A DNA stretch of 64,000 nucleotides. Source: Octopus vulgaris (lineage: Eukaryota). The position numbers were made by a program, and so were the translations under genes. Numbering within the stretch: the first letter of the stretch is position 1; the number at the start of each line of letters is the position of its first letter. Positions 1-64,000 of the stretch are shown here, in pieces. The stretch is taken from assembly GCA_951406725.2 (NCBI GenBank), contig OX597825.1, forward strand, positions 87,792,001-87,856,000, given 5' to 3'. Below the pieces are notes generated by a model. That model was not told where the DNA came from and did no database searches. It saw only the letters and a list, made by a program, of their open reading frames with translations.

Positions 1-655
1 CACTTTCGCCATAACATCACTGCCTTCTACGCATGCGTGCTTATAGTTGGTAGTATTGTTGTCACCTGATCGATGTTTGAGCCTGATCGCGCCAGTTTTC
101 ATTTTGGTTTTACAAGCGTAAGCATGGCCGCCAGCAATGTGGACCAAAGGAGAACAAAGAGCAGTGATCCGATTTCTCTGGAAAAGGGTTTACGATTAAC
201 AATGCAAGATGCAGTGCTTTGCTGGCCAAGAAGCTGAAGCCAGGAATTAGCACCAAATGCCGAAGCCTATTCTTGAAGAAAGTTTTGTTGTTGCATGACA
301 ATGCGCACCCACACACAGCCAACCAGACACCATTAACCAACTCGGTCTTGAGATGCTGGAGCACCCTGCCTGCATCCCACGTCGCAACCCTTCTGACTGT
401 CATATCTTTGGACTGCTCAAAAATGGTTTACGAGATCGATTTCCTACGGATGATGTGAAGGAAGCGGTGCCTAAATGGTTGCACGACCAACCGAAAAACT
501 TCTTGCAGGGAATATGTAAGCTCGTGAACCGCTGGACCAAGTACATCAAAAAGAAAGGAGACTTTATAGAAAAATGACGTACTTGTTTATCTTCCGCTTT
601 TATGTAAATACATTGAAAAAGCACGAGTGCGTATAATTTTTGGCCCTCCCTCGTA
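1..655 (+). mobile_element. Internally deleted mariner-family DNA transposon remnant
   Basis: The N-terminal HTH motif WTKGEQRAVIRFLW (~140-185) joins directly to catalytic-domain motifs TINNARCSALLAKKLKP, VLLLHDNAHPH, PSDCHIFG and KLVNRWTKYI..KGDFIEK, with frameshifts. The right end CCCTCG-TA at 648-655 matches mariner TACGAGGG-type termini. The left TIR is not visible and may lie before the window. Confidence 0.85.
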
Positions 656-1069
656 GTTTCATAGCCTGAGAAAATCACCGTTAAACCGCTCTTATGGATA
701 TTATGAAATCTCGTCAGAGTTCATTGTTATACATAACATGCACCATTATAAAGAAGAAAATTACGGAAGCCAGAGAAAATCCACGTCACATAAGAATGAA
801 TTGGTCGCTCAGCTTCCACGAAAAACCTTATTCTTTTCCCTGTTCTTTTATCTTATATTATTACTGACAATTGTTGATTCGGATATTCTTGGCACAAATG
901 ACGTAGCATTTCACCCTCGGGTTACCATCTTCGTATCACACTAGTTCTAGAGCTGAATATACTTATACACACTCACACAACCACTTGATTACACACGGAC
1001 ACTCAAACACTCACACACTCTCATGTACGTATTTGCGTTTTTTCTGAGTGTCTTGGTTCTTCCTTGCTG

Positions 1070-1503
1070 TGGGTTTGGTTTGTTAACATTTCCAATATTT
1101 TATCGTTATAAGAGTCCTTGTCCATGATTACTATCACCCCACCCCCTTATCGGCTTCTTTTCGGATGATTTTGTCAGTCTTCGGTGTTTGTAAGGCTTTC
1201 TTTTCTTCTTTACGTAGGGTTTGCTTGCATTTGTAGGTATTTAGGGTATTTGTGGGTATTTAGGGGAAATCGTGTCTATATACGCGTCTAAATATTTCTC
1301 CTTTCCCTTGTAGGGGGTGAAGTGGGAATTAATTCCGGCTATTGATTCATCATTTAAATCTTTATTGTTGAAGAATTCTATAAGTCGGAGGTGAAGGTTG
1401 AAGTGTTCAGTATCGGATTTCAGTTCAATGAGATTAGGGGTGGGTGTCGGGGTAAACTTGAAACCTTTTAATAAGAGGTTTATCTCATTCTTGTTGAGGT
1501 TCC
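1070..1503 (-). mobile_element. Penelope-like element fragment (pre-RT N-terminal region), decayed
   Basis: Manual minus-strand translation gives [20 protein letters not shown]...LHLRLIEFF...SHFTP...LDAYI and KEADKG..VIVIMDKDSYNDKILEML, typical PLE N-terminal motifs. It abuts (TA)n. Confidence 0.75.
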
Positions 1504-1509
1504 TATATA

Positions 1510-1551
<42 letters not shown>

Positions 1552-1619
1552 CATATGTATGTATGTATCTATCTATATCATATATATATATATATATATA
1601 TACATATATATATAAATAG

Positions 1620-1775
1620 ATGGATACACCGGAGCTCTTTCAGTATCCGTCTACCAAACCCACTCATAGGTTTCGGTCAAACCGACACTATTGCATAAGA
1701 CACGCCATGTGACTGAACCCGGAACCATGTGGTTGGGAAGCAAATTTTTTACCACACGGCTACGCTTGCACCTAT
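1620..1775 (-). mobile_element. tRNA-derived SINE, 5' part (same family as 14200-14580)
   Basis: Minus strand has an A-box-like TAGCCGTGTGG and a B-box-like GGTTCAGTC. It aligns by eye to the 14420-14580 copy. Confidence 0.7.
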
Positions 1776-2184
1776 ATTTATGTACATATACACCTATAGA
1801 TTAATATATGTGAATACGCACACAGATACACACGAACAGCCACACCCCATATATATGTATGTGCGTGAAAATTCTGAACAGTAATTAAACGAACATAATG
1901 AAAGCATTAATTGCAAACTGGTTGTACGTTGTAGTCTAAAAGTTCCAACGATCGGGCAGTTTTGGCTAAATACAGTCAATAGTAAGTGTCTGGACTAAAG
2001 TCATAGCATCGGCCTTCCGTGTACTGCTGCTATGTTTAAATACTTTCTTCATAATTTCTGATCAGAGATGGCAGATGAATGGAAATGGTATGAATGAAGT
2101 TTCAATGCAAGAGAGATGACAGAACGTGAGAAGATCTGAGAGAGCAGCAGGCGAGAAAAGATGCAATGACAGGAGCGAAGCTTT

Positions 2185-2452
<268 letters not shown>

Positions 2453-5400
2453 GCACATACACACGCACACTGAAACATATACCTATATGCTTAGTTGTGA
2501 TATGTGTGTTGGTACGTGTGTGCCCGTGTGAGCGCGGTCGTGCGTTCGTTTGAAGCTGGGCACCCGCCATAACTCTAGTTCGCTCACATCCACGAAGATG
2601 AATATTTCCCCACATTTATTAATGTTACGCTAGTTGCAAAGCACTCAAACATCACGATTATGTAAACCATGAAATTATACAAGACATAACAGATCTTACA
2701 TATATTGAAAATAAAATATTTCACCCTGAAATGAAGTTGGTGTCCAGCTCTGTGGTTATGATCTTGACTATTTCTAATTGATGGAAATACTTTAGCAGTT
2801 TCATCTATGCTGCTTGCAACCGACTCTTTCTAATTAGAGTTCCAATTTCTGAAATACTGTACGCTGATTGTGACGCATCGACATTCAATTTCATATATGA
2901 CAGGCTTCTTCCGGAATTTAAGTACGTTTTTGTGTAACTTATCTTCCAGCACTCATTAAGTTCATAACATCTTGGAAAAAAATATAAAAAAGTTGTTATT
3001 TGCTTAATAGCAGAATGTGTACTAACTGGATAATGTTACTTTTTTAGTGATATCATGAGCAATATTTTCTTTTCAGTTATACTGCTGATGATAGCTGAAA
3101 GAAGGAGCGATAAATAGATAAATATATAAATAATTAGATAGATAAATAATTTCACCCTTTATTATTACTGATAACCATATTTTATCCCAGTAAATGACCG
3201 CAAATCTACTTGGTGTAATTGATAATTATTCCAAATTAATTAATTTCACCCTTTATTATTACTGATAAATATATAGGTAGATAGTGATGCAAACATAAAT
3301 GCATACATGCTTAATTTCATACCTACACACTCACACACACACACGCTTGAGAATATGTTTGCGCTAGCAAAGTATACATTCCACATGATTGTGTGTTGTC
3401 TTTCCATATCGATATGAGAAACATTCATCTGTCTGTCTGTGTGTCTGCTTGTCTCTGTGTCTATCTCTCGGTGTGTGTGTGAGTGTGTGTAATAAAGAAT
3501 TTTGTCGATTTCTACCCATGAACGAACAACTTGAACGGCCTAAGCACAAAATAATCCTGCGTATTGTCGAATTGTTTCCCAGATTCTAGAAACCATGACG
3601 CAATCCCCAGCCTCGCCAAATGTGTTGTTCCAGCAGAGGCGTGCGTCTACGGAGTTTGTGTTTCCTAAGTTTCACTTATAATTCGTCTCCCAACTGCAGC
3701 TTATAGTAGAGAAACCCAGCCAAATAGACACCTCCACACACACTCACATATCTATACGCACATGAAAGCATGCATGTAGTATTTAAAAGTTCAGTATGCA
3801 TTCAAATATTTAGATTGTGATTTGGTTACCTATGTTTCAAATATCTTCCGATTTCGATATTAAATATACGCTTTGAACACAGATTTCATTCCAATCGCAT
3901 TGACATTCTATAACATAATTCCTATGCTACTTTCACAAAGTTCACCGACCTTTACTGTTACTCTACCTTTCATTCCTTCTCATAAAACCACATACATCTC
4001 TTACTATTTCACATACATTATAACAAATCATCTCACTTGAAAAGACACGAATATTTATATATGATATCATTAAATATTCAAATTAAATAGTGAAATTATT
4101 TAACTCTTGACTGCATAAAGTAGAGATCACATATGATTTTCTTAGCAAAGTTATTTACGTCATATAACAATGAAATACTAAAGTTAATCAAGTCTTATAA
4201 GAATTAACAAGTGAAGTTATAAAAGCCAATCAATTAAATAGTGAAATTATTTAAAGTGGTGAGAATCAGAAATCTGATTTGAAGTATGTATGCGGTGAGA
4301 AAAAAAATTGATGCTACAAGGCATCTTTTTCTCACCTCATAAACATTGTAATTAGATGTCGGAAGCTGGCAGTATCAAATGCGTTATGACAAACTTGGCT
4401 ATTGTTTTGCATATGATTGCTGTGACAGAGTAATTATCAAACCCAGTAATTTCTAATTCTAAATACGGTTCTTTTTTTTATTCTGGAAAGCATTTCAGTG
4501 TCAATACTTTCTATTATGACGGATATGAAATCACCATAACATGTAACAAACAGATTTACAATATTACATCACGTATAAGCCATTATTGACATGGATATAA
4601 ATAACTTAATATTCACGGGATTGTGAGGCTGTGTCAAAATGATCTGTTTAATGTCCTCACATCAACATTCTCAAAGTTGAATATAGAATGTTCGGTTTTC
4701 TTTTCAGCGATAGAAATAGCTGCTGCCCATCTACAAAGCAGGGAGGCACGGCACAAGTTTTCATATTGAGATTATCATCAGAGAATTTCTGCGATATGTT
4801 TTAACTCTAATTCCAATCGTTCAAAATGTTTTCTTGTTTAATTAACGATTTCAGATTTCCAAACCTTTGATGTTGGGATGTTTTGAGAGATATTGATATA
4901 GTCACGAAATAATAATAAACTACAAAAGACATTTGTCAACATGATTAGAATATCATGCTGCTGTAAAGCAATCACATAATTTCATCTGTATAAAAGCTAA
5001 TCGGCATCTGGCTTATTTTCAAAGAATGAAAATAAAAACAGCAATTACTCACCAACACGTTAGAGATTCAAGTTCACAAATGTTGTTTCGTTTCACTGTT
5101 TCCTTTATTGCTGCTACAAAGCTTTCTGATCTTTGCATCTAACACTTTAATATCTCCACTGATTTGCTGGTCTTATTCTCTCTCCTGGCTTACAACATCA
5201 TTATAAAGCTTCACTAAACACGATTCTTTTAAAGGTCACAACCCTATGAAAGTTCATGGTTGAGTCTTTACTAAGCTACTTCGTCAGATTTCAAAGGCTT
5301 TCAAATAATTTATCGCAAAACCAGAGGTCTATATGATTTGTTGATGATGGGAGTTGATTGGTAAATCTAAGTATATGATTGCAAGCTTAACACACTGGTA

Positions 5401-6118
5401 TTTGAACTAGAATGAAAAATTAGAATATGAAAAACTAATTATATCTACCATATTGCCATTTTGTAATCACAGCCTTGTCCGCGGTGAGACTGCTTCTGGT
5501 AGAATCAAGTGCAACAATACAAATTTAGATCACGACGAGGCAAACGTTTTTAGTAATTGCAGATTCCAGATAATATATTTGTTGAATGCATTTTATTATC
5601 TCGCCTCCATGAAAATCCAAAATAACATGGCGCTTTCTGCATTTTCATGACATACATAGATACATGCATACATTCATACATACATATATTCCCCCCCACA
5701 CACACACACCGCACACCATACACGCACATACATTTTGAATGCATGTTTAAGTTACAACTGTATTAAGTTTGTCTCAGCCTCGCATTAATTAAAAAACTTC
5801 AGACTTTACATGTACAAACATATCTAACACATTTGTCACATCCGATGACTACATTCACATATAATGTCAATACACAGGGACACATGCTTCTACACACACA
5901 CACACAAACACACACACATATACGCAAATACATGCAGTCACCCACTTAAACCAACCCATACACACTCGCGCAGATATGTATATGTATATATATATGTATG
6001 TGTGTGTATGTGTGTGTGTATGTGTGTATATGTGTGTGAGTGTGTATATATATGTATGTATATATATATGTGTATGTGTATACATATATATGTGTATACA
6101 TATATATGTGTATATATA

Positions 6119-6254
<136 letters not shown>

Positions 6255-6283
6255 TATATATATAAATAATATGAATATATATA

Positions 6284-6812
6284 AAAGGTCAATCACAAAA
6301 AAGATAGATGGCATGTCAGACCTTGACTACTGGGGTAGACTAGAGAAGCTGAAATTGTATTCACTCCAACGACGCCGTGAACGCTACATTATCTGTATGA
6401 TGTGGAAAATATTCCATCAGCACTGTCCGAATGATGTTGGCATCACCTTCAAAATGCATCCAAGGCTTGGACCACGTGCCATCCGTCCACAACAAAAATC
6501 TAAATCGCATCACATAACAACAATACGGCACAACTATTTCACCTCAATTGGACCCGCTCTCTTCAACATTACACCAGGACACGTCAAAAAAGAAACTGAC
6601 CACACAAAATTCAAGAAGTCTTTGGACAAATTCCTTCAAACAGTACCGGACAAACCATCCACACCCGGATATGTCTCCGCAAACAATAACTCTCTGCTCG
6701 AATGGGCCTTGGTGCCCAAATCCTGAACTGAAAGACTTCGCCAGGTGGTGCTATTAAGTTAGACATGGCCTGGGCCAATACTGGCCAAAAACCTTTCTAA
6801 GTTATTCTAAGT
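6284..6812 (+). mobile_element. CR1-group LINE, short 5'-truncated copy 1 (ORF2 C-terminus + 3'UTR)
   Basis: Translates [31 protein letters not shown]...[16 protein letters not shown]. Highly similar to 8297-8830, flanked by (TA)n on both sides, with a CTAAGTTAT-type tail repeat. Confidence 0.9.
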
Positions 6813-9302
<2,490 letters not shown>

Positions 9303-9502
9303 ATACTACAAAATTAGAGAATGGAGAAACATACTTAAATCAATAAAACATCAACTATCCGATGATACTCAATCCATACTTTAATACACCATTACATAGG
9401 AGTAAAGGCAATATATAAAATGAAATGAGATATACAGTAATAGTAAAAGTAAAAAGATAAAGAGATATAAGTAAAAAATTACAAATACAATATGCAAATA
9501 AA

Positions 9503-9622
9503 TCAAAACTGACAGCTGTTTCGGCAGTGAGGACAGTCATACCTCATTTAACCTATAAGCCATAAAGGCAGGTATAAATGAGGCATTAACAAAGATGCCC
9601 CACGGCCTCTTCAGAGAATTAA
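9503..9622 (-). ncRNA. Mirror copy of the hammerhead ribozyme in the left arm
   Basis: Plus strand reads CTGACAGCTGTTTCGGC...GCCTCTTCAGAG, the exact reverse complement of the 11313-11420 motif. Confidence 0.75.
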
Positions 9623-10936
9623 ATTAAATTTGTTATAATAGTGAAAAATATTATATAATCATATACATTTGGTCTTTTTGTACTCACCTTAATTTGTATC
9701 TTATGTTATTCACTGATAAACCTTTTTCATTTTTTTCATTTTCTCATTTACATGCATTTTGCTTTATAATTGTTACCAGCCTCATATATTTAGTTTATAT
9801 CTATAGTCCTCTGGATCTGTACTTTAAACTATCCTTCCATACATATTTACTTTCAACAATATAAAATATATATATTCACTTTATTTATTTTTATTTATTT
9901 CCCATTTTATTGTAATATTATCAATATTTGCATCTAGTCTTCTATTTATTTATTTATTTGCCTATTTAAGTGTGGATGTTTACATACATATCAAGTCATT
10001 TAATTTGTTACCTATTTATTCTTTACTTATTTACTTATACTGGTGTAGTTTTATACATACATATCTATCATTTATTTTTATTTATTTTAATAATATATGA
10101 ATACATATATACTAGTTTGTACTTATAATTATGTGTATAACCGTATTTATTCCTTCGTATTTATTCCTTTTTATTTATTTTATCTCTTTTCATATTAAGT
10201 CTTTATAATATAAAATTTATTTAAAATTTCTGTGATGTTCTCATAAGCGTTTACATTAATACTTCCCCCTCTATTTTTTATTGCCTAAACTGGTATATTT
10301 TGGCACTATATTTATTAAGTTAATAAGTGACTTATTTATAATATCTAAATTAATATATTTTATATTTTATATTTTATAATTTAGCGTACTTTAAATCATA
10401 ACAAACTTACGATAAACCTAACAACCGTATGTTTACTCTGCAACAAACCGGTGTTACAAATTTTAAGTTACCCATGAAATAATTATCTGAATTAGTAACA
10501 TACTGATATTTAAAAATACATTTATATCTTAATTAAATATTTTATAGAATGCATGGATGGTTCTTTTTTTGTTATTGAGGCTCAGTTATAATTTTGAAGG
10601 ACTTAGTGTTAGCATGGTTGCTTCCCTATTTGTTTATCTAAGTGTTAGTTGTTGCTTATGATTATGTATATGTACAAGTGTATGTATATACATATAACTA
10701 TGTGTGTATGTGCGATTGATCTGTAGATGCGTGTGTGAATATTGGCGTTCCCTGACTAACCAACCGTATAATTTTCTTTTGTGATTTAAATTTCAAACCA
10801 ATAGCCAATCGAATTAATCTAAATTTTCTTTACCTAGTGGTCAGCATTTCTTAACTCATAGTTATTTCGATCTTGGAAGGATGGACTTGGTGATAACTTA
10901 ACTGTATCTATTTTTATTATTTTTTATTATTATTAC

Positions 10937-10970
<34 letters not shown>

Positions 10971-11306
10971 AGTAATTTTTATTAACTTTTATAGCTTTAG
11001 AATTTTATGAACTGTACCACGGATTTAATTATTATTATTTTTCATCTCCATATGTGTTAGCCCCTTTTTTTATAAAAAAAACTATTAGCTAAATATGAAT
11101 GATATCGGTACTTATTAATATTATATATACACTGTTATATATTTTGTTTTATTTTGTTCTGGTTACCTTCCTTTTTGTACAAATATGTATTATATTATAC
11201 AAGTGTAGCATTATGATGTATAAGTTTTTATATTTTACTTTTTTATATTTTTATATTTATATGTATATGATTATATAATATTTTTCACTATTATAACAAA
11301 TTTAAT

Positions 11307-11426
11307 TTAATTCTCTGAAGAGGCCGTGGGGCATCTTTGTTAATGCCTCATTTATACCTGCCTTTATGGCTTATAGGTTAAATGAGGTATGACTGTCCTC
11401 ACTGCCGAAACAGCTGTCAGTTTTGA
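11307..11426 (+). ncRNA. Type I hammerhead ribozyme with extended stem II
   Basis: CT-CTGAAGA (11315-11321), then GGC...GCC stem II with nested hairpins GTGGGGCA/TGTCCTCAC and CCTCATTTA/TAAATGAGG, then GAAA (11407-11410), palindromic CAGCTG stem III and TC^AG. Predicted cleavage after C11418. Confidence 0.75.
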
Positions 11427-11796
11427 TTTATTTGCATATTGTATTTGTAATTTTTTACTTATATCTCTTTATCTTTTTACTTTTACTATTACTGTATATC
11501 TCATTTCATTTTATATATTGCCTTTACTCCTATGTAATGGTGTATTAAAGTATGGATTGAGTATCATCGGATAGTTGATGTTTTATTGATTTAAGTATGT
11601 TTCTCCATTCTCTAATTTTGTAGTATTAATTTACGGTAATATTATTACCCTTACCCATTTAATACAATAGATGAACTGATTGCTTGACAATTTCTAACAT
11701 CTATGTATTAATTTTTGTTGGGTACCTATCTAGCAGTATATTGGATATATATTATCCCATGGTGGGTTGAATTTTCAACCCCTATCTCATTTTATA

Positions 11797-12863
<1,067 letters not shown>

Positions 12864-12929
12864 TAAATATATAAAAATATAAAAAAAAAAAAAATATATA
12901 TATAAAGGAAATATAAATAACAGTATAGG

Positions 12930-14050
12930 TACATGTGTCAATCCGTTACGGCCGTTTCTAGTGATTTCTTTAATTGATTAATGAAAACATTACAACACGA
13001 CACTGAACCGCAAAAGACAGGCGAGACGTGACTCTGAAATGTGTTTTAATTTCACTATGTAAAAGATAAATTTTGCTAAATCTGATAAAGTCAATTTCTT
13101 GGATGCACTTCGACCATATTCTGTGGGTCGTTGTCATGTGTTCTGGTAGTGGGCAGATCCTGCACATCGATATTGCAGGGTGTGACATGTTCAATACCGG
13201 TACATGGAGTGCATGAGGCGGTTAACAAAAGCCACAGGCACCTGTGACCACAGCCTGAAGAAAGCTGCTTCCATTTCCACACGAGTTGTCGGCCTTGGTA
13301 CCACCTGGTCCAGCCACCTCTGTATTGCATCCCACCACAGGTGTTCAATTGGGTTCAAACCCGGGCCGAGAGTCTGCCTCGACACAGTTCTGGTGTCGTG
13401 CTAACGCAGGAAGTTCCATGGTTACGCTAGCCGTGTGGGAAGGAGCATTGTCCTGTTTGACACGTGGTTATGGTGACGCACGATGTAGGGCACGGTGTGA
13501 GGTCTTAGGATCTGATCAATGTAGCGCTGCGCTGTGATGCCATTCCCTCTGCCCGCACCAACATTCAGGTCTATAGCACTCCAAACCATATTGTTTTGAC
13601 CACTCCACGCAATTCTCTCCATGACACGTGCGTCTTTGTGGCGTTCACCCCTCCTACACCACACTATTAGTCTGCCGTCCAAGATGGAAACGCAGTACCT
13701 CCACTGTTGATGCTGCCAATGTCGGTGCTGTGTAGTCCACTGTAGTTGTGCCTGACGGTGGCCGGCGGTGAGGAGAGGCCCTCGAGTAGGACGACGGCAA
13801 TGCAGGTTGTTGGAGGCCAGTCGACGTCGTACCGTGTCGTCGCTGATGGGCCGCTGTTCAGTGTCAATGGTCTCGCTAGCTGACACGTGGGCCTGTCTGT
13901 AGCGTTCACGGAGCTGTTGCAGGTGGACGAAGTAGACCTGTCTGGGCGTGGTCACCAGGGAGCGCCCACCGCGTGAACGGTCTGCAGTGCTGTTGGTCTT
14001 GTTGTATCGTTGTTGTAGGCGAAAGATCGTGCTGAAATGGACATGGATAT
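12930..14050 (-). mobile_element. Tc1-family DNA transposon remnant (frameshifted transposase)
   Basis: Motifs STIFRLQQRY..T.STADR.R.GR..VTTPRQ, TVRRRL...LHCRRP, W..QHRHW, GITAQRYIDQILRPH and PGLNPIEHLW. Probable 3' terminus at TA 12930-12931; the 5' end is missing. Confidence 0.85.
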
Positions 14051-14199
14051 CATTCGGTCGGTATTTAATTTTTAACACGAATTCAGATATCTGAAATATA
14101 TTGCAGCATAAAATCTTGTTTTAATTTGAGAATTCTCTTCGTTCCCAGTTCATTTGTGAGTAGAATATTCAAAATACTTCGCCATTATCCTATTATTCC

Positions 14200-14580
14200 T
14201 TCTTTTATTGGTTTCAGACATTTGACTGCGGCCATACCTGAGCACCGCCTTTAGCAAACCCAAGGACTTAGTCTTTGTAAGCCTAGTACTTATTCAGTCG
14301 GTCTGTTTTGCCGAACCGATAAGTTACAGGGACGTAAACATACCAGCATCGGTTGTCAAGCGATGTGGGGGAGGGTGCAAACACAGATACACAAACATAT
14401 ATATATATATACACACGACGTGTTTCTTTCATTTTCCGTCTACCAAATCAACTCGCGCGGCTTTGGTCAGCCTGAGACTATAGTAGAAGACATTTGCCCG
14501 AGGTGCCACACAGTGGGACTGAAGCCGGGACCATACAGTTGTCAAGCAAGCTACTTGCCACACAGCCACTCCTGAGCCTA
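14200..14580 (-). mobile_element. Full-length tRNA-derived SINE with internal microsatellite
   Basis: Head GGCTCAGGAGTGGCTGTGTGG...GGCTTCAGTCCC, a CORE-like GGGCAAATGTCTTCTAC, an internal (TA)/(TG) tract and a tail ending GAAACCAATAAAAGAAG. Confidence 0.8.
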
Positions 14581-14887
14581 TGATGTTTATTATGCTCTTT
14601 AAATCCTCTGGAGACTGCAAATGAGGAAGGGTAGGAGGGTAGAAATACGAGTCAACAACTGTCCTTTGCCTGAATGTCATTTCAACTTCGGAGAAATCTG
14701 GCCTCTTGAGATTATTTTTTTCTCTCAAGTGCAGCTGGTCATTATTGCACATGAGTGATGTCTTACTGTTGATGATTGTAGTACATCATTAATTTATGTA
14801 GTATGGTATTATTCACTCGTACACACACACACACGCGCACTTACATGAGAGTGTATCATCACTAGTAGAACATGCTCCTTGTGTGCG

Positions 14888-14926
<39 letters not shown>

Positions 14927-16116
14927 GCCTGTGTTTGACACCTTTCTTTTTGTATTGTTTACGCGTAAAACAATTTACATTTCTCTATCTCTGCACACAT
15001 ATATATGTATACATAGATGTACAGTAAACACACACACACACACACACATACACACACACAAATAAATACTGGGCGTTTACTTGAAGAAATCTCCACTTTT
15101 CTTTGAAGCTGTAAGTATGTCTTCAACATTGAAAAACTTCGAGTAATACATGATGAAGCATGAAGGATACCGTTATGGCTTCAAAATCAACTTAAATTTC
15201 GTTATTTTACCTTGTAATTTACGTAGAAAAGAGTATAAGATATATTTATATGAAGGTAACGTTATCTCTGTGAAATCAGATGAAACACATCTGTCTCATT
15301 AGGACTATGCAAACTGCTGTGATTTGTCTTTTTAAAGTTCTTCTTAAATTCCAGAAAGACTTATAACTACGTTACAGTAACAGGAAAGTTTTTCCAGACT
15401 AAGTTATATGGCAATACTAAAAGACATGAAGATATGGATATTTTTGTGTAAAATTATCTGATTAAAATCTTCTGAATCATGTGTAGATTAGTACTGTAGT
15501 GCCATAAATATTTTAGTATCTACTTAGTATCATATCATTCATTGAGGGTGGTTATTATTAACATATCTCCTATTTTACAAAATTAATATATCTCAAGTTA
15601 CACTATGCTGTATCTCATGTTAATCAGAATGGAAATTTCTGTATTCGCTGCCATCGAAAATCCACTTCTGCAAACATTTCTTCAAATTACAGGAAAGCGT
15701 GTTGCAATTTAATATTACCGATTCTCTATTTTATTATTTTTCTTTTCATCTTACGATTCTTGGATGTATCAATAACGTCATCTTCTGATTTTCAAAGAAT
15801 GACTACTTTTTTTTATATATTTAGAGCAGGATTACATTTCCCAAAGATATTCACATTAAAAGCATCAAGAATTTCAGCTGAGAACTTTTACCATTAAATT
15901 CCGAATCTGAGTAAAATTGAAGTATTTCTACCACGTTATTTGCCCTCATAATCTCGTAACGAGATCTGTAAGATACTGCTGTTTATATAAAGAAACAGTA
16001 TCTGGATTAATTACATTGACTATTCAGCACATTTAATACGATATTAATTTAGCCTTCAAGGATTCCGAAATGCCTGGTGGCAAATAGTAAATCTTGAGGG
16101 ACTAATATATACATAT

Positions 16117-16204
<88 letters not shown>

Positions 16205-16205
<1 letters not shown>

Positions 16206-16339
16206 CACACCAGAGTAAACGCATAAATGTGAAACAAGTTGGTGAAATATGGTACTCAAATACCGGGGGTAGAATAATATGCTTTATTAATAAATCTGAA
16301 AAGACATCACAAAAACTTACGTTCCCGTTCGTCGGACAG
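16205..16339 (-). repeat. Partial copy of the repeat at 52038-52235 (decayed hammerhead-like core)
   Basis: CACCAGAGTAA...GTACTC.AATAC...GGTAG..TAATATGCTTT...ACGTTCCCGTTCGTCGGAC is shared with 52038-52180. Confidence 0.6.
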
Positions 16340-16767
16340 TTTTGGTTGAGAATGGAACAAAAAATAAGGTTTTATATATCAATATACAATACATTGATGG
16401 ATACCCGTTTGAAATTGGCCTTGTTACATTGGGTCTTTCAAATAGCGGTCTTTTCAATAACCGGTTATATGAAATTAAATTTAAAATTACGATTTAAAAT
16501 CATATTCAAAATGGAAGAAAACCTTAAATCAAAAATTGGCTTTAGTAGATGGATATAACCCTGTATACCCAGGGTAAATTGAATAATGGTAAAATAAATT
16601 TAAAGTTATGTCTGTTTGTAATAAAAATATTCACAAAGAACTAACATCATAGAAACACATATATATTTGCTTATACATACACAAACTAAGAAATATTTGC
16701 ATACATAAGCAAACGTAGGTAACAGCTTACATACAAAAAAAATACAGGCTATATATATATATATATG

Positions 16768-16815
<48 letters not shown>

Positions 16816-17060
16816 TGATGGGAGAAAGAAAAAAGTGAAAGAGAAAAGAGAAAAACAGATAGTGAGAGAGAGATAAAGGATTTGGAAGCTGGCGTTCCCA
16901 AACAGTATCTAACAGAGATTATAATCTTCTGTAAGCTTGCATACGCACACATATGAAAACGCACACAGATGAAATAGACATGCGTATCTACATAAATGCA
17001 TACATAAATACGAAAGTATCACAAATGTAGACACGCATACAAATATAATAAACACATTCA

Positions 17061-17144
<84 letters not shown>

Positions 17145-18654
17145 CATCGAGATACATATACACCATAACGGATATACGCATACAAATATATTAAAAAGTG
17201 TCTGGCGTATTGAATATTAAAATAAGAAAATTGATATAATATAATTAAATGTAATGTAAATTTGAAAAGTATAAAAAAAATATAAACTTAAAATTTAAAT
17301 ATGAAAATGAATAAAATGAGTAAAATTTTTAACATCAGCAAAATTTAAATTTAAATTTGCAAAACAGTCGAAGGCTTTCTCAATTGTCGAACGTAAAATA
17401 TGAAGTCGAAATATGTACCAGCAGGGTAATATATGTCTATAGTTTAGGTGTAAAAAACAAATTCAAATGCAAAATCAAAAAATTCTTTTGGAAATCAAAA
17501 AACTACCCATACGATATGTTTTCTGTTGACATTTTCAAACTCATGGCGTGTCTGCAGGAATAGGAATTTAAAAACTCCCGTGTTTGGTTCAATGAATGTT
17601 TATCCTGGAACAGGATGAAAAATCTCTGAGAGAGGCCCAAATTGCATCTCACTGGTCATCTGTATGCTCCATGTTTATATGGTGCTGCTTTCTCCAAAAT
17701 TGTCCAGCTGATAGGACGGTATCATTTTCCTTCAATAGCCAGACATATTTTGAATGACTTGTTGTTGTCCTATTATCGGGGTATCGAAAAGAATTTCGGT
17801 GAGAATAAAACCTAGTCTCGAACGAATTTTCCGAAGCTCTAGTGTATGTTTTTTTTCGTTTTATTCTTGTGAGCCATCTCCATATATTTTAGCTCTATAA
17901 ACTATTACTTTCTCAAGACATTTTCCTCGTATCGGACAGCAGGTCTGATCTTTGAAATTGCGATTCCTTCGTATAGTTGGTTAATTAAAGAGGTGAAGTT
18001 TTTGCAACAAGAATAGCTAACTTTCGACTGTTTTGCGAACTTAAATTTGAATTTAAATTGAAAGTTTGCCGAGGTTAAATTTTCCTCATTTTAATTCATT
18101 TTCACATTTAAACTTTTAATTTAAAATTTATAAACTTGCGTTACATTTTATAATACATCAATTTTCTTATTTTAATATTCGATACACCAGACAGTTTTTA
18201 ATTTTTATGCGTATATATGTTATGGTGTATATATGTATCTTGATGTGAATATATATATGCTTATTTGTATGCGTGTCTACATGTGTGTTACTATTGTATA
18301 TATGTATGTATTTATGTAGATATGCATGTCTGCTTTCTTTGTGTGCGTTTTTATATGCATGCGTTTGCAGGCTTACAGAAGAATCTAATATTTGTTAGAT
18401 ATTGTCTGCGAACGCAAACAGCCAAGTCATTTCTCTCTCCCTATCCAGTTTTCTCCTTTTCTCTCTTTCTATTTTATCTTTTCTTCTCCCATCATTTCTT
18501 TTTCTTTCTCTGACCACTTGTCATTTTTCTGATTTCCTTTTTCGTTTTCGTTTTATTTTTCTAACTAGCCCCTGCTAAGTTGTACATTTAGAATTGCGCA
18601 CGGAGACCCATTATGTATTTATATACATATACGTAGATACCTGTATATACATTA

Positions 18655-18706
<52 letters not shown>

Positions 18707-18711
18707 CGTGA

Positions 18712-18761
<50 letters not shown>

Positions 18762-19168
18762 CTGTAGTTATTTGTATATGTAGGAATGTTATCAACGTTT
18801 GTATGTTTAGTGTATATATGTATAGTATTTTAGAATGTTTTTGTATAAGTAAATGTATGTGTTTTTATGATATTAGTCTTTGTGAATATTTTTTATTATA
18901 AACGGACATAAATTTAAATTCATTTTACCATTATTTAATTTACCCTGGGTATACAGGTTTTCCCCCTTCTACTAAAGCTAAGTTTAAAATTTTTTTCTTC
19001 CATTTTAAATAATGAATTTAAATCGTAATTTCTATATCAATTCCATATACCCGGTTATTGAAATGACCGTTAATTAAAAGGACTAATGAAACGAAACGAA
19101 TTTAAAATTTCTATCCTACAATGTATTGATATATAAGACCTTATTTTTTGTTCCATTCTCAACCAAAA
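16340..19168 (-). mobile_element. Penelope-like foldback: ~1-kb diverged inverted arms around a decayed GIY-YIG endonuclease
   Basis: The outer termini TTTTGGTTGAGAATGGAACAAAAAATAAGGT are perfect reverse complements (16340 / 19168). The arms align by eye to about 17390 / 18020. Confidence 0.8.
17530..17960 (-). pseudogene. PLE-type GIY-YIG endonuclease, disrupted
   Basis: Manual translation: CCPIRGKCLEKVIVYRAKI...KTYTRASENSFETRFYSHRNSFRY...SKYVWLLKEN...ISWTILEKAAPYKHG...RCNLGLSQRFFIL...LNQTREF...CRH, with stops and frameshifts. Confidence 0.8.
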
Positions 19169-20519
19169 GTATATAATACACAGGCATCTATGTAATATTT
19201 ATAGGAACCAAGATTATAAGTGTAGGAAGTTTGCAAGCTTCGAGCATTCCGTGCTAGGTATAAAAACTCCAACGTTCAAGAACAATAATTTCTTGGCATC
19301 GAAGGTTGTAGGCTTTTCTCACATCGAAGTTCGTTAATTTGAAAACGGTTATGCATAGTTAAAGTTTAGCCACTATAGTTACTATAAATGCGAATAAAAA
19401 TCTAAATTGAGGGAAATAAGTTAAAACCAGGTTAGCCAGCACTTTTCTTACTGACTGGTCATTTTATTTCTTCAACCATTTGTTTTCTTCAAGCATCTAT
19501 GATTTTCTTATATTTTGTTCTCGCTTCACCGCTCATTTCAAATCAAACGTTCTGTGAGTTAACTTGAGATTCCCAAACTACAATGTAACCTTCATATAAT
19601 CAAGCTGTCTTCGGTCTGGTGAGTAATTGGCTGAATAATTATGACGTCACAGGATTTGTTAGCTAGGAACCATATGTAGCCCGGATGCTGTCTGCTCCAC
19701 TCCCTCTACTGGATTCTATATGCATATAAGAAACCCATAAAATCAGGATGTGTGAAAATTGAATGTACATTTATTTAATCACGTGGGTTCCATATGATTA
19801 CAGCTATTGATTTCAATAGGCTAGAAATGATGCACATATCTGCATTAGTCTGTATGCACGTCATTATTATGCAATATAATTGTGTATTTACAAATTAATG
19901 TAGATAAACAAAGCTCGCCAGATCACTGGAACATCACAGTTCGTTGCTGTGTTCGCGATGATTCGCTGATGGAAGGCGGCACCAGCTTTATTTGCATTAA
20001 TGTAGGAATACTCTGTTGTTGTATATTGCTGAGCAGACAACATGCGAATGCAGTTGCGTGCGCATAGATTCCTCTCGAATGAAATTAATTTGAAATGAAG
20101 AACCTTTTGAAACTGCCGTAACGCTACGGAAGTCACGTAGTATGTACGCATGTGTGTGTGTGCGTGCGTGTGTGTGCGCGCGTGTGTGTGTGTGTGTGTG
20201 TGAATGTGTGTGTGTTTCGTAGCTTTTCTCTGACTATCTATTCTTCCTCCTTTACGTCCTCCTTGGACTCTTTCCTCTTTCCGAAAAAGAGCCATGTTCA
20301 AAAGCACCATTTCCACTCATATTTTTCCATCTAGAATCTTCTCTCAGCATCAATCTAATATATCCATTCTTTACGTCTAATTGACATTTTTGCCGTTTTC
20401 TGTTTCTTTACTTGCCGACACCTAGAGCCATCTACATAGCCATCTATCCATCTATCTAGCTTGCTAGAAAGCAAGCAAGCCAGCATGATCCTGTAAATCG
20501 AAAAAAGAGAGAGAAAGAG

Positions 20520-20805
20520 CACTTTGCTCTCATGTGTTCATTCCCGCCCTGCCTGAGGTTACCGTGGTCTTTTCCGTAGGCTTTTCTTTCCACTGAAAAA
20601 CCTAATCTTGCTTCTTATATTTCTAAAATTCTTCTGTGATACATGATCCCTTTTGATTGCCATTTTTTTCTCCCAATCCCTTTTGATCGGAATTCTACTT
20701 TTGTTTCCTTTTTTCCCCCCTTTTTCGTTTTCATTTTCGAAAAGAAAAGCTCTACATTTGTAGTTGTCCCCTCTGTGTTCAGCCCTGTGTGGCCAATAAA
20801 GGAAG

Positions 20806-20806
<1 letters not shown>
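20520..20806 (+). mobile_element. 3'UTR fragment of a non-LTR retroelement
   Basis: T-rich stretch ending TGTCCCCTCTGTGTTCAGCCCTGTGTGGCCAATAAAGGAAG, followed by (TATC)n. The tail is homologous to those of the ORF1-only elements and the SINE at 63580. Confidence 0.6.
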
Positions 20807-20843
<37 letters not shown>

Positions 20844-21049
20844 CTTTCTTTCTTTCAAGGTTTAGAGCCCAAATGAGGTGGCGATACTGCGGTGCCGCCT
20901 CTGTATCATTATCTGTTTCTAAATGGTTGGCTTTGGGTTGGAAGTTATTAGTAAATACGTGGTCTGATTAATAACTATCAGGCTTGTCGACATAGTAACG
21001 AAGCTAAAACATGAATAGTGAAGCCACCTGCAACACATCAACTTGATCT

Positions 21050-21702
21050 CTGCTCTGTAGCATGTATTCGTCCCATTGACCATGACAGAGAAAGTCGAGC
21101 CGAGAAGCTGCATCGAACTTTTGTCAAAAGCTTGGCGATACCTGCTCAGAGGCCTAAGCAAATTTTTCAAAGGGTTTTCATTGTTCTCTACGCAATGAAG
21201 AAGATCTTTGGCAGCTGGAACGCTATTGTGTCTTTGGTGAGTTGAAAGCAGTTTTGGCCCCAACTTGGCAGATATGCGCCTTACACCCAAATCGTCAGTG
21301 ATAACAGACAGAACTGAACCGTAGCTAATCTACACATACTCTGATAATACGTGGATGGGGATTCGACAATATCCCCCCACCACATCTGCACGCATATCTG
21401 CAATGTTCTTTTTAGTTGTGCTGCTTGCAAGTATCCCAGAACGTTCGTCATTATCGACAATTTTTTTGGCCATCTTGGAAACGTCTGAAACAATCGTACA
21501 CTTGTATGCAGCTGATGATCAATGCAACGATTATACGTTACACACGTTAATCCGAAGCACTGCTGTAAGCAGCGGAAGTGAGCTACAAGTTCAAACTAAG
21601 TCCACATGCACAGCAAAGGTTAACATCAATCTGTGCTATGTGGATTCACCTTCCGTGCTTTACTATGGCTACTGTCCGGATACTTATTGATCAGACCTAT
21701 CA
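21050..21702 (-). mobile_element. Mariner-family transposon remnant (5' half)
   Basis: Translates DLGVRRISAKLGPKLLS..QR......AKDLL.CVENNENPLK (WVPKLL-like linker). A terminus-like AGGTCTGATCAATAAGTATCCGGAC lies at 21676-21700. Confidence 0.75.
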
Positions 21703-21712
21703 CTCTCTGTCA

Positions 21713-21768
<56 letters not shown>

Positions 21769-21769
<1 letters not shown>

Positions 21770-22492
21770 CAAGAAGGTCGATATACCTCGTAGGATGAGT
21801 TCCTGGATCTTAAGAACTTTCCGGTCCAGAGAACAAGGTGTCATCATACCACTTTTCTCCTCCTTTGTACGGCCACACCTTGAATACTGCTGCCCACTGT
21901 GGTCTCCCCATACAAGACAAAACATCTCCAGAATTGAGTCACCCAGAGGGCACTCACTAAACGAGTTGAAGGCATGGCTGCTCTCGATTATTGGGATCGC
22001 CTTAAAGCCTTGGAACTCTACTCCCTCCAGCATCGCCGTGAGCGGTACATCATTTGTACGATGTGGAGAATATACCGCCAACTTTGCCCAAACGACCTTA
22101 ACATTAGCTTCAAGGTTCATCCAAGACTGGGACCACGGGCCATACGTCCCCTGCCCAATTCAAGATCACAACATACATGTACACTGCAACATAATTTCTT
22201 TTCCTCAACAGGCCCTGCCCTATTTAACATTGTCCCGAGGGAGATCAAAGAGGAAAAGGATCCCATCAACTTTAAACGAAGTCTGGATAGATTCCTTCAA
22301 AGAATACCAGATAAGCCACCCATAATTGGATACAACTCACCCAACAAAAACTCACTACTTGAACAAAACTTGACTTAAACAAAACTTGAGTTAAACAGGA
22401 TTCGAATAATCCTATCCTGTGGTGCTATTAAGTTAGACATGGCCTGGAGCAATCTTTGGTCGAAACATATCTAGGTTATCTAAGTTATATAA
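21769..22492 (+). mobile_element. CR1-group LINE, 5'-truncated copy 3 (diverged subfamily, one frameshift)
   Basis: Translates RRMSSWILRTFRSR...RPHLEYCCPLWSPH and [14 protein letters not shown]...FKRSLDRFLQRIPDKP. Has the same 3' motif GTGGTGCTATTAAGTTAGACATGGCCTGG. The 5' flank is (CT)n(TA)n. Confidence 0.9.
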
Positions 22493-23369
22493 CTGTCTCG
22501 AGAAAGAACTCATATACCAGGCTAAGAGTACAGACCCTAACCGAACAGCAAAGACGTAGCTCGGAATGACGGACAAGGAAATATATGCACAATGTCTAGC
22601 GTTATTCAGAGACAAAAGCAAAAATCAAACATGCAACATCCCTGTCAAATATGATATGGACATTGAAAGATGGAATAAGCAGCCCCCAGATCGAATGGAA
22701 AATTAATGTTACAACCCCCCCCAAAAAAACATACAAAGGACGGGGTACGAAATGTGAACACCATATTACTGGAGAATCAAAGATTATACAATCAACAGAT
22801 AACATCCTAAAAGTTCGGGGTGAAACCTTCTTCTCTGCCTACACAAGCAATATTTTATACTCAAATATTTCAAAGAAGATTCGCTGTCTGCGAAGGTAAC
22901 CTCACCGGGACAGCCCCTTTCCTAAGCGTCTAAGCACATATCCTACAAACTTCACACAAACAGAAATATGCCCTAATGACGAACTACCTCAGCACACATG
23001 TATAAGAACACCATGTCCAGAACAAAAACAAAATAATGCGAACAAATTGACCGCAAGAAACAAAAGTTGCCCAAAAGACAAATCCAAGCGAGACACACAT
23101 CCGAAAGATGCTACCCAAGATTAACGGCCCTTCATTGATTGATTTATGCACGTGAATTTAAGAGAACCTCCGTGAACTAAAGAAGGCTGCGTTTTACAAA
23201 ATGGAGGCGAATACCTTTCGCCATGTGATCGGCTTGAAAGATTGTTAAAAGTCTAGGATAATTTCCACTTTCCTTAACATAAAACCAATGGTCACCTTAA
23301 TTCACAAATAAAGAAATTATAACCACCAATGCGGTGTTGAGCACTCATATTCATCGTTCGACATTTACG

Positions 23370-23370
<1 letters not shown>
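22490..23370 (+). mobile_element. Penelope-like 3' fragment (decayed GIY-YIG + downstream non-coding region)
   Basis: Translates NCLEKELIYQAKST...KT*LGMTD...FRDK...HATSLSNMIWTLKD...IEWKI...KC. The right boundary is approximate. Confidence 0.7.
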
Positions 23371-23438
<68 letters not shown>

Positions 23439-23576
23439 GTGTGTGTGTGTGTGTTCTAAAGGTCATCGCCTGATGATGGATGATTACAGTAGAGGTTAGT
23501 GTGATATTATTTCTGCTTTTTTCTCAGTTGAAAGATGACTAGTAAGTAAATGGATGATTTGTACTCATATCGAAGA

Positions 23577-23880
23577 AGGCGTTTGGCTGAGTGGTTAAGG
23601 GCATTCGGCTCAAGATCGTAAGGTTGTGAGTTCCATTTCTGGAACTTCTTGGGCAAGACACTCTATTTCACGTTGCTCCAGTTTACTCAGCTGGCAAAAA
23701 TGAGTAGTGTCTGTATTTTCAATGACCAACGATGTCACATTCTGTGCCTCGCTGAATCTTAATGGGAACTCCCTACATGGTACGCGTGTTTGTGGAGCGC
23801 TCTGCCTCTCGCACGTTAATTTCACAAGCAGGCTTTTCCTTTGATCTGGATCCCTCGTCGTAGGCGACGGAGTACCAATC
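23577..23880 (+). mobile_element. tRNA-derived CORE-type SINE
   Basis: A box TGGCTGAGTGG, B-box-like GAGTTCCATT, CORE-like TTGGGCAAGACACT.TATTTCAC. Confidence 0.75.
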
Positions 23881-24198
23881 TCCTATATGCTTGTGATATG
23901 TTCATCAATGGAAATGTTAAATCAACAACTGATATGAATGTTTGAGATATATATCATTTATAAATGTCTTTATACAAGCACAAATACGTTGCACAACGTA
24001 TTGTTTTGTAAAGGTTATTTACACTCTGCTTATAAATTCTAATCCAAATAGGGATTAGTATAAACAGGCCCAGTCCCTCACACACATGCATTCACTTCTC
24101 ACACATATGCACATATAAACACTCATACATGCATTTACATATTCACATTGGCGTATTTATGTTTATACTTGTACGTGACGTAAGTATATACACACAGG

Positions 24199-24229
<31 letters not shown>

Positions 24230-26254
24230 GTGTGTATATATGTGTGTGTGTGTGTATCGGTTGTGCATGTGTGACCTAATTTTCTGATAACATTATTGCT
24301 CAACTTTACCGCTGATAACTGAAATGTCAGATAATGTTACATTTTATTGACATTGTTTAGAAATACGACCACAAAGCAATATCTCAGGACTTGATTGATT
24401 GTGGTGGAGATGAGGAGGGGGAGGAGTGTTCGGAGAATGATTTATTTTTTTTTTTGCTTTCGAGAGCTGGATATAAGTTTTGATCAAGCAATGATAGATC
24501 AAAGATTTCTATCTAAGTGCACTTTGTTTTAAGACGATATATCCAAAAGAATTGCACCAACTATTGTGGCATTGCAGTTTTAAGACAGTAAAATGAGGTT
24601 CCAGAGAAACTCCGGAACTGTTTTACAGAGGTCGACGCGTGTAGAGGCAGCTACCTCATTTACGTCAGGACCTTATTGTTTCTAGTGCAAGAGAAGGGAC
24701 ATGAATTTGGCGGTCGGTCGGGTGGCGTTTAATCAGTAGAATTACTTCTATTGGAAACATTATATGAACACCGAGGGGATAAAAAGGGGCCTCCGCCGTA
24801 TTTGAATTTAGGCTATATAAAGCCGGAACAAAGACCTAAAATGTATTTTGTTCGACACTCTGCTTGCCAATGGATGAACATCGCCCGGGAACCGGTAAAG
24901 TCTGAAGTAAAATCGTTCTGCTGCTGCTGCTTACTCTAGACTTAGTTTAACTAATCACAAAAATAAATTATTGTGAAACCATTCTATGAATTGGGTGCAT
25001 TTTATTACTGTTTTCGCTCTTATTTCCTTATATATATATATGTATGTACATTTTTTTAAACGAATGTTAGTATTGCTTACGGGAGTAATGTTTGTACATT
25101 CATTTCTGCGCAATCGGCACTACCAATTTGATTTCAGGAATGTATATGTTTGTCGCAGAAAGGTAATTTGAAAAGAATTTCATCTATTTTTGTTTTTATT
25201 CCTACACACAATGTAAATCGCATTTTTTCCATTCCTTAATTCCAAATTGTCTGTATTGTGTTTGTGACGAAAGAGTGGACGAAATTACGAGTAAAAGCGG
25301 ATAAAATTTTTATATATTTATTTTCGGTTCCTTGAAATTCAGAAAATAAAAGTAAGAATCATTGTAGTTACTCACAGAAGATTCTTAAGAATTGTGTTTT
25401 CTTTAGGTTTGCTATATAACCATCTTTGTAAAGGGACAATTCAGGAACTGTTTGGCTACTCTAAGCTGATTGCATTTAATTCTAAGCAATTTCTTTCATT
25501 GTTTTCATTGTGATATTTCGCTTAACACGTTTTCCTTTGCAATTTAATCTAATCGGTTTTCTTAAATCGCATTCTTTGCTTGGACTGAACCACTTTAAAT
25601 ATATTTGTTTTTCTAAGCTAGAAGTTAATTCAAAACAAACAAATTTTCATGAAAATTTGCAACTTTTCACAAAACTCATCATTAACTTTAATATTCGATT
25701 TTGTTTGTTTTAAGTTTTTCTTAAGTTGAAGTAAACTTGCCTGAGTGGGGTAAGCAGCACTTTTAGAATATGCCTTATATTCAGATGAATTAGATGTTTT
25801 CACACACTTGCACGTATACACAACACATGCACAATGGTACACATGAAAGCGCACACAGACATAGAGAGTACGCACAACGTTGCGGGCATCGGGAACAGTG
25901 AAAGAAATTTTAATATTACAAAGATTTGTATTTGAGACCAATATAAAATTATAGGCACTTCTTTGCGGTAATTTAGATGTGTAGAAAAAAAAAGCTGCGT
26001 TTCCTGGGGGACAGTTCCATAGTTTTTTCTCCGCTGCTCAAAGGACACTACTTACTTTCTTTGGCCATCCTATACCAGACAATGTGTAGACACAAAGCTC
26101 TCATGAATTAAGCAGCCAGAGAGGGGGGGGGTAGAATAAATGGAAGGCTACGCGTTTTTCAGTCGGTCATTAACGAAACAATATCTTTCATTCGCAAACT
26201 ACTATATAAGTGAAAACAGCATAGATATATCCAAATATTAAATAAAGATTAAAG

Positions 26255-26290
<36 letters not shown>

Positions 26291-26442
26291 CAACATAAAA
26301 ACTGGCCGAGTGAAACTTATAAGAATGAAAAGGTATTACAGTTATACTTTGCTGTGCGGGAAAAAGACTGCACCGTATCAAGCATATCATTTCACGGTTG
26401 ACCGCTCATAAAGAATGTAACCGCTTTCGACTGGCACTATAC

Positions 26443-26492
<50 letters not shown>

Positions 26493-26515
26493 CTGTCTGT
26501 CTATCTATCTGCATG

Positions 26516-26582
<67 letters not shown>

Positions 26583-27283
26583 CAGTGGGTGGGTGCGCGC
26601 GCATGTGTGTGTATACGTAATTTTCATAAAAAACTGCTGGTAAATTTATTATAGATTAGCACTCGCGTATGCTTTGACCAAAAAAAATTAAATTTAGTTT
26701 ATGGTCTAATGCTTCGGAAGTAATAGAATGGTTTATTGATGTTAACGGTAAAAAACGTAGCAAATTCATTCAAGTTGTTATATCTAACTGTTACACCTCT
26801 ATTAACCCTATCATACTTAATAAAACGTTAATGTTTGCGATGAGGATTTCAGATTTCTCAATCAAGTTGATATGCTAACGGCTAGTGAAACTATAATAGA
26901 ACTAGAAGAAAAGAACTAGACTCGGAAATTTAGATCAGATAAGTTTGACATTACGAGAGAGTTCTCTGATACCGCCAAAGCATTACACTGAGTACAGATG
27001 TATATTCTTCAATGTAGACATCGTGAATAACCGCATTGGATGTGGGACAATATAGGGATGGCTCTCTGTTTACTCTTTATAGGTATTCTAAATTAAAAAA
27101 AGAAAGATACAGAAAGAACTGTTTAAACTAAAGATCTTTGTTTTTCTATCTTTATTGAAAGTAAAAATATCAAAATTCTTCGAAATCATTTTACTCTCGG
27201 GTACCGAACCAAACCCGCCATACCATGAGCGAATGAATTTCTTTGGTACGTAGGTAAAAATTCTAATTATTCTAAAGTGTGTG

Positions 27284-27344
<61 letters not shown>

Positions 27345-27372
27345 TATATATACATATATGTGTGCGTACGTG

Positions 27373-27416
<44 letters not shown>

Positions 27417-27699
27417 TAGCATTAAAGACCCGTCGTTGTCGGGTCATAGTGCTAGTGCATGTATATATGTGTATATATATGTGTACATATTACATGTACA
27501 TCTATATATATACATCTACACATAAAATACAAAATACAAAGTTATATCTTGATATCGCTAGTGATAACAATACTCAAATTATATAAGAGACTGGAATTGT
27601 TAGCCCGTCTCTTGTAATTTAGATCAATTGTATCTTGTCCTCCCTCTTGTATAGAAGTGTGGCTACAATCCAGCCTACCTCTACTTCGGGGGGGAGGGG

Positions 27700-27908
27700 G
27701 GCATTTAAATTTTTTTCCGGGACGTCCTACGCCCGAGATATAAAGGTAAAAATAAAATATTTCCACTTTGCAAGTTCGAATCGAGTACTCCCTTGCACGC
27801 TCCGTTGATTCGAACCTTGCTTCTATTGTGGCGAATTTACCGCCTCTGATTAGATACCTTTCATAGTCGCACCAAGACACTTTTCGAAGGTGCTTTCCTC
27901 CATGTTAT
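27700..27908 (-). pseudogene. Decayed ORF1 homolog, part downstream of the insertion site
   Basis: NMEESTFEKCL, YLIRGGKFATIEARFESTERAREYS and LPLYLGRRTSR align with INMEAIEEAF, YMTKGLEYGTITVQFKSEKAARNIA and FPSYLNRKTTR of the intact ORF1s. Confidence 0.7.
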
Positions 27909-28052
27909 TTCTTTATTACCCACCAGGGGCTACGAAGAATGGCGGACATAACAAAACATGGGGGACATAGAACAATATGATTAAATTTATGAGCAAATGA
28001 AAATGAAAAAATGATAATATGAAAGCGATGCTAACGGCCCCCTCCGCCAGCA

Positions 28053-29416
28053 TCACTTACCTGTCCTTTTGTTTTCACTGTCACCTGAATGTTCATTCCC
28101 AATACGAAGACCATCCATATCCATTCTTACTCCGAAACTGTCCTCCATATATTCCACGAATTCATCGCTCATTCTTGTATCTTTCACCTCCCAATTCTCC
28201 CTTTCACACCTCAACACAAACTCATCTATATTCTTCTTTTCCAGCACTGCATATCTGGTCCCATCCATTTCATACCATTCATACTCCTCCATTACCCTTG
28301 TAACTTCTTTCTGTTCAGTCACAATATAAATGTTCGGCCTGGGTTCGTTTTCAAACTCTTGTCTGTCTGTATTGTTATTTTTCTTTTGTTTCTTGTTGGA
28401 GAGGAGCGGGTGGGTTCACTGTCTGCAGGGGAAGGGTGGGATTCAGAGGGTGCGGGTGGTGTTGGGGTGGGTTGGGGCTTCGCACAGTTTTTCTTTTTCT
28501 TTCTTTTTCTCTTTTTTCTTCCTTCTTCCCACTCTTGTTGCATCTCTTCTTCTTCTGTCGTTTCTTTTTCCGTTTGGTTCTCTTTGGTTTCTTCCTCTTT
28601 TGGGGCTTCCGCGACGATTTCCTTTTCTTTTTCCTTTGGTGGGGGAGGGCAGTAGGCTCTTATGTGACCCCTCAGGCCACACTTGTAGCACCTGGGCGCC
28701 CTACCCTCCACCCACACTCTCATAATAATATTTCCAGTTTTTATACTGTCCGTAAGCTTTTCTATAACTTCCGCCTCCGTCTGTATGTTCATTACTAGTG
28801 TGGCACCTCTCACGCCTTCATATTTCATAATGGCGTGGAGGATGTCCACTTTATCTTCATTTCCTTTGATAACCGCAGCCGTTATTAATTCGCCCTCTAG
28901 GTGTGGAGGTATTCCTTCCACCCTAATTCTGGTGGTCTTTCTATTCAAATACGAGGGGAACAAGTAAAACTTTTCTGTACTCACCACCTTGGCTGCTATA
29001 TTCCTGGCTGCTTTCTCACTTTTAAATTGTACCGTTATGGTTCCATATTCTAATCCTTTTGTCATGTACACAATTTCTTCTCCTGTCTGTTTGAAAGCCT
29101 CTTCAATTGCTTCCATGTTAATCACTTCCATTTTTCTACCTCTATTCATAAATACTTTATATTTAATGGTTCTACGATGGAACCAGTCTCCGCGCCCTGC
29201 TAGAGGGAACAGCTCAACCTCTCCGTTCTCCTCCTCCTTCATGAACTCCTGGAAGTCCGTCAACTTAGCCAGGTCTATCTCTTTTTCTGTTGACTTCTTC
29301 GTTATACCTGCGTAGGTGCTTTCCATTTTTTTCACTGCCAACTCCTCCTCAGATGTCGACGAATTTTCAGAGAAATTTCTCCCTTCCATCTCATCCGTTT
29401 GGTAGAGGCGGCTCAT
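28053..29416 (-). pseudogene. L1/Tx1-type ORF1 (RRM-like + CCHC knuckle), unit A, one frameshift near 28340-28400
   Basis: Likely ATG at 29416 (MSRLYQ), position-homologous to the starts of units B and C. Contains CYKCGLRGHIRAYC. The C-terminal 89 aa continue in ORF 28053-28322. Confidence 0.8.
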
Positions 29417-29456
29417 AGTCGCCTCCGACCGAAAAACGGCCTCCCGAACAGAAAAC

Positions 29457-29510
29457 GTGCGACGCACAGAACCAGTGCGACGCACAGAACTAGTGCGACG
29501 CGAAACCGCA
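29457..29510. repeat. Three tandem 18-bp CpG-rich units in the unit A 5'UTR
   Basis: GTGCGACGCACAGAACCA / GTGCGACGCACAGAACTA / GTGCGACGCGAAACCGCA. Confidence 0.85.
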
Positions 29511-29769
29511 CCAACCGACGTTCCAATTCCGCAACCACAATTCACTTTTTGTTCTTTTTTCTTTTTTAACCGAATTTTACAGAGCGCCAAAAAACGCGAC
29601 CTTTTTTCTCTACATTGTATTTCTTTATTACCCACTAGGGGCGACACAGAGGGGGACACCAAAAGACATGGGGACAAAGAACATTATAATTAAAATTTAT
29701 GAAAAATGAATTGTTAAGTGAAAGAAAATGATATTATGAAAGCGATACCAGCGGCCCCATCCGTCAGCA

Positions 29770-31188
29770 TCACTTACCTGTCCTTTGTTTTTCATCGTCC
29801 CTTGAATGTTCTTTGCCAATACGAATAAATTCCATATCCATTCTTACTCCGAAATACTCATCCATATTTTCCACGAATTCATCGCTCATTCTTATATCTT
29901 TCACCTCCCAATTCTCCCTTTCACACCTCACCATAAACTCCCCTATGTTCTTCTTTTCAATCACAGCATACCTAGTCTCACCAACTTCATACCATTTATA
30001 CTCTTCCATTAGACTTTTAACTTCTTTCTGTTCAGTCATAGTACAAATGTACGGCCTGATATCGAATTCAATCTCTTGTCTGTGTGTGTATTCTTTTTTT
30101 TCTTTTGTTTTCTTGTTGGGGGAGCGGGTGGGTTCAATGTCTGCATGGATAGGGTGGGACTCAGAGGGTGTGGGTGGTTTTGGGGTAGATTGGTGTTCCA
30201 TAGTATTTTCTTTTTTTCCACGCATTCTTCTCTTCCTCTTATTTCCAGCTTCCTTCCATTTCTGTGTATTCTCTTCCTCTGTTTCCTTCTCCTCTGGTTT
30301 CTGCTTCTCTCTCTCTGGTTCGGAATCCATTTCTTTCCCTGGGGGAGGGCAGAAGGCTCTTATGTGACCCCTCAGGCCACACTTGTAACAACGTGGAGCC
30401 CTGCCCTCCACCCACACTCTCATGATCACGTCTCCCAGTCTGATGCTTTCCGTCAGGTCCACCAGTACCTCGGTCTCTGCCTGTACGTTCAGCTCCACTG
30501 TTACGCCTCTCCAGCCCTCGGACTTAACCGAGGCATGGAGAATATCCACTTCGTCCTCGTGGCCGCTGATCACAGCCGCCACAATCCATTCTGCCTCCAC
30601 GTTTGGTGGCACTCCCTCCACCCTTATTCGTGTAATCCTCCTGTTTAAATACGTAGGTAATAGGGTTACCTTTTCTGACTTCACCGGCTTCGCCGCCATC
30701 TTCCTCGCTGCAGACTCAGTTTTGAAATGCACAACTACGGTACCGTACTTGGATCCTCGAGTCAGAAAATTTATTTCCTCCTCAGTTCTTCGCAGGGCCT
30801 CCTCTATCCATTCCATGGTTACAACTTCTGCCCTCTTCCTTTCGTTTGCGAACACCCTGTAACTAATGGTCCTCTTATCATACCATTCTTTTCTCCTGGG
30901 TGTCGGTGATAGTTCCACCTCACCGCTTTCCTTTTTCATGTATTTCTGGTAACTTGGCAACTTGGCCATGTCTACCCCTTTCTCTTCCACCTTCTTGGTT
31001 ACACCGGCATAGGTATAACCCAGCTTCTCTTCCAAATTCCTTGCTGCCATTTCTAGCTCTTTCTCAGACGTAGGCAGGTCTGATAAAGACTCGAAAATTC
31101 CAGCCTTTTCTTCCATCAGCTTCATTGCAATTGCCTGTTCCAGTTCCTCATCTGTCGTGGACAAGTCTGTTAGAGACTCATAGTCCAT
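29770..31188 (-). CDS. L1/Tx1-type ORF1-like nucleic-acid-binding protein, unit B (472 aa, intact)
   Basis: Acidic coiled-coil-like N-terminus, TYAGV motif, RRM-like RIRVEGVPP region, CX2CX4HX4C knuckle, K/R-rich NLS-like stretch and a conserved C-terminal domain. The unit spans ~29621-31253. Confidence 0.88.
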   Translation of the reverse strand: MDYESLTDLSTTDEELEQAIAMKLMEEKAGIFESLSDLPTSEKELEMAARNLEEKLGYTYAGVTKKVEEKGVDMAKLPSYQKYMKKESGEVELSPTPRRKEWYDKRTISYRVFANERKRAEVVTMEWIEEALRRTEEEINFLTRGSKYGTVVVHFKTESAARKMAAKPVKSEKVTLLPTYLNRRITRIRVEGVPPNVEAEWIVAAVISGHEDEVDILHASVKSEGWRGVTVELNVQAETEVLVDLTESIRLGDVIMRVWVEGRAPRCYKCGLRGHIRAFCPPPGKEMDSEPEREKQKPEEKETEEENTQKWKEAGNKRKRRMRGKKENTMEHQSTPKPPTPSESHPIHADIEPTRSPNKKTKEKKEYTHRQEIEFDIRPYICTMTEQKEVKSLMEEYKWYEVGETRYAVIEKKNIGEFMVRCERENWEVKDIRMSDEFVENMDEYFGVRMDMEFIRIGKEHSRDDEKQRTGK

Positions 31189-31402
31189 TTCCTTCTGTCT
31201 GACAGACCGAGAACGGCCGCCAAAACAGAAAAAGTGTAACGCGCTGAACGAGCTTTTTCTTTATTACCCACTAGGGGCGACACAGAGGGGGACACCACGA
31301 AACATGGGGACATATAACATTATAATTAAACTTTATGAAGATGAATTGTTAAACGAAAAAATGATTAAATGAAAGCGATACCAACGGCCCCGTCCGTCAG
31401 CA

Positions 31403-32818
31403 TCACTTACCTGTCCTTTGTTTTTCATAGTCACTTGAATGTTCTTTGCCAATACGAATAAATTCCATATCCATTCTTACTCCGAAATACTCATCCATAT
31501 TTTCCACGAATTCATCGCTCATTCTTATATCTTTCACCTCCCAATTCTCGCATTCACACATCACCATAAAGTCACCTATGTTCTTCTTTTCAATCACAGC
31601 ATACCTAGTCTCACCAACATCATACCATTTATACTCTTCCATTAGACTTTTAACTTCTTTCTGTTCAGTCATAGTACAAATGTACGGCCTGATATCGATT
31701 TCAATCTCTTGTGTGTGTGTATTCTTTTTTTTCTTTTGTTTTCTTGTTGGGGGGGAGCGGGTGGGTTCAATGTCTGCATGGATAGGGTGGGACTCAGAGG
31801 GCGTGGGTGGTTTTGGGGTGGATTGGAGTTCCATATTATTTTCTTTTCCACGTATTCTTCTCTTCCTCTTACTTCCAGCTTCCTTCCATTTCTGTGTATT
31901 CTCTTCCTCTGTTTCCTTCTCCTCTGGTTTCTGCTTCTCTTTCTCTGGTTCGGGATCCATTTCTTTCCCTGGGGGAGGGCAGAAGGCTCTTATGTGACCC
32001 CTCAGGCCACACTTGTAACAACGTGGAGCCCTGCCCTCCACCCACACTCTCATGATCACTTCTCCCAGTCTGATGCTTTCCGTCAGGTCCACCAGTACCT
32101 CGGTCTCTGCCTGTACGTTCAGCTCCACTGTTATGCCTCTCCAGCCCTCGGACTTAACCGAGGCATGGAGAATATCCACTTCGTCCTCGTGGCCGCTGAT
32201 CACAGCCGCCACAATCCATTCTGCCTCCACGTTTGGTGGCACTCCCTCCACCCTTATTCGTGTAATCCTCCTGTTTAAATACGTAGGTAACAGTATTACC
32301 TTTTCCGACTTCACCGCCTTCGCTGCCATCTTCCTCGCTGCAGATTCACTTTTAAAGTGCACAACTACGGTCCCGTACTTGGATCCTCGAGTCAGAAAGT
32401 TTATTTCCTCCTCAGTTCTTCGCAGGGCTTCCTCTATCCATTCCATGGATACAACTTCTACCCTCTTCCTTTCGTTTGCGCACACCCTGTAAACAATGGT
32501 CCTCTTATCATACCATTCTTTTCTCCTGGGTGTCGGTGATAGTTCCACCTCACCGCTTTCCTTTTCCATGTATTTCTGGTAACTTGGCAACTTGGCCATG
32601 TCGACCCCTTTCTCTTCCACCTTCTTGGTTACACCGGCATAGGTATAACCCAGCTTCTCTTCCAAATTCCTTGCTGCCATTTCTAGCTCTTTCTCAGACG
32701 TAGGCAGGTCTGATAAAGACTCGAAAATTCCAGCCTTTTCTTCCATCAGCTTCATTGCAATTGCCTGTTCCAGTTCCTCATCTGTCGTGGACAAGTCTGT
32801 TAGAGACTCATAGTCCAT
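31403..32818 (-). CDS. L1/Tx1-type ORF1-like protein, unit C (471 aa, intact)
   Basis: Near-identical paralog of unit B. The unit spans ~31254-32974, and its tail AATAAAGAAAAA joins into the unit B 5'UTR. Confidence 0.88.
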   Translation of the reverse strand: MDYESLTDLSTTDEELEQAIAMKLMEEKAGIFESLSDLPTSEKELEMAARNLEEKLGYTYAGVTKKVEEKGVDMAKLPSYQKYMEKESGEVELSPTPRRKEWYDKRTIVYRVCANERKRVEVVSMEWIEEALRRTEEEINFLTRGSKYGTVVVHFKSESAARKMAAKAVKSEKVILLPTYLNRRITRIRVEGVPPNVEAEWIVAAVISGHEDEVDILHASVKSEGWRGITVELNVQAETEVLVDLTESIRLGEVIMRVWVEGRAPRCYKCGLRGHIRAFCPPPGKEMDPEPEKEKQKPEEKETEEENTQKWKEAGSKRKRRIRGKENNMELQSTPKPPTPSESHPIHADIEPTRSPPTRKQKKKKNTHTQEIEIDIRPYICTMTEQKEVKSLMEEYKWYDVGETRYAVIEKKNIGDFMVMCECENWEVKDIRMSDEFVENMDEYFGVRMDMEFIRIGKEHSSDYEKQRTGK

Positions 32819-32971
32819 TTCCTTCTGTCTGACAGACCGAGAACGGCCGCCAAAACAGAAAAAGTGTAACGCGCTGAACGAGCGAAACGCGAAACCGCGT
32901 CAACGCTTTTTGTTCTTTTTTTTACCGAATTTCAGGAGCCGAAAAAAAAAACACGGAGCCGAAAAAAACAT

Positions 32972-33070
32972 GACCTTTTTCCTCTACATTGTATACTTTA
33001 TAGACAATAGTCTTTTTTTAAATTTAATTTTATTATTATCCATCTGGACTATTCCATTTCTGCACGCTAA
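32972..33070 (-). pseudogene. Decayed ORF1 homolog, part upstream of the insertion site
   Basis: RNGIVQM...KF and KKTIVYKVYNVEEK (frameshift in an A-run) align with ENGEVEL...WFHRRTIKYKVF and KRTIVYRV. Confidence 0.6.
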
Positions 33071-34339
33071 TTTTATTTTTAATTTATTCCCATTCATGTG
33101 AAACCACTTATGCAATTTTATACCAATTGCTATTTTTACTTTTGTTATGTTACGATTATATTATACTTTAGTTTGATTTTAATTATTACTTACTACATAT
33201 AATTCAATTGTTATTATTATCATTATTGTTAAAGTGAAAGTATCTGATATAAAATAGAGAAACGTTTTTGTTTCTCTTTTAACACGTAATACTGAAATAG
33301 TGGAGAAGATATGATATTGCTATGGGCTCGCTCTAGGCAAGACGTTGAACATTTTTTTTGCCCATGAAACTACATGGATCCTAAGTAAGGCATGTGTAAA
33401 ATTTGAATGAAATCGGTTGTGTAGTTCTCAAGTTTTAGGGAAACACACAGACAGACAGGCAGACACACATTCTCAGTTTTATATATATAAAGATATATAT
33501 ATGTGTGTGTGTGTGTGTGTGTATTTATATATTGATGTCTGTGTTTGAAATGTTACGCTTACACACGCAGTATACACAATGCGGAAGCAATATCTCCCTA
33601 CATACACACACACACACACGCAGGCACACATAGTATTTCAGATAATATTTTGTAATTCTCTGTTTTAATGTTCAATGTTTTGAAACATTGAAACAAGCTG
33701 CAAGACGAAAAACAGAAGCTTTCCTAATTCTACCTTGACGATATTTGCTTAGTTTACATTTAAATTCTTTATTTTTCGTAATATGTCAATAAACTGAGTC
33801 TACAACATACAGAAATAAATTCCATCGAAAAACATTCCTCAGCAGAACGGAAACCGTTTTTTAAAAGTGAAGACATCGTATTTAAATAACCAGTTTGTTT
33901 TGAAACAAAGTTATATCATGTAATACATTTAGCAACAAATGCTTTATATATTTTATATAATATGTTTACTTGGATCTTCGCTCATTGCAGAAATCTCTGT
34001 TAACCTTATACATAGCATGTGTAACTTAATATACATAAAAATAGTGCTAAAATTGATTTAGCTTTGAATGTATCATATATATATGTATATATATAAGTTC
34101 TATCTTCAGCGTTCAATTAACAACAAAATTGATGTATGTGCAATTCTCTCAATGTTTATTCTCTGAAATAATTATTATATTCAGCTTGCCATAATTATCT
34201 TCTATAAATATTTCGAAATTGATATAAACAACGAATTATAATTTAAAGATAATTCACGTAGAATACTGATCATACGGTCTATCAAAGCATTGATTTATCA
34301 GCATCTGAAATCCTGATGAGGATGTGGATCCTGTACTAC

Positions 34340-34379
<40 letters not shown>

Positions 34380-34529
34380 ACGCACACACGTACACACATA
34401 TTCCATTGTTCAAATGCACGTCTTGCTTCTCTGTTTAATTGCAAATATGTTGAGCTCGTTAAGTAAGATGGAGACCCCTTACTGTAAACCCAACGGCCAA
34501 GAAGACACCCAGAGATAGATAGATAGAGA

Positions 34530-35900
34530 GAGAGGGGGGAACGGATTTACAAGAGCTATACGGACTCCCGAAAGCTACAATCATGTTAGAAAAATGGGCG
34601 CACATGCGACAGGTGCGAGGTCCAGAGCCACACTAAAGGGCCACATATTCAGATTTAATCACAGGATATACGCCCAAGAAGGTGCTGTTATCCGTGTCAG
34701 TATTACTGGTGATGTGGCTAAGCTGTTTCTGGTATGGTGGGATAGAAGATTGGAAGAAAGATTAGTAGAGAGCTCCATCACCCTACCCATGTACTCTCAC
34801 TATCTGGATTATACCAACATAGTGACTAAAGCGACCCCACAAGACAGTATCTATGAACTAAAAGCTAGCACTATGGTGAGCTAACTCCATCCACCAGAGT
34901 ATTAAAGTAACAATAGATTATCCTAGCAATAATCCTAACTATCGGCTACTGGGCTTAAACACGGAAATCTGGCTGAAAACAAAGAATATTAAGGTCCAGA
35001 TCCTTCATTCCCGATATGCCAAACCCATGGCCTCTAAATACCTGGCTCACAATAACGTAGTTATTGTGGCCAATGCCAAGTTCAATATCCTAATACCAGA
35101 CATAATGAGAATGAAGAGAAATATATCCCGCTTAATGCAATCCTATGGAATTGGAAAGACATGCAAAATTTTATCCATCGCATGCATTTCTCTGGTGATA
35201 GCCAAAGGGACTGGATTAGTGTGTACAAAAGTGCCAGGGCTAAGTACAAGACCATCATAGAGAATGATGCAAATGTAAAATGACTGCTAAACAAGAGCAA
35301 CTCCTGGAACAGTATAGAAAGGAACAAGAATTAGTTAAGGCCAACTCATGATATGACTACCAAAAATACCAGAGTGTCATGTTCGGTGATGATATCCCAG
35401 GCGGCGAGCTAGCATACTTTTTAGGAAAGCTTTAAATAAGGTTTAATTTACTGATTAATGTTGTAGAAAGGCCAGGAATCTGCATAGAATCCCTTAACTG
35501 TAGAACATATTCATTCGGAAGCCACCCCAGCATGTACGGAGAGCAACTGTATAGTATGTTGAATGAATCCACAGGTTAACTGTAAGATATAGTGTACTGA
35601 GGAGGGTGCAGAATCAAGACGACAACTTACGCTGGTGAGATAGCACGCAACATAGGGCAACAAATAAGCGACACCGGCGGGAGCTGAAAGAGAAGAAAAG
35701 CTCGTCATTTCTCTAGTTACATGCTCAGATAAAATATAGAGGCTCGATTAATGACACAAATGCTAAGGCATTATCAAAGCAAAGAACTGACACGACACTT
35801 AGATTACAGAGGACACACGTATAGTAATAGGCAGACCGGGTCTCAACAGAAAACTCGAATGGAACGAATGATACTCCACTAATTTACTACGCAATATGAC
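34530..35900 (+). mobile_element. Decayed Penelope-like retroelement (RT + GIY-YIG traces)
   Basis: Translates HIFRFNHRIYAQEG..IRVSITGDVAKLFLVWWD...YSHYLDYTNIV (degenerate RYVDD), NSIHQSIKVTIDYPSNNPN, YAKPMASKYL...KFNILIPDIMRMKRNIS, and a Cys cluster plus YAGEIARN near 35540-35660. Confidence 0.75.
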
Positions 35901-36884
35901 GACTGTTGACAGAATGAGAGAGAAAAAGAGAGACATTGATACAGATTCAAAGAGCATATTACATAAACGCATATACACACATAAAAGACACACAGACTTA
36001 AGATGAAAGGGAAGAAATAGGGAGAGGAATAAGTAAATGAATGAATAATTAAGGGGCACGGATAGAAGCAAACCCATACACACACACAAAACATACATAC
36101 AATGCACAGAACCGCGTAGACACGCCCCTCCGCAAACACTCACACACAGTGATGCAAACACATGCGCAGATAAAGATAAATTTAATGTGGGATGCGTTGT
36201 CCGTAACAAATACACGAATCCCGTTTTGGATTTATCTGTTTTCAGAAATCGTTTAAATGTTTCGTGACAAAACACGTCTGAGGACCACAAGTGAAGATTC
36301 AACCGCTAAAACTGATATTATCTCTTGGCATTCTTATATTTCTCATACCGCCAGTAGACTTTGGGTTGAATTATTTCTAATCTTCATGAAGACAAAACCA
36401 TGTGGGGGGGGGGGGGGTGTAGAAAGGATTTAATTAATCTGACGACTTCAATTAACATGGACTTCCCCTATATGGCATAGACCTATGTATTCCTGGATAC
36501 AGAACAAGCATTTCTATCAATTCCAGCACTTTTTACAGGTACATATTTATTGGTTCTGGGAGGATGAAAAGCAAAATCAACTTCTGTGCGATTCGAACTT
36601 GCATCAGATGTAATTTTACTTTCACAGTCAACCACCGACTGGAACGGCTGCAAAAATATCGATTCTTTCCTTAGTAAGAAAGTCACAATTTTGGGTAAAG
36701 TGTATAGTATATGATGTCGGCCACGGAAACCTTATTCTGTGAACTGTTGAAAGAGTAAAGGGACTGTTGGAGTGGAAGTGATAGGATTGCGGGAGGATAA
36801 ATTCCTCAATTAAATACAACTTCTATTTATAAAAGTTTCTTAAGCAGCTTTATGTAAACAGCTGTTGAAATAATATGGCTTTCA

Positions 36885-37055
36885 AATTTTGGCACAGGGC
36901 CCGCAAGTTGGAACCATGTGTTCAGTTGGTTCTCATTTATGGACCGCGAAAGAACGAAAGGAAAAGTGGGCCTCGGTGGAATGTGAACTCAGAACGTAAA
37001 GACGGATGAAATACAGCTAAGCATTTTGTCCGGCGTGCTAACCATTCTGCCAGCT
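36885..37055 (-). mobile_element. SINE, family of 63580-63810
   Basis: Minus strand reads AGCTGGCAGAATGGTTAGCACGCCGGACAAAATGCTTAGC...TTCTGAGTTCACATTCC. Confidence 0.75.
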
Positions 37056-40000
37056 GCAAATTTTTACAATAAAATCTCTAGAGAAAATAGCTATAGATAA
37101 TTAATTAGTAGAGTTGTGGCTATAAACATTGTTATTGTTTTATTGATAGGTTTTTGGAACTCCATGTAGCGCCATCTGCGGCCCTGTAAGAAGAAGGCTC
37201 CGTGTGGCGTTACTGTTAATCTGGAAACGTCCTTGTTTTGTGGTACCAACAAAAATTCCTAGACTTTACTTTATCAGACGTGCTCACTATTTCTCAGGCA
37301 GGCTTTCTAATGCTTGTCTCTGATGAATCTCTTATCAAAGACTTGATGCCTTTCACTCGCAATGTTGTCACGTGCTCATAGCTCTCTGCTGTGAGATACT
37401 GTGAAGAACTGTTTGTGAGAAGGGGTCTAGACGTTCACTTAGAAACCCTAAAAAATATTCGGAAGCTTTGTCTAACGGTGAATGTTCAACATTTGGAGCA
37501 CGCATAGCTTCCATAAACGCTCTTCCAAACTGGGTTGCGATAAAGAATTCGTATATTGCCACTTGGAGACGAACTTGATAGATATGGAAAAGCTATCATT
37601 TGTGTCTGTTACGATGTACTAGAGCGACGACGATTCCAATCTCTCTGCACTCGTTCCTCGTCCAAGCGTTGCTGCTTTATGAAGTTTTGTTTAATAGTTA
37701 TTGTACCACAACCTTTCTTCGGTTGAGAAGGGCAGACGGATTCGCTTCGTCTGTTGGCTATGCTGGAAGTTATTGTCTGTTAGACACGACAGAACGGACT
37801 GGTGAAGGACTCTCTTCTCTTCGGCCAACCACCCCGTACAATGATCCAAGTTTCAGTCGAAAAAGTAAGTGAGAGTGAAGAGTGGTGTTGTCCCTTAGGA
37901 AACTTTATTGATGTATTTTTGATGAACAGCAAATTCCGAGAGAAATAAAGTGGTTACAAGAAATAACAATCAAATCTTTCTTAAATTCCAAATATTGTAA
38001 AAAAGACACACTGGACATTTTGGGCCTTGATCAATAAAGAAGCGAGATTTGTCATGACTGAAATATCATCCATCATAAGTATGTCCCCCCACCAGAGCTA
38101 ATGCGCACCCCTAAAGCAACAAACTTATCTCTACATTTTTAGTGTGTCTCTCTCACTCCAGAACCCTCACAAAACCAATTCACTAATCATTTCCTATCAG
38201 AGTTACATGTATTTAGAAATATTTACGCTGGAAACTTTTATTCCCAAACAGATATAAAAAAGCGCTCAATCAACTTGACAGCACTAACATCGAAGGACGT
38301 GGAAGCTCTAGCTTTATTGCTTCTAAGTCTCTAATTACTTAATAATAATGATAATAAAAGAGTAATAGAAAAGTTGTTCCATCAAATTGACAGCTGTAGC
38401 TTTGGAAGACGTGGAATCTCTATCTTTATTGATTCTTCATCTTGAATTACATCATATAATTGACAATGCTAGAAAATATGTTAAACTATAATGGAAAAGA
38501 ACCTTCACACTGCCACATTTACCAGTTTGAAAATAGAATATCACAACCAACAATATTCCATTTGTGAGACTTTCCTGTCCCGTATGACTATATTATTGTT
38601 GAGTGGTTCTTTTATGTCAGAGATGAAATTTACTACAGACATACAAAACAAATACCATTCAGCTTGTACTCTTACACACAAAATGCGTACAAGGTTTCAG
38701 CTTTGCCTTCTCTACTAAAACACATTGAAGTTGTTGACCGATAGGTTTTCTGTTGCTAGAAATTTTCACAAAGCCAACAGAAGAGTGTTTCGTTTAGTGT
38801 TTGAACTCAAATAGTTTTGGTTTTAGTGAATATTGCTCAAAGAATATTTGACTGCAAGGGGCATTGCTTCTTAAAATGTAGACTTGAAATAATCATAACA
38901 TTAACTCTATGGCGACGAGTATGGGATATCGATGTGATTTGATATTTTTTGATAGCAAGAGTTCCGTGACTGTAAGGTTGAATGGGAATCCCATGAATAT
39001 TCCGTAGAAAAACTTTACATGAGCAGACTATAGACATTCACTGAAGCTTATGCCTTTGTTAAAAATCTTTACTCAAATAATATGGCCATACTTAGAATGT
39101 AGCTAGCCAAATGGAAATACATCCGTTATTTTCAACATTATTTAAACGTTACACAACATCACTGTGAACAAGATGTAAGTATTTATAAAGCTAAAATGTC
39201 CATAATGAAGCTGATTTATTTTTGTCAGATGCTGTATTTTATAAATAATTTATTTGGTAAGATCAAATATTCGTTTTGATTGAGGTAATACTGATAACCA
39301 AGCTTGCGCTCTCTTTGATCACTGAATCTATGCAGAGTAGGAAAATAATAGATGAATTAATTTGAAATTATTTTCGTAGCAACGATGTGTTACTAAGCCG
39401 GCGTTCATTTGTGTCAGTAGATATTTCATTTATTGTAGGTCGTCGGGAAATAACTTTGAAATTATACAATCGTCGCTGCTCAAATTTCCCTCTCTCACAA
39501 CTTGTGTATGTCTGTGTGTCTACAAGAAAAGTTAATGAAAATTATTTTTAATGAAAACCCTCTCAGGTATTAAATTTTAAGAACGGCTTTTAGCGAAAAT
39601 ATCATCAAAAATTCTTCGTAACGCGAGTACTGAAAATCAAACTGAAGTTGAACTTTGAGATATAAATGAGTTTAATTTCAGTTATTCGTCTGGTTTATAG
39701 TAATTTAATATAATTTGTCACGCTGCGAATATCGAATTTCTATATGTAAAACATAACATAGGGAATAAAGCACGTGGCCCTTTTTTCCCTTTTTTGCAAA
39801 TAAACTTAAACGCCTGCTTGAATATTTACAAGTTAAACAGAAAACTTGGTCAAGCTCTTCTCTGCTCCAACACCTATGCAATAAAAGATGCTCTGTTAGT
39901 TTTGGCATTTATTTAATTAGAAGCTGTTTAAAATCATTCCAGTATCTGATTCCCTTTGGAAGCACGAATCTATATAATCTGCGAGTAATAACACTGTCAA

Positions 40001-40299
40001 AGCAATTTAGTGATAGTGACATTTAGAAAATACTAAATGTATCGAACTTAATATATTTCATTGCAATCGATTGAACCCTTACAGTAAATTCTACGAATAA
40101 ATAATAGAGAAAACTTAGTCGCAGATATTAATCTCTAATGTAATTGTGTTTTATGCCAGTGTCTACACTTGTGTTCAAAATCTATACGAATAATTTGGCT
40201 AACAAGTTGTATACTAACATGAAATATATTTGCTGCCCACACACACTGAATCAGTGAATTTCTTTGAAGAATTACATTCTAATTAACGTTGTATAACCT

Positions 40300-41000
40300 C
40301 TAAGCATCTTTACCTCACCCAATACTCAACGGTTAGAGACCATGTGTCTTAAATGTCGATTCAAACTTAAACCGTATCTCACATTTTTACATACAACCTG
40401 AATGGTTCTATGAACTATTTTGTATTCCACCACTAGCCACCCTGGAGCCAGTGCTAATATCTTTTCGAACCACCGCAATCTCGTTTCCTTTCTTCTGTAA
40501 TATCTTCTTTCTCCACACCTTCATCGACTGAAAATTAATCATGTGGTGTTCTTTATTTTGTATGGCACGCCTTACCTATGATTCAGATATTTTGTGCTTT
40601 GAACACAATCTAATAATCCTTGGGGATGTAGAAACCCATCTTCGAAGTAAATGTCGAACCGTTATATTATCAGGTTCAAACACCTGCCTTCCTGAACGTT
40701 AGCAACTGATGAAATGTCTTGCTCTAAAGATGGAATCAGATCGAGAATATTGCTCTATGAGGAAGTACGATCGCTTATTGTGACCGTTAGTTATTGTGAA
40801 GTCTAACTGTCTAAAGTATTTCAGTTAGGATCATTAACTTTTGTGAAGTCTTACAAGTGACGCCATTCGCTAACTGTGATGTCTAGCAACTGAGACTTGG
40901 CCATCCCCATTACTTCGGGTAGCAATACCTTTTACAAAACGCTTTCTATGAGATGTGCAGTGAATAAAGTATATAAGTGCTAAAGAAACCAAATTTCATA
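40300..41000 (-). mobile_element. Very decayed LINE RT remnant
   Basis: Only weak traces (VPYK; AVVRKDIS..SRVASGGIQNS, resembling V.SGVPQGS), with many stops. Confidence 0.35.
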
Positions 41001-42860
41001 AGAATCTGTTAAAGACCATTTTAAGACACTGGTCTTAAAGAAATCACAGGTTTGGTTCGAACTATGTTCCATTGTTTTACAACTGGGTCTTAAAGTTATG
41101 GCGAATAGAAAAGTGGTTTAAATCATATAGAAGAGGTGTTTAATTAGGGGTGACAATAGGTTACTGATAGTTCTTCAGTCACATCAAGATCTTTAGAGGT
41201 TGTCGACACAGAATTAAAATAGAATATAGGTGCGCATGCGTAAAAGATCACTTAAGTAAGCTGATTAGTTGTCTCTGACGGACCAGGAGTGAAACAGCTG
41301 CGCTTCCATTCAGCCGTTCCAGGACCTCGTAACTTAAGGCCTTTAAGAAGTTGTTTGTGTATGGGGCTTGTGACAAAAATAAAATGACGGAAAAGTCTGA
41401 TAAATGTTCTCATGATAGATCGGTAGCCACTACACACATTTTTTCTCTCCTTGTTTCTCTCCTTGTTTTTTCTTCTGTGTCCCTTTCTGTAGAACAGCGT
41501 CGGCTCGAAGCGTAAAATACTTTTTTCTATTACTGAGCATTATACTAATACATCTGTTTGTTTTGTACACCACCTGTCTTTGTCTTTTTTTTTGTGAACT
41601 CTTCCCTAATCATGATTATACACTGGTAGAAAATGGGTGGGTTTGTATGGGAAAAAGAGCAAAGAGAATTTGAAGCCCCTGGGTATCGATCAGATATATA
41701 CGCAGGTGATATATATTTTGTGTTAAAATTGCATCACTATATATTTAGAAATGAATACAAATGCAGCAGATTTATAGCGTACCTTTTATGAATGTTGTGT
41801 GAGAAAAAGAACAGTTTTATAACGAGAGTTCAGTCGCCATGATTACCGATATTATTTTTTATTTACTGCATTTACGTGTAAAACAAAATCCCTGCGAAAG
41901 TAAATTTAAATCAAAGCCGTGCACCTACAACATATACACATAAATATTTTATTCAATGCATTATAGCACTTGAAATTATTCAGTATGAAAACGAATTAAA
42001 ATTAATTCAATATCGTAATTTTCATTGGATATTTAATTCAATCTTGTGAATATGCTTTCTTTTTTTTTTGCTGCAAAGGCAGCATATCCATAAAAATTTG
42101 AATAATTGACAAATATTTAATCGAAGAAGATTTAGTCATAATCTTGTTTAAATATTTTGATCTTGCACACGTTTTAAACGTATTGAATATTTTATATTTT
42201 ATGGCAGTTATTGAGACACTCATTACTTACTATTCTATATGATTTTGATTGGATAATCATGCACGGATTTGATCTACCCATATGGCAGAAATATATTGTA
42301 GATGCATGCACCGACAGTTTCTTAAAGGTACAATGCTATCCTTGGTAGACAAAGCTACGTATCTAACCCCCTTCTTACAGCATTAAATTTTATGTTTCCA
42401 ATAGTTTCCAAATAATATTTTGTGATAAATTTCAAACTTGCATTCATTCGTGATAAAGTGAAAACTACGAGAACTTTACATTTAAGATGAGTAGGCCCTT
42501 CTTCTGAAAATGTTATCTCTTTGGATCTATTTAGCATAATAGGGGTGTTAAGAAATTTGCTCCGTATAACCGTAATGAATTCGTGTGTGTTTGTGTGTGT
42601 ATGTATCTTCATATGCGTGTGTTGAGTGGTTGTCGGTTATGTTTTCAGAGAGAAGGTACTCAATGAATATATTAAAGTTTGAAAATTTCTTAGAAGTGGA
42701 ATTGCTTTGAATCGCTCCCCCGATGTTTACGTTGCCGATGCTTAAAAAGATTTAAAAGACGGTTTGTATAGAAAGAACGATTCATAAACGTTAGACGAAT
42801 AAAACCAGCATTAGAGACGGAAGCAGTATCAGTTCAGAGCAATAATCATTTTATATTACT

Positions 42861-42941
<81 letters not shown>

Positions 42942-42942
<1 letters not shown>

Positions 42943-43129
42943 ATGGTAAGACAACAAACGAATGAATGAGACCTCGATATTATGTAACTGAAGGAATTTA
43001 TCTGTAAAATATGTGACAATTATTCGATTGCCATTATTTAGTCTTAATAACTGACGAGATGCCGGAGCAGATTTGCCCCGATATATCCGAAACTCGGAGT
43101 TCTATTATGGCAACCGAATAATTGTCACA
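42942..43129 (+). ncRNA. Hammerhead-ribozyme-like motif in a small foldback repeat
   Basis: TAATAA-CTGACGA (43051-43057), a stem II hairpin, GAAA (43089-43092), CTCGGAG, TT, CTATTA. Enclosed by 23-bp inverted repeats at 43012-43034 and 43107-43129 (1 mismatch). Confidence 0.65.
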
Positions 43130-43249
43130 CACACATATACATACATACATACACACACATAAATTATATGTATATATATAATAGAAAGAGGTTTCAAAGA
43201 AACTACTCGTGGTATAAATTGGGGAGAAATAAAAAGAAACAATGAAACT

Positions 43250-43545
43250 GCACGCTAATTAGAAAAGTAATGGCTTCTTTTTATAAAAACAAAGATATAT
43301 ACAAACAGATCAATGTCTTAAGGTGGAAGTTAGAAGCATAAAAATTATTTTGAGTCATAGACCGATCACTCTTTGGAAATCGGTGTTGATTAAAGTCAGT
43401 GATCAGCGATGACAAAACCGGTATGACTTTCTATATTGATTCATAATAATGATTTTTGTACATTTTAATTCCACCTCGAATCATTTGTCTGTATATATCT
43501 TTGCTTTTATAAATACAGCCATTTCTTTTATACCTAGTAAGCATT
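43250..43545. repeat. Imperfect palindromic element
   Basis: The left arm AATGGCT..TTTATAAAA.CAAAGATATATACA.ACA.AT...AGGTGGAA is mirrored at 43468-43524. Confidence 0.7.
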
Positions 43546-44734
43546 TTCTTTTTGTTTCTTTTAACTTTTTCATATATATATATATATATATATACACGCG
43601 GTCATATGTGTTGAAACATTAAACCATGCTGATATCAAAGTTAGGAGACTTGATGTAGGATGTTTGATAACGAATGGTATACATAATTTATGAAATATCA
43701 ATCATTGACCTGCACTAACACTGCATTAAAGCGAAGAATCTTCTTTAATTTTACACACACGCACACACACTCGCACGTGCACACACACACACACATGCGC
43801 TTAATCCCAGATCACACCCAACATTTGATCAAGAAAAACATTTTCAATATTCTTTTTTGTTTTAAATGAAAAATGCATTATTTGTGATTGAGTTTATCTT
43901 AGATTCTAAAGTTGCATGGGTTATTCTTTGGAGTATGAAGACATCAACGCTATGCTGTCCAAGTACATTTTACAGCTTAATATCTTTTGGTCAGTGGAAC
44001 CTGTTTTGATGTGAATAATTTACTGTTTAGTTACTTCACTTCCTTTCATTCTAAGATATCATAAATGTAAACTGATTTATATGAGACAGAAAACTTTCCC
44101 GACCGTCAGACTCCAAGTTGAACATAAAAAATGTTGCATAAATATTTTAAACTCTCTCGCAGCTTGTCGTCATACATAAATGTACTTTAACAAATATCCA
44201 TTACATTATTATACTTCTCCTTCTTCACCCCTCCTCCTTCTTTTCTGCTTTTCCTTCTTCTTTTTTCCATTTCTTTTCTCTCCTACTCCTCATGATTAGA
44301 ATCTTCCCCATTTTCACCACCTCTACCCTTCCCATCATCATAACTTCATCATCAGTAAATTATCTGCTTCCTGGCGTATTGAAAGAAACTAAATTATTTA
44401 CCTCGTGACTAATTCCTTCTAAGTTTTCTCTCGGTTTATGTATCAATATCCGCTTGAGAATTGCAGATATTATTTTTAGGAATTTACGGAAGAATCGAAC
44501 ACAATGTCGATTCAGTCTGTTGCCCTCAAATACATGAAAAACGAAATAGTAAGATATTTTTGAGAACTTGGCAACTATTTAATTGAAATAATGGTTAAAA
44601 TATTTGCTTTATCACAATTTCTATACCTTCAGAAATTTACAGCAGAATGACAACGTCCTTACAATGATTCCAGAGTCATGGATAATACACACGCGTGCGC
44701 GTGCGCGCACACACATGCACCTCCAACACATACG

Positions 44735-44784
<50 letters not shown>

Positions 44785-44809
44785 CGGATATTTCTAAGAG
44801 CTTTGAGAA

Positions 44810-44980
44810 TTGTTAGCACGCCGGATAAATTACTTAGCAGCGTTTCGTTCAGACTTAAGAAATGAGTTCAAATCCAACCGAAGTCGACTTCACTCTACAT
44901 CCTTTCGAGGTCGATAAAATGAATAGTATTTGAATAATCGACTTACCCCCTCCCTTAAACTTGCTGGCCTTGTATTTCAA
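44810..44980 (+). mobile_element. SINE, family of 63580-63810, diverged
   Basis: GTTAGCACGCCGG...GAGTTCAAATCC...GTCGACTT...CATCCTTTCGAGGTCGATAAAAT. Confidence 0.75.
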
Positions 44981-45099
44981 AGAGAAGCAATAAGTCCCGG
45001 AATTGGGGCAAAACTAAACCAGATTGTTTGTATTCTAGTGAATGAGTGACACTTAATATAAAGTAATTGTACATACGAAGTACATTCCAGAACATTAGT

Positions 45100-45900
45100 G
45101 AGTTTTGTGGAGACACAGTTATAAGTATCCCTGATTACATTAATACTTTAGTGTATCATTACTATATACATCTAATAATCTGATGTGCCAACTTTTGTTG
45201 ACCCAGATTCAATGAAATGGCTGTAACAGCAATTGAAACATATTCCCCTAAACACTGCCAGTCACGTCTAGATTGCGAGATGCAGCCTCGACGTGTTATG
45301 TGATACAGTTAATCTCTATTAAACTGGCAAAAACGCTACAGAAACTTACTTAGCTTGCTTATGGATTATCATGTATGAGTTGAGCATCATTTTTTCCCAC
45401 TGGTACAAGAGTCCACGCAAAGCAAGTTCACCCTGAAGCTCATGATGAGCCCCCTTTTCTGCAGCAAGGACGCTATTTACATCCACTGGGTTCCCTCTGG
45501 TCAGATGACCAACAAAGCGTATTTTGGGGAAAGCGTATTGAAGGTGTACAGAAAGAACCTTCGTCGCAAAAAAGCTACACCGGGTCAATACACCAGTTCA
45601 GAATTCCATTGGAAACACTAATTATTTGACACAGATGGCCATCAAAGCTGTCCTTAACCATTCTTACAGTCCTTACTCCATGTTACCTTCTGTTGTTCCC
45701 CAAACGAGTAACTATAGGAGGCTATGACAAAATTTCTGAACACCTTCAATTCTGAGAACTTCCATGGGACTTTAAAATGGTTGGATTTGCATTGAAGTGA
45801 ACGTAATCTACATTGAAGAACTTCTGCATTCCTTTGAAATTAATAAACGTTTCTATTTTGTGCTGAAGATATCACAAAACCGTGCGGAATGCAACTTGTA
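45100..45900 (+). mobile_element. Decayed mariner-family transposon
   Basis: Translates YIHWVPSGQMTNKAYF, KAVLNHSYSP (HPPYSPDL-like), LLFPK and ICIEVNVIYIEE. Boundaries are approximate. Confidence 0.6.
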
Positions 45901-47002
45901 TTTTATTAATCGCACCAGTCCTGCACGTTCGAAGGGCAGTGGCAATGCGAATACAATTTGGTTGCAAGTCGGAAAGAAATTTCCTCTAATACCTTGTGGT
46001 CTCGCTCTCTAACACTTCGGACTTACCACCACATTGGTTATTGGTGAATATTGGTCTTTAACATGTGTAATAATAACAATAAACATATTTTAGTATTGCA
46101 ATTTCGGCGTACAGAGCCAGTTGATTTTCGAATCAAATATTGTGAATTGAGTCTATTTACGTATAGTACAGGTTTCTAATTAGTATTGACAAGTAATAAA
46201 CGATGAGCTTCAAATGTTTCCGTAAACATGTTACGCTGGTTATGATGAATCAATAGCACCTTATTCAACCAAATCAGTTTAACCAAATACCCGGCACTTC
46301 CACTGCATAAATTGCATAGTTGTACATCTGTAATAGCAGCACCAGACGGCATTAGAAGCATGCATGTTCTTACTCTAACCTGTCTCAACGAACGGATTCA
46401 ATTGAGAGGTAAATCGAAACATGTAACTTTATTTACCGTCAATGTTTGTAGTTTGTTGTAAATGATATGAACGAATATCTTAATGTATGTTCAATGGCGG
46501 CTGCATTTGTTTTATTGTAGTCGTTAGTAACACTTCAGTTACTAACTTTAAAATTTCTGCCATAATAATCTTCGATACTAGAAATTAATGCACTCTTAAC
46601 ATTCATCGCATTGCATATTAAACTGGGGCGGTATCGATATCTAGTTTACAACGATTTAAGCTGAGAAAGATAAATGTGTTCTCGGCAAACAAAGGCAATT
46701 TGCTTCCTTGCTCGAAAGTTGACACAGATGAAGACATAAATTTACATTCCTGCTGTCATTACAACAGGATCGTGTTACAAATCGATGGATTGGCAATTAA
46801 TATACTGAACACAGCGTCAGGTCTGCTGTAATATAAGGACACCGAGAGTGTTTGCATCCAATTTCCTTGAAACTTCTGGGAAACCATTTTATAGATGTGA
46901 TTCTCTCTGTCTCTGCTCTCTATTGTTCCTTTTCTCTCGCTCTCTATATGTATGCGTGCACACACAGACACACACACACACGCACACACGCACACACACA
47001 CA

Positions 47003-47063
<61 letters not shown>

Positions 47064-47554
47064 ATATTCTTCTGCTGATGATACACCACATTCAACGCCA
47101 GAACCATTTTTACTACGTCTAACTTTTTTCTCGTTCAGTTATATTGAAATACGTTCTCACCATTTTTCTCCTTTACACCATTGATTATATTCCTCCTAGA
47201 ATCCCATGTTCTTCTCCATTATTCCTTACCAACTACCAAAGTAATTCTTGCTTTTCAAAAAATCTATAATCCCATTACTCTATTCCGATAGACAGGAATT
47301 CACCCAACATATACATTCTTTCTTTCAATGTCTTCAACTTTTCGTAACAATATTCGCGATATTTATGTATCGACCAGAAAATTCTCCCTCCTTCCCCGTA
47401 TTCTGGTTCCATGATGCTGGGTCTCCGTGTTTTTCCCTCTAAAATAAATATTTTCTCCACCATATTCTGATACACATTCAGCTAAGGCTGAGTCTAGGTA
47501 AAATAGGTATCGAGCAAATTTTAATATCTCTACGGTATTATTCCTATGTAGTTG

Positions 47555-47695
47555 TAATAATAAAAATAAAAATAATAATGATAATAATAATAATGATAAC
47601 AGTAATGATAAAAATAATGATAACAATAATGATAATAACAATAATGATGATGATGAGGATGATAATAATAATAATAATAATAATGATAATAATAA
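47555..47695. repeat. Degenerate (TAA/TGA)n microsatellite
   Basis: Directly visible. Confidence 0.9.
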
Positions 47696-47714
47696 ATCAC
47701 CTGCCTCATATAGA

Positions 47715-47910
47715 TGAGTATTGCCAGCGAGCAGGAAAGTACAAGCTAGAAATGTGGGGAATGAAAACACGTAACTGTCACGTCAGTAGTTGTTGCAGCG
47801 GCCCGGGGAGCATTAACAACCCGGCTTGAGAAATTTGGTATTGGAGTGAGAGTAGTGCTTGCTCAGAAAACGTTTTTGCTGGGGACGGCAGGGTTTTGAG
47901 TCTGGTAACT
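47715..47910 (+). mobile_element. 3'-terminal fragment of an R4/Dong-type RLE retroelement
   Basis: KY...MWGMKT...LEKFGIGVRVVLAQKTFLLGTA resembles the LQK..LLGTA C-terminus of RLE elements. Confidence 0.6.
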
Positions 47911-47919
47911 GGATGTTAA

Positions 47920-49340
47920 GTATCGTAGAAGGAGACCCAGAGACATCCTTGACAACAGGCTGATATCTAATATGAGATACCATAAGAAATGGTTAGCAAT
48001 TGCTATTACTGACTCCTCCAAAATAATGAAACCAGTTTCAAAGATAAACAGTCGGCCCATAAACTATTTATCCATCATTTATGAAATGTTAACATCTCTC
48101 CTTATGGAGAAAACATTTGCATTTATGGAAGAGAACGATACGTTCTCCACCGAAGGAAAAGGTGTCGTTGAAGCTCATGTGGCTGCAAAAATCAACTCCT
48201 AATTAATCATATGATCCTTGAGAACTGTCATAAGAAAGCTCAGAAATCTCAGTTCCGCATGGATTGATTACAAAAATGGATTTCGGCAACTTAGCGCATT
48301 TATGGATCTTAAAATCGCCGGACATCTTCAAAATTTCTCCTGTAGTTTCAGAGTACCGGAAGTATATGTCGTTGTGGAATTCGAATGTCCAATTATATCA
48401 CTCCAATAAAGTATTAGCTTCAAACAGCACTAACATCAACTGTGGCATTTTCCAAGGTGATTCAACTGCACCGCTAATTTTTTGCATAGCGCTAATAATA
48501 CCCCAGAGAAGTGAACTTAATAGAACACTTTATGGGTATAAAATTGACAAAAAGATAATAGACTATCCTTTTTATTTGAAAGACTTAAAACTATAAGACA
48601 AAAACAATTGTGATGTTGAAAGCCTATTACGTACGGTAAAATCATTCACTGATGAGATTATGATCTTAACAAGTGTGCAAAGTCACACTTATCCAGAAGG
48701 GAAAATTGAAGACCACAAATTCAGTCGTGTGAGATGTTGACAAAGTTATAAAAGAAGTTGAGCAGGAACAAACGTACAAATACCCAGGTATAAATGAAGG
48801 CTCTGGCATTCAGCATGCAAACACGAAAGATAAGATGAGGCAGGAATGGTATAGGAGAGTTCGAGCAGTCCTGAAATCTAAGCTAAATGCACATAACAAG
48901 GTGTAAGCCAAAAATTAGCAGTTCTAGTTGTTACTTATACCAACAATATGTTGAACTGAAGTATCATTCAAGCAAGAACATTGACCGGAAAACATGCAAG
49001 CCACTGAGTTATAATAAGATGCACCACCCGGAGGCAGAGACGGATTATCTTTTCATTCCCAGATTATCTTTTCATTCTTTTCATTCCAAGGAGGTCTGGG
49101 TTCATCCAAAAAACGCCAGTAAAATGTAAACATAAGAAATCTGACGTAGTGATTTGCAACAGAGAAGAGAACTGGTGTATAGTATTAGAAATCAACTGCT
49201 CAGCGGATGTTAACCTAAAGCTATGGAAAATCTACCTACGCTGAACTATTGAGAAATGTACAGTTCGATATGGAACTATGTACTCGGAAATATAGACGTG
49301 AAAGAAAACATACACTGACTCAAAATGCTGCATAAGTACG
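47920..49340 (+). mobile_element. Decayed R4/Dong-clade non-LTR retrotransposon (RT + RLE)
   Basis: Translates NSRPINYLSIIYEMLTS, GCKNQLLIN, AWIDYK, GIFQGDS.APLIFCIAL, FYLKDLKL (YMDDLKL-like), YKYPG, KMHHP and RLE-like DVVICNRE...IVLEINCSAD. Confidence 0.85.
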
Positions 49341-49481
49341 AGAGAACCGTTTGATGTTGTTGAAATTACAATGAAAGAGAATTGGATGTAGGCTAGAAAC
49401 CGGCTCTTTCTCTATTTGTGAGAAATCTCGAAATAAAACTGAATAATGACATACATATAAACATGTGTGTGTGTGTATATA

Positions 49482-49541
<60 letters not shown>

Positions 49542-50110
49542 CAAAGATGGAAATGGAGAAGATAATTAATTAACAAAGATCAGCCTGCAAACATCAGTTG
49601 GATCTATTTATTAATTACAATCATATGTACAAATAAATAAATAAAAACGTAAGTAAATAAATAAATGAATCGGGATGAATGAATAATACTATACTCTTAC
49701 AGCTGTTTCTACTTTGATAATACTGCATCAAATATTTACTGCAGTATAATTAAATTTATAAATTTATAAATTTAAGTACTCGTTTCTAGTAAGTCTTATC
49801 GCTCTTTTGGCGGGGAAATTTGAATCATAACTACGAATACAATCGATTAAACCGCACGTGGATTTGACGCTCGCTGTGACTTATTAAATTGTATTTAAGA
49901 CAAACCTCTGCTGAAGATTTATGGATGTTGTGTAAGTAAAATTGCATATTACATTAATAATGAAACAATTGTTCAGGGTTAATCTATTTTTTCGGTGTGT
50001 TTCACTTACCTTACGTTAAATGTAGTGGTATTTCTTCTTGGAAACAACTTTTAGTGGCTATACCATTAGCGGAGCAATTTTTAGCACTAGAGTGAACCAC
50101 ATAGTGGTCA

Positions 50111-50184
<74 letters not shown>

Positions 50185-50487
50185 CAATTCGTCTCCACTC
50201 GAAAGACGCCTGTTGTGATGTCCTGTTATTATTATTATTGTTTTTTTTGTATTATATTTGTATTTATATTCGTGTAACATCGTCCGTTTTTCCATCCATG
50301 TTTTGTATACATTCGAAGCTCTTAGCTTAGTTTTTTCCTTGGGGCTGGCCAGATTGGAGCAATCTCAAGATTGATCACCCGAAATTGCGAGGATGATCCG
50401 GTTCTTGACTGAAGATTAAAAGCTTCGGATGACCCATCCGTGTTTTTGTATCGTCTTCTGGGTGTTTTGCGTTCTTGACCCATTTTG

Positions 50488-50550
<63 letters not shown>

Positions 50551-50975
50551 GGTTATCAAATTGTGTTGCACTTATTCCTTATGTGAAATCATGTGTTGAA
50601 AGCGATATTGTTGTATTTCGGATCGGATTGGTCATTTAATTTTTGGGGCCAAAATAAACACACTCACTATATATTTTTCCTTCACTCTTTTATTAGTGTT
50701 TTTATTTTATTATTTTAACTCATGTCCATTGTCCGGATATCTTTCATCACACATCTGTGACCTCTTCAGTGATATCCTTCGTTTTCGTGTTTATTCTTGC
50801 TCCACTTACTCCATTCTGTTCTTCTAAGCTGTGTATCCTTACGTGAACATAGGTTCGTGTCCTTGTTTGTCTTTGTGCATGTGTGTATGTGTATGTGTGA
50901 GTGAACGCTTGTGTGTGCAGCACTGTGGCCTTCCTTCAGCAGCCCCATTCTCTCATCTCATTGTAGTGCTGATGT

Positions 50976-51172
50976 CCCAAGACCCGAAAATATAGTACGG
51001 TTTCTGTATTCAGCTGTGTATGTCTGTTCGCCCACGGTGTTGCCATCGTGGTGGTAGTTGTTGTTGTTATTGCCATTGCTGCCACCGCTGCTGCTGCTGC
51101 CATGGCAACACCGTGGGCGAACACACATATTCAGATGAATAAAAGAGCTCTACCATATTTTCGAGTCTTAGG
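50976..51172. mobile_element. MITE-like hairpin element
   Basis: ~70-bp imperfect arms with a perfect 22-bp core TGTTCGCCCACGGTGTTGCCAT (51025-51046 / 51102-51123) around a GTT/GCT triplet loop. Confidence 0.7.
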
Positions 51173-51251
51173 TGTGAAGAGAAATTATAACGTGCGTGTG
51201 TTCATTTGGCAAAAAGAAAAGAATGACGATCCCGAAATACAATATATATGT

Positions 51252-51329
<78 letters not shown>

Positions 51330-52005
51330 ATGTGTGTGTGCTGGATACATGTATATTTACATATACGTTACAAACGGCGTTTCGGAATTGGTAGGCCATT
51401 TTAGAATTCATGTTTCGTTTGCAGAATTCAGTATTCGGTCCGGAATTAGTCACATGAATGCTGTTCGAGGTTGTCATGTATTACCTGCTTTGTACTTGCT
51501 ACGAATGCAATTTGACATATTTTTCATATTTGGGAAGGTAAAATGCTCGTTCATTTCGATTACGGATGGCTCCAATACTTATTGGCAATTACTTCAGGGA
51601 AAATGTATACCTTCATAAATTTTGCGCATTGTTCTACAACTTCTTTGCAATGCTATTAATACCATGGATAAAGTATAAGCTCTTCTTCGATATGAATAAA
51701 AATGAGCTGGAAAAAAGGAATCGATAAGTTTAATTGATGCGAGGAGTGTACGTGGTAGCGCTTCGCTTCTGCTTTATGTGAAAGCAATAAAAGCGTTTGA
51801 AGGTGTTTTATTGCTTGGGTTGGAACAAACTGGTTGTTAAAGAGTGATGAAGTGGTGAAACAGATAATGGCGGGAGATGTGAAAAAAACAGAGCAATTGT
51901 GTGAACGGAGGAACGCGGAGGAGTTCAGGGGTAAACGTGCCGAAGGAAAAGCAACAGCTATTGACATGGACTGGGGTTCCTTTAGGTACGTATGTATGTA
52001 TGCAT

Positions 52006-52037
<32 letters not shown>

Positions 52038-52038
<1 letters not shown>

Positions 52039-52235
52039 CACCAGAGTAAGCACATAGAGGCGAAAATGTTGTTAAAAATAGTACTCGAATACTAGAGGTA
52101 GTGTAATATGCTTTTAATAAAAAGTAGCTAAAATATCAAAAAAACTGTTACTCAGTTTCACGTTCCCATCCGTCGGACGGACCGTGACACTCTGAGTAAC
52201 AGGTTTTGCGATCTTTTTACTGCTTTTTAATAAAA
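52038..52235. repeat. Foldback repeat with decayed minimal hammerhead at its centre
   Basis: Minus strand reads GT-CCGACGG-ATGGGAACGT-GAAAC-TGA-GTA-ACAGTT. The right arm CGTGACACTCTGAGTAACAGG...TTTTACTGCTTTTTAATAAAA mirrors the left. Confidence 0.55.
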
Positions 52236-52249
52236 GTGTGTGTGTGTGT

Positions 52250-52545
52250 ATATATCACCGTGATCACCATGACCGACCAGGCTATCAGATGTTGCTACAC
52301 CTCGCATTGTTTTAGCCTTCAAATGACGCCACCCCGCCGGCTAAGCGAGCAGGCGAACAGAAGAAAGAGTGAGAGAAAGTTGAGACGAAAGAGTACAGCA
52401 GGGATCACCACCAGCCCCTGCCGGAGCCTCGTGGAGCTTTATGTGATTTCGGTCACTAAACACTCACAACGCCCGGTCTGGGAATCGAAACCGCGTTCCT
52501 ACGACCGCGAATCCGCTGCCCTAATTCCTGGGCCATTGCATCTCC
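52250..52545 (-). mobile_element. tRNA-derived SINE (distinct family)
   Basis: Head TGGAGATGCAATGGCCCAGGAATTAGGGCAGCGG...GGTTTCGATTCCC (B box), with a GTGATCACGGTGATA tail running into (TA)/(CA). Confidence 0.8.
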
Positions 52546-52879
52546 ACACACACACACACACACAAATACAAACACACACATACACACACACACATACACA
52601 CACACACACATATATATATAGGCATACATATTTACCTAAACTATTTTATTTATATTTCTTTTTAACTAACCTGTCTTAATTAGTAATATATATATATATA
52701 TACAATTATTTAATCTCATAATCTTATTTTATTACTTTTTTATGTATATGTATCCCTAAACCCTGCAGATAACGTTTCCAGATATACCACTTACTAAGGT
52801 ATCTCCTACAGTCCACTGTCTCCCCTCATTTCATTTACTTATCATTTGGACAGCTAACACATCTAACTCCCTTTCCAAT

Positions 52880-53012
52880 TCTTCTTCTTCTTCTTCTTCT
52901 TCTCCTTCTTCTTCTCCTTCTTTTTCTTTTTTCTTCTTCTTCTTCTTCTCCTTCTTCTTCTTCTTCTTCTTCTTCTTCTTCTTCTTCTTCTTCTTCTTCT
53001 TCTTCTTCTTCT
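52880..53012. repeat. (TTC)n microsatellite
   Basis: Directly visible. Confidence 0.95.
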
Positions 53013-55349
53013 AGGTACAATAACCTATTTAGATCTTTGTCCCCCCCCCTCTTTCTACAACCTCAAGGACTGCTGATATTTATCTTCCGACCGTTTTATA
53101 GCGTCCTATTTTTATAATTACACTATTTACACCATTTCCTGTATTTGCAACTTTACCATTAACTTTATATACGTGTTTTCGCTTCCATCCCCAGTAAATT
53201 TTATCCCTGTATTAGCTTCTACTTTCTCATGAAATAAAGGAAACAACTTCCATTTAAAACTCGATCTCTCTTTATCAATTTATACAGCTATGTATCTGTA
53301 TCTATTTTTATATCATCCACTTTGCTTTTATTTATTCTCCTCTGTCACACCACATTTTCTTCACTCTAGATTTTCATCACACATTCAATACACATTGACT
53401 GTTTCAGTCATGAAAAATTTCGTTTTCAAATAGTCCAACTTATATTTAACTATATATTTTACAAGCGGCCTCAATTCTTCATGTCTTTCAAAAGTACTTC
53501 TGAGCATATTGTCATCTCTCTGTTATCCACATGTATTCATACTTCCATACACACAATGATCCTGTATGGACACTTTCCGATCTGCTACTTCCAATGTATT
53601 TGGTCCAATGAAGAGAAAGTTAAGGAAAAATAGAAAAAAAAAACGAACTCTGTGTCGTATGGGATCAAACACTCAATGAGGGGACAACTAAAGAAAATTC
53701 TGATTCTCTTAGCGAAGCCTGGGACAGATAAATTTTCATATGTTACCGCGGTTATTTATATTGTCCGAACAGAAAGAATTGATGGGTAGGAACAGGACGA
53801 CGAGAATGACAGATAACATAGTTATAAATTAGTTTTAGAATAAAAATTAACCTAACGAACTAAGCCTTTATCGGCTTGCTGAGATGCTAGAAATAGCAGC
53901 CAAATTCTTCTCGTGTTTCACTGTATCGTTTTGAAAACGAAGGAACTCATTCCCTGTTGTAGCTCTAAAATGGATAATTGAAGTTCAATGATAGTCATGA
54001 CCAGAAAACATATTAGTATGGCTCTGGTAATCAAGATATATACATGGGTGTTAAAGAATTGCTTCTGACTGCCCGTTGTTAAAGAACTGCTATGAAGACA
54101 AAGTTATTTCTAACCCCTTTTTTTCTTCCGGCTCTAAATCTGAGTGAATTGTTCTGTCTTTCATTGCAGGTCTTCTTTTATATTAGTTTATTTCTGTAAG
54201 TTTATTGGTTTCAAAGAACTTTTCACCCTTGTTTTGGAAATCATTGATATTAAGTGGATTAAGGTTTTCCTGATTGCAAGATTTAGTATTTGTAGTGCGA
54301 GATACAATAACAGTCTTTAGACTAAAATAGTCATATCACTGAAATGCTTTATTGGGTACTACATACACGGGGGTCCGGAACTAAGGTACTGTAACATGTA
54401 TTTATATAAAGGTAAATTTACACGCATCCGTTAATATTTGCATTATATCAAAGTGATTATAAGATTTGCCAGGGCTTTTAACCACAGAGAATATCATTTT
54501 TACAAAATGCCTTATATTTTTGTTTTAGCCCTCGTCTTCATATTTTAGTTATCTGCATTTGGGTCGGGGATCTGAACTGTCAACAATCTAAGTGAAGGAT
54601 GAAATATTTGATTTACTCTGAAAAATATACAACAACGCACTTTCTCCTTTCTGCTAAGCAAAATATTCTGAAACAGCGATTGAAACAGTTTCTGTTTTGG
54701 AATCAATATGCATGTTATGACATTTTCATCTTTTATTTCTCGTTCTCTTCTTCTCAATGCTTTCTTTCGATCTGTTTCGTAAATATTTGTTCTTTTCTCA
54801 TCGAATTCATCGATGAATAACTTTTTTTTAAGTGTTCCACTCGCTTGAATTAACATTCCACATTTATATATACAGTTACTCAAGAGATGACAGCCTCGAA
54901 CAAAATTTAGCGATTATTTAAAGTGTGCGATCGATAACGTATATCTATATCACCATGGCTTTATCACGCCCCACCTCTCTCTCTCTCTCTCTCTCTCATA
55001 CACTTTCCATCTCTCCCAACGTTTCCCTCTCTCTAACTCTCTCCCCACTCTGTCTACACAGACACACGCACACTTATACGTATTAAACTATGTATAGATG
55101 CAGGTGTATCTGTGAGTATGTTTGCGCATCATTCAGTTGCGATATTCAAAAGCTCCTACACGTACAGGTTCCATGCAGTTAGCTTTACTCATACACACCA
55201 CTATGGATTCACACACTATGGATTCACACACTTACATATGTACACACACATGGGTAACACTTAACATAAAGAATATATTGTGTTGAACATTTCTAGTCTA
55301 CTTCGTTTGCAGAACGCCCCACAGAAGTATTTTAATATTAGTTTCAAAC

Positions 55350-55895
55350 TTTTCGTGTCTTTACGCTCTGGGTTCAAATTCTGCCGAGGTCGACTTTGTC
55401 TTTAATCCTTTCGGGGTCGATAAATGAAGAACCAGTTGCGTACTGGGGTCGATCTAATCGACTGACCCTCTGCCTCAAAATTGCGGTCCTTGTGCCTAGA
55501 GTAGAAAAGAATATTATTTTCAAATTTTTCGTCTGTCTTTACGTACTGAGTTCAAATTCTACCGAAGTCGACTTTGTCTTTCATTCTTTCGGGGTCGATA
55601 AATGAAGTACCAGTTGCACACTGGGGTCGATCTAATCGACTGACCCCACCTCCCCCAAAATTTCGGGCCTTGTAACTAAGTAGAAGAGTATTACTTTAAA
55701 ATTCTGGCACAGGGACAGTAATTTCGGGGCATATGATAAGTCGATTACATGAACCCTGTGTACAGCTGGTACTTATTATATCGACCCCGAAAGGATGGAT
55801 GTTAAAGTCGACATTGGACAAACTTGAACACAAAGATAAACAAAATGCCGTTAAGCTATTAATCCGGCGTGCTAACGACACCGCCAGCTCGCCGC
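55350..55895. mobile_element. SINE cluster: two tandem plus-strand copies (55350-55510, 55525-55690) and one minus-strand copy (55700-55895)
   Basis: Repeated GTTCAAATTCT.CCGA.GTCGACTTTGTCTTT.AT.CTTTCGGGGTCGATAAATGAA and its reverse complement. Confidence 0.85.
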
Positions 55896-56264
55896 TTTGC
55901 AGATATTTTCATAGTAAGACTTCTAACCAGCTCTACTTAGTAATCTCCACACCACTCACGAATATTATTTGCAAATTTTTACAATACTCTTTGGCAAGGT
56001 GTTCATTAGGAGAAGAGAGAGAGAGAAATATGACAGCTGGCTCTCACCATTGGCATTTAGCATCATATCTGCGTTGCCTCCCATTCCTCTAGAGTTAATT
56101 AACCAAAAGAGTAGTCAACTACTCGAACATCTACTAATCCATTGTCACGCCTACTAATCCGCTATCACATCTACTGATCCACTTTCTGAAGGGAAGCTTT
56201 ACCTTTCATCCCCATATTGTCGATAAAATGTAACACCCTCAACATTGTGCCTAAATCAAAAGCC

Positions 56265-56474
56265 GTTCTTCTTCTTCTTCTTCTTCTTCTTCTTCTTCTT
56301 CTTCTTCTTCTTCTTCTTCTTCTTCTTCTTCTTCTTCTTCTTGATTTCTTCTTCTTCTTCTTCTTCTTCTTCTTCTTCTCTTCTTCTTCTTCTTGATTTC
56401 TTCTTATTCTTCTTGATTTCTTCTTCTTCTTCTTCTTCTTCTTCTTCTTCTTTTCCTTCTTCTTCTTCTTCTTC

Positions 56475-56505
<31 letters not shown>

Positions 56506-56592
56506 CTCCTTCTTCTTCTTCTTCTTCTAATTATTCTTCTTCTTCTTCTTCTTCTTCACTTCTTCTTCTTCTTCTTCTTCACTTCTTCTTCT
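56265..56592. repeat. (TTC)n microsatellite, ~330 bp
   Basis: Directly visible. Confidence 0.95.
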
Positions 56593-57202
56593 CCGCTTCC
56601 CACACTTCCTCCCCTTCCCTCCTCATCCTACATCTTTTACCCCTCCGACCCCCTCCTGTTTATACTCAATCGACTTTCCTCCATATTTTCCTTGTATTCC
56701 CCTCCATATTACATCTGCATTGCTTTAACAACTGACTTGACGGCCATTCCGGTATCCATTCCACGAAACATCATTTATATTCTTTAACTTTTCCACCCAC
56801 GAATAAATGACTTCTTAGTCTAACCAACGTAACAACTACATAATTATTCATATGGTAAATAACATCTTTCGGTTCTGTTCTAATAGCTTCGCTAATTATA
56901 TTTGAGATCTCGTAAGTGAAATGGAAAAGTTCTATCATTTTTATTATACAATTGAAAATTCACTAAAAATTCTTCTTTAATATATTTTCCCATTCGTAAA
57001 TTATAGTTTCATTTCATTCCATTCCTATGCTCAAGTATGTGAATGGTAAACAGCACGTAAATTAACCTTCATCTTTTTAATATATATTACGTATTTCAAT
57101 TACGGTTCATATATTTTAATAACGGTTTAGATGTTATTCAACAGATAATCATTACAAATTTTATTATGCCCACATACAAGCAGACACACACAAACACACA
57201 CA

Positions 57203-57237
<35 letters not shown>

Positions 57238-58284
57238 GTATATATATTTGTGAATGTATGTATATGAATAAATGCACGTGTGTGTGTGTGTATGTGTCTG
57301 TATTAACTGATGTTTGGAAGCATTTTCGTTCTTTGTTTTATTCGTATAATACATATTTAAATGCATAACATATTTTATGTGGGAATTCATACATATTGTG
57401 TATAAATTTCATCATTATATATTTTATGTATATTTCTCACAAAATCACGGTTTATAAAAAGAAATTTTAAAAAAATTAGATTACTAGGCTGGAACACAAA
57501 TAACAAATGAACGAAACGCAATGCTACAATCAACCCCAAATTCCAATTCTACCAAATGAAAGTTAGTCACACTTTTAACAACTACGTTGAAGATCGCAAG
57601 TTAGTAACACTAATACATTATTATATACTTTGTACGAGACACTTAACTTTGGATGTGAAAGTCTACAAGAAAGAGTATCCAATAAAATAAGAAATATCGT
57701 TTATTCATATAGCAGCAATTTACTCTGGGGAACACTTCATGACCGGATGGATTTGTTATTAATGATTCATGAGCAGCTGGTTAATTGCGAAAATTCAGCT
57801 GCATAAAATTTCGATAAGTTTTAGGAAGTAGCAAACTGAAATATCATCATTATGTTTAGAAGTAACCCCAAATTGCTAAACCAGCAAATTAAACCAATGT
57901 TTAAGGTAGAAATTATTAACATAACCAGTTGTAATAATTTGTTAACAACGGAGCTAATGTTAACGAATGAAACGAAACTAATTTAATTCAAATGGAATTG
58001 TGATTTTGTGGTTGCATTTCTTATAATCATTCTAATATGTTAACTTTTTCATTATTTAATTAGATTAAACAAATAATAAATTATGATTTGACAAGTAGTA
58101 TTCATATCATAAATGATGCAATTTAGCTAATTATCACGACTAATATATTAGATGAGAATGTGGGTGCATGTTTGTAATGATAATTATGTGTTTGTTTTAC
58201 GAAACAAACATTCGCTATTCATACCTATTCATAACAACACTTTGGTAAGATGAATAAAAGCAAGCGTGAATAACAATAAATATT

Positions 58285-58683
58285 GCTTCCAAAGTTTGGC
58301 AGAAGACCAGCAATTTCTAGGGAATTATTTAAGTCGATTATATCGACCCCATTACTCAATTAATACATCGGTGGTATTTGGACTTAGAAATTAATGTCTG
58401 AAGAAATGTTGCAAAGAATTTTATCGGTGTGGTAAGGATTCTGCCAGATCACCGCCATATAAGGACAAATAAACGTTGGCTTAAAATTTGTTGCACAAGT
58501 CCAGCAATTTTGGAGGAGAGAGTATGTTACATGGGCCCCAGTAGTCAGCTGGTACTTATTTTATCGACACGAAAAAGTGAAGAACAAAGTCGAACTCGAT
58601 GTCATTTGAACACGAAACATTAAGACGGACGAAATACCACTAAGCCTTTTGTCCGGCGTGCTAACGATTCTGCCAGCTTGCCA
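58285..58683 (-). mobile_element. Two tandem diverged SINE copies, family of 63580-63810
   Basis: Plus strand reads CCGGCGTGCTAACGATTCTGCCAGC (58653-58678) and CGGTGTGGTAAGGATTCTGCCAG (58425-58447). Confidence 0.75.
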
Positions 58684-61434
58684 CATTAAAAATGGAAGTC
58701 AATTCACTGTTGTTTCTTATTTTGATATTACTTAATATTATTCGTAGACCAAAAACGTCAGCATTATTTAATAGAAAGAATTTCAATGGTCCAATATTTT
58801 TATAGTTCCAATATTCAGTGCTACAACAATATCCGTTCATATGCAATATAGAAAAAGTCAGTTTTACATTTAAATTTAGATTGTTTCTTCCGAACAGCAT
58901 GTGAGACTGTTCGTTTCTGTGAATTAAAATGGAGCTCAAATTACAGAGAAATTCATGAGAGAACAGGCAACTGTTCGAAGAATTAGTGTGAGCAATTCTT
59001 CGATAGTTAATGTGCATTTTATAACTTGAATTACATCAAAAAATGATTGATTGATGATATCGAGATTATTTCACAATTGATAAACGTAATAGTTAGTAAC
59101 TTTAATAAGAATGTGTTTAGAATGAAAGGCGGTGTGTGTAGTTCTTCGAGTAATTCCGAAACTAGACAGTCCAAATATCTTGCTGATAATGACTAACGTC
59201 TGTAGGTTTGTTTTACATAGATTTGAAAACGAAATAATTTTTCGAAAAAGCAGTTCTGGGAAGGAAGATATTTTAGGAAAGAATTCATTATCTAGTGAAG
59301 ACTTTCAAGGACATGCAATGTAGAAATTTCAGTTTCTAATTGCATACACTTGGAAGAATGTGATGAGCTGAGGCTGTTATTGCGCTAATAGAAAATATTA
59401 TTTTACATAATTATTGCACAGTATATTTTAGGCATTTCTAAAAATATCAGTTAGGAATTGAATGATGGTAGTTTAGTTTAAATTTGCGAGACAGACATAG
59501 TAAGTTACGCGTTAACGATAAAGAACAATTCATGAAAATGAGGCAGTTAGTGGCCATCATCTTTCATAATTTAATATAACACGTAAGGTGTAGGGTACCG
59601 AGTATCTAATCAGGGATATTTATGACTGGAGATTCCAGTTTTTACATGATATTAAAACATGGTATAAATTCGTTTTGTTAGAAGCACTTACATAAATGAG
59701 AATCACGGTCATTGTGTCAATATGAAACTTACTTATATTCATTTAACAAAAACTAATTAATTATGAAAGCATGTATTAATTGTTGTCTCACTAAGTTTAT
59801 CAAATTAAAAATGAAACATATTGTGTGATGATTTTCTCATTAATTCTTTCGACTAAATTTCCGATAACCAAAGTTTCTAAATTTAAAAAATAAACGAACA
59901 AACAAACAAAAGCAATGTGCGACACGACTTAAATTTAAGTACTCTCTCAGTGTATTTAAATTTCCCTTTGTTATAAATTAATATGTTTAATTTAATCAAA
60001 TATGTCAATGTAAGTGTACAAGATAATTTCTAAACTGCTTTAAAAGCGTCAATGAAATAACTTACTCCGGTGACAGACATTGATAATTTTATGATAAATG
60101 TATGAACGTAAGCAATCTTTGAATATTAAACAATAAGCGCCAACACATTTGCGTTTCTATCTTTTTTTTCCCTCGTACAATTTTAGAAATTATTGAAGGT
60201 AGACATAAGCACAAGGCGTATAGCTTGAACCATACATTTCTCCCTGCAATCGAAAGATAAATTTTCTGTTTCAACATTAGAAACTGATTGCAATTTTACA
60301 GAAATGTATTGTAATATGTGGTAAAAAGATGTCTTGCGAAATTGCTTAATTTAAATATGATTTAACTATTTATATCATACTTTCGATAAAAGATAATAAT
60401 ATAAGATTTCTAAGAAAGCTTCAGGAAATCAGTGACTTGTAATCTGTTGATAGCAGAAAAGACAAGGGAGGAAATGTCTTACATTGAGTAAGCTGGGGTC
60501 GACCAAAACTGATCTATTGTTACTTCAAGAAGGCTTTTAAAAATAGGAAATCTTACAAAGAGGTATAAACATTTTTCGCGAACAACCAAAAAGAAAAGAA
60601 ATTAGGAAGCGCTCAAAAATGCAGGCATCCAAATGTGATATTTATTTGTGTAAATAAAAAATTTATCACATTTTTCTGAGAATATTCTGTACATAAAGCA
60701 TTCCCTAGCTTGCCTTGTTATTTGGAAATATGCAAAGAAAAGTGCGATACTATTATATATGCTAAGAAAAGATTTCATATTGAAATGTATATAAATTTAA
60801 AATTAAATTAGTTTCTAGCATTTTTTTTAATATTGCACAATCAGCAGAAAAGGCAAAATATTTTCTTTCACGAGGTTGACAGTGAGTTAGGAAATTAGTT
60901 TATGAGTTTGTCATTGTTAGAATTTGAGGAAAATATTAGTAAGGCCTTCGGTTACAGATGTGTATAATACGTGGTATAGGAGCCAAACCCCATTTTCAAT
61001 GTACAATAATTTTCTGAGAAAGAAATCGTGACAAAACATACCGCCTGAAATGTGTCATGATTATTATGGTTCAATATATACCACCTTCTATACATCGTTA
61101 TAGAAAAAGGATATATATATATATATGCATATATGTATATATTTTGCTGCAGGATATATCTGAAAACGTAATGCAGACACCCATACACCCCCACACGTAT
61201 ATATATAATCGCTATGATACCGAGTATGTTCTGCAGTGCAATCCGTGTTTTAGTTTCCATATTAAACCTACTATTCAGAAAAAAAAATAATAATAACAAA
61301 TACAAGTTTACTTATAAAGGTTTCATTAGGCTGATACTCGAGTTCTGCCCTCACTTATTTTAATTTATCTGGTTTCTAAGAAGTTCATTTGCCCACGCGC
61401 GCAAACGCACAAACGCGCACACATGCATGCATGT

Positions 61435-61465
<31 letters not shown>

Positions 61466-61974
61466 CACACACATACATTTAAGCATATATGTATGTGAGC
61501 TAATACTTATGTATAAGTATAGGTGTACATGTACGTATACGAATCTACATGTTTTCCACATGTATAAATATGCATACATACGATCACTTCCACGGGAGGG
61601 AAACCCACGCAATTATCTTGCACACAATTTTAATGATATAAAAATCTAACGAAATAGGATGTCGGGATACGAAGCAATAAGAACAAACGCCTACATCATT
61701 TGGCCACAATAAGCTTCCTCCCACATATAATAGTTATAGGTACAATCGCACACTATTTTCAAGGCATCATTCAATTGATAAGGTAGCGCTAATATATACG
61801 GTGTAACAAAATATATGTGTCTATCTGTCTATCAATCTGTCTATCAACCTGTCTATCTGTCTATCTATCTATCTTTCTATCTATATGCCTATCCATCTGT
61901 CTATCTATCTGTCTATCTATCTGTCAATCTATCTGTCTGTCTCTCTCTGTCTGTCTGTCTCTCTGTCTTATTGA

Positions 61975-62150
61975 GGGCAACGTGTTGGCAGAAACGTTAC
62001 CACGCTGGGCAAAATGATTAGCAATCCTTTTTACGTCCTGAGTCAAACTTCGATGTTGACTTTGCCATTCATTATTTAGGGGTTGATAAAATAAGTACCA
62101 GTTAAACAGTGAGGTCGATACAATCAACTTGCCTCCCCGCTGCCGAAATA
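61975..62150 (+). mobile_element. SINE, family of 63580-63810, diverged
   Basis: TGGCAGAAACGTTACCACGCTGGGCAAAATG...GGGGTTGATAAAATAAGTACCAG. Confidence 0.75.
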
Positions 62151-62191
62151 TTTTCGGCTTTCAAACTTATAATATATGTATGTACATACAC

Positions 62192-62236
<45 letters not shown>

Positions 62237-62710
62237 CCTCTGTATGTGAGTGTGTGTTTGCGAACATAAATACAGCATCAGTGTCTGATTGAAATATCTT
62301 CGGCGATTATAAAAGTAAATATTTTCACTGATTCACTATATTTCGCATCAATAATTCTTTCACGGACACTTAGTAATTAATCCCTTTAGGATTATACACT
62401 TTTATGTATTAAAATATTTTATTGGAAAGTAATATATTCTATCTGGTGGAACACCGTTTCCCTATCCCCATCTTGTCTTTTACAATTTGCAGATTTTCGT
62501 TATCAATACGTTTTATCAAATATATTACTGCTGGCCATTTTTCCGTACTTAATAAATCAATGTTCACTTATCAGTTTTATATGAGTGAATATTGCGGTGC
62601 CATCTCAATAAATCTGTTTGTTTTCTCTGTGTTCATCAAAATAATAGAACACAAATGGGATTACATATTGTAAATTATCCTTTTAACTGTATACATAGAC
62701 ACAAACATTT

Positions 62711-62744
<34 letters not shown>

Positions 62745-62856
62745 TATATATATGTATACATAAATACATATACATTCACATATATTTTTATGTATATGTG
62801 TGGGTATATATGTGTGTATATATATCTAAATATATATATATATGTAAATGTATATT

Positions 62857-62923
<67 letters not shown>

Positions 62924-63579
62924 GTATTTTATTCGCTTCCAGGATTTTTCATGTTACTTGAACATATTTAAAAATTCCTCCCGATTCTGTTAAATACCAT
63001 TTTTTTAAATGTCATTATTCGCACGATCCCTTTGTTATGGTTGAATGGATCATGTTGTGTTCCGTGCAGAGATACATGACAACCTATAATCATCCCTAAC
63101 AAACCAGGTAAATGCATCACCAATATGGTTATAATTAACTTCACACTAAAACCAATGATAAAACACAAAAACACTAAAATTTTCAAAACAACATTTTATT
63201 GGCAACTAACCTCTTTCAGGTAAAGTTTTCAAAATACTTCCAGTTATGGAATATTATTTACCAATTTGATTCTGATGCTGAAAGTTTTGAAGTGGAAGCC
63301 CGGAAGTTTATATGACACCCATTCACTGTTACAAATTTCCATATAAACATGGAATACGAAGGAAAAGTAAAACTTTGAGCAACGAAACAACGATTTCACA
63401 GTAAAGAAAATGATTATAAAGCTCAGAATATATAGCTCGTTAAATGTAAGTGTGAATGTTGAAAGAGCACAGAGAAGAGGGCGCTGATGCTAAGTCAATA
63501 AATAATGAAAATAATCACATGGCTGAGAACATCATATCTTACATTGTTCAGCGAGAGGTTAATGGTATGAGAGGTTAAT

Positions 63580-63810
63580 GGCGGCGAGCTGGCAGAAACG
63601 TTAGCACGCCGGGGGAAATGCGAAGCCGTATTTCGTCTGCCGTTACGTTCTGAGTTCAAATTCCGCGGAGGTCGACTCTGCCTTTCATCCTTTCGGGATC
63701 GATAAATTAAGTACCAGTTACGGACTGGGGTCGATGTAATAGAATTAATCCCTTTGTCTGTCCTTGTTTGTCCTCTCTGTGTTCAACCCCTTGTGGGTAG
63801 TAAAGAAATA
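63580..63810 (+). mobile_element. Full-length young tRNA-derived SINE with LINE-type tail
   Basis: Head GGCGGCGAGCTGGCAGAAACGTTAGCACGCCG, B box GAGTTCAAATTCC, central GCCTTTCATCCTTTCGGGATCGATAAATTAAGTACCAG (Meta-domain-like, from recall) and tail CCCCTTGTGGGTAGTAAAGAAATA. Confidence 0.85.
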
Positions 63811-64000
63811 GATATGAAGATGTATACGTTAACATTTGTAACGTTATTCTTCCCGAAAAGGTGCAGGAAATGCCTTAATGTTATACGTGACAAAAAAAAT
63901 GATTTAAAATATATGTTTATATACATACACATACATACCTACACGTTTATACATACATGTACATTTCAGCAAACACAGACACACACATTCACGAGCACAT

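Follow-up and report, generated by a model that had tools for sequence, protein, structure and literature searches.

The window analysed here is a 64,000-nt stretch of the Octopus vulgaris genome (assembly GCA_951406725.2, contig OX597825.1, positions 87,792,001 to 87,856,000). It harbors a minus-strand arrangement in which Helitron-type ends enclose two pieces of a decayed ORF1 (the relic) and, between these pieces, an array of three ORF1-only units, U1, U2, and U3 (Table 1). The original prediction had described such ends (TC, hairpin, CTAG, and an A|T site, all on one strand) around an ORF1 fragment and the three units, with an element of about 1 kb once the array is subtracted. This layout was borne out: TC is found at 33493 and the hairpin with CTAG at 27445–27416, the relic is recovered by profile at 33029–32976 and 27906–27607 with the array between, and the element minus the array measures 994–1017 nt, varying with the reading of the junctions.

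Table 1. Features of the Helitron-like element and its inserts, in 5' to 3' order of the minus strand (positions in the window).
Feature	Position	Strand	Description
Helitron-like 5' head	33330..33493	-	TC (33493-33492) next to host A, then (TA)n-AAAA and a (CTGT)-type tract; inner limit approximate
AT-rich spacer	33030..33329	-	25% GC; no ORF1 similarity detected
Relic, upstream piece	32976..33029	-	profile positions 144-161, iE 0.012; last 18 nt overlap motif A
Motif A, left junction	32975..32993	-	19 nt, TACAATGTAGAGGAAAAAG; relic sequence; likely target-site duplication
U1	31256..32974	-	ORF1-only; intact 471-aa ORF 32818-31403; 3' end = motif B GGTAATAAAGAAA, 31268-31256
U2	29620..31255	-	5'-shortened relative to U1; intact 472-aa ORF 31188-29770; 96% identity to U1
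Motif A, second copy	29601..29619	-	between U2 and U3; 1 change in 19 nt
U3	27908..29600	-	other subfamily; ORF1 frameshifted near 28390; 3' end = motif B, 27920-27908
Relic, downstream piece	27607..27907	-	profile positions 165-265; match 27906-27607, best iE 8e-9
AT-rich 3' spacer	27457..27606	-	contains microsatellite 27457-27525
Near-palindrome, 42 nt	27415..27456	both	contains 6-bp hairpin 27427-27445; Helitron-type 3' end on either strand

The 5' TC characteristic of non-autonomous Helitrons is present on the minus strand directly after the host A (A|TC, 33494|33493), and a loose scan of both strands of the 64 kb found the head pattern once only. Helitron 3' ends carry CTRR with a 16–20-nt hairpin about 11 nt upstream; here, a 19-nt hairpin (6-bp stem GACCCG/CGGGTC and 7-nt loop, 27445–27427) lies 11 nt from the end and is followed on the minus strand by a 7-nt spacer, CTAG (27419–27416), and T. 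The hairpin folds with z = -5.2 to -5.7, and none of 200 shuffles was equally stable. A strict scan of the window for hairpin, CTRR, and T returned this site as its sole match, with 0, 0, 1, 0, 1, and 1 matches in six Markov-simulated control windows; a looser tail scan gave seven matches in the window, five of them elsewhere. The A|T insertion site is present but weighs little, as a TA microsatellite lies on both flanks. The near-palindrome of about 42 nt that had been noticed at the 3' end was also found, ending at 27456 and not at 27455. What had been missed is that either strand of it scores as a Helitron 3' end, with CTAG at 27419–27416 on the minus strand and CTAG|T at 27452–27455 on the plus strand, and hence the pairing of the head with the tail is not fixed by it. 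Outside the window, the hairpin motif was seen at 12 loci in metagenome contigs, all of 49–69% GC and matching the window over just 19–26 nt, which was taken as chance; the end motif had no match in viral contigs, and none of the retrieved proteins gave a match to the Helitron head, the tail, or the unit UTRs.

The two-way palindrome raises the question of whether the termini belong together. The head could be that of a truncated Helitron and the palindrome a separate tail-to-tail hairpin element within a microsatellite, with the relic and the array being intervening host DNA. Besides acting as a 3' end on either strand, the palindrome is flanked on both sides by purine–pyrimidine microsatellite (91% alternation at 27457–27525), and Helitrons leave no target-site duplication (TSD) by which termini could be paired. 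The subterminal inverted repeats that link the ends in the Hel-2/DINE-1-like subtype were also not found here, as comparison of head and tail turned up nothing beyond TA runs and AT-rich matches of 8 nt. Against such unrelated ends stands the arrangement itself: a single head and a single strict tail occur in the window, in the correct order and about 1 kb apart without the array, and the head scan found no plus-strand head to the left of the palindrome. If the two were independently placed, the chance of such an arrangement would be 1–2% by a rough estimate. Judged from the sequence, both ends likely belong to one non-autonomous Helitron, and their being unrelated is considered improbable. 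No second copy of this Helitron was found within the 64-kb window.

The relic was delineated with an ORF1 profile built from 145 database proteins, from which the window proteins were excluded. Its two pieces lie in profile order, one on each side of the array, and together span positions 144–265. The upstream piece was also matched by 4 of 155 proteins (best E 3.6e-5); the downstream piece switches frame three times, has an in-frame stop, and ends short of the zinc knuckle. Upstream of 33030, no continuation of the relic was detected (score 318 vs. a shuffle mean of 338, with 174 of 200 shuffles scoring at least as high). The relic is an internal fragment, devoid of the ORF1 start, the knuckle, and the 3' end, and therefore did not arise directly by retrotransposition. 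Its reading frame is broken by a stop and three or more frameshifts, whereas the hairpin, CTAG, and TC are perfect; this contrast suggests that decay of the relic preceded its enclosure by the Helitron. The 112-aa open frame of the relic yielded three candidates and no match at E 0.01 among proteins of 61–196 aa, and a relic-containing profile returned, from 2590 candidates, just its three input proteins; both negatives are weak, as broken frames are rarely annotated.

The units are 1.6–1.7 kb long and code for ORF1 only, with neither endonuclease nor reverse transcriptase. Their ORF1 consists of two RRMs and a CCHC knuckle of the L1/Tx1 type (ZCCHC3-like), with the closest relatives in Octopus. 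By ORF1 type alone the units fit L1/Tx1, no linked reverse transcriptase being present for clade placement. All three carry AATAAA and a short A-rich end. With ORF1 as their only gene, purifying selection on it, and this 3'-terminal poly(A) signal, they show the traits of HAL1-like elements. The ORF1 genes, earlier described as intact, are so in U1 and U2, while that of U3 is frameshifted. U3 shares 75–76% identity with U1 and U2 over ∼1.14 kb. Comparison of U1 with U2 gave a dN of 0.032 and a dS of 0.066; the core of U2 and U3 gave a dN of 0.28 and a dS of about 3, which makes them separate active lineages and not a local duplication. An Rfam search over 30000–34500 returned nine matches, every one below its gathering score.

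The junctions bear on how the array arose. Motif A, itself relic sequence, recurs between U2 and U3; it is absent from the U1–U2 joint, which carries two extra A's. Two subfamilies of units share this site, separated by a 19-nt duplicate of relic sequence, and it is therefore likely, as far as sequence can tell, that the relic was the target of two or more separate insertion events here. To this extent, and for this locus, the predicted role of the ORF1 fragment as a landing pad is supported. The right junction of U3 has no clean motif A: 14 nt there align to it with a 2-nt gap and 12 matches over 16 positions, a score reached by 85 of 127,964 window positions, and these 14 nt can also be taken as ordinary codons of ORF1. 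This lack of a clear TSD for the first insertion counts against the explanation preferred below. In 48 of 53 family proteins, two ORF1 anchor residues have a spacing of 23. A pre-insertion site with motifs A and B abutting, or with a short A-rich overlap, would preserve this spacing if a small deletion is accepted, and either is ranked above a decayed third copy of the TSD; the latter is placed lowest because it would require the loss of eight codons and four changes within 16 nt, next to a U3 that is nearly intact.

As the best explanation, held tentatively, we propose that a single non-autonomous Helitron copy of ∼1 kb served as a passive host and that ORF1-only retroelements landed in its captured relic at least twice. 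What the Helitron captured was likely an internal piece of an L1/Tx1-type ORF1 that had decayed beforehand; into this piece the units probably inserted by their own target-primed mechanism, with the endonuclease and reverse transcriptase presumably supplied in trans by an autonomous L1/Tx1 element not seen here. U3 would have arrived first; a later element of the U1/U2 type would then have entered at the left junction, duplicating motif A. The joining of the shortened U2 to U1 without a duplication is likely due to a template jump of the reverse transcriptase, local duplication being the alternative. The units probably targeted either the sequence of ORF1 or the junction that they themselves regenerate, the Helitron likely being a chance location of one such target; further movement of the filled Helitron would not be required. 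That the account is drawn from one locus counts against it.

Close relatives of U1/U2, with 89–95% identity over the last 87 aa, were found in five O. vulgaris gene models, each on a scaffold of a different length. Copies of the unit lie at the loci of CAI9726624.1, CAI9732829.1, CAI9729171.1, CAI9741250.1, and CAI9720020.1. A U3-like repeat was present in none of these five models containing the last exon of the unit, nor did any of them hold the U1–U2–U3 combination. Two of the five have exactly three repeats each, a number that copying of a three-unit array could likewise produce; as the models are spliced, they do not prove a tandem arrangement. Separately, 19 of 24 sequencing runs (four organism labels) are listed with part of the stretch, most of which consists of the units, and nothing was concluded from them on the Helitron.

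These gene models bear on whether rolling-circle transposition copied the filled 6-kb Helitron and thereby spread intact ORF1 genes. The near-identical three-repeat structures of two O. vulgaris models on different scaffolds would agree with this, as would the intact appearance of both ends, and a 1006-bp Hel-2 with ∼577 bp of another transposon is described as having entered a baculovirus genome (PMC4344730). The repeats are nevertheless unlike the U1–U2–U3 pattern: they differ at 0–1 of 87 aa within two models, whereas U1, U2, and U3 differ at 6, 25, and 29, and one model combines two repeat variants that are also found separately. The five models thus appear to argue, weakly, against co-amplification of the composite. 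For SINEU-3, whose tandem insertions sandwich a 16-nt TSD inside Mariner-N4_AMi, independent insertion has been demonstrated and hitchhiking rejected (PMC4494074), which favours repeated landing in a passive host. Copying of the filled element is regarded as very unlikely.

A broader reading places the landing pad at the level of a family, with a Helitron subfamily having captured and amplified the relic, and ORF1-only elements and their autonomous partner inserting independently, as Tx1L does in Tx1D. That the ends are perfect and the enclosed relic decayed agrees with capture and later transposition, and two arrivals at one site are in keeping with it. Non-autonomous piggyBac, Mariner, and Harbinger transposons are known targets of Tx1-clade elements (PMC4494074), and O. 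vulgaris contains 84 Helitron and 80 L1-Tx1 families (PMC13282606), with recently active members in both. Copies of Lep1 within one species have acquired ends in common, and non-autonomous Helitrons commonly amplify with acquired sequence (PMC4038834); a randomly chosen copy would then more probably stem from an amplified subfamily, a point in favour of the family-level reading. The absence of a second copy within 64 kb speaks against it, as do, weakly, the two relic searches that found no further proteins. We consider this reading possible though doubtful. It is conceivable, at the same low level of belief, that an octopus Helitron subfamily captured a dead scrap of an L1/Tx1 ORF1 and multiplied it, mass-producing the homing site of a kindred ORF1-only retroelement. 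A rolling-circle transposon might, with no greater likelihood, thereby build the niche of a retrotransposon that originally targeted the ORF1 of its relatives. If so, a site-specific retroelement would gain a large and harmless pool of targets through Helitron capture and amplification, Helitrons would join piggyBac, Mariner, and Harbinger as hosts of Tx1-type elements, and target capture could be dated against target use. If the single passive host is all there is, the nest is an ordinary one, and the question becomes why ORF1-only elements land in the ORF1 of a relative. Overall, the nest appears real, and a landing-pad family is plausible but unproven.

Titles and abstracts of the literature gave no octopus Helitron/Tx1 composite and no non-LTR retrotransposon described as inserted into a Helitron; Repbase and the Zenodo library of PMC13282606 may include these families. 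HAL1 (half-L1) is likewise a non-autonomous non-LTR element coding for ORF1p only (PMC5753468), but is mammalian, whereas the octopus ORF1 has two RRMs and a CCHC knuckle; the descriptions of HAL1 available from that source make no mention of site preference or tandem stacking. With the insect elements Lep1 and Hel-2, the octopus Helitron-like element shares, in layout, the 5' TC, (CTGT)n near the 5' end, the 3' stem-loop, CTAG, an apparent A|T site, and an acquired interior, which in one Hel-2 copy includes part of another transposon (PMC4344730). It differs from the described members in having no detected subterminal inverted repeats and a two-way palindrome as its 3' end. The SINEU-3/Tx1 families in Mariner-N4_AMi of crocodilians are similarly described as tandem non-autonomous retroelements in a DNA transposon, with a TSD of 16 nt against ∼19 nt in octopus. 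SINEUs have snRNA heads, whereas the octopus units encode ORF1, and 313 of 347 SINEU-3 copies are reported as host-flanked (PMC4494074), against a single octopus locus. Tx1L in Tx1D of Xenopus laevis is also a non-LTR element with an L1/Tx1-type ORF1 inside a non-autonomous DNA transposon, according to the available descriptions (PMC1950540, PMC4494074). The host there is piggyBac and in octopus Helitron-like; the inserts of the Tx1L/Tx1D composite encode endonuclease and reverse transcriptase, unlike U1–U3; and the octopus insertion site is the relic of a kindred ORF1. The long TSD of Tx1L/Tx1D may have a counterpart in the 19-nt motif A around U1–U2, which does not recur cleanly on the right of U3. 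As described, Tx1L occupies a fixed site across many host copies, whereas in octopus two subfamilies share one site in one host copy.

The minus-strand array of three ORF1-only retroelement units (U1, U2 and U3) was found to be nested within a decayed internal ORF1 relic, with two unit subfamilies at one site. A profile built from 145 ORF1 proteins of the database, from which the window's own proteins were left out, matched the relic on both sides of the array, and no comparable match was obtained in the flanks. The two parts adjoin in the protein, so the array was inserted within a single pre-existing relic. One or other of the two relic pieces was matched by 100 of 155 proteins, the upstream piece by 4 of 155. 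The downstream part contains three frame switches and one stop. The relic ends before the zinc knuckle, and its similarity was not detectable upstream of 33030. An origin of the relic by retrotransposition was rejected, as it is an internal fragment without a 3' end.

Features of the nested locus and other repeats in the window (iE, profile-match E value)
Feature	Position (strand)	Description
5' head	33494/33493 (-)	A/TC, then (TA)n-AAAA and (CTGT)-type tract
3' end	27445-27427; CTAG 27419-27416 (-)	19-nt hairpin, seven bases, CTAG, then T
Near-palindrome	27415-27456	42 nt
Relic, upstream	33029-32976	profile positions 144-161; iE 0.012
Relic, downstream	27906-27607	four successive pieces, positions 165-265; iE 0.19, 8e-9, 2.5e-6, 2.9e-8
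Splice donor AG/GTAAGT	31414-31405 (U1), 29781-29772 (U2), 28064-28055 (U3) (-)	perfect; overlaps ORF1 stop codon in all three units
U3 leader repeat	29448-29497	short 18-nt tandem repeat
Unique stretch	26640-27270	630 nt between two microsatellites, immediately left of hairpin
Non-LTR reverse transcriptase	7243-8739 (+)	498-aa open frame, presumably CR1/L2-like
Related partial copies	6284-7241, 21763-22485	
Open frame	13422-14120 (-)	232 aa, presumably a Tc1/mariner transposase remnant
Dispersed SINE-like repeat, ~110-200 nt	36911-37055, 44806-44974, 55334-55895, 58493-58689, 61986-62129, 63575-63747	both tandem and inverted arrangements around 55.3-55.9 kb
(TA)n run	about 11790-12880	>1 kb; additional extended tracts around 6.8-7.3 kb and 8.8-9.3 kb

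The original prediction placed Helitron ends around the ORF1 fragment and all three units; the head, the hairpin with CTAG and the inner relic were indeed found, and it is quite probable that head and tail are the ends of one element, since a lone head faces a lone strict tail about 1 kb apart once the array is removed. The measured distance of 994-1017 nt is in agreement with the predicted ~1 kb. The window is animal DNA rich in microsatellites. The head pattern occurred once in the window scan, and the 3' hairpin (fold z = -5.2 to -5.7) was the sole strict match in 64 kb, with 0, 0, 1, 0, 1 and 1 matches in six simulated windows; a looser 3'-end scan gave seven matches, five of them elsewhere in the window. 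Pairing calls for caution, as the near-palindrome reads as a Helitron-type 3' end on either strand, alternating microsatellite flanks it left and right, and head-tail comparison revealed no common subterminal repeat. The unique stretch has no similar sequence elsewhere in the window. The head order matches that of insect Hel-2 non-autonomous Helitrons in the available text of PMC4344730. The perfect ends and decayed interior suggest that the relic was captured by the Helitron after decay. Fragment capture is ordinary Helitron behaviour: in the silkworm, >18% of intact Helitrons carry gene fragments (PMC3789558, in the portion available).

Motif A, a 19-nt relic sequence and likely target-site duplication (TSD), precedes U1 and again U3 with one change in 19 nt, and motif B (AATAAA with a short A-rich end) terminates all three units. 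At the U1-U2 junction, two extra A's are present, motif A is absent and U2 is shortened. Two target-primed insertions at one relic site would be the simplest account, the second having duplicated motif A, with U1 and U2 joined via a template jump. The target of the second may have been either relic sequence or the 5' junction of U3 itself, this being a single locus; whichever way the junctions are read, the U1/U2 and U3 subfamilies inserted in the relic within ~25 nt of one another. The nest likely arose from a single Helitron that captured an already decayed ORF1 piece, into which independent target-primed insertions were made.

The predicted intact ORF1 genes were borne out for U1 and U2 (471/472 aa, 96% mutual identity) and not for U3 (75-76% identical to these), which carries a frameshift near 28390. 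The conserved ORF1 core (predicted structure pLDDT 89.9) matched tandem-RRM proteins (best E 1.8e-5), zf-CCHC was matched by 14 of 75 family members, and protein-language-model neighbours included ZCCHC3 RNA-binding domains (score 0.90). We take the tandem RRM and CCHC architecture to be a mark of L1/Tx1-type ORF1. The dN and dS values (0.28 and ~3 for the U2-U3 core; 0.032 and 0.066 for U1-U2) indicate that the units derive from lineages under selection. Like HAL1 as described in part of PMC5753468, the units encode ORF1 only. U1 and U2 differ by a compensated -2/+2 frameshift at ORF1 nt 1065-1109, both ORFs staying open, and divergence along the units is uneven (0-13 changes per 150 nt); there is a hint that the copies are mosaic. 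O. vulgaris gene models take the final ORF1 stretch, at the splice donor, as an exon, one being appended to a CFAP65-like gene model. In the looser scan for hairpin+CTRR ends, the U3 leader repeat was matched on each strand as well, probably by chance.

No second head, tail or relic was present in the 64-kb window, and relic protein searches gave nothing new, a weak negative. All five database relatives of the unit ORF were from Octopus vulgaris, and more distant relatives were from O. vulgaris, O. sinensis and O. bimaculoides. Five O. vulgaris gene models on scaffolds of five lengths carry the final 87 aa of the units (89-95% identity), which indicates a dispersed family. The models are spliced and give no information on flanks. 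Two of them contain three repeats apiece with 0-1 residue differences, whereas U1/U2/U3 differ by 6, 25 and 29 of 87 aa; one three-repeat model combines two variants, each also found separately. The pattern fits better with units having arrived independently, from a stock of active copies, than with copying of the whole U1-U2-U3 composite. The Helitron family might carry and spread the target site, which is plausible but less likely than not, and co-amplification of filled copies is unlikely on present evidence.

Recently active Helitron and L1-Tx1 families exist in O. vulgaris (PMC13282606, available text), and coleoid-expanded families include L1-Tx1, Helitrons being mentioned once in the portion seen of PMC8967140. 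In the excerpts of PMC4494074 and PMC1950540, Tx1 inserts in the non-autonomous piggyBac Tx1D, and the former gives Mariner and Harbinger elements as targets of other Tx1 families. One Hel-2 with foreign transposon DNA moved as a unit, according to part of PMC4344730. In Mariner-N4_AMi, SINEU-3 is stacked in tandem around a 16-nt TSD, and its hitchhiking with that element was tested and rejected (PMC4494074, same excerpt).

What the first reader, a model, noticed from the sequence alone, without database searches (positions are those of the whole stretch)
27700..33070. The array sits inside the ORF1 of a related element, with a 23-bp target-like duplication: possible site-specific hyperparasite
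Seen: the two flanks translate as consecutive pieces of one decayed ORF1 homolog. Upstream reads NGIVQM..KKTIVYKVYNVEEK and downstream reads NMEESTFEKCL..YLIRGGKFATIEARF..PLYLGRRTSR, colinear with the intact ORF1s. GACCTTTTT(C/T)CTCTACATTGTAT occurs at 32972-32994 and at 29598-29620 (1 mismatch), on both sides of the B+C block; a few of these bases may belong to the element 5' end. Known: Tx1-clade LINEs are often sequence-specific, and Xenopus Tx1L inserts into another transposon with a long TSD. Inference: different subfamilies hit the same site repeatedly, so a retroelement may be targeting and disabling the ORF1 of a relative.
Basis: partly seen in the sequence, partly recalled or inferred. 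Interest (0 to 1): 0.85.

Follow-up and report, generated by a model that had tools for sequence, protein, structure and literature searches.

The report
Half-LINEs stacking at a Helitron hotspot
Three cut-down jumping genes sit head to tail at one exact spot inside a small rolling-circle transposon, and across the genome that spot is used only in shortened versions of the transposon, which likely means they land at an accidental promoter rather than attacking the dead gene scrap they interrupt.

Summary
The anatomy is largely confirmed; the "disabling a relative's ORF1" reading is not supported. Three ORF1-only retroelements interrupt a decayed ORF1 fragment, which lies inside a ~1.1-kb non-autonomous Helitron (27416-33493) with at least 316 empty copies. 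The 23-mer is 19 target bases plus 4 bases of the element's 5' end. An autonomous APE-RT LINE with the same 3' tail uses the same site, and insertions are independent (LINE copies 99% alike in Helitrons 95% alike).

Two natural experiments show the ORF1 codons are not the target:
- Helitrons lacking ~300 bp of the fossil are still hit at about the same distance (10 of 100, versus 0-1 of 100 for that sequence in undeleted copies).
- The long ancestral Helitron, with a nearly intact ORF1 piece and the same local site, is not hit (0 of 273, versus 44 of 792).

The position depends on upstream context, most likely a TATA promoter made by a deletion (inferred). Tx1 families that target DNA transposons and carry passengers are known. 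This scan already reported this system at other loci of this genome.

The parts
32976..33493 (-). Left (5') half of a short non-autonomous Helitron; starts with TC at 33493 after an A at 33494
   Evidence: 87-92% identical to upstream flanks of 15 other arrays or empty sites
33037..33039 (-). Breakpoint of a ~555-bp deletion relative to the long Helitron form (lost: 5' UTR and N-terminal ORF1 of an old family LINE)
   Evidence: window flank aligned to L174/L175
32976..33037 (-). Upstream piece of the ORF1 fossil carried by the Helitron
32996..33002 (-). TATA-box-like heptamer formed by Tyr-Lys codons of the fossil, 27 nt before the units' 5' junction and 39 nt before the main insertion point of the empty site; promoter function inferred
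   Evidence: intact in 38 of 39 filled and 29 of 30 empty sites, so not discriminating
32976..32994 (-). Outer copy of the 19-bp target-derived repeat; extra G at 32981 likely added at the junction
31254..32975 (-). Unit C: full-length ORF1-only element, ORF 32818-31403 (471 aa, one CCHC knuckle)
   Evidence: 98 genome matches
29621..31253 (-). Unit B: same family as C (96.7%), begins inside the 5' UTR; ORF 31185-29770 (about 471 aa)
29602..29620 (-). Inner copy of the 19-bp target-derived repeat between B and A
27906..29601 (-). Unit A: second ORF1-only family (about 80% to B/C over the aligned part); ORF starts at 29416, frameshifted near its C-terminal end in this copy; likely the first insertion
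27605..27905 (-). Downstream piece of the ORF1 fossil; 12 bp of the empty site are missing between it and the upstream piece
27416..27604 (-). Right end of the Helitron: hairpin 27421-27456, then CTAG at 27419-27416 before a T; contains, unused here, the sequence that is hit in the deleted Helitron form (about 27599)
   Evidence: hairpin z -5.2

Best explanation
Three ORF1-only retroelements sit head to tail at one fixed point of a short non-autonomous Helitron; they were likely inserted one after another by the endonuclease and reverse transcriptase of an autonomous LINE that shares their 3' tail, and the point is likely chosen by a promoter-like context upstream, not by the ORF1 codons around it.

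Steps:
1. Shown: an old family LINE left ~1 kb of its 5' end in a Helitron (long form). A 555-bp deletion gave the short form, and a further ~300-bp deletion gave a third form.
2. Shown: only the short and the further-deleted forms are hit, 38-39 nt behind a TATA-like heptamer.
3. Inferred: the first deletion brought Helitron upstream sequence close to that heptamer and created a promoter, whose bound host factors or open DNA draw the LINE particle. The endonuclease would then choose a weak local motif.
4. Shown: the autonomous element leaves an 11-12-bp duplication, and single A- or C-type units leave a reproducible 12-bp loss.
5. Inferred: the loss arises because the cDNA end is joined at the A-run near the start site.
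6. Inferred: later units insert at or near the 5' junction of the resident one, so the array grows at its 5' end (here A, then B with the 19-bp duplication, then C inside B's 5' UTR, or B+C as one read-through copy).
For: - Helitron ends: against the criteria in PMC11417382 (passages).
- Empty sites: 316 matches.
- Partner ORF2, 1131 aa, has Exo_endo_phos, RVT_1 and zf-RVT above cut-off; the last ~30 nt are shared by 7 unit types.
- Specificity: of the first 100 of 341 F/D-type 3' ends, 33 abut the main Helitron site, 5 the deleted-form site, 36 the 5' end of another unit and 26 something else (by eye). 28 A/C-type 3' ends abut the main site.
- Independence: among 17 filled loci, LINE pairs 99.3-99.8% alike lie in Helitron halves 92.5-96.5% alike, rho 0.06 over 136 non-independent pairs. 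The filled/empty label needs 17 changes on a 49-row tree versus 16.5 shuffled (4 short empties left out).
- Experiment 1: 10 of the first 100 of 183 deleted-form sites continue into a family element, and all 10 fetched hold an insertion. 0 of the first 100 of 590 undeleted copies do so at the same sequence, with 1 unclear. Fisher p 0.002, or 0.01 if the unclear one counts.
- Experiment 2: A/C/E junctions in 44 of 792 short versus 0 of 273 long sites, p 3e-6. The 2 long matches to the F/D leader pattern are point variants. Fetched filled loci: 39 short, 0 long, 3 unclear but short-like. Long and short copies are equally diverged, 0.952.
- The 12-bp loss is seen in 6 of 6 fetched single insertions.
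Against: - No transcription evidence was obtained, so the promoter is inferred from spacing alone.
- The TATA heptamer is intact in filled and empty sites alike, is also present in the unused long form, and is mutated in two filled copies (L104, L170).
- The insertion point follows a short local motif when the spacing varies by 3 nt (L102, L105), so distance is not strict.
- 26 of 100 F/D-type 3' ends lie elsewhere; two truncated off-target copies read in full (L123, L134) have no TATA box upstream.
- C-type units also pile up at non-Helitron sites (C4, C14, C17, C19 arrays), so for them the resident family member may matter more than the Helitron.
- Trans-mobilisation by this particular LINE is not shown; a second autonomous family (82% identical) exists.
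Confidence: 0.55

Rival explanations
1. Same anatomy, but ORF2p reads the DNA itself: a long or two-part recognition site that spans the deletion junction more than 50 bp upstream, plus a short motif at the nick. No host transcription factor is involved.
For: Tx1L endonuclease is sequence-specific in vitro (PMC1950540, passages). The main and deleted-form insertion points share a short motif, and the point follows it when spacing shifts. Both natural experiments fit equally well.
Against: Long and short forms are the same over about 50 bp upstream of the heptamer, the heptamer region itself and the downstream flank, more than an APE endonuclease is expected to contact (general knowledge). The downstream side can be swapped without loss.
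Confidence: 0.27
2. Targeting is fixed by the RNA: transcripts from filled short Helitrons carry a Helitron leader that pairs with the upstream target during 5' joining, as in R2, so only the form that matches the source copies completes insertion.
For: The identical 12-bp loss in single A and C insertions. Units with local leaders of up to ~60 bp and identical truncated 5' junctions in one array (C14). An array on C7 whose spacers match another target, i.e. a read-through copy. R2 model in PMC6895275 (passages).
Against: The long form offers the same ~80 bp of homology upstream of the insertion point and is still unused. 5'-truncated copies without any leader also sit at the site (L103, L115).
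Confidence: 0.1
3. One reading: a hyperparasite recognises the ORF1 of a related LINE and disables it.
For: The site does lie inside ORF1-derived DNA of the same lineage, and the ~60 bp just upstream that all used forms share are ORF1 codons.
Against: The fragment is a dead Helitron passenger. The better the ORF1 is preserved, the less it is hit (0 of 273 vs 44 of 792). Deleting its downstream 300 bp does not stop targeting. No hit was found at the homologous codons of live A-type ORF1 (low power). No live LINE with this ORF1 turned up: all 7 matches to the undeleted frame pattern were Helitrons.
Confidence: 0.04
4. One ancestral filled Helitron was copied as a whole by rolling-circle transposition, so the repeated site is cargo, not targeting.
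For: Junctions are identical between loci, and both Helitron ends are intact in this window.
Against: LINE and Helitron divergences are uncoupled. Filled copies are not clustered on the tree. Contents and truncation points differ between loci.
Confidence: 0.03

Closest known systems
Tx1L in Tx1D (Xenopus); Tx1-Mar and SINEU in Mariner-N4_AMi; Tx1-9_AMi in Harbinger (PMC4494074, passages plus sections 14 and 15; PMC6719617 and PMC1950540, passages)
   Same: An APE-RT LINE inserts at a fixed place of a non-autonomous DNA transposon; non-autonomous passengers use the same place; tandem copies are separated by a duplication; hitchhiking is excluded.
   Different: The host is a Helitron. The passengers are several protein-coding ORF1-only families, not SINEs. 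Arrays are long and mixed. Use of the site depends on context more than 50 bp upstream and switches on in deletion derivatives. None of these appear in the passages read.
ORF1-present non-autonomous LINEs: HAL1, HeT-A, Ag-Sponge (PMC5786205, passage)
   Same: 5' UTR, ORF1, short 3' part, no reverse transcriptase; HeT-A also forms head-to-tail arrays with autonomous partners (PMC5537684, search listing only).
   Different: From the L1/Tx1 group in a mollusc-type genome; interstitial rather than telomeric; site-specific; mostly without a poly(A) run.
TRE5-A of Dictyostelium (PMC5391098, abstract only)
   Same: A non-LTR element placed at a fixed distance from a promoter element, proposed to be guided by transcription complexes.
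   Different: TRE5-A goes ~47 bp upstream of Pol III genes; here the site is just downstream of a TATA-like box in another transposon, and tethering is only inferred.
R2 5'-junction formation by pairing with the upstream target (PMC6895275, passages)
   Same: Reproducible small target loss and 5' joining to upstream target sequence.
   Different: R2 has a restriction-like endonuclease and an rRNA target.
Non-autonomous HLE1 Helitrons with captured fragments (PMC11417382, passages)
   Same: 5' TC, 3' hairpin plus CTRR, between A and T; internal foreign DNA; deletion subfamilies.
   Different: The passenger DNA is the 5' end of a LINE of the lineage that now lands in it.

Membership tests
Helitron HLE1, non-autonomous (host repeat) | 5' TC and 3' CTRR preceded by a hairpin | tested here: met
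   criteria
Helitron HLE1, non-autonomous (host repeat) | Inserts between A and T without duplication | tested here: met
   A at 33494 and T at 27415 on the minus strand; the same ends in most of the 30 empty copies viewed, many in TA microsatellites where a duplication could be hidden
Helitron HLE1, non-autonomous (host repeat) | Ends shared with an autonomous RepHel element | not tested
   no search for the autonomous Helitron was run
L1/Tx1 group LINE (partner) | ORF2 with APE endonuclease, reverse transcriptase and C-terminal zinc motif behind a separate ORF1 | tested here: met
   best solved relative is human L1 ORF2p, E 9e-65
Tx1 clade | RT phylogeny groups with Tx1L, Keno, Kibi, Koshi | not testable with these tools
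   no named Tx1 references were on hand; only 1 of 25 homologs carries a name, an automatic 'Transposon TX1' label at 26% identity
Tx1 clade | ORF1 with CCHC zinc knuckle (recalled feature) | tested here: inconclusive
   one CCHC motif in every ORF1 aligned, but Pfam E 0.05-0.08, below cut-off; Atlas look-alikes are zf-CCHC / ZCCHC3-type RNA-binding clusters at 0.90-0.92, a lead only
Target-specific Tx1 family (more than 20% of flanks of one type, PMC4494074 methods passage) | Flank enrichment | tested here: met
   38 of 100 listed 3' ends abut the Helitron directly, or 38 of 64 when array-internal ends are set aside
ORF1-present non-autonomous LINE (HAL1/HeT-A type) | Only ORF1, no RT, 3' end shared with an autonomous LINE | tested here: met
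ORF1-present non-autonomous LINE (HAL1/HeT-A type) | Made by internal deletion of the partner LINE | tested here: inconclusive
   unit ORF1s are distant from both partner ORF1s, so the parent was an older relative that was not found
Tx1L-like 23-bp target-site duplication | 23 target-derived bases on both sides | tested here: not met
   19 target bases at most around B+C; 12-bp loss around the whole array; 11-12-bp duplication for the partner

The most novel reading that the evidence does not exclude
An APE-type LINE and its ORF1-only passengers find their landing site through a host TATA promoter. That promoter arose by accident when a deletion in a Helitron placed Tyr-Lys codons of a dead LINE gene next to Helitron upstream sequence. 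The Helitron then multiplied about 800 landing pads that also supply the promoter for whatever lands there, and its three deletion forms are a ready-made mutant series for how a LINE acquires a new target.
Probability: 0.4. Interest if true: 0.8.

Novelty: new variant of a known kind. Interest (0 to 1): 0.57.

Why it matters
How site-specific LINEs gain or switch targets is an open question; the usual answer is endonuclease sequence preference. Here hundreds of natural target variants show that the same local sequence is used or ignored depending on context more than 50 bp away, and that the downstream side can be swapped. That makes tethering versus direct readout testable with three natural substrates. 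It also corrects the finding: no live ORF1 is attacked. The general arrangement has close precedent (Tx1-Mar/SINEU) and was already reported by this scan at other loci, which limits the score.

Tried and rejected
- Expression: no RNA holder was listed on record and all holders are contigs. Four runs were laid; they cover the unit and show empty-site junctions but cannot show starts or strand. No evidence either way.
- The bacterial promoter scan does not apply here.
- One search used a mis-spaced pattern; its zero is meaningless.
- One search's pattern could not show A-type ends followed by the Helitron half, because of its last letter; one search supplied them.
- The F/D-leader pattern also catches point variants (both long matches, and at least 1 of 22 short ones; at least 8 short ones are true insertions), so it was not used for the statistic.
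- TATA conservation in filled versus empty sites was uninformative.
- No family 3' end lies within 33 nt of the remnant's 5' end in long Helitrons. Whether they are hit further inside the remnant stays open.
- The idea of a three-ORF autonomous element was dropped: it is an ORF1-only unit followed by a two-ORF LINE.
- A 'second site' in full-length Helitrons was dropped: these hits are in the deleted form wherever the upstream side could be read (not readable for L130, L131).
- One search stopped on an error after its first table; the rest was rerun.
- Paper searches (listings only, except papers cited as read) showed no report of a LINE targeting a Helitron or a TATA-defined site. Repbase entries, subscription papers and supplements were not seen and may describe these families. 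An octopus repeat annotation (PMC13282606, passages) lists 13 recently active L1-Tx1 families without mention of targeting.
Full report
What is in the window. The minus strand of 27906-32975 holds three head-to-tail units of about 1.65-1.7 kb. Each has one reading frame with a CCHC knuckle and no reverse transcriptase. B and C are 96.7% alike; A is about 80% alike over the aligned part. The window is G000:C12:87792001-87856000 in a 2.8-Gb genome that looks octopus-like (inference from size and repeats). Unit C has 98 matches there, most in similar arrays. I fetched 19 such arrays; 14 of them show the same upstream flank as the window.

The flanks. A pattern joining the two flanks finds 316 empty sites, control 0. 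Thirty of these were aligned. They are a 1.1-1.2-kb repeat that begins with TC after an A and ends in a hairpin and CTAG before a T, the definition of an HLE1 Helitron (PMC11417382, passages). In the window it spans 27416-33493. Its middle is ORF1-derived: z 27-38 in a frameshift-aware profile test, with a control at z 1.3. A search for the undeleted frame found a longer Helitron form (273 pattern matches). It carries about 1 kb of the 5' end of an old family LINE, with up to 180 open codons, 31-34% identical to the closest family ORF1s (E 5e-32). No live LINE with this ORF1 was found among the 7 frame-pattern matches. Of the 40 matches listed, 20 were fetched, and those readable had Helitron context.

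The 23-mer. Four bases are the 5' end of the units and 19 come from the target. The mismatch is an extra G seen in 15 of 57 filled junctions and in 0, 2 and 4 of 100 listed sites. It is therefore probably added during joining, perhaps from the RNA cap (inference). Compared with the empty site, the array as a whole has lost 12 target bases. Six of six fetched single A or C insertions show the same loss with the same junctions. The 19-bp repeat around B+C is best read as the duplication of a later insertion just upstream of A.

The partner. Several arrays end in a 5.2-kb LINE with an ORF1 and an 1131-aa ORF2 bearing APE endonuclease, RT and zinc domains. It shares the last ~30 nt with all unit types and leaves an 11-12-bp duplication at the same site. 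Of the first 100 of 341 F/D-type 3' ends, 33 abut the main site, 5 a site in a deleted Helitron form, 36 another unit and 26 something else (counted by eye). That the units are moved by this ORF2 is inferred from the shared tail and site. Placement in the Tx1 clade is likely but was not tested by a tree.

Not cargo. In 17 filled loci, LINE pairs 99.3-99.8% alike sit in Helitron halves 92.5-96.5% alike. Filled-filled, filled-empty and empty-empty Helitron identities are all about 0.95. The filled label is not clustered on a tree of 49 rows (17 changes vs 16.5 shuffled; 4 short empties left out). Truncation points and contents differ between loci.

What defines the site. Experiment 1: a form that lost about 300 bp of the fossil just after the A-run (183 matches) is hit 11 nt behind the A-run, in sequence that normally lies 300 bp downstream. 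Ten of the first 100 rows continue into a family element, and all ten fetched loci hold an insertion. In undeleted copies the same sequence is unused: 0 of the first 100 of 590, one unclear; p 0.002-0.01. Experiment 2: the long form has the same local site but shows 0 A/C/E junctions in 273, against 44 in 792 for the short forms (p 3e-6; one of 45 matches was an empty variant and was dropped). Its two matches to the F/D pattern are point variants. Among fetched filled loci, 39 are short, 0 long and 3 unclear but short-like. Age does not explain this, since both forms are 0.952 alike internally. The downstream ORF1 codons are therefore dispensable, an intact ORF1 context is avoided, and something more than about 50 bp upstream of the TATA-like heptamer is needed. 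The homologous codons of live A-type ORF1, which also hold such a heptamer, show no insertion (low power).

Mechanism. The heptamer lies 27 nt before the units' 5' junction and 38-39 nt before the insertion point. That spacing fits a Pol II start site (general knowledge). I favour a promoter created by the 555-bp deletion that draws the LINE particle, with weak local choice by the endonuclease (0.55). Against it: no RNA start data, two filled copies with a mutated heptamer, a local motif that overrides 3-nt spacing shifts, and off-target copies without a TATA box. Direct readout of a long site by ORF2p (0.27) and R2-like pairing of an RNA leader (0.10; PMC6895275, passages) remain. Arrays then grow at their 5' end, and C-type units do so also at non-Helitron sites; one array on C7 looks like a read-through copy.

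Comparison. Tx1 families that target DNA transposons, with SINE passengers and tandem insertions, are described (PMC4494074, passages and sections 14-15). ORF1-only LINE derivatives are described (PMC5786205, passage). Promoter-guided placement is proposed for TRE5-A at Pol III genes (PMC5391098, abstract). Seven searches listed no paper on a Helitron-targeting LINE; Repbase, subscription papers and supplements were not seen. This scan has reported the same system at six or more other loci. A word search of its notes for the deletion-form comparison returned nothing, and only the short note texts were visible.

Verdict. A real, site-specific system and a new variant of a known kind. Interest 0.57.

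Noticed in passing
window 7243-8739 (+): 498-aa open frame with an RT domain (Pfam RVT_1, E 8.5e-31), an unrelated LINE; related fragments at 6284-6583 and 21945-22244.
   Followed up: partly
window 9303-9668 and 11261-11626: Perfect 366-bp inverted repeat with 1592 nt between the arms; nature unknown.
   Followed up: no
window 44855, 55361, 55539, 63643 and 36909, 55827, 58532: Dispersed short repeats, probably SINE copies; the same kind of repeat hosts the C7 array.
   Followed up: no
L055/L056 (G000:C1:12800698-12802348): First unit of the array differs from its neighbour by 59 A-to-G among 85 changes on the sense strand, as expected from A-to-I editing of the RNA before reverse transcription.
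   Followed up: partly
L054 (G000:C7:4985171-4990303): Three-unit array inside a SINE-like repeat whose internal spacers match the C17/C19 target and not the local flank: likely copied as one read-through transcript.
   Followed up: partly
L050 and L048 (G000:C19:67.42-67.43 Mb; C17:619-625 kb): A second autonomous family (82% identical in ORF2 DNA) with a different repeated target; C-type units stack there too.
   Followed up: partly
L173-L199: Long Helitron form carrying the 5' UTR and about 190 codons of an old family LINE; it may be the remnant of an older insertion of this lineage into the same Helitron.
   Followed up: partly
L033 (G000:C4:80.13 Mb): A further, more distant ORF1-only family (413 aa) in tandem downstream of a C-type array with no Helitron flank.
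   Followed up: no
G000:C2:138763536-138793484: Array of about 30 kb with at least 12 C-type 3' ends and a recurring foreign spacer also seen on C22 and C31.
   Followed up: no
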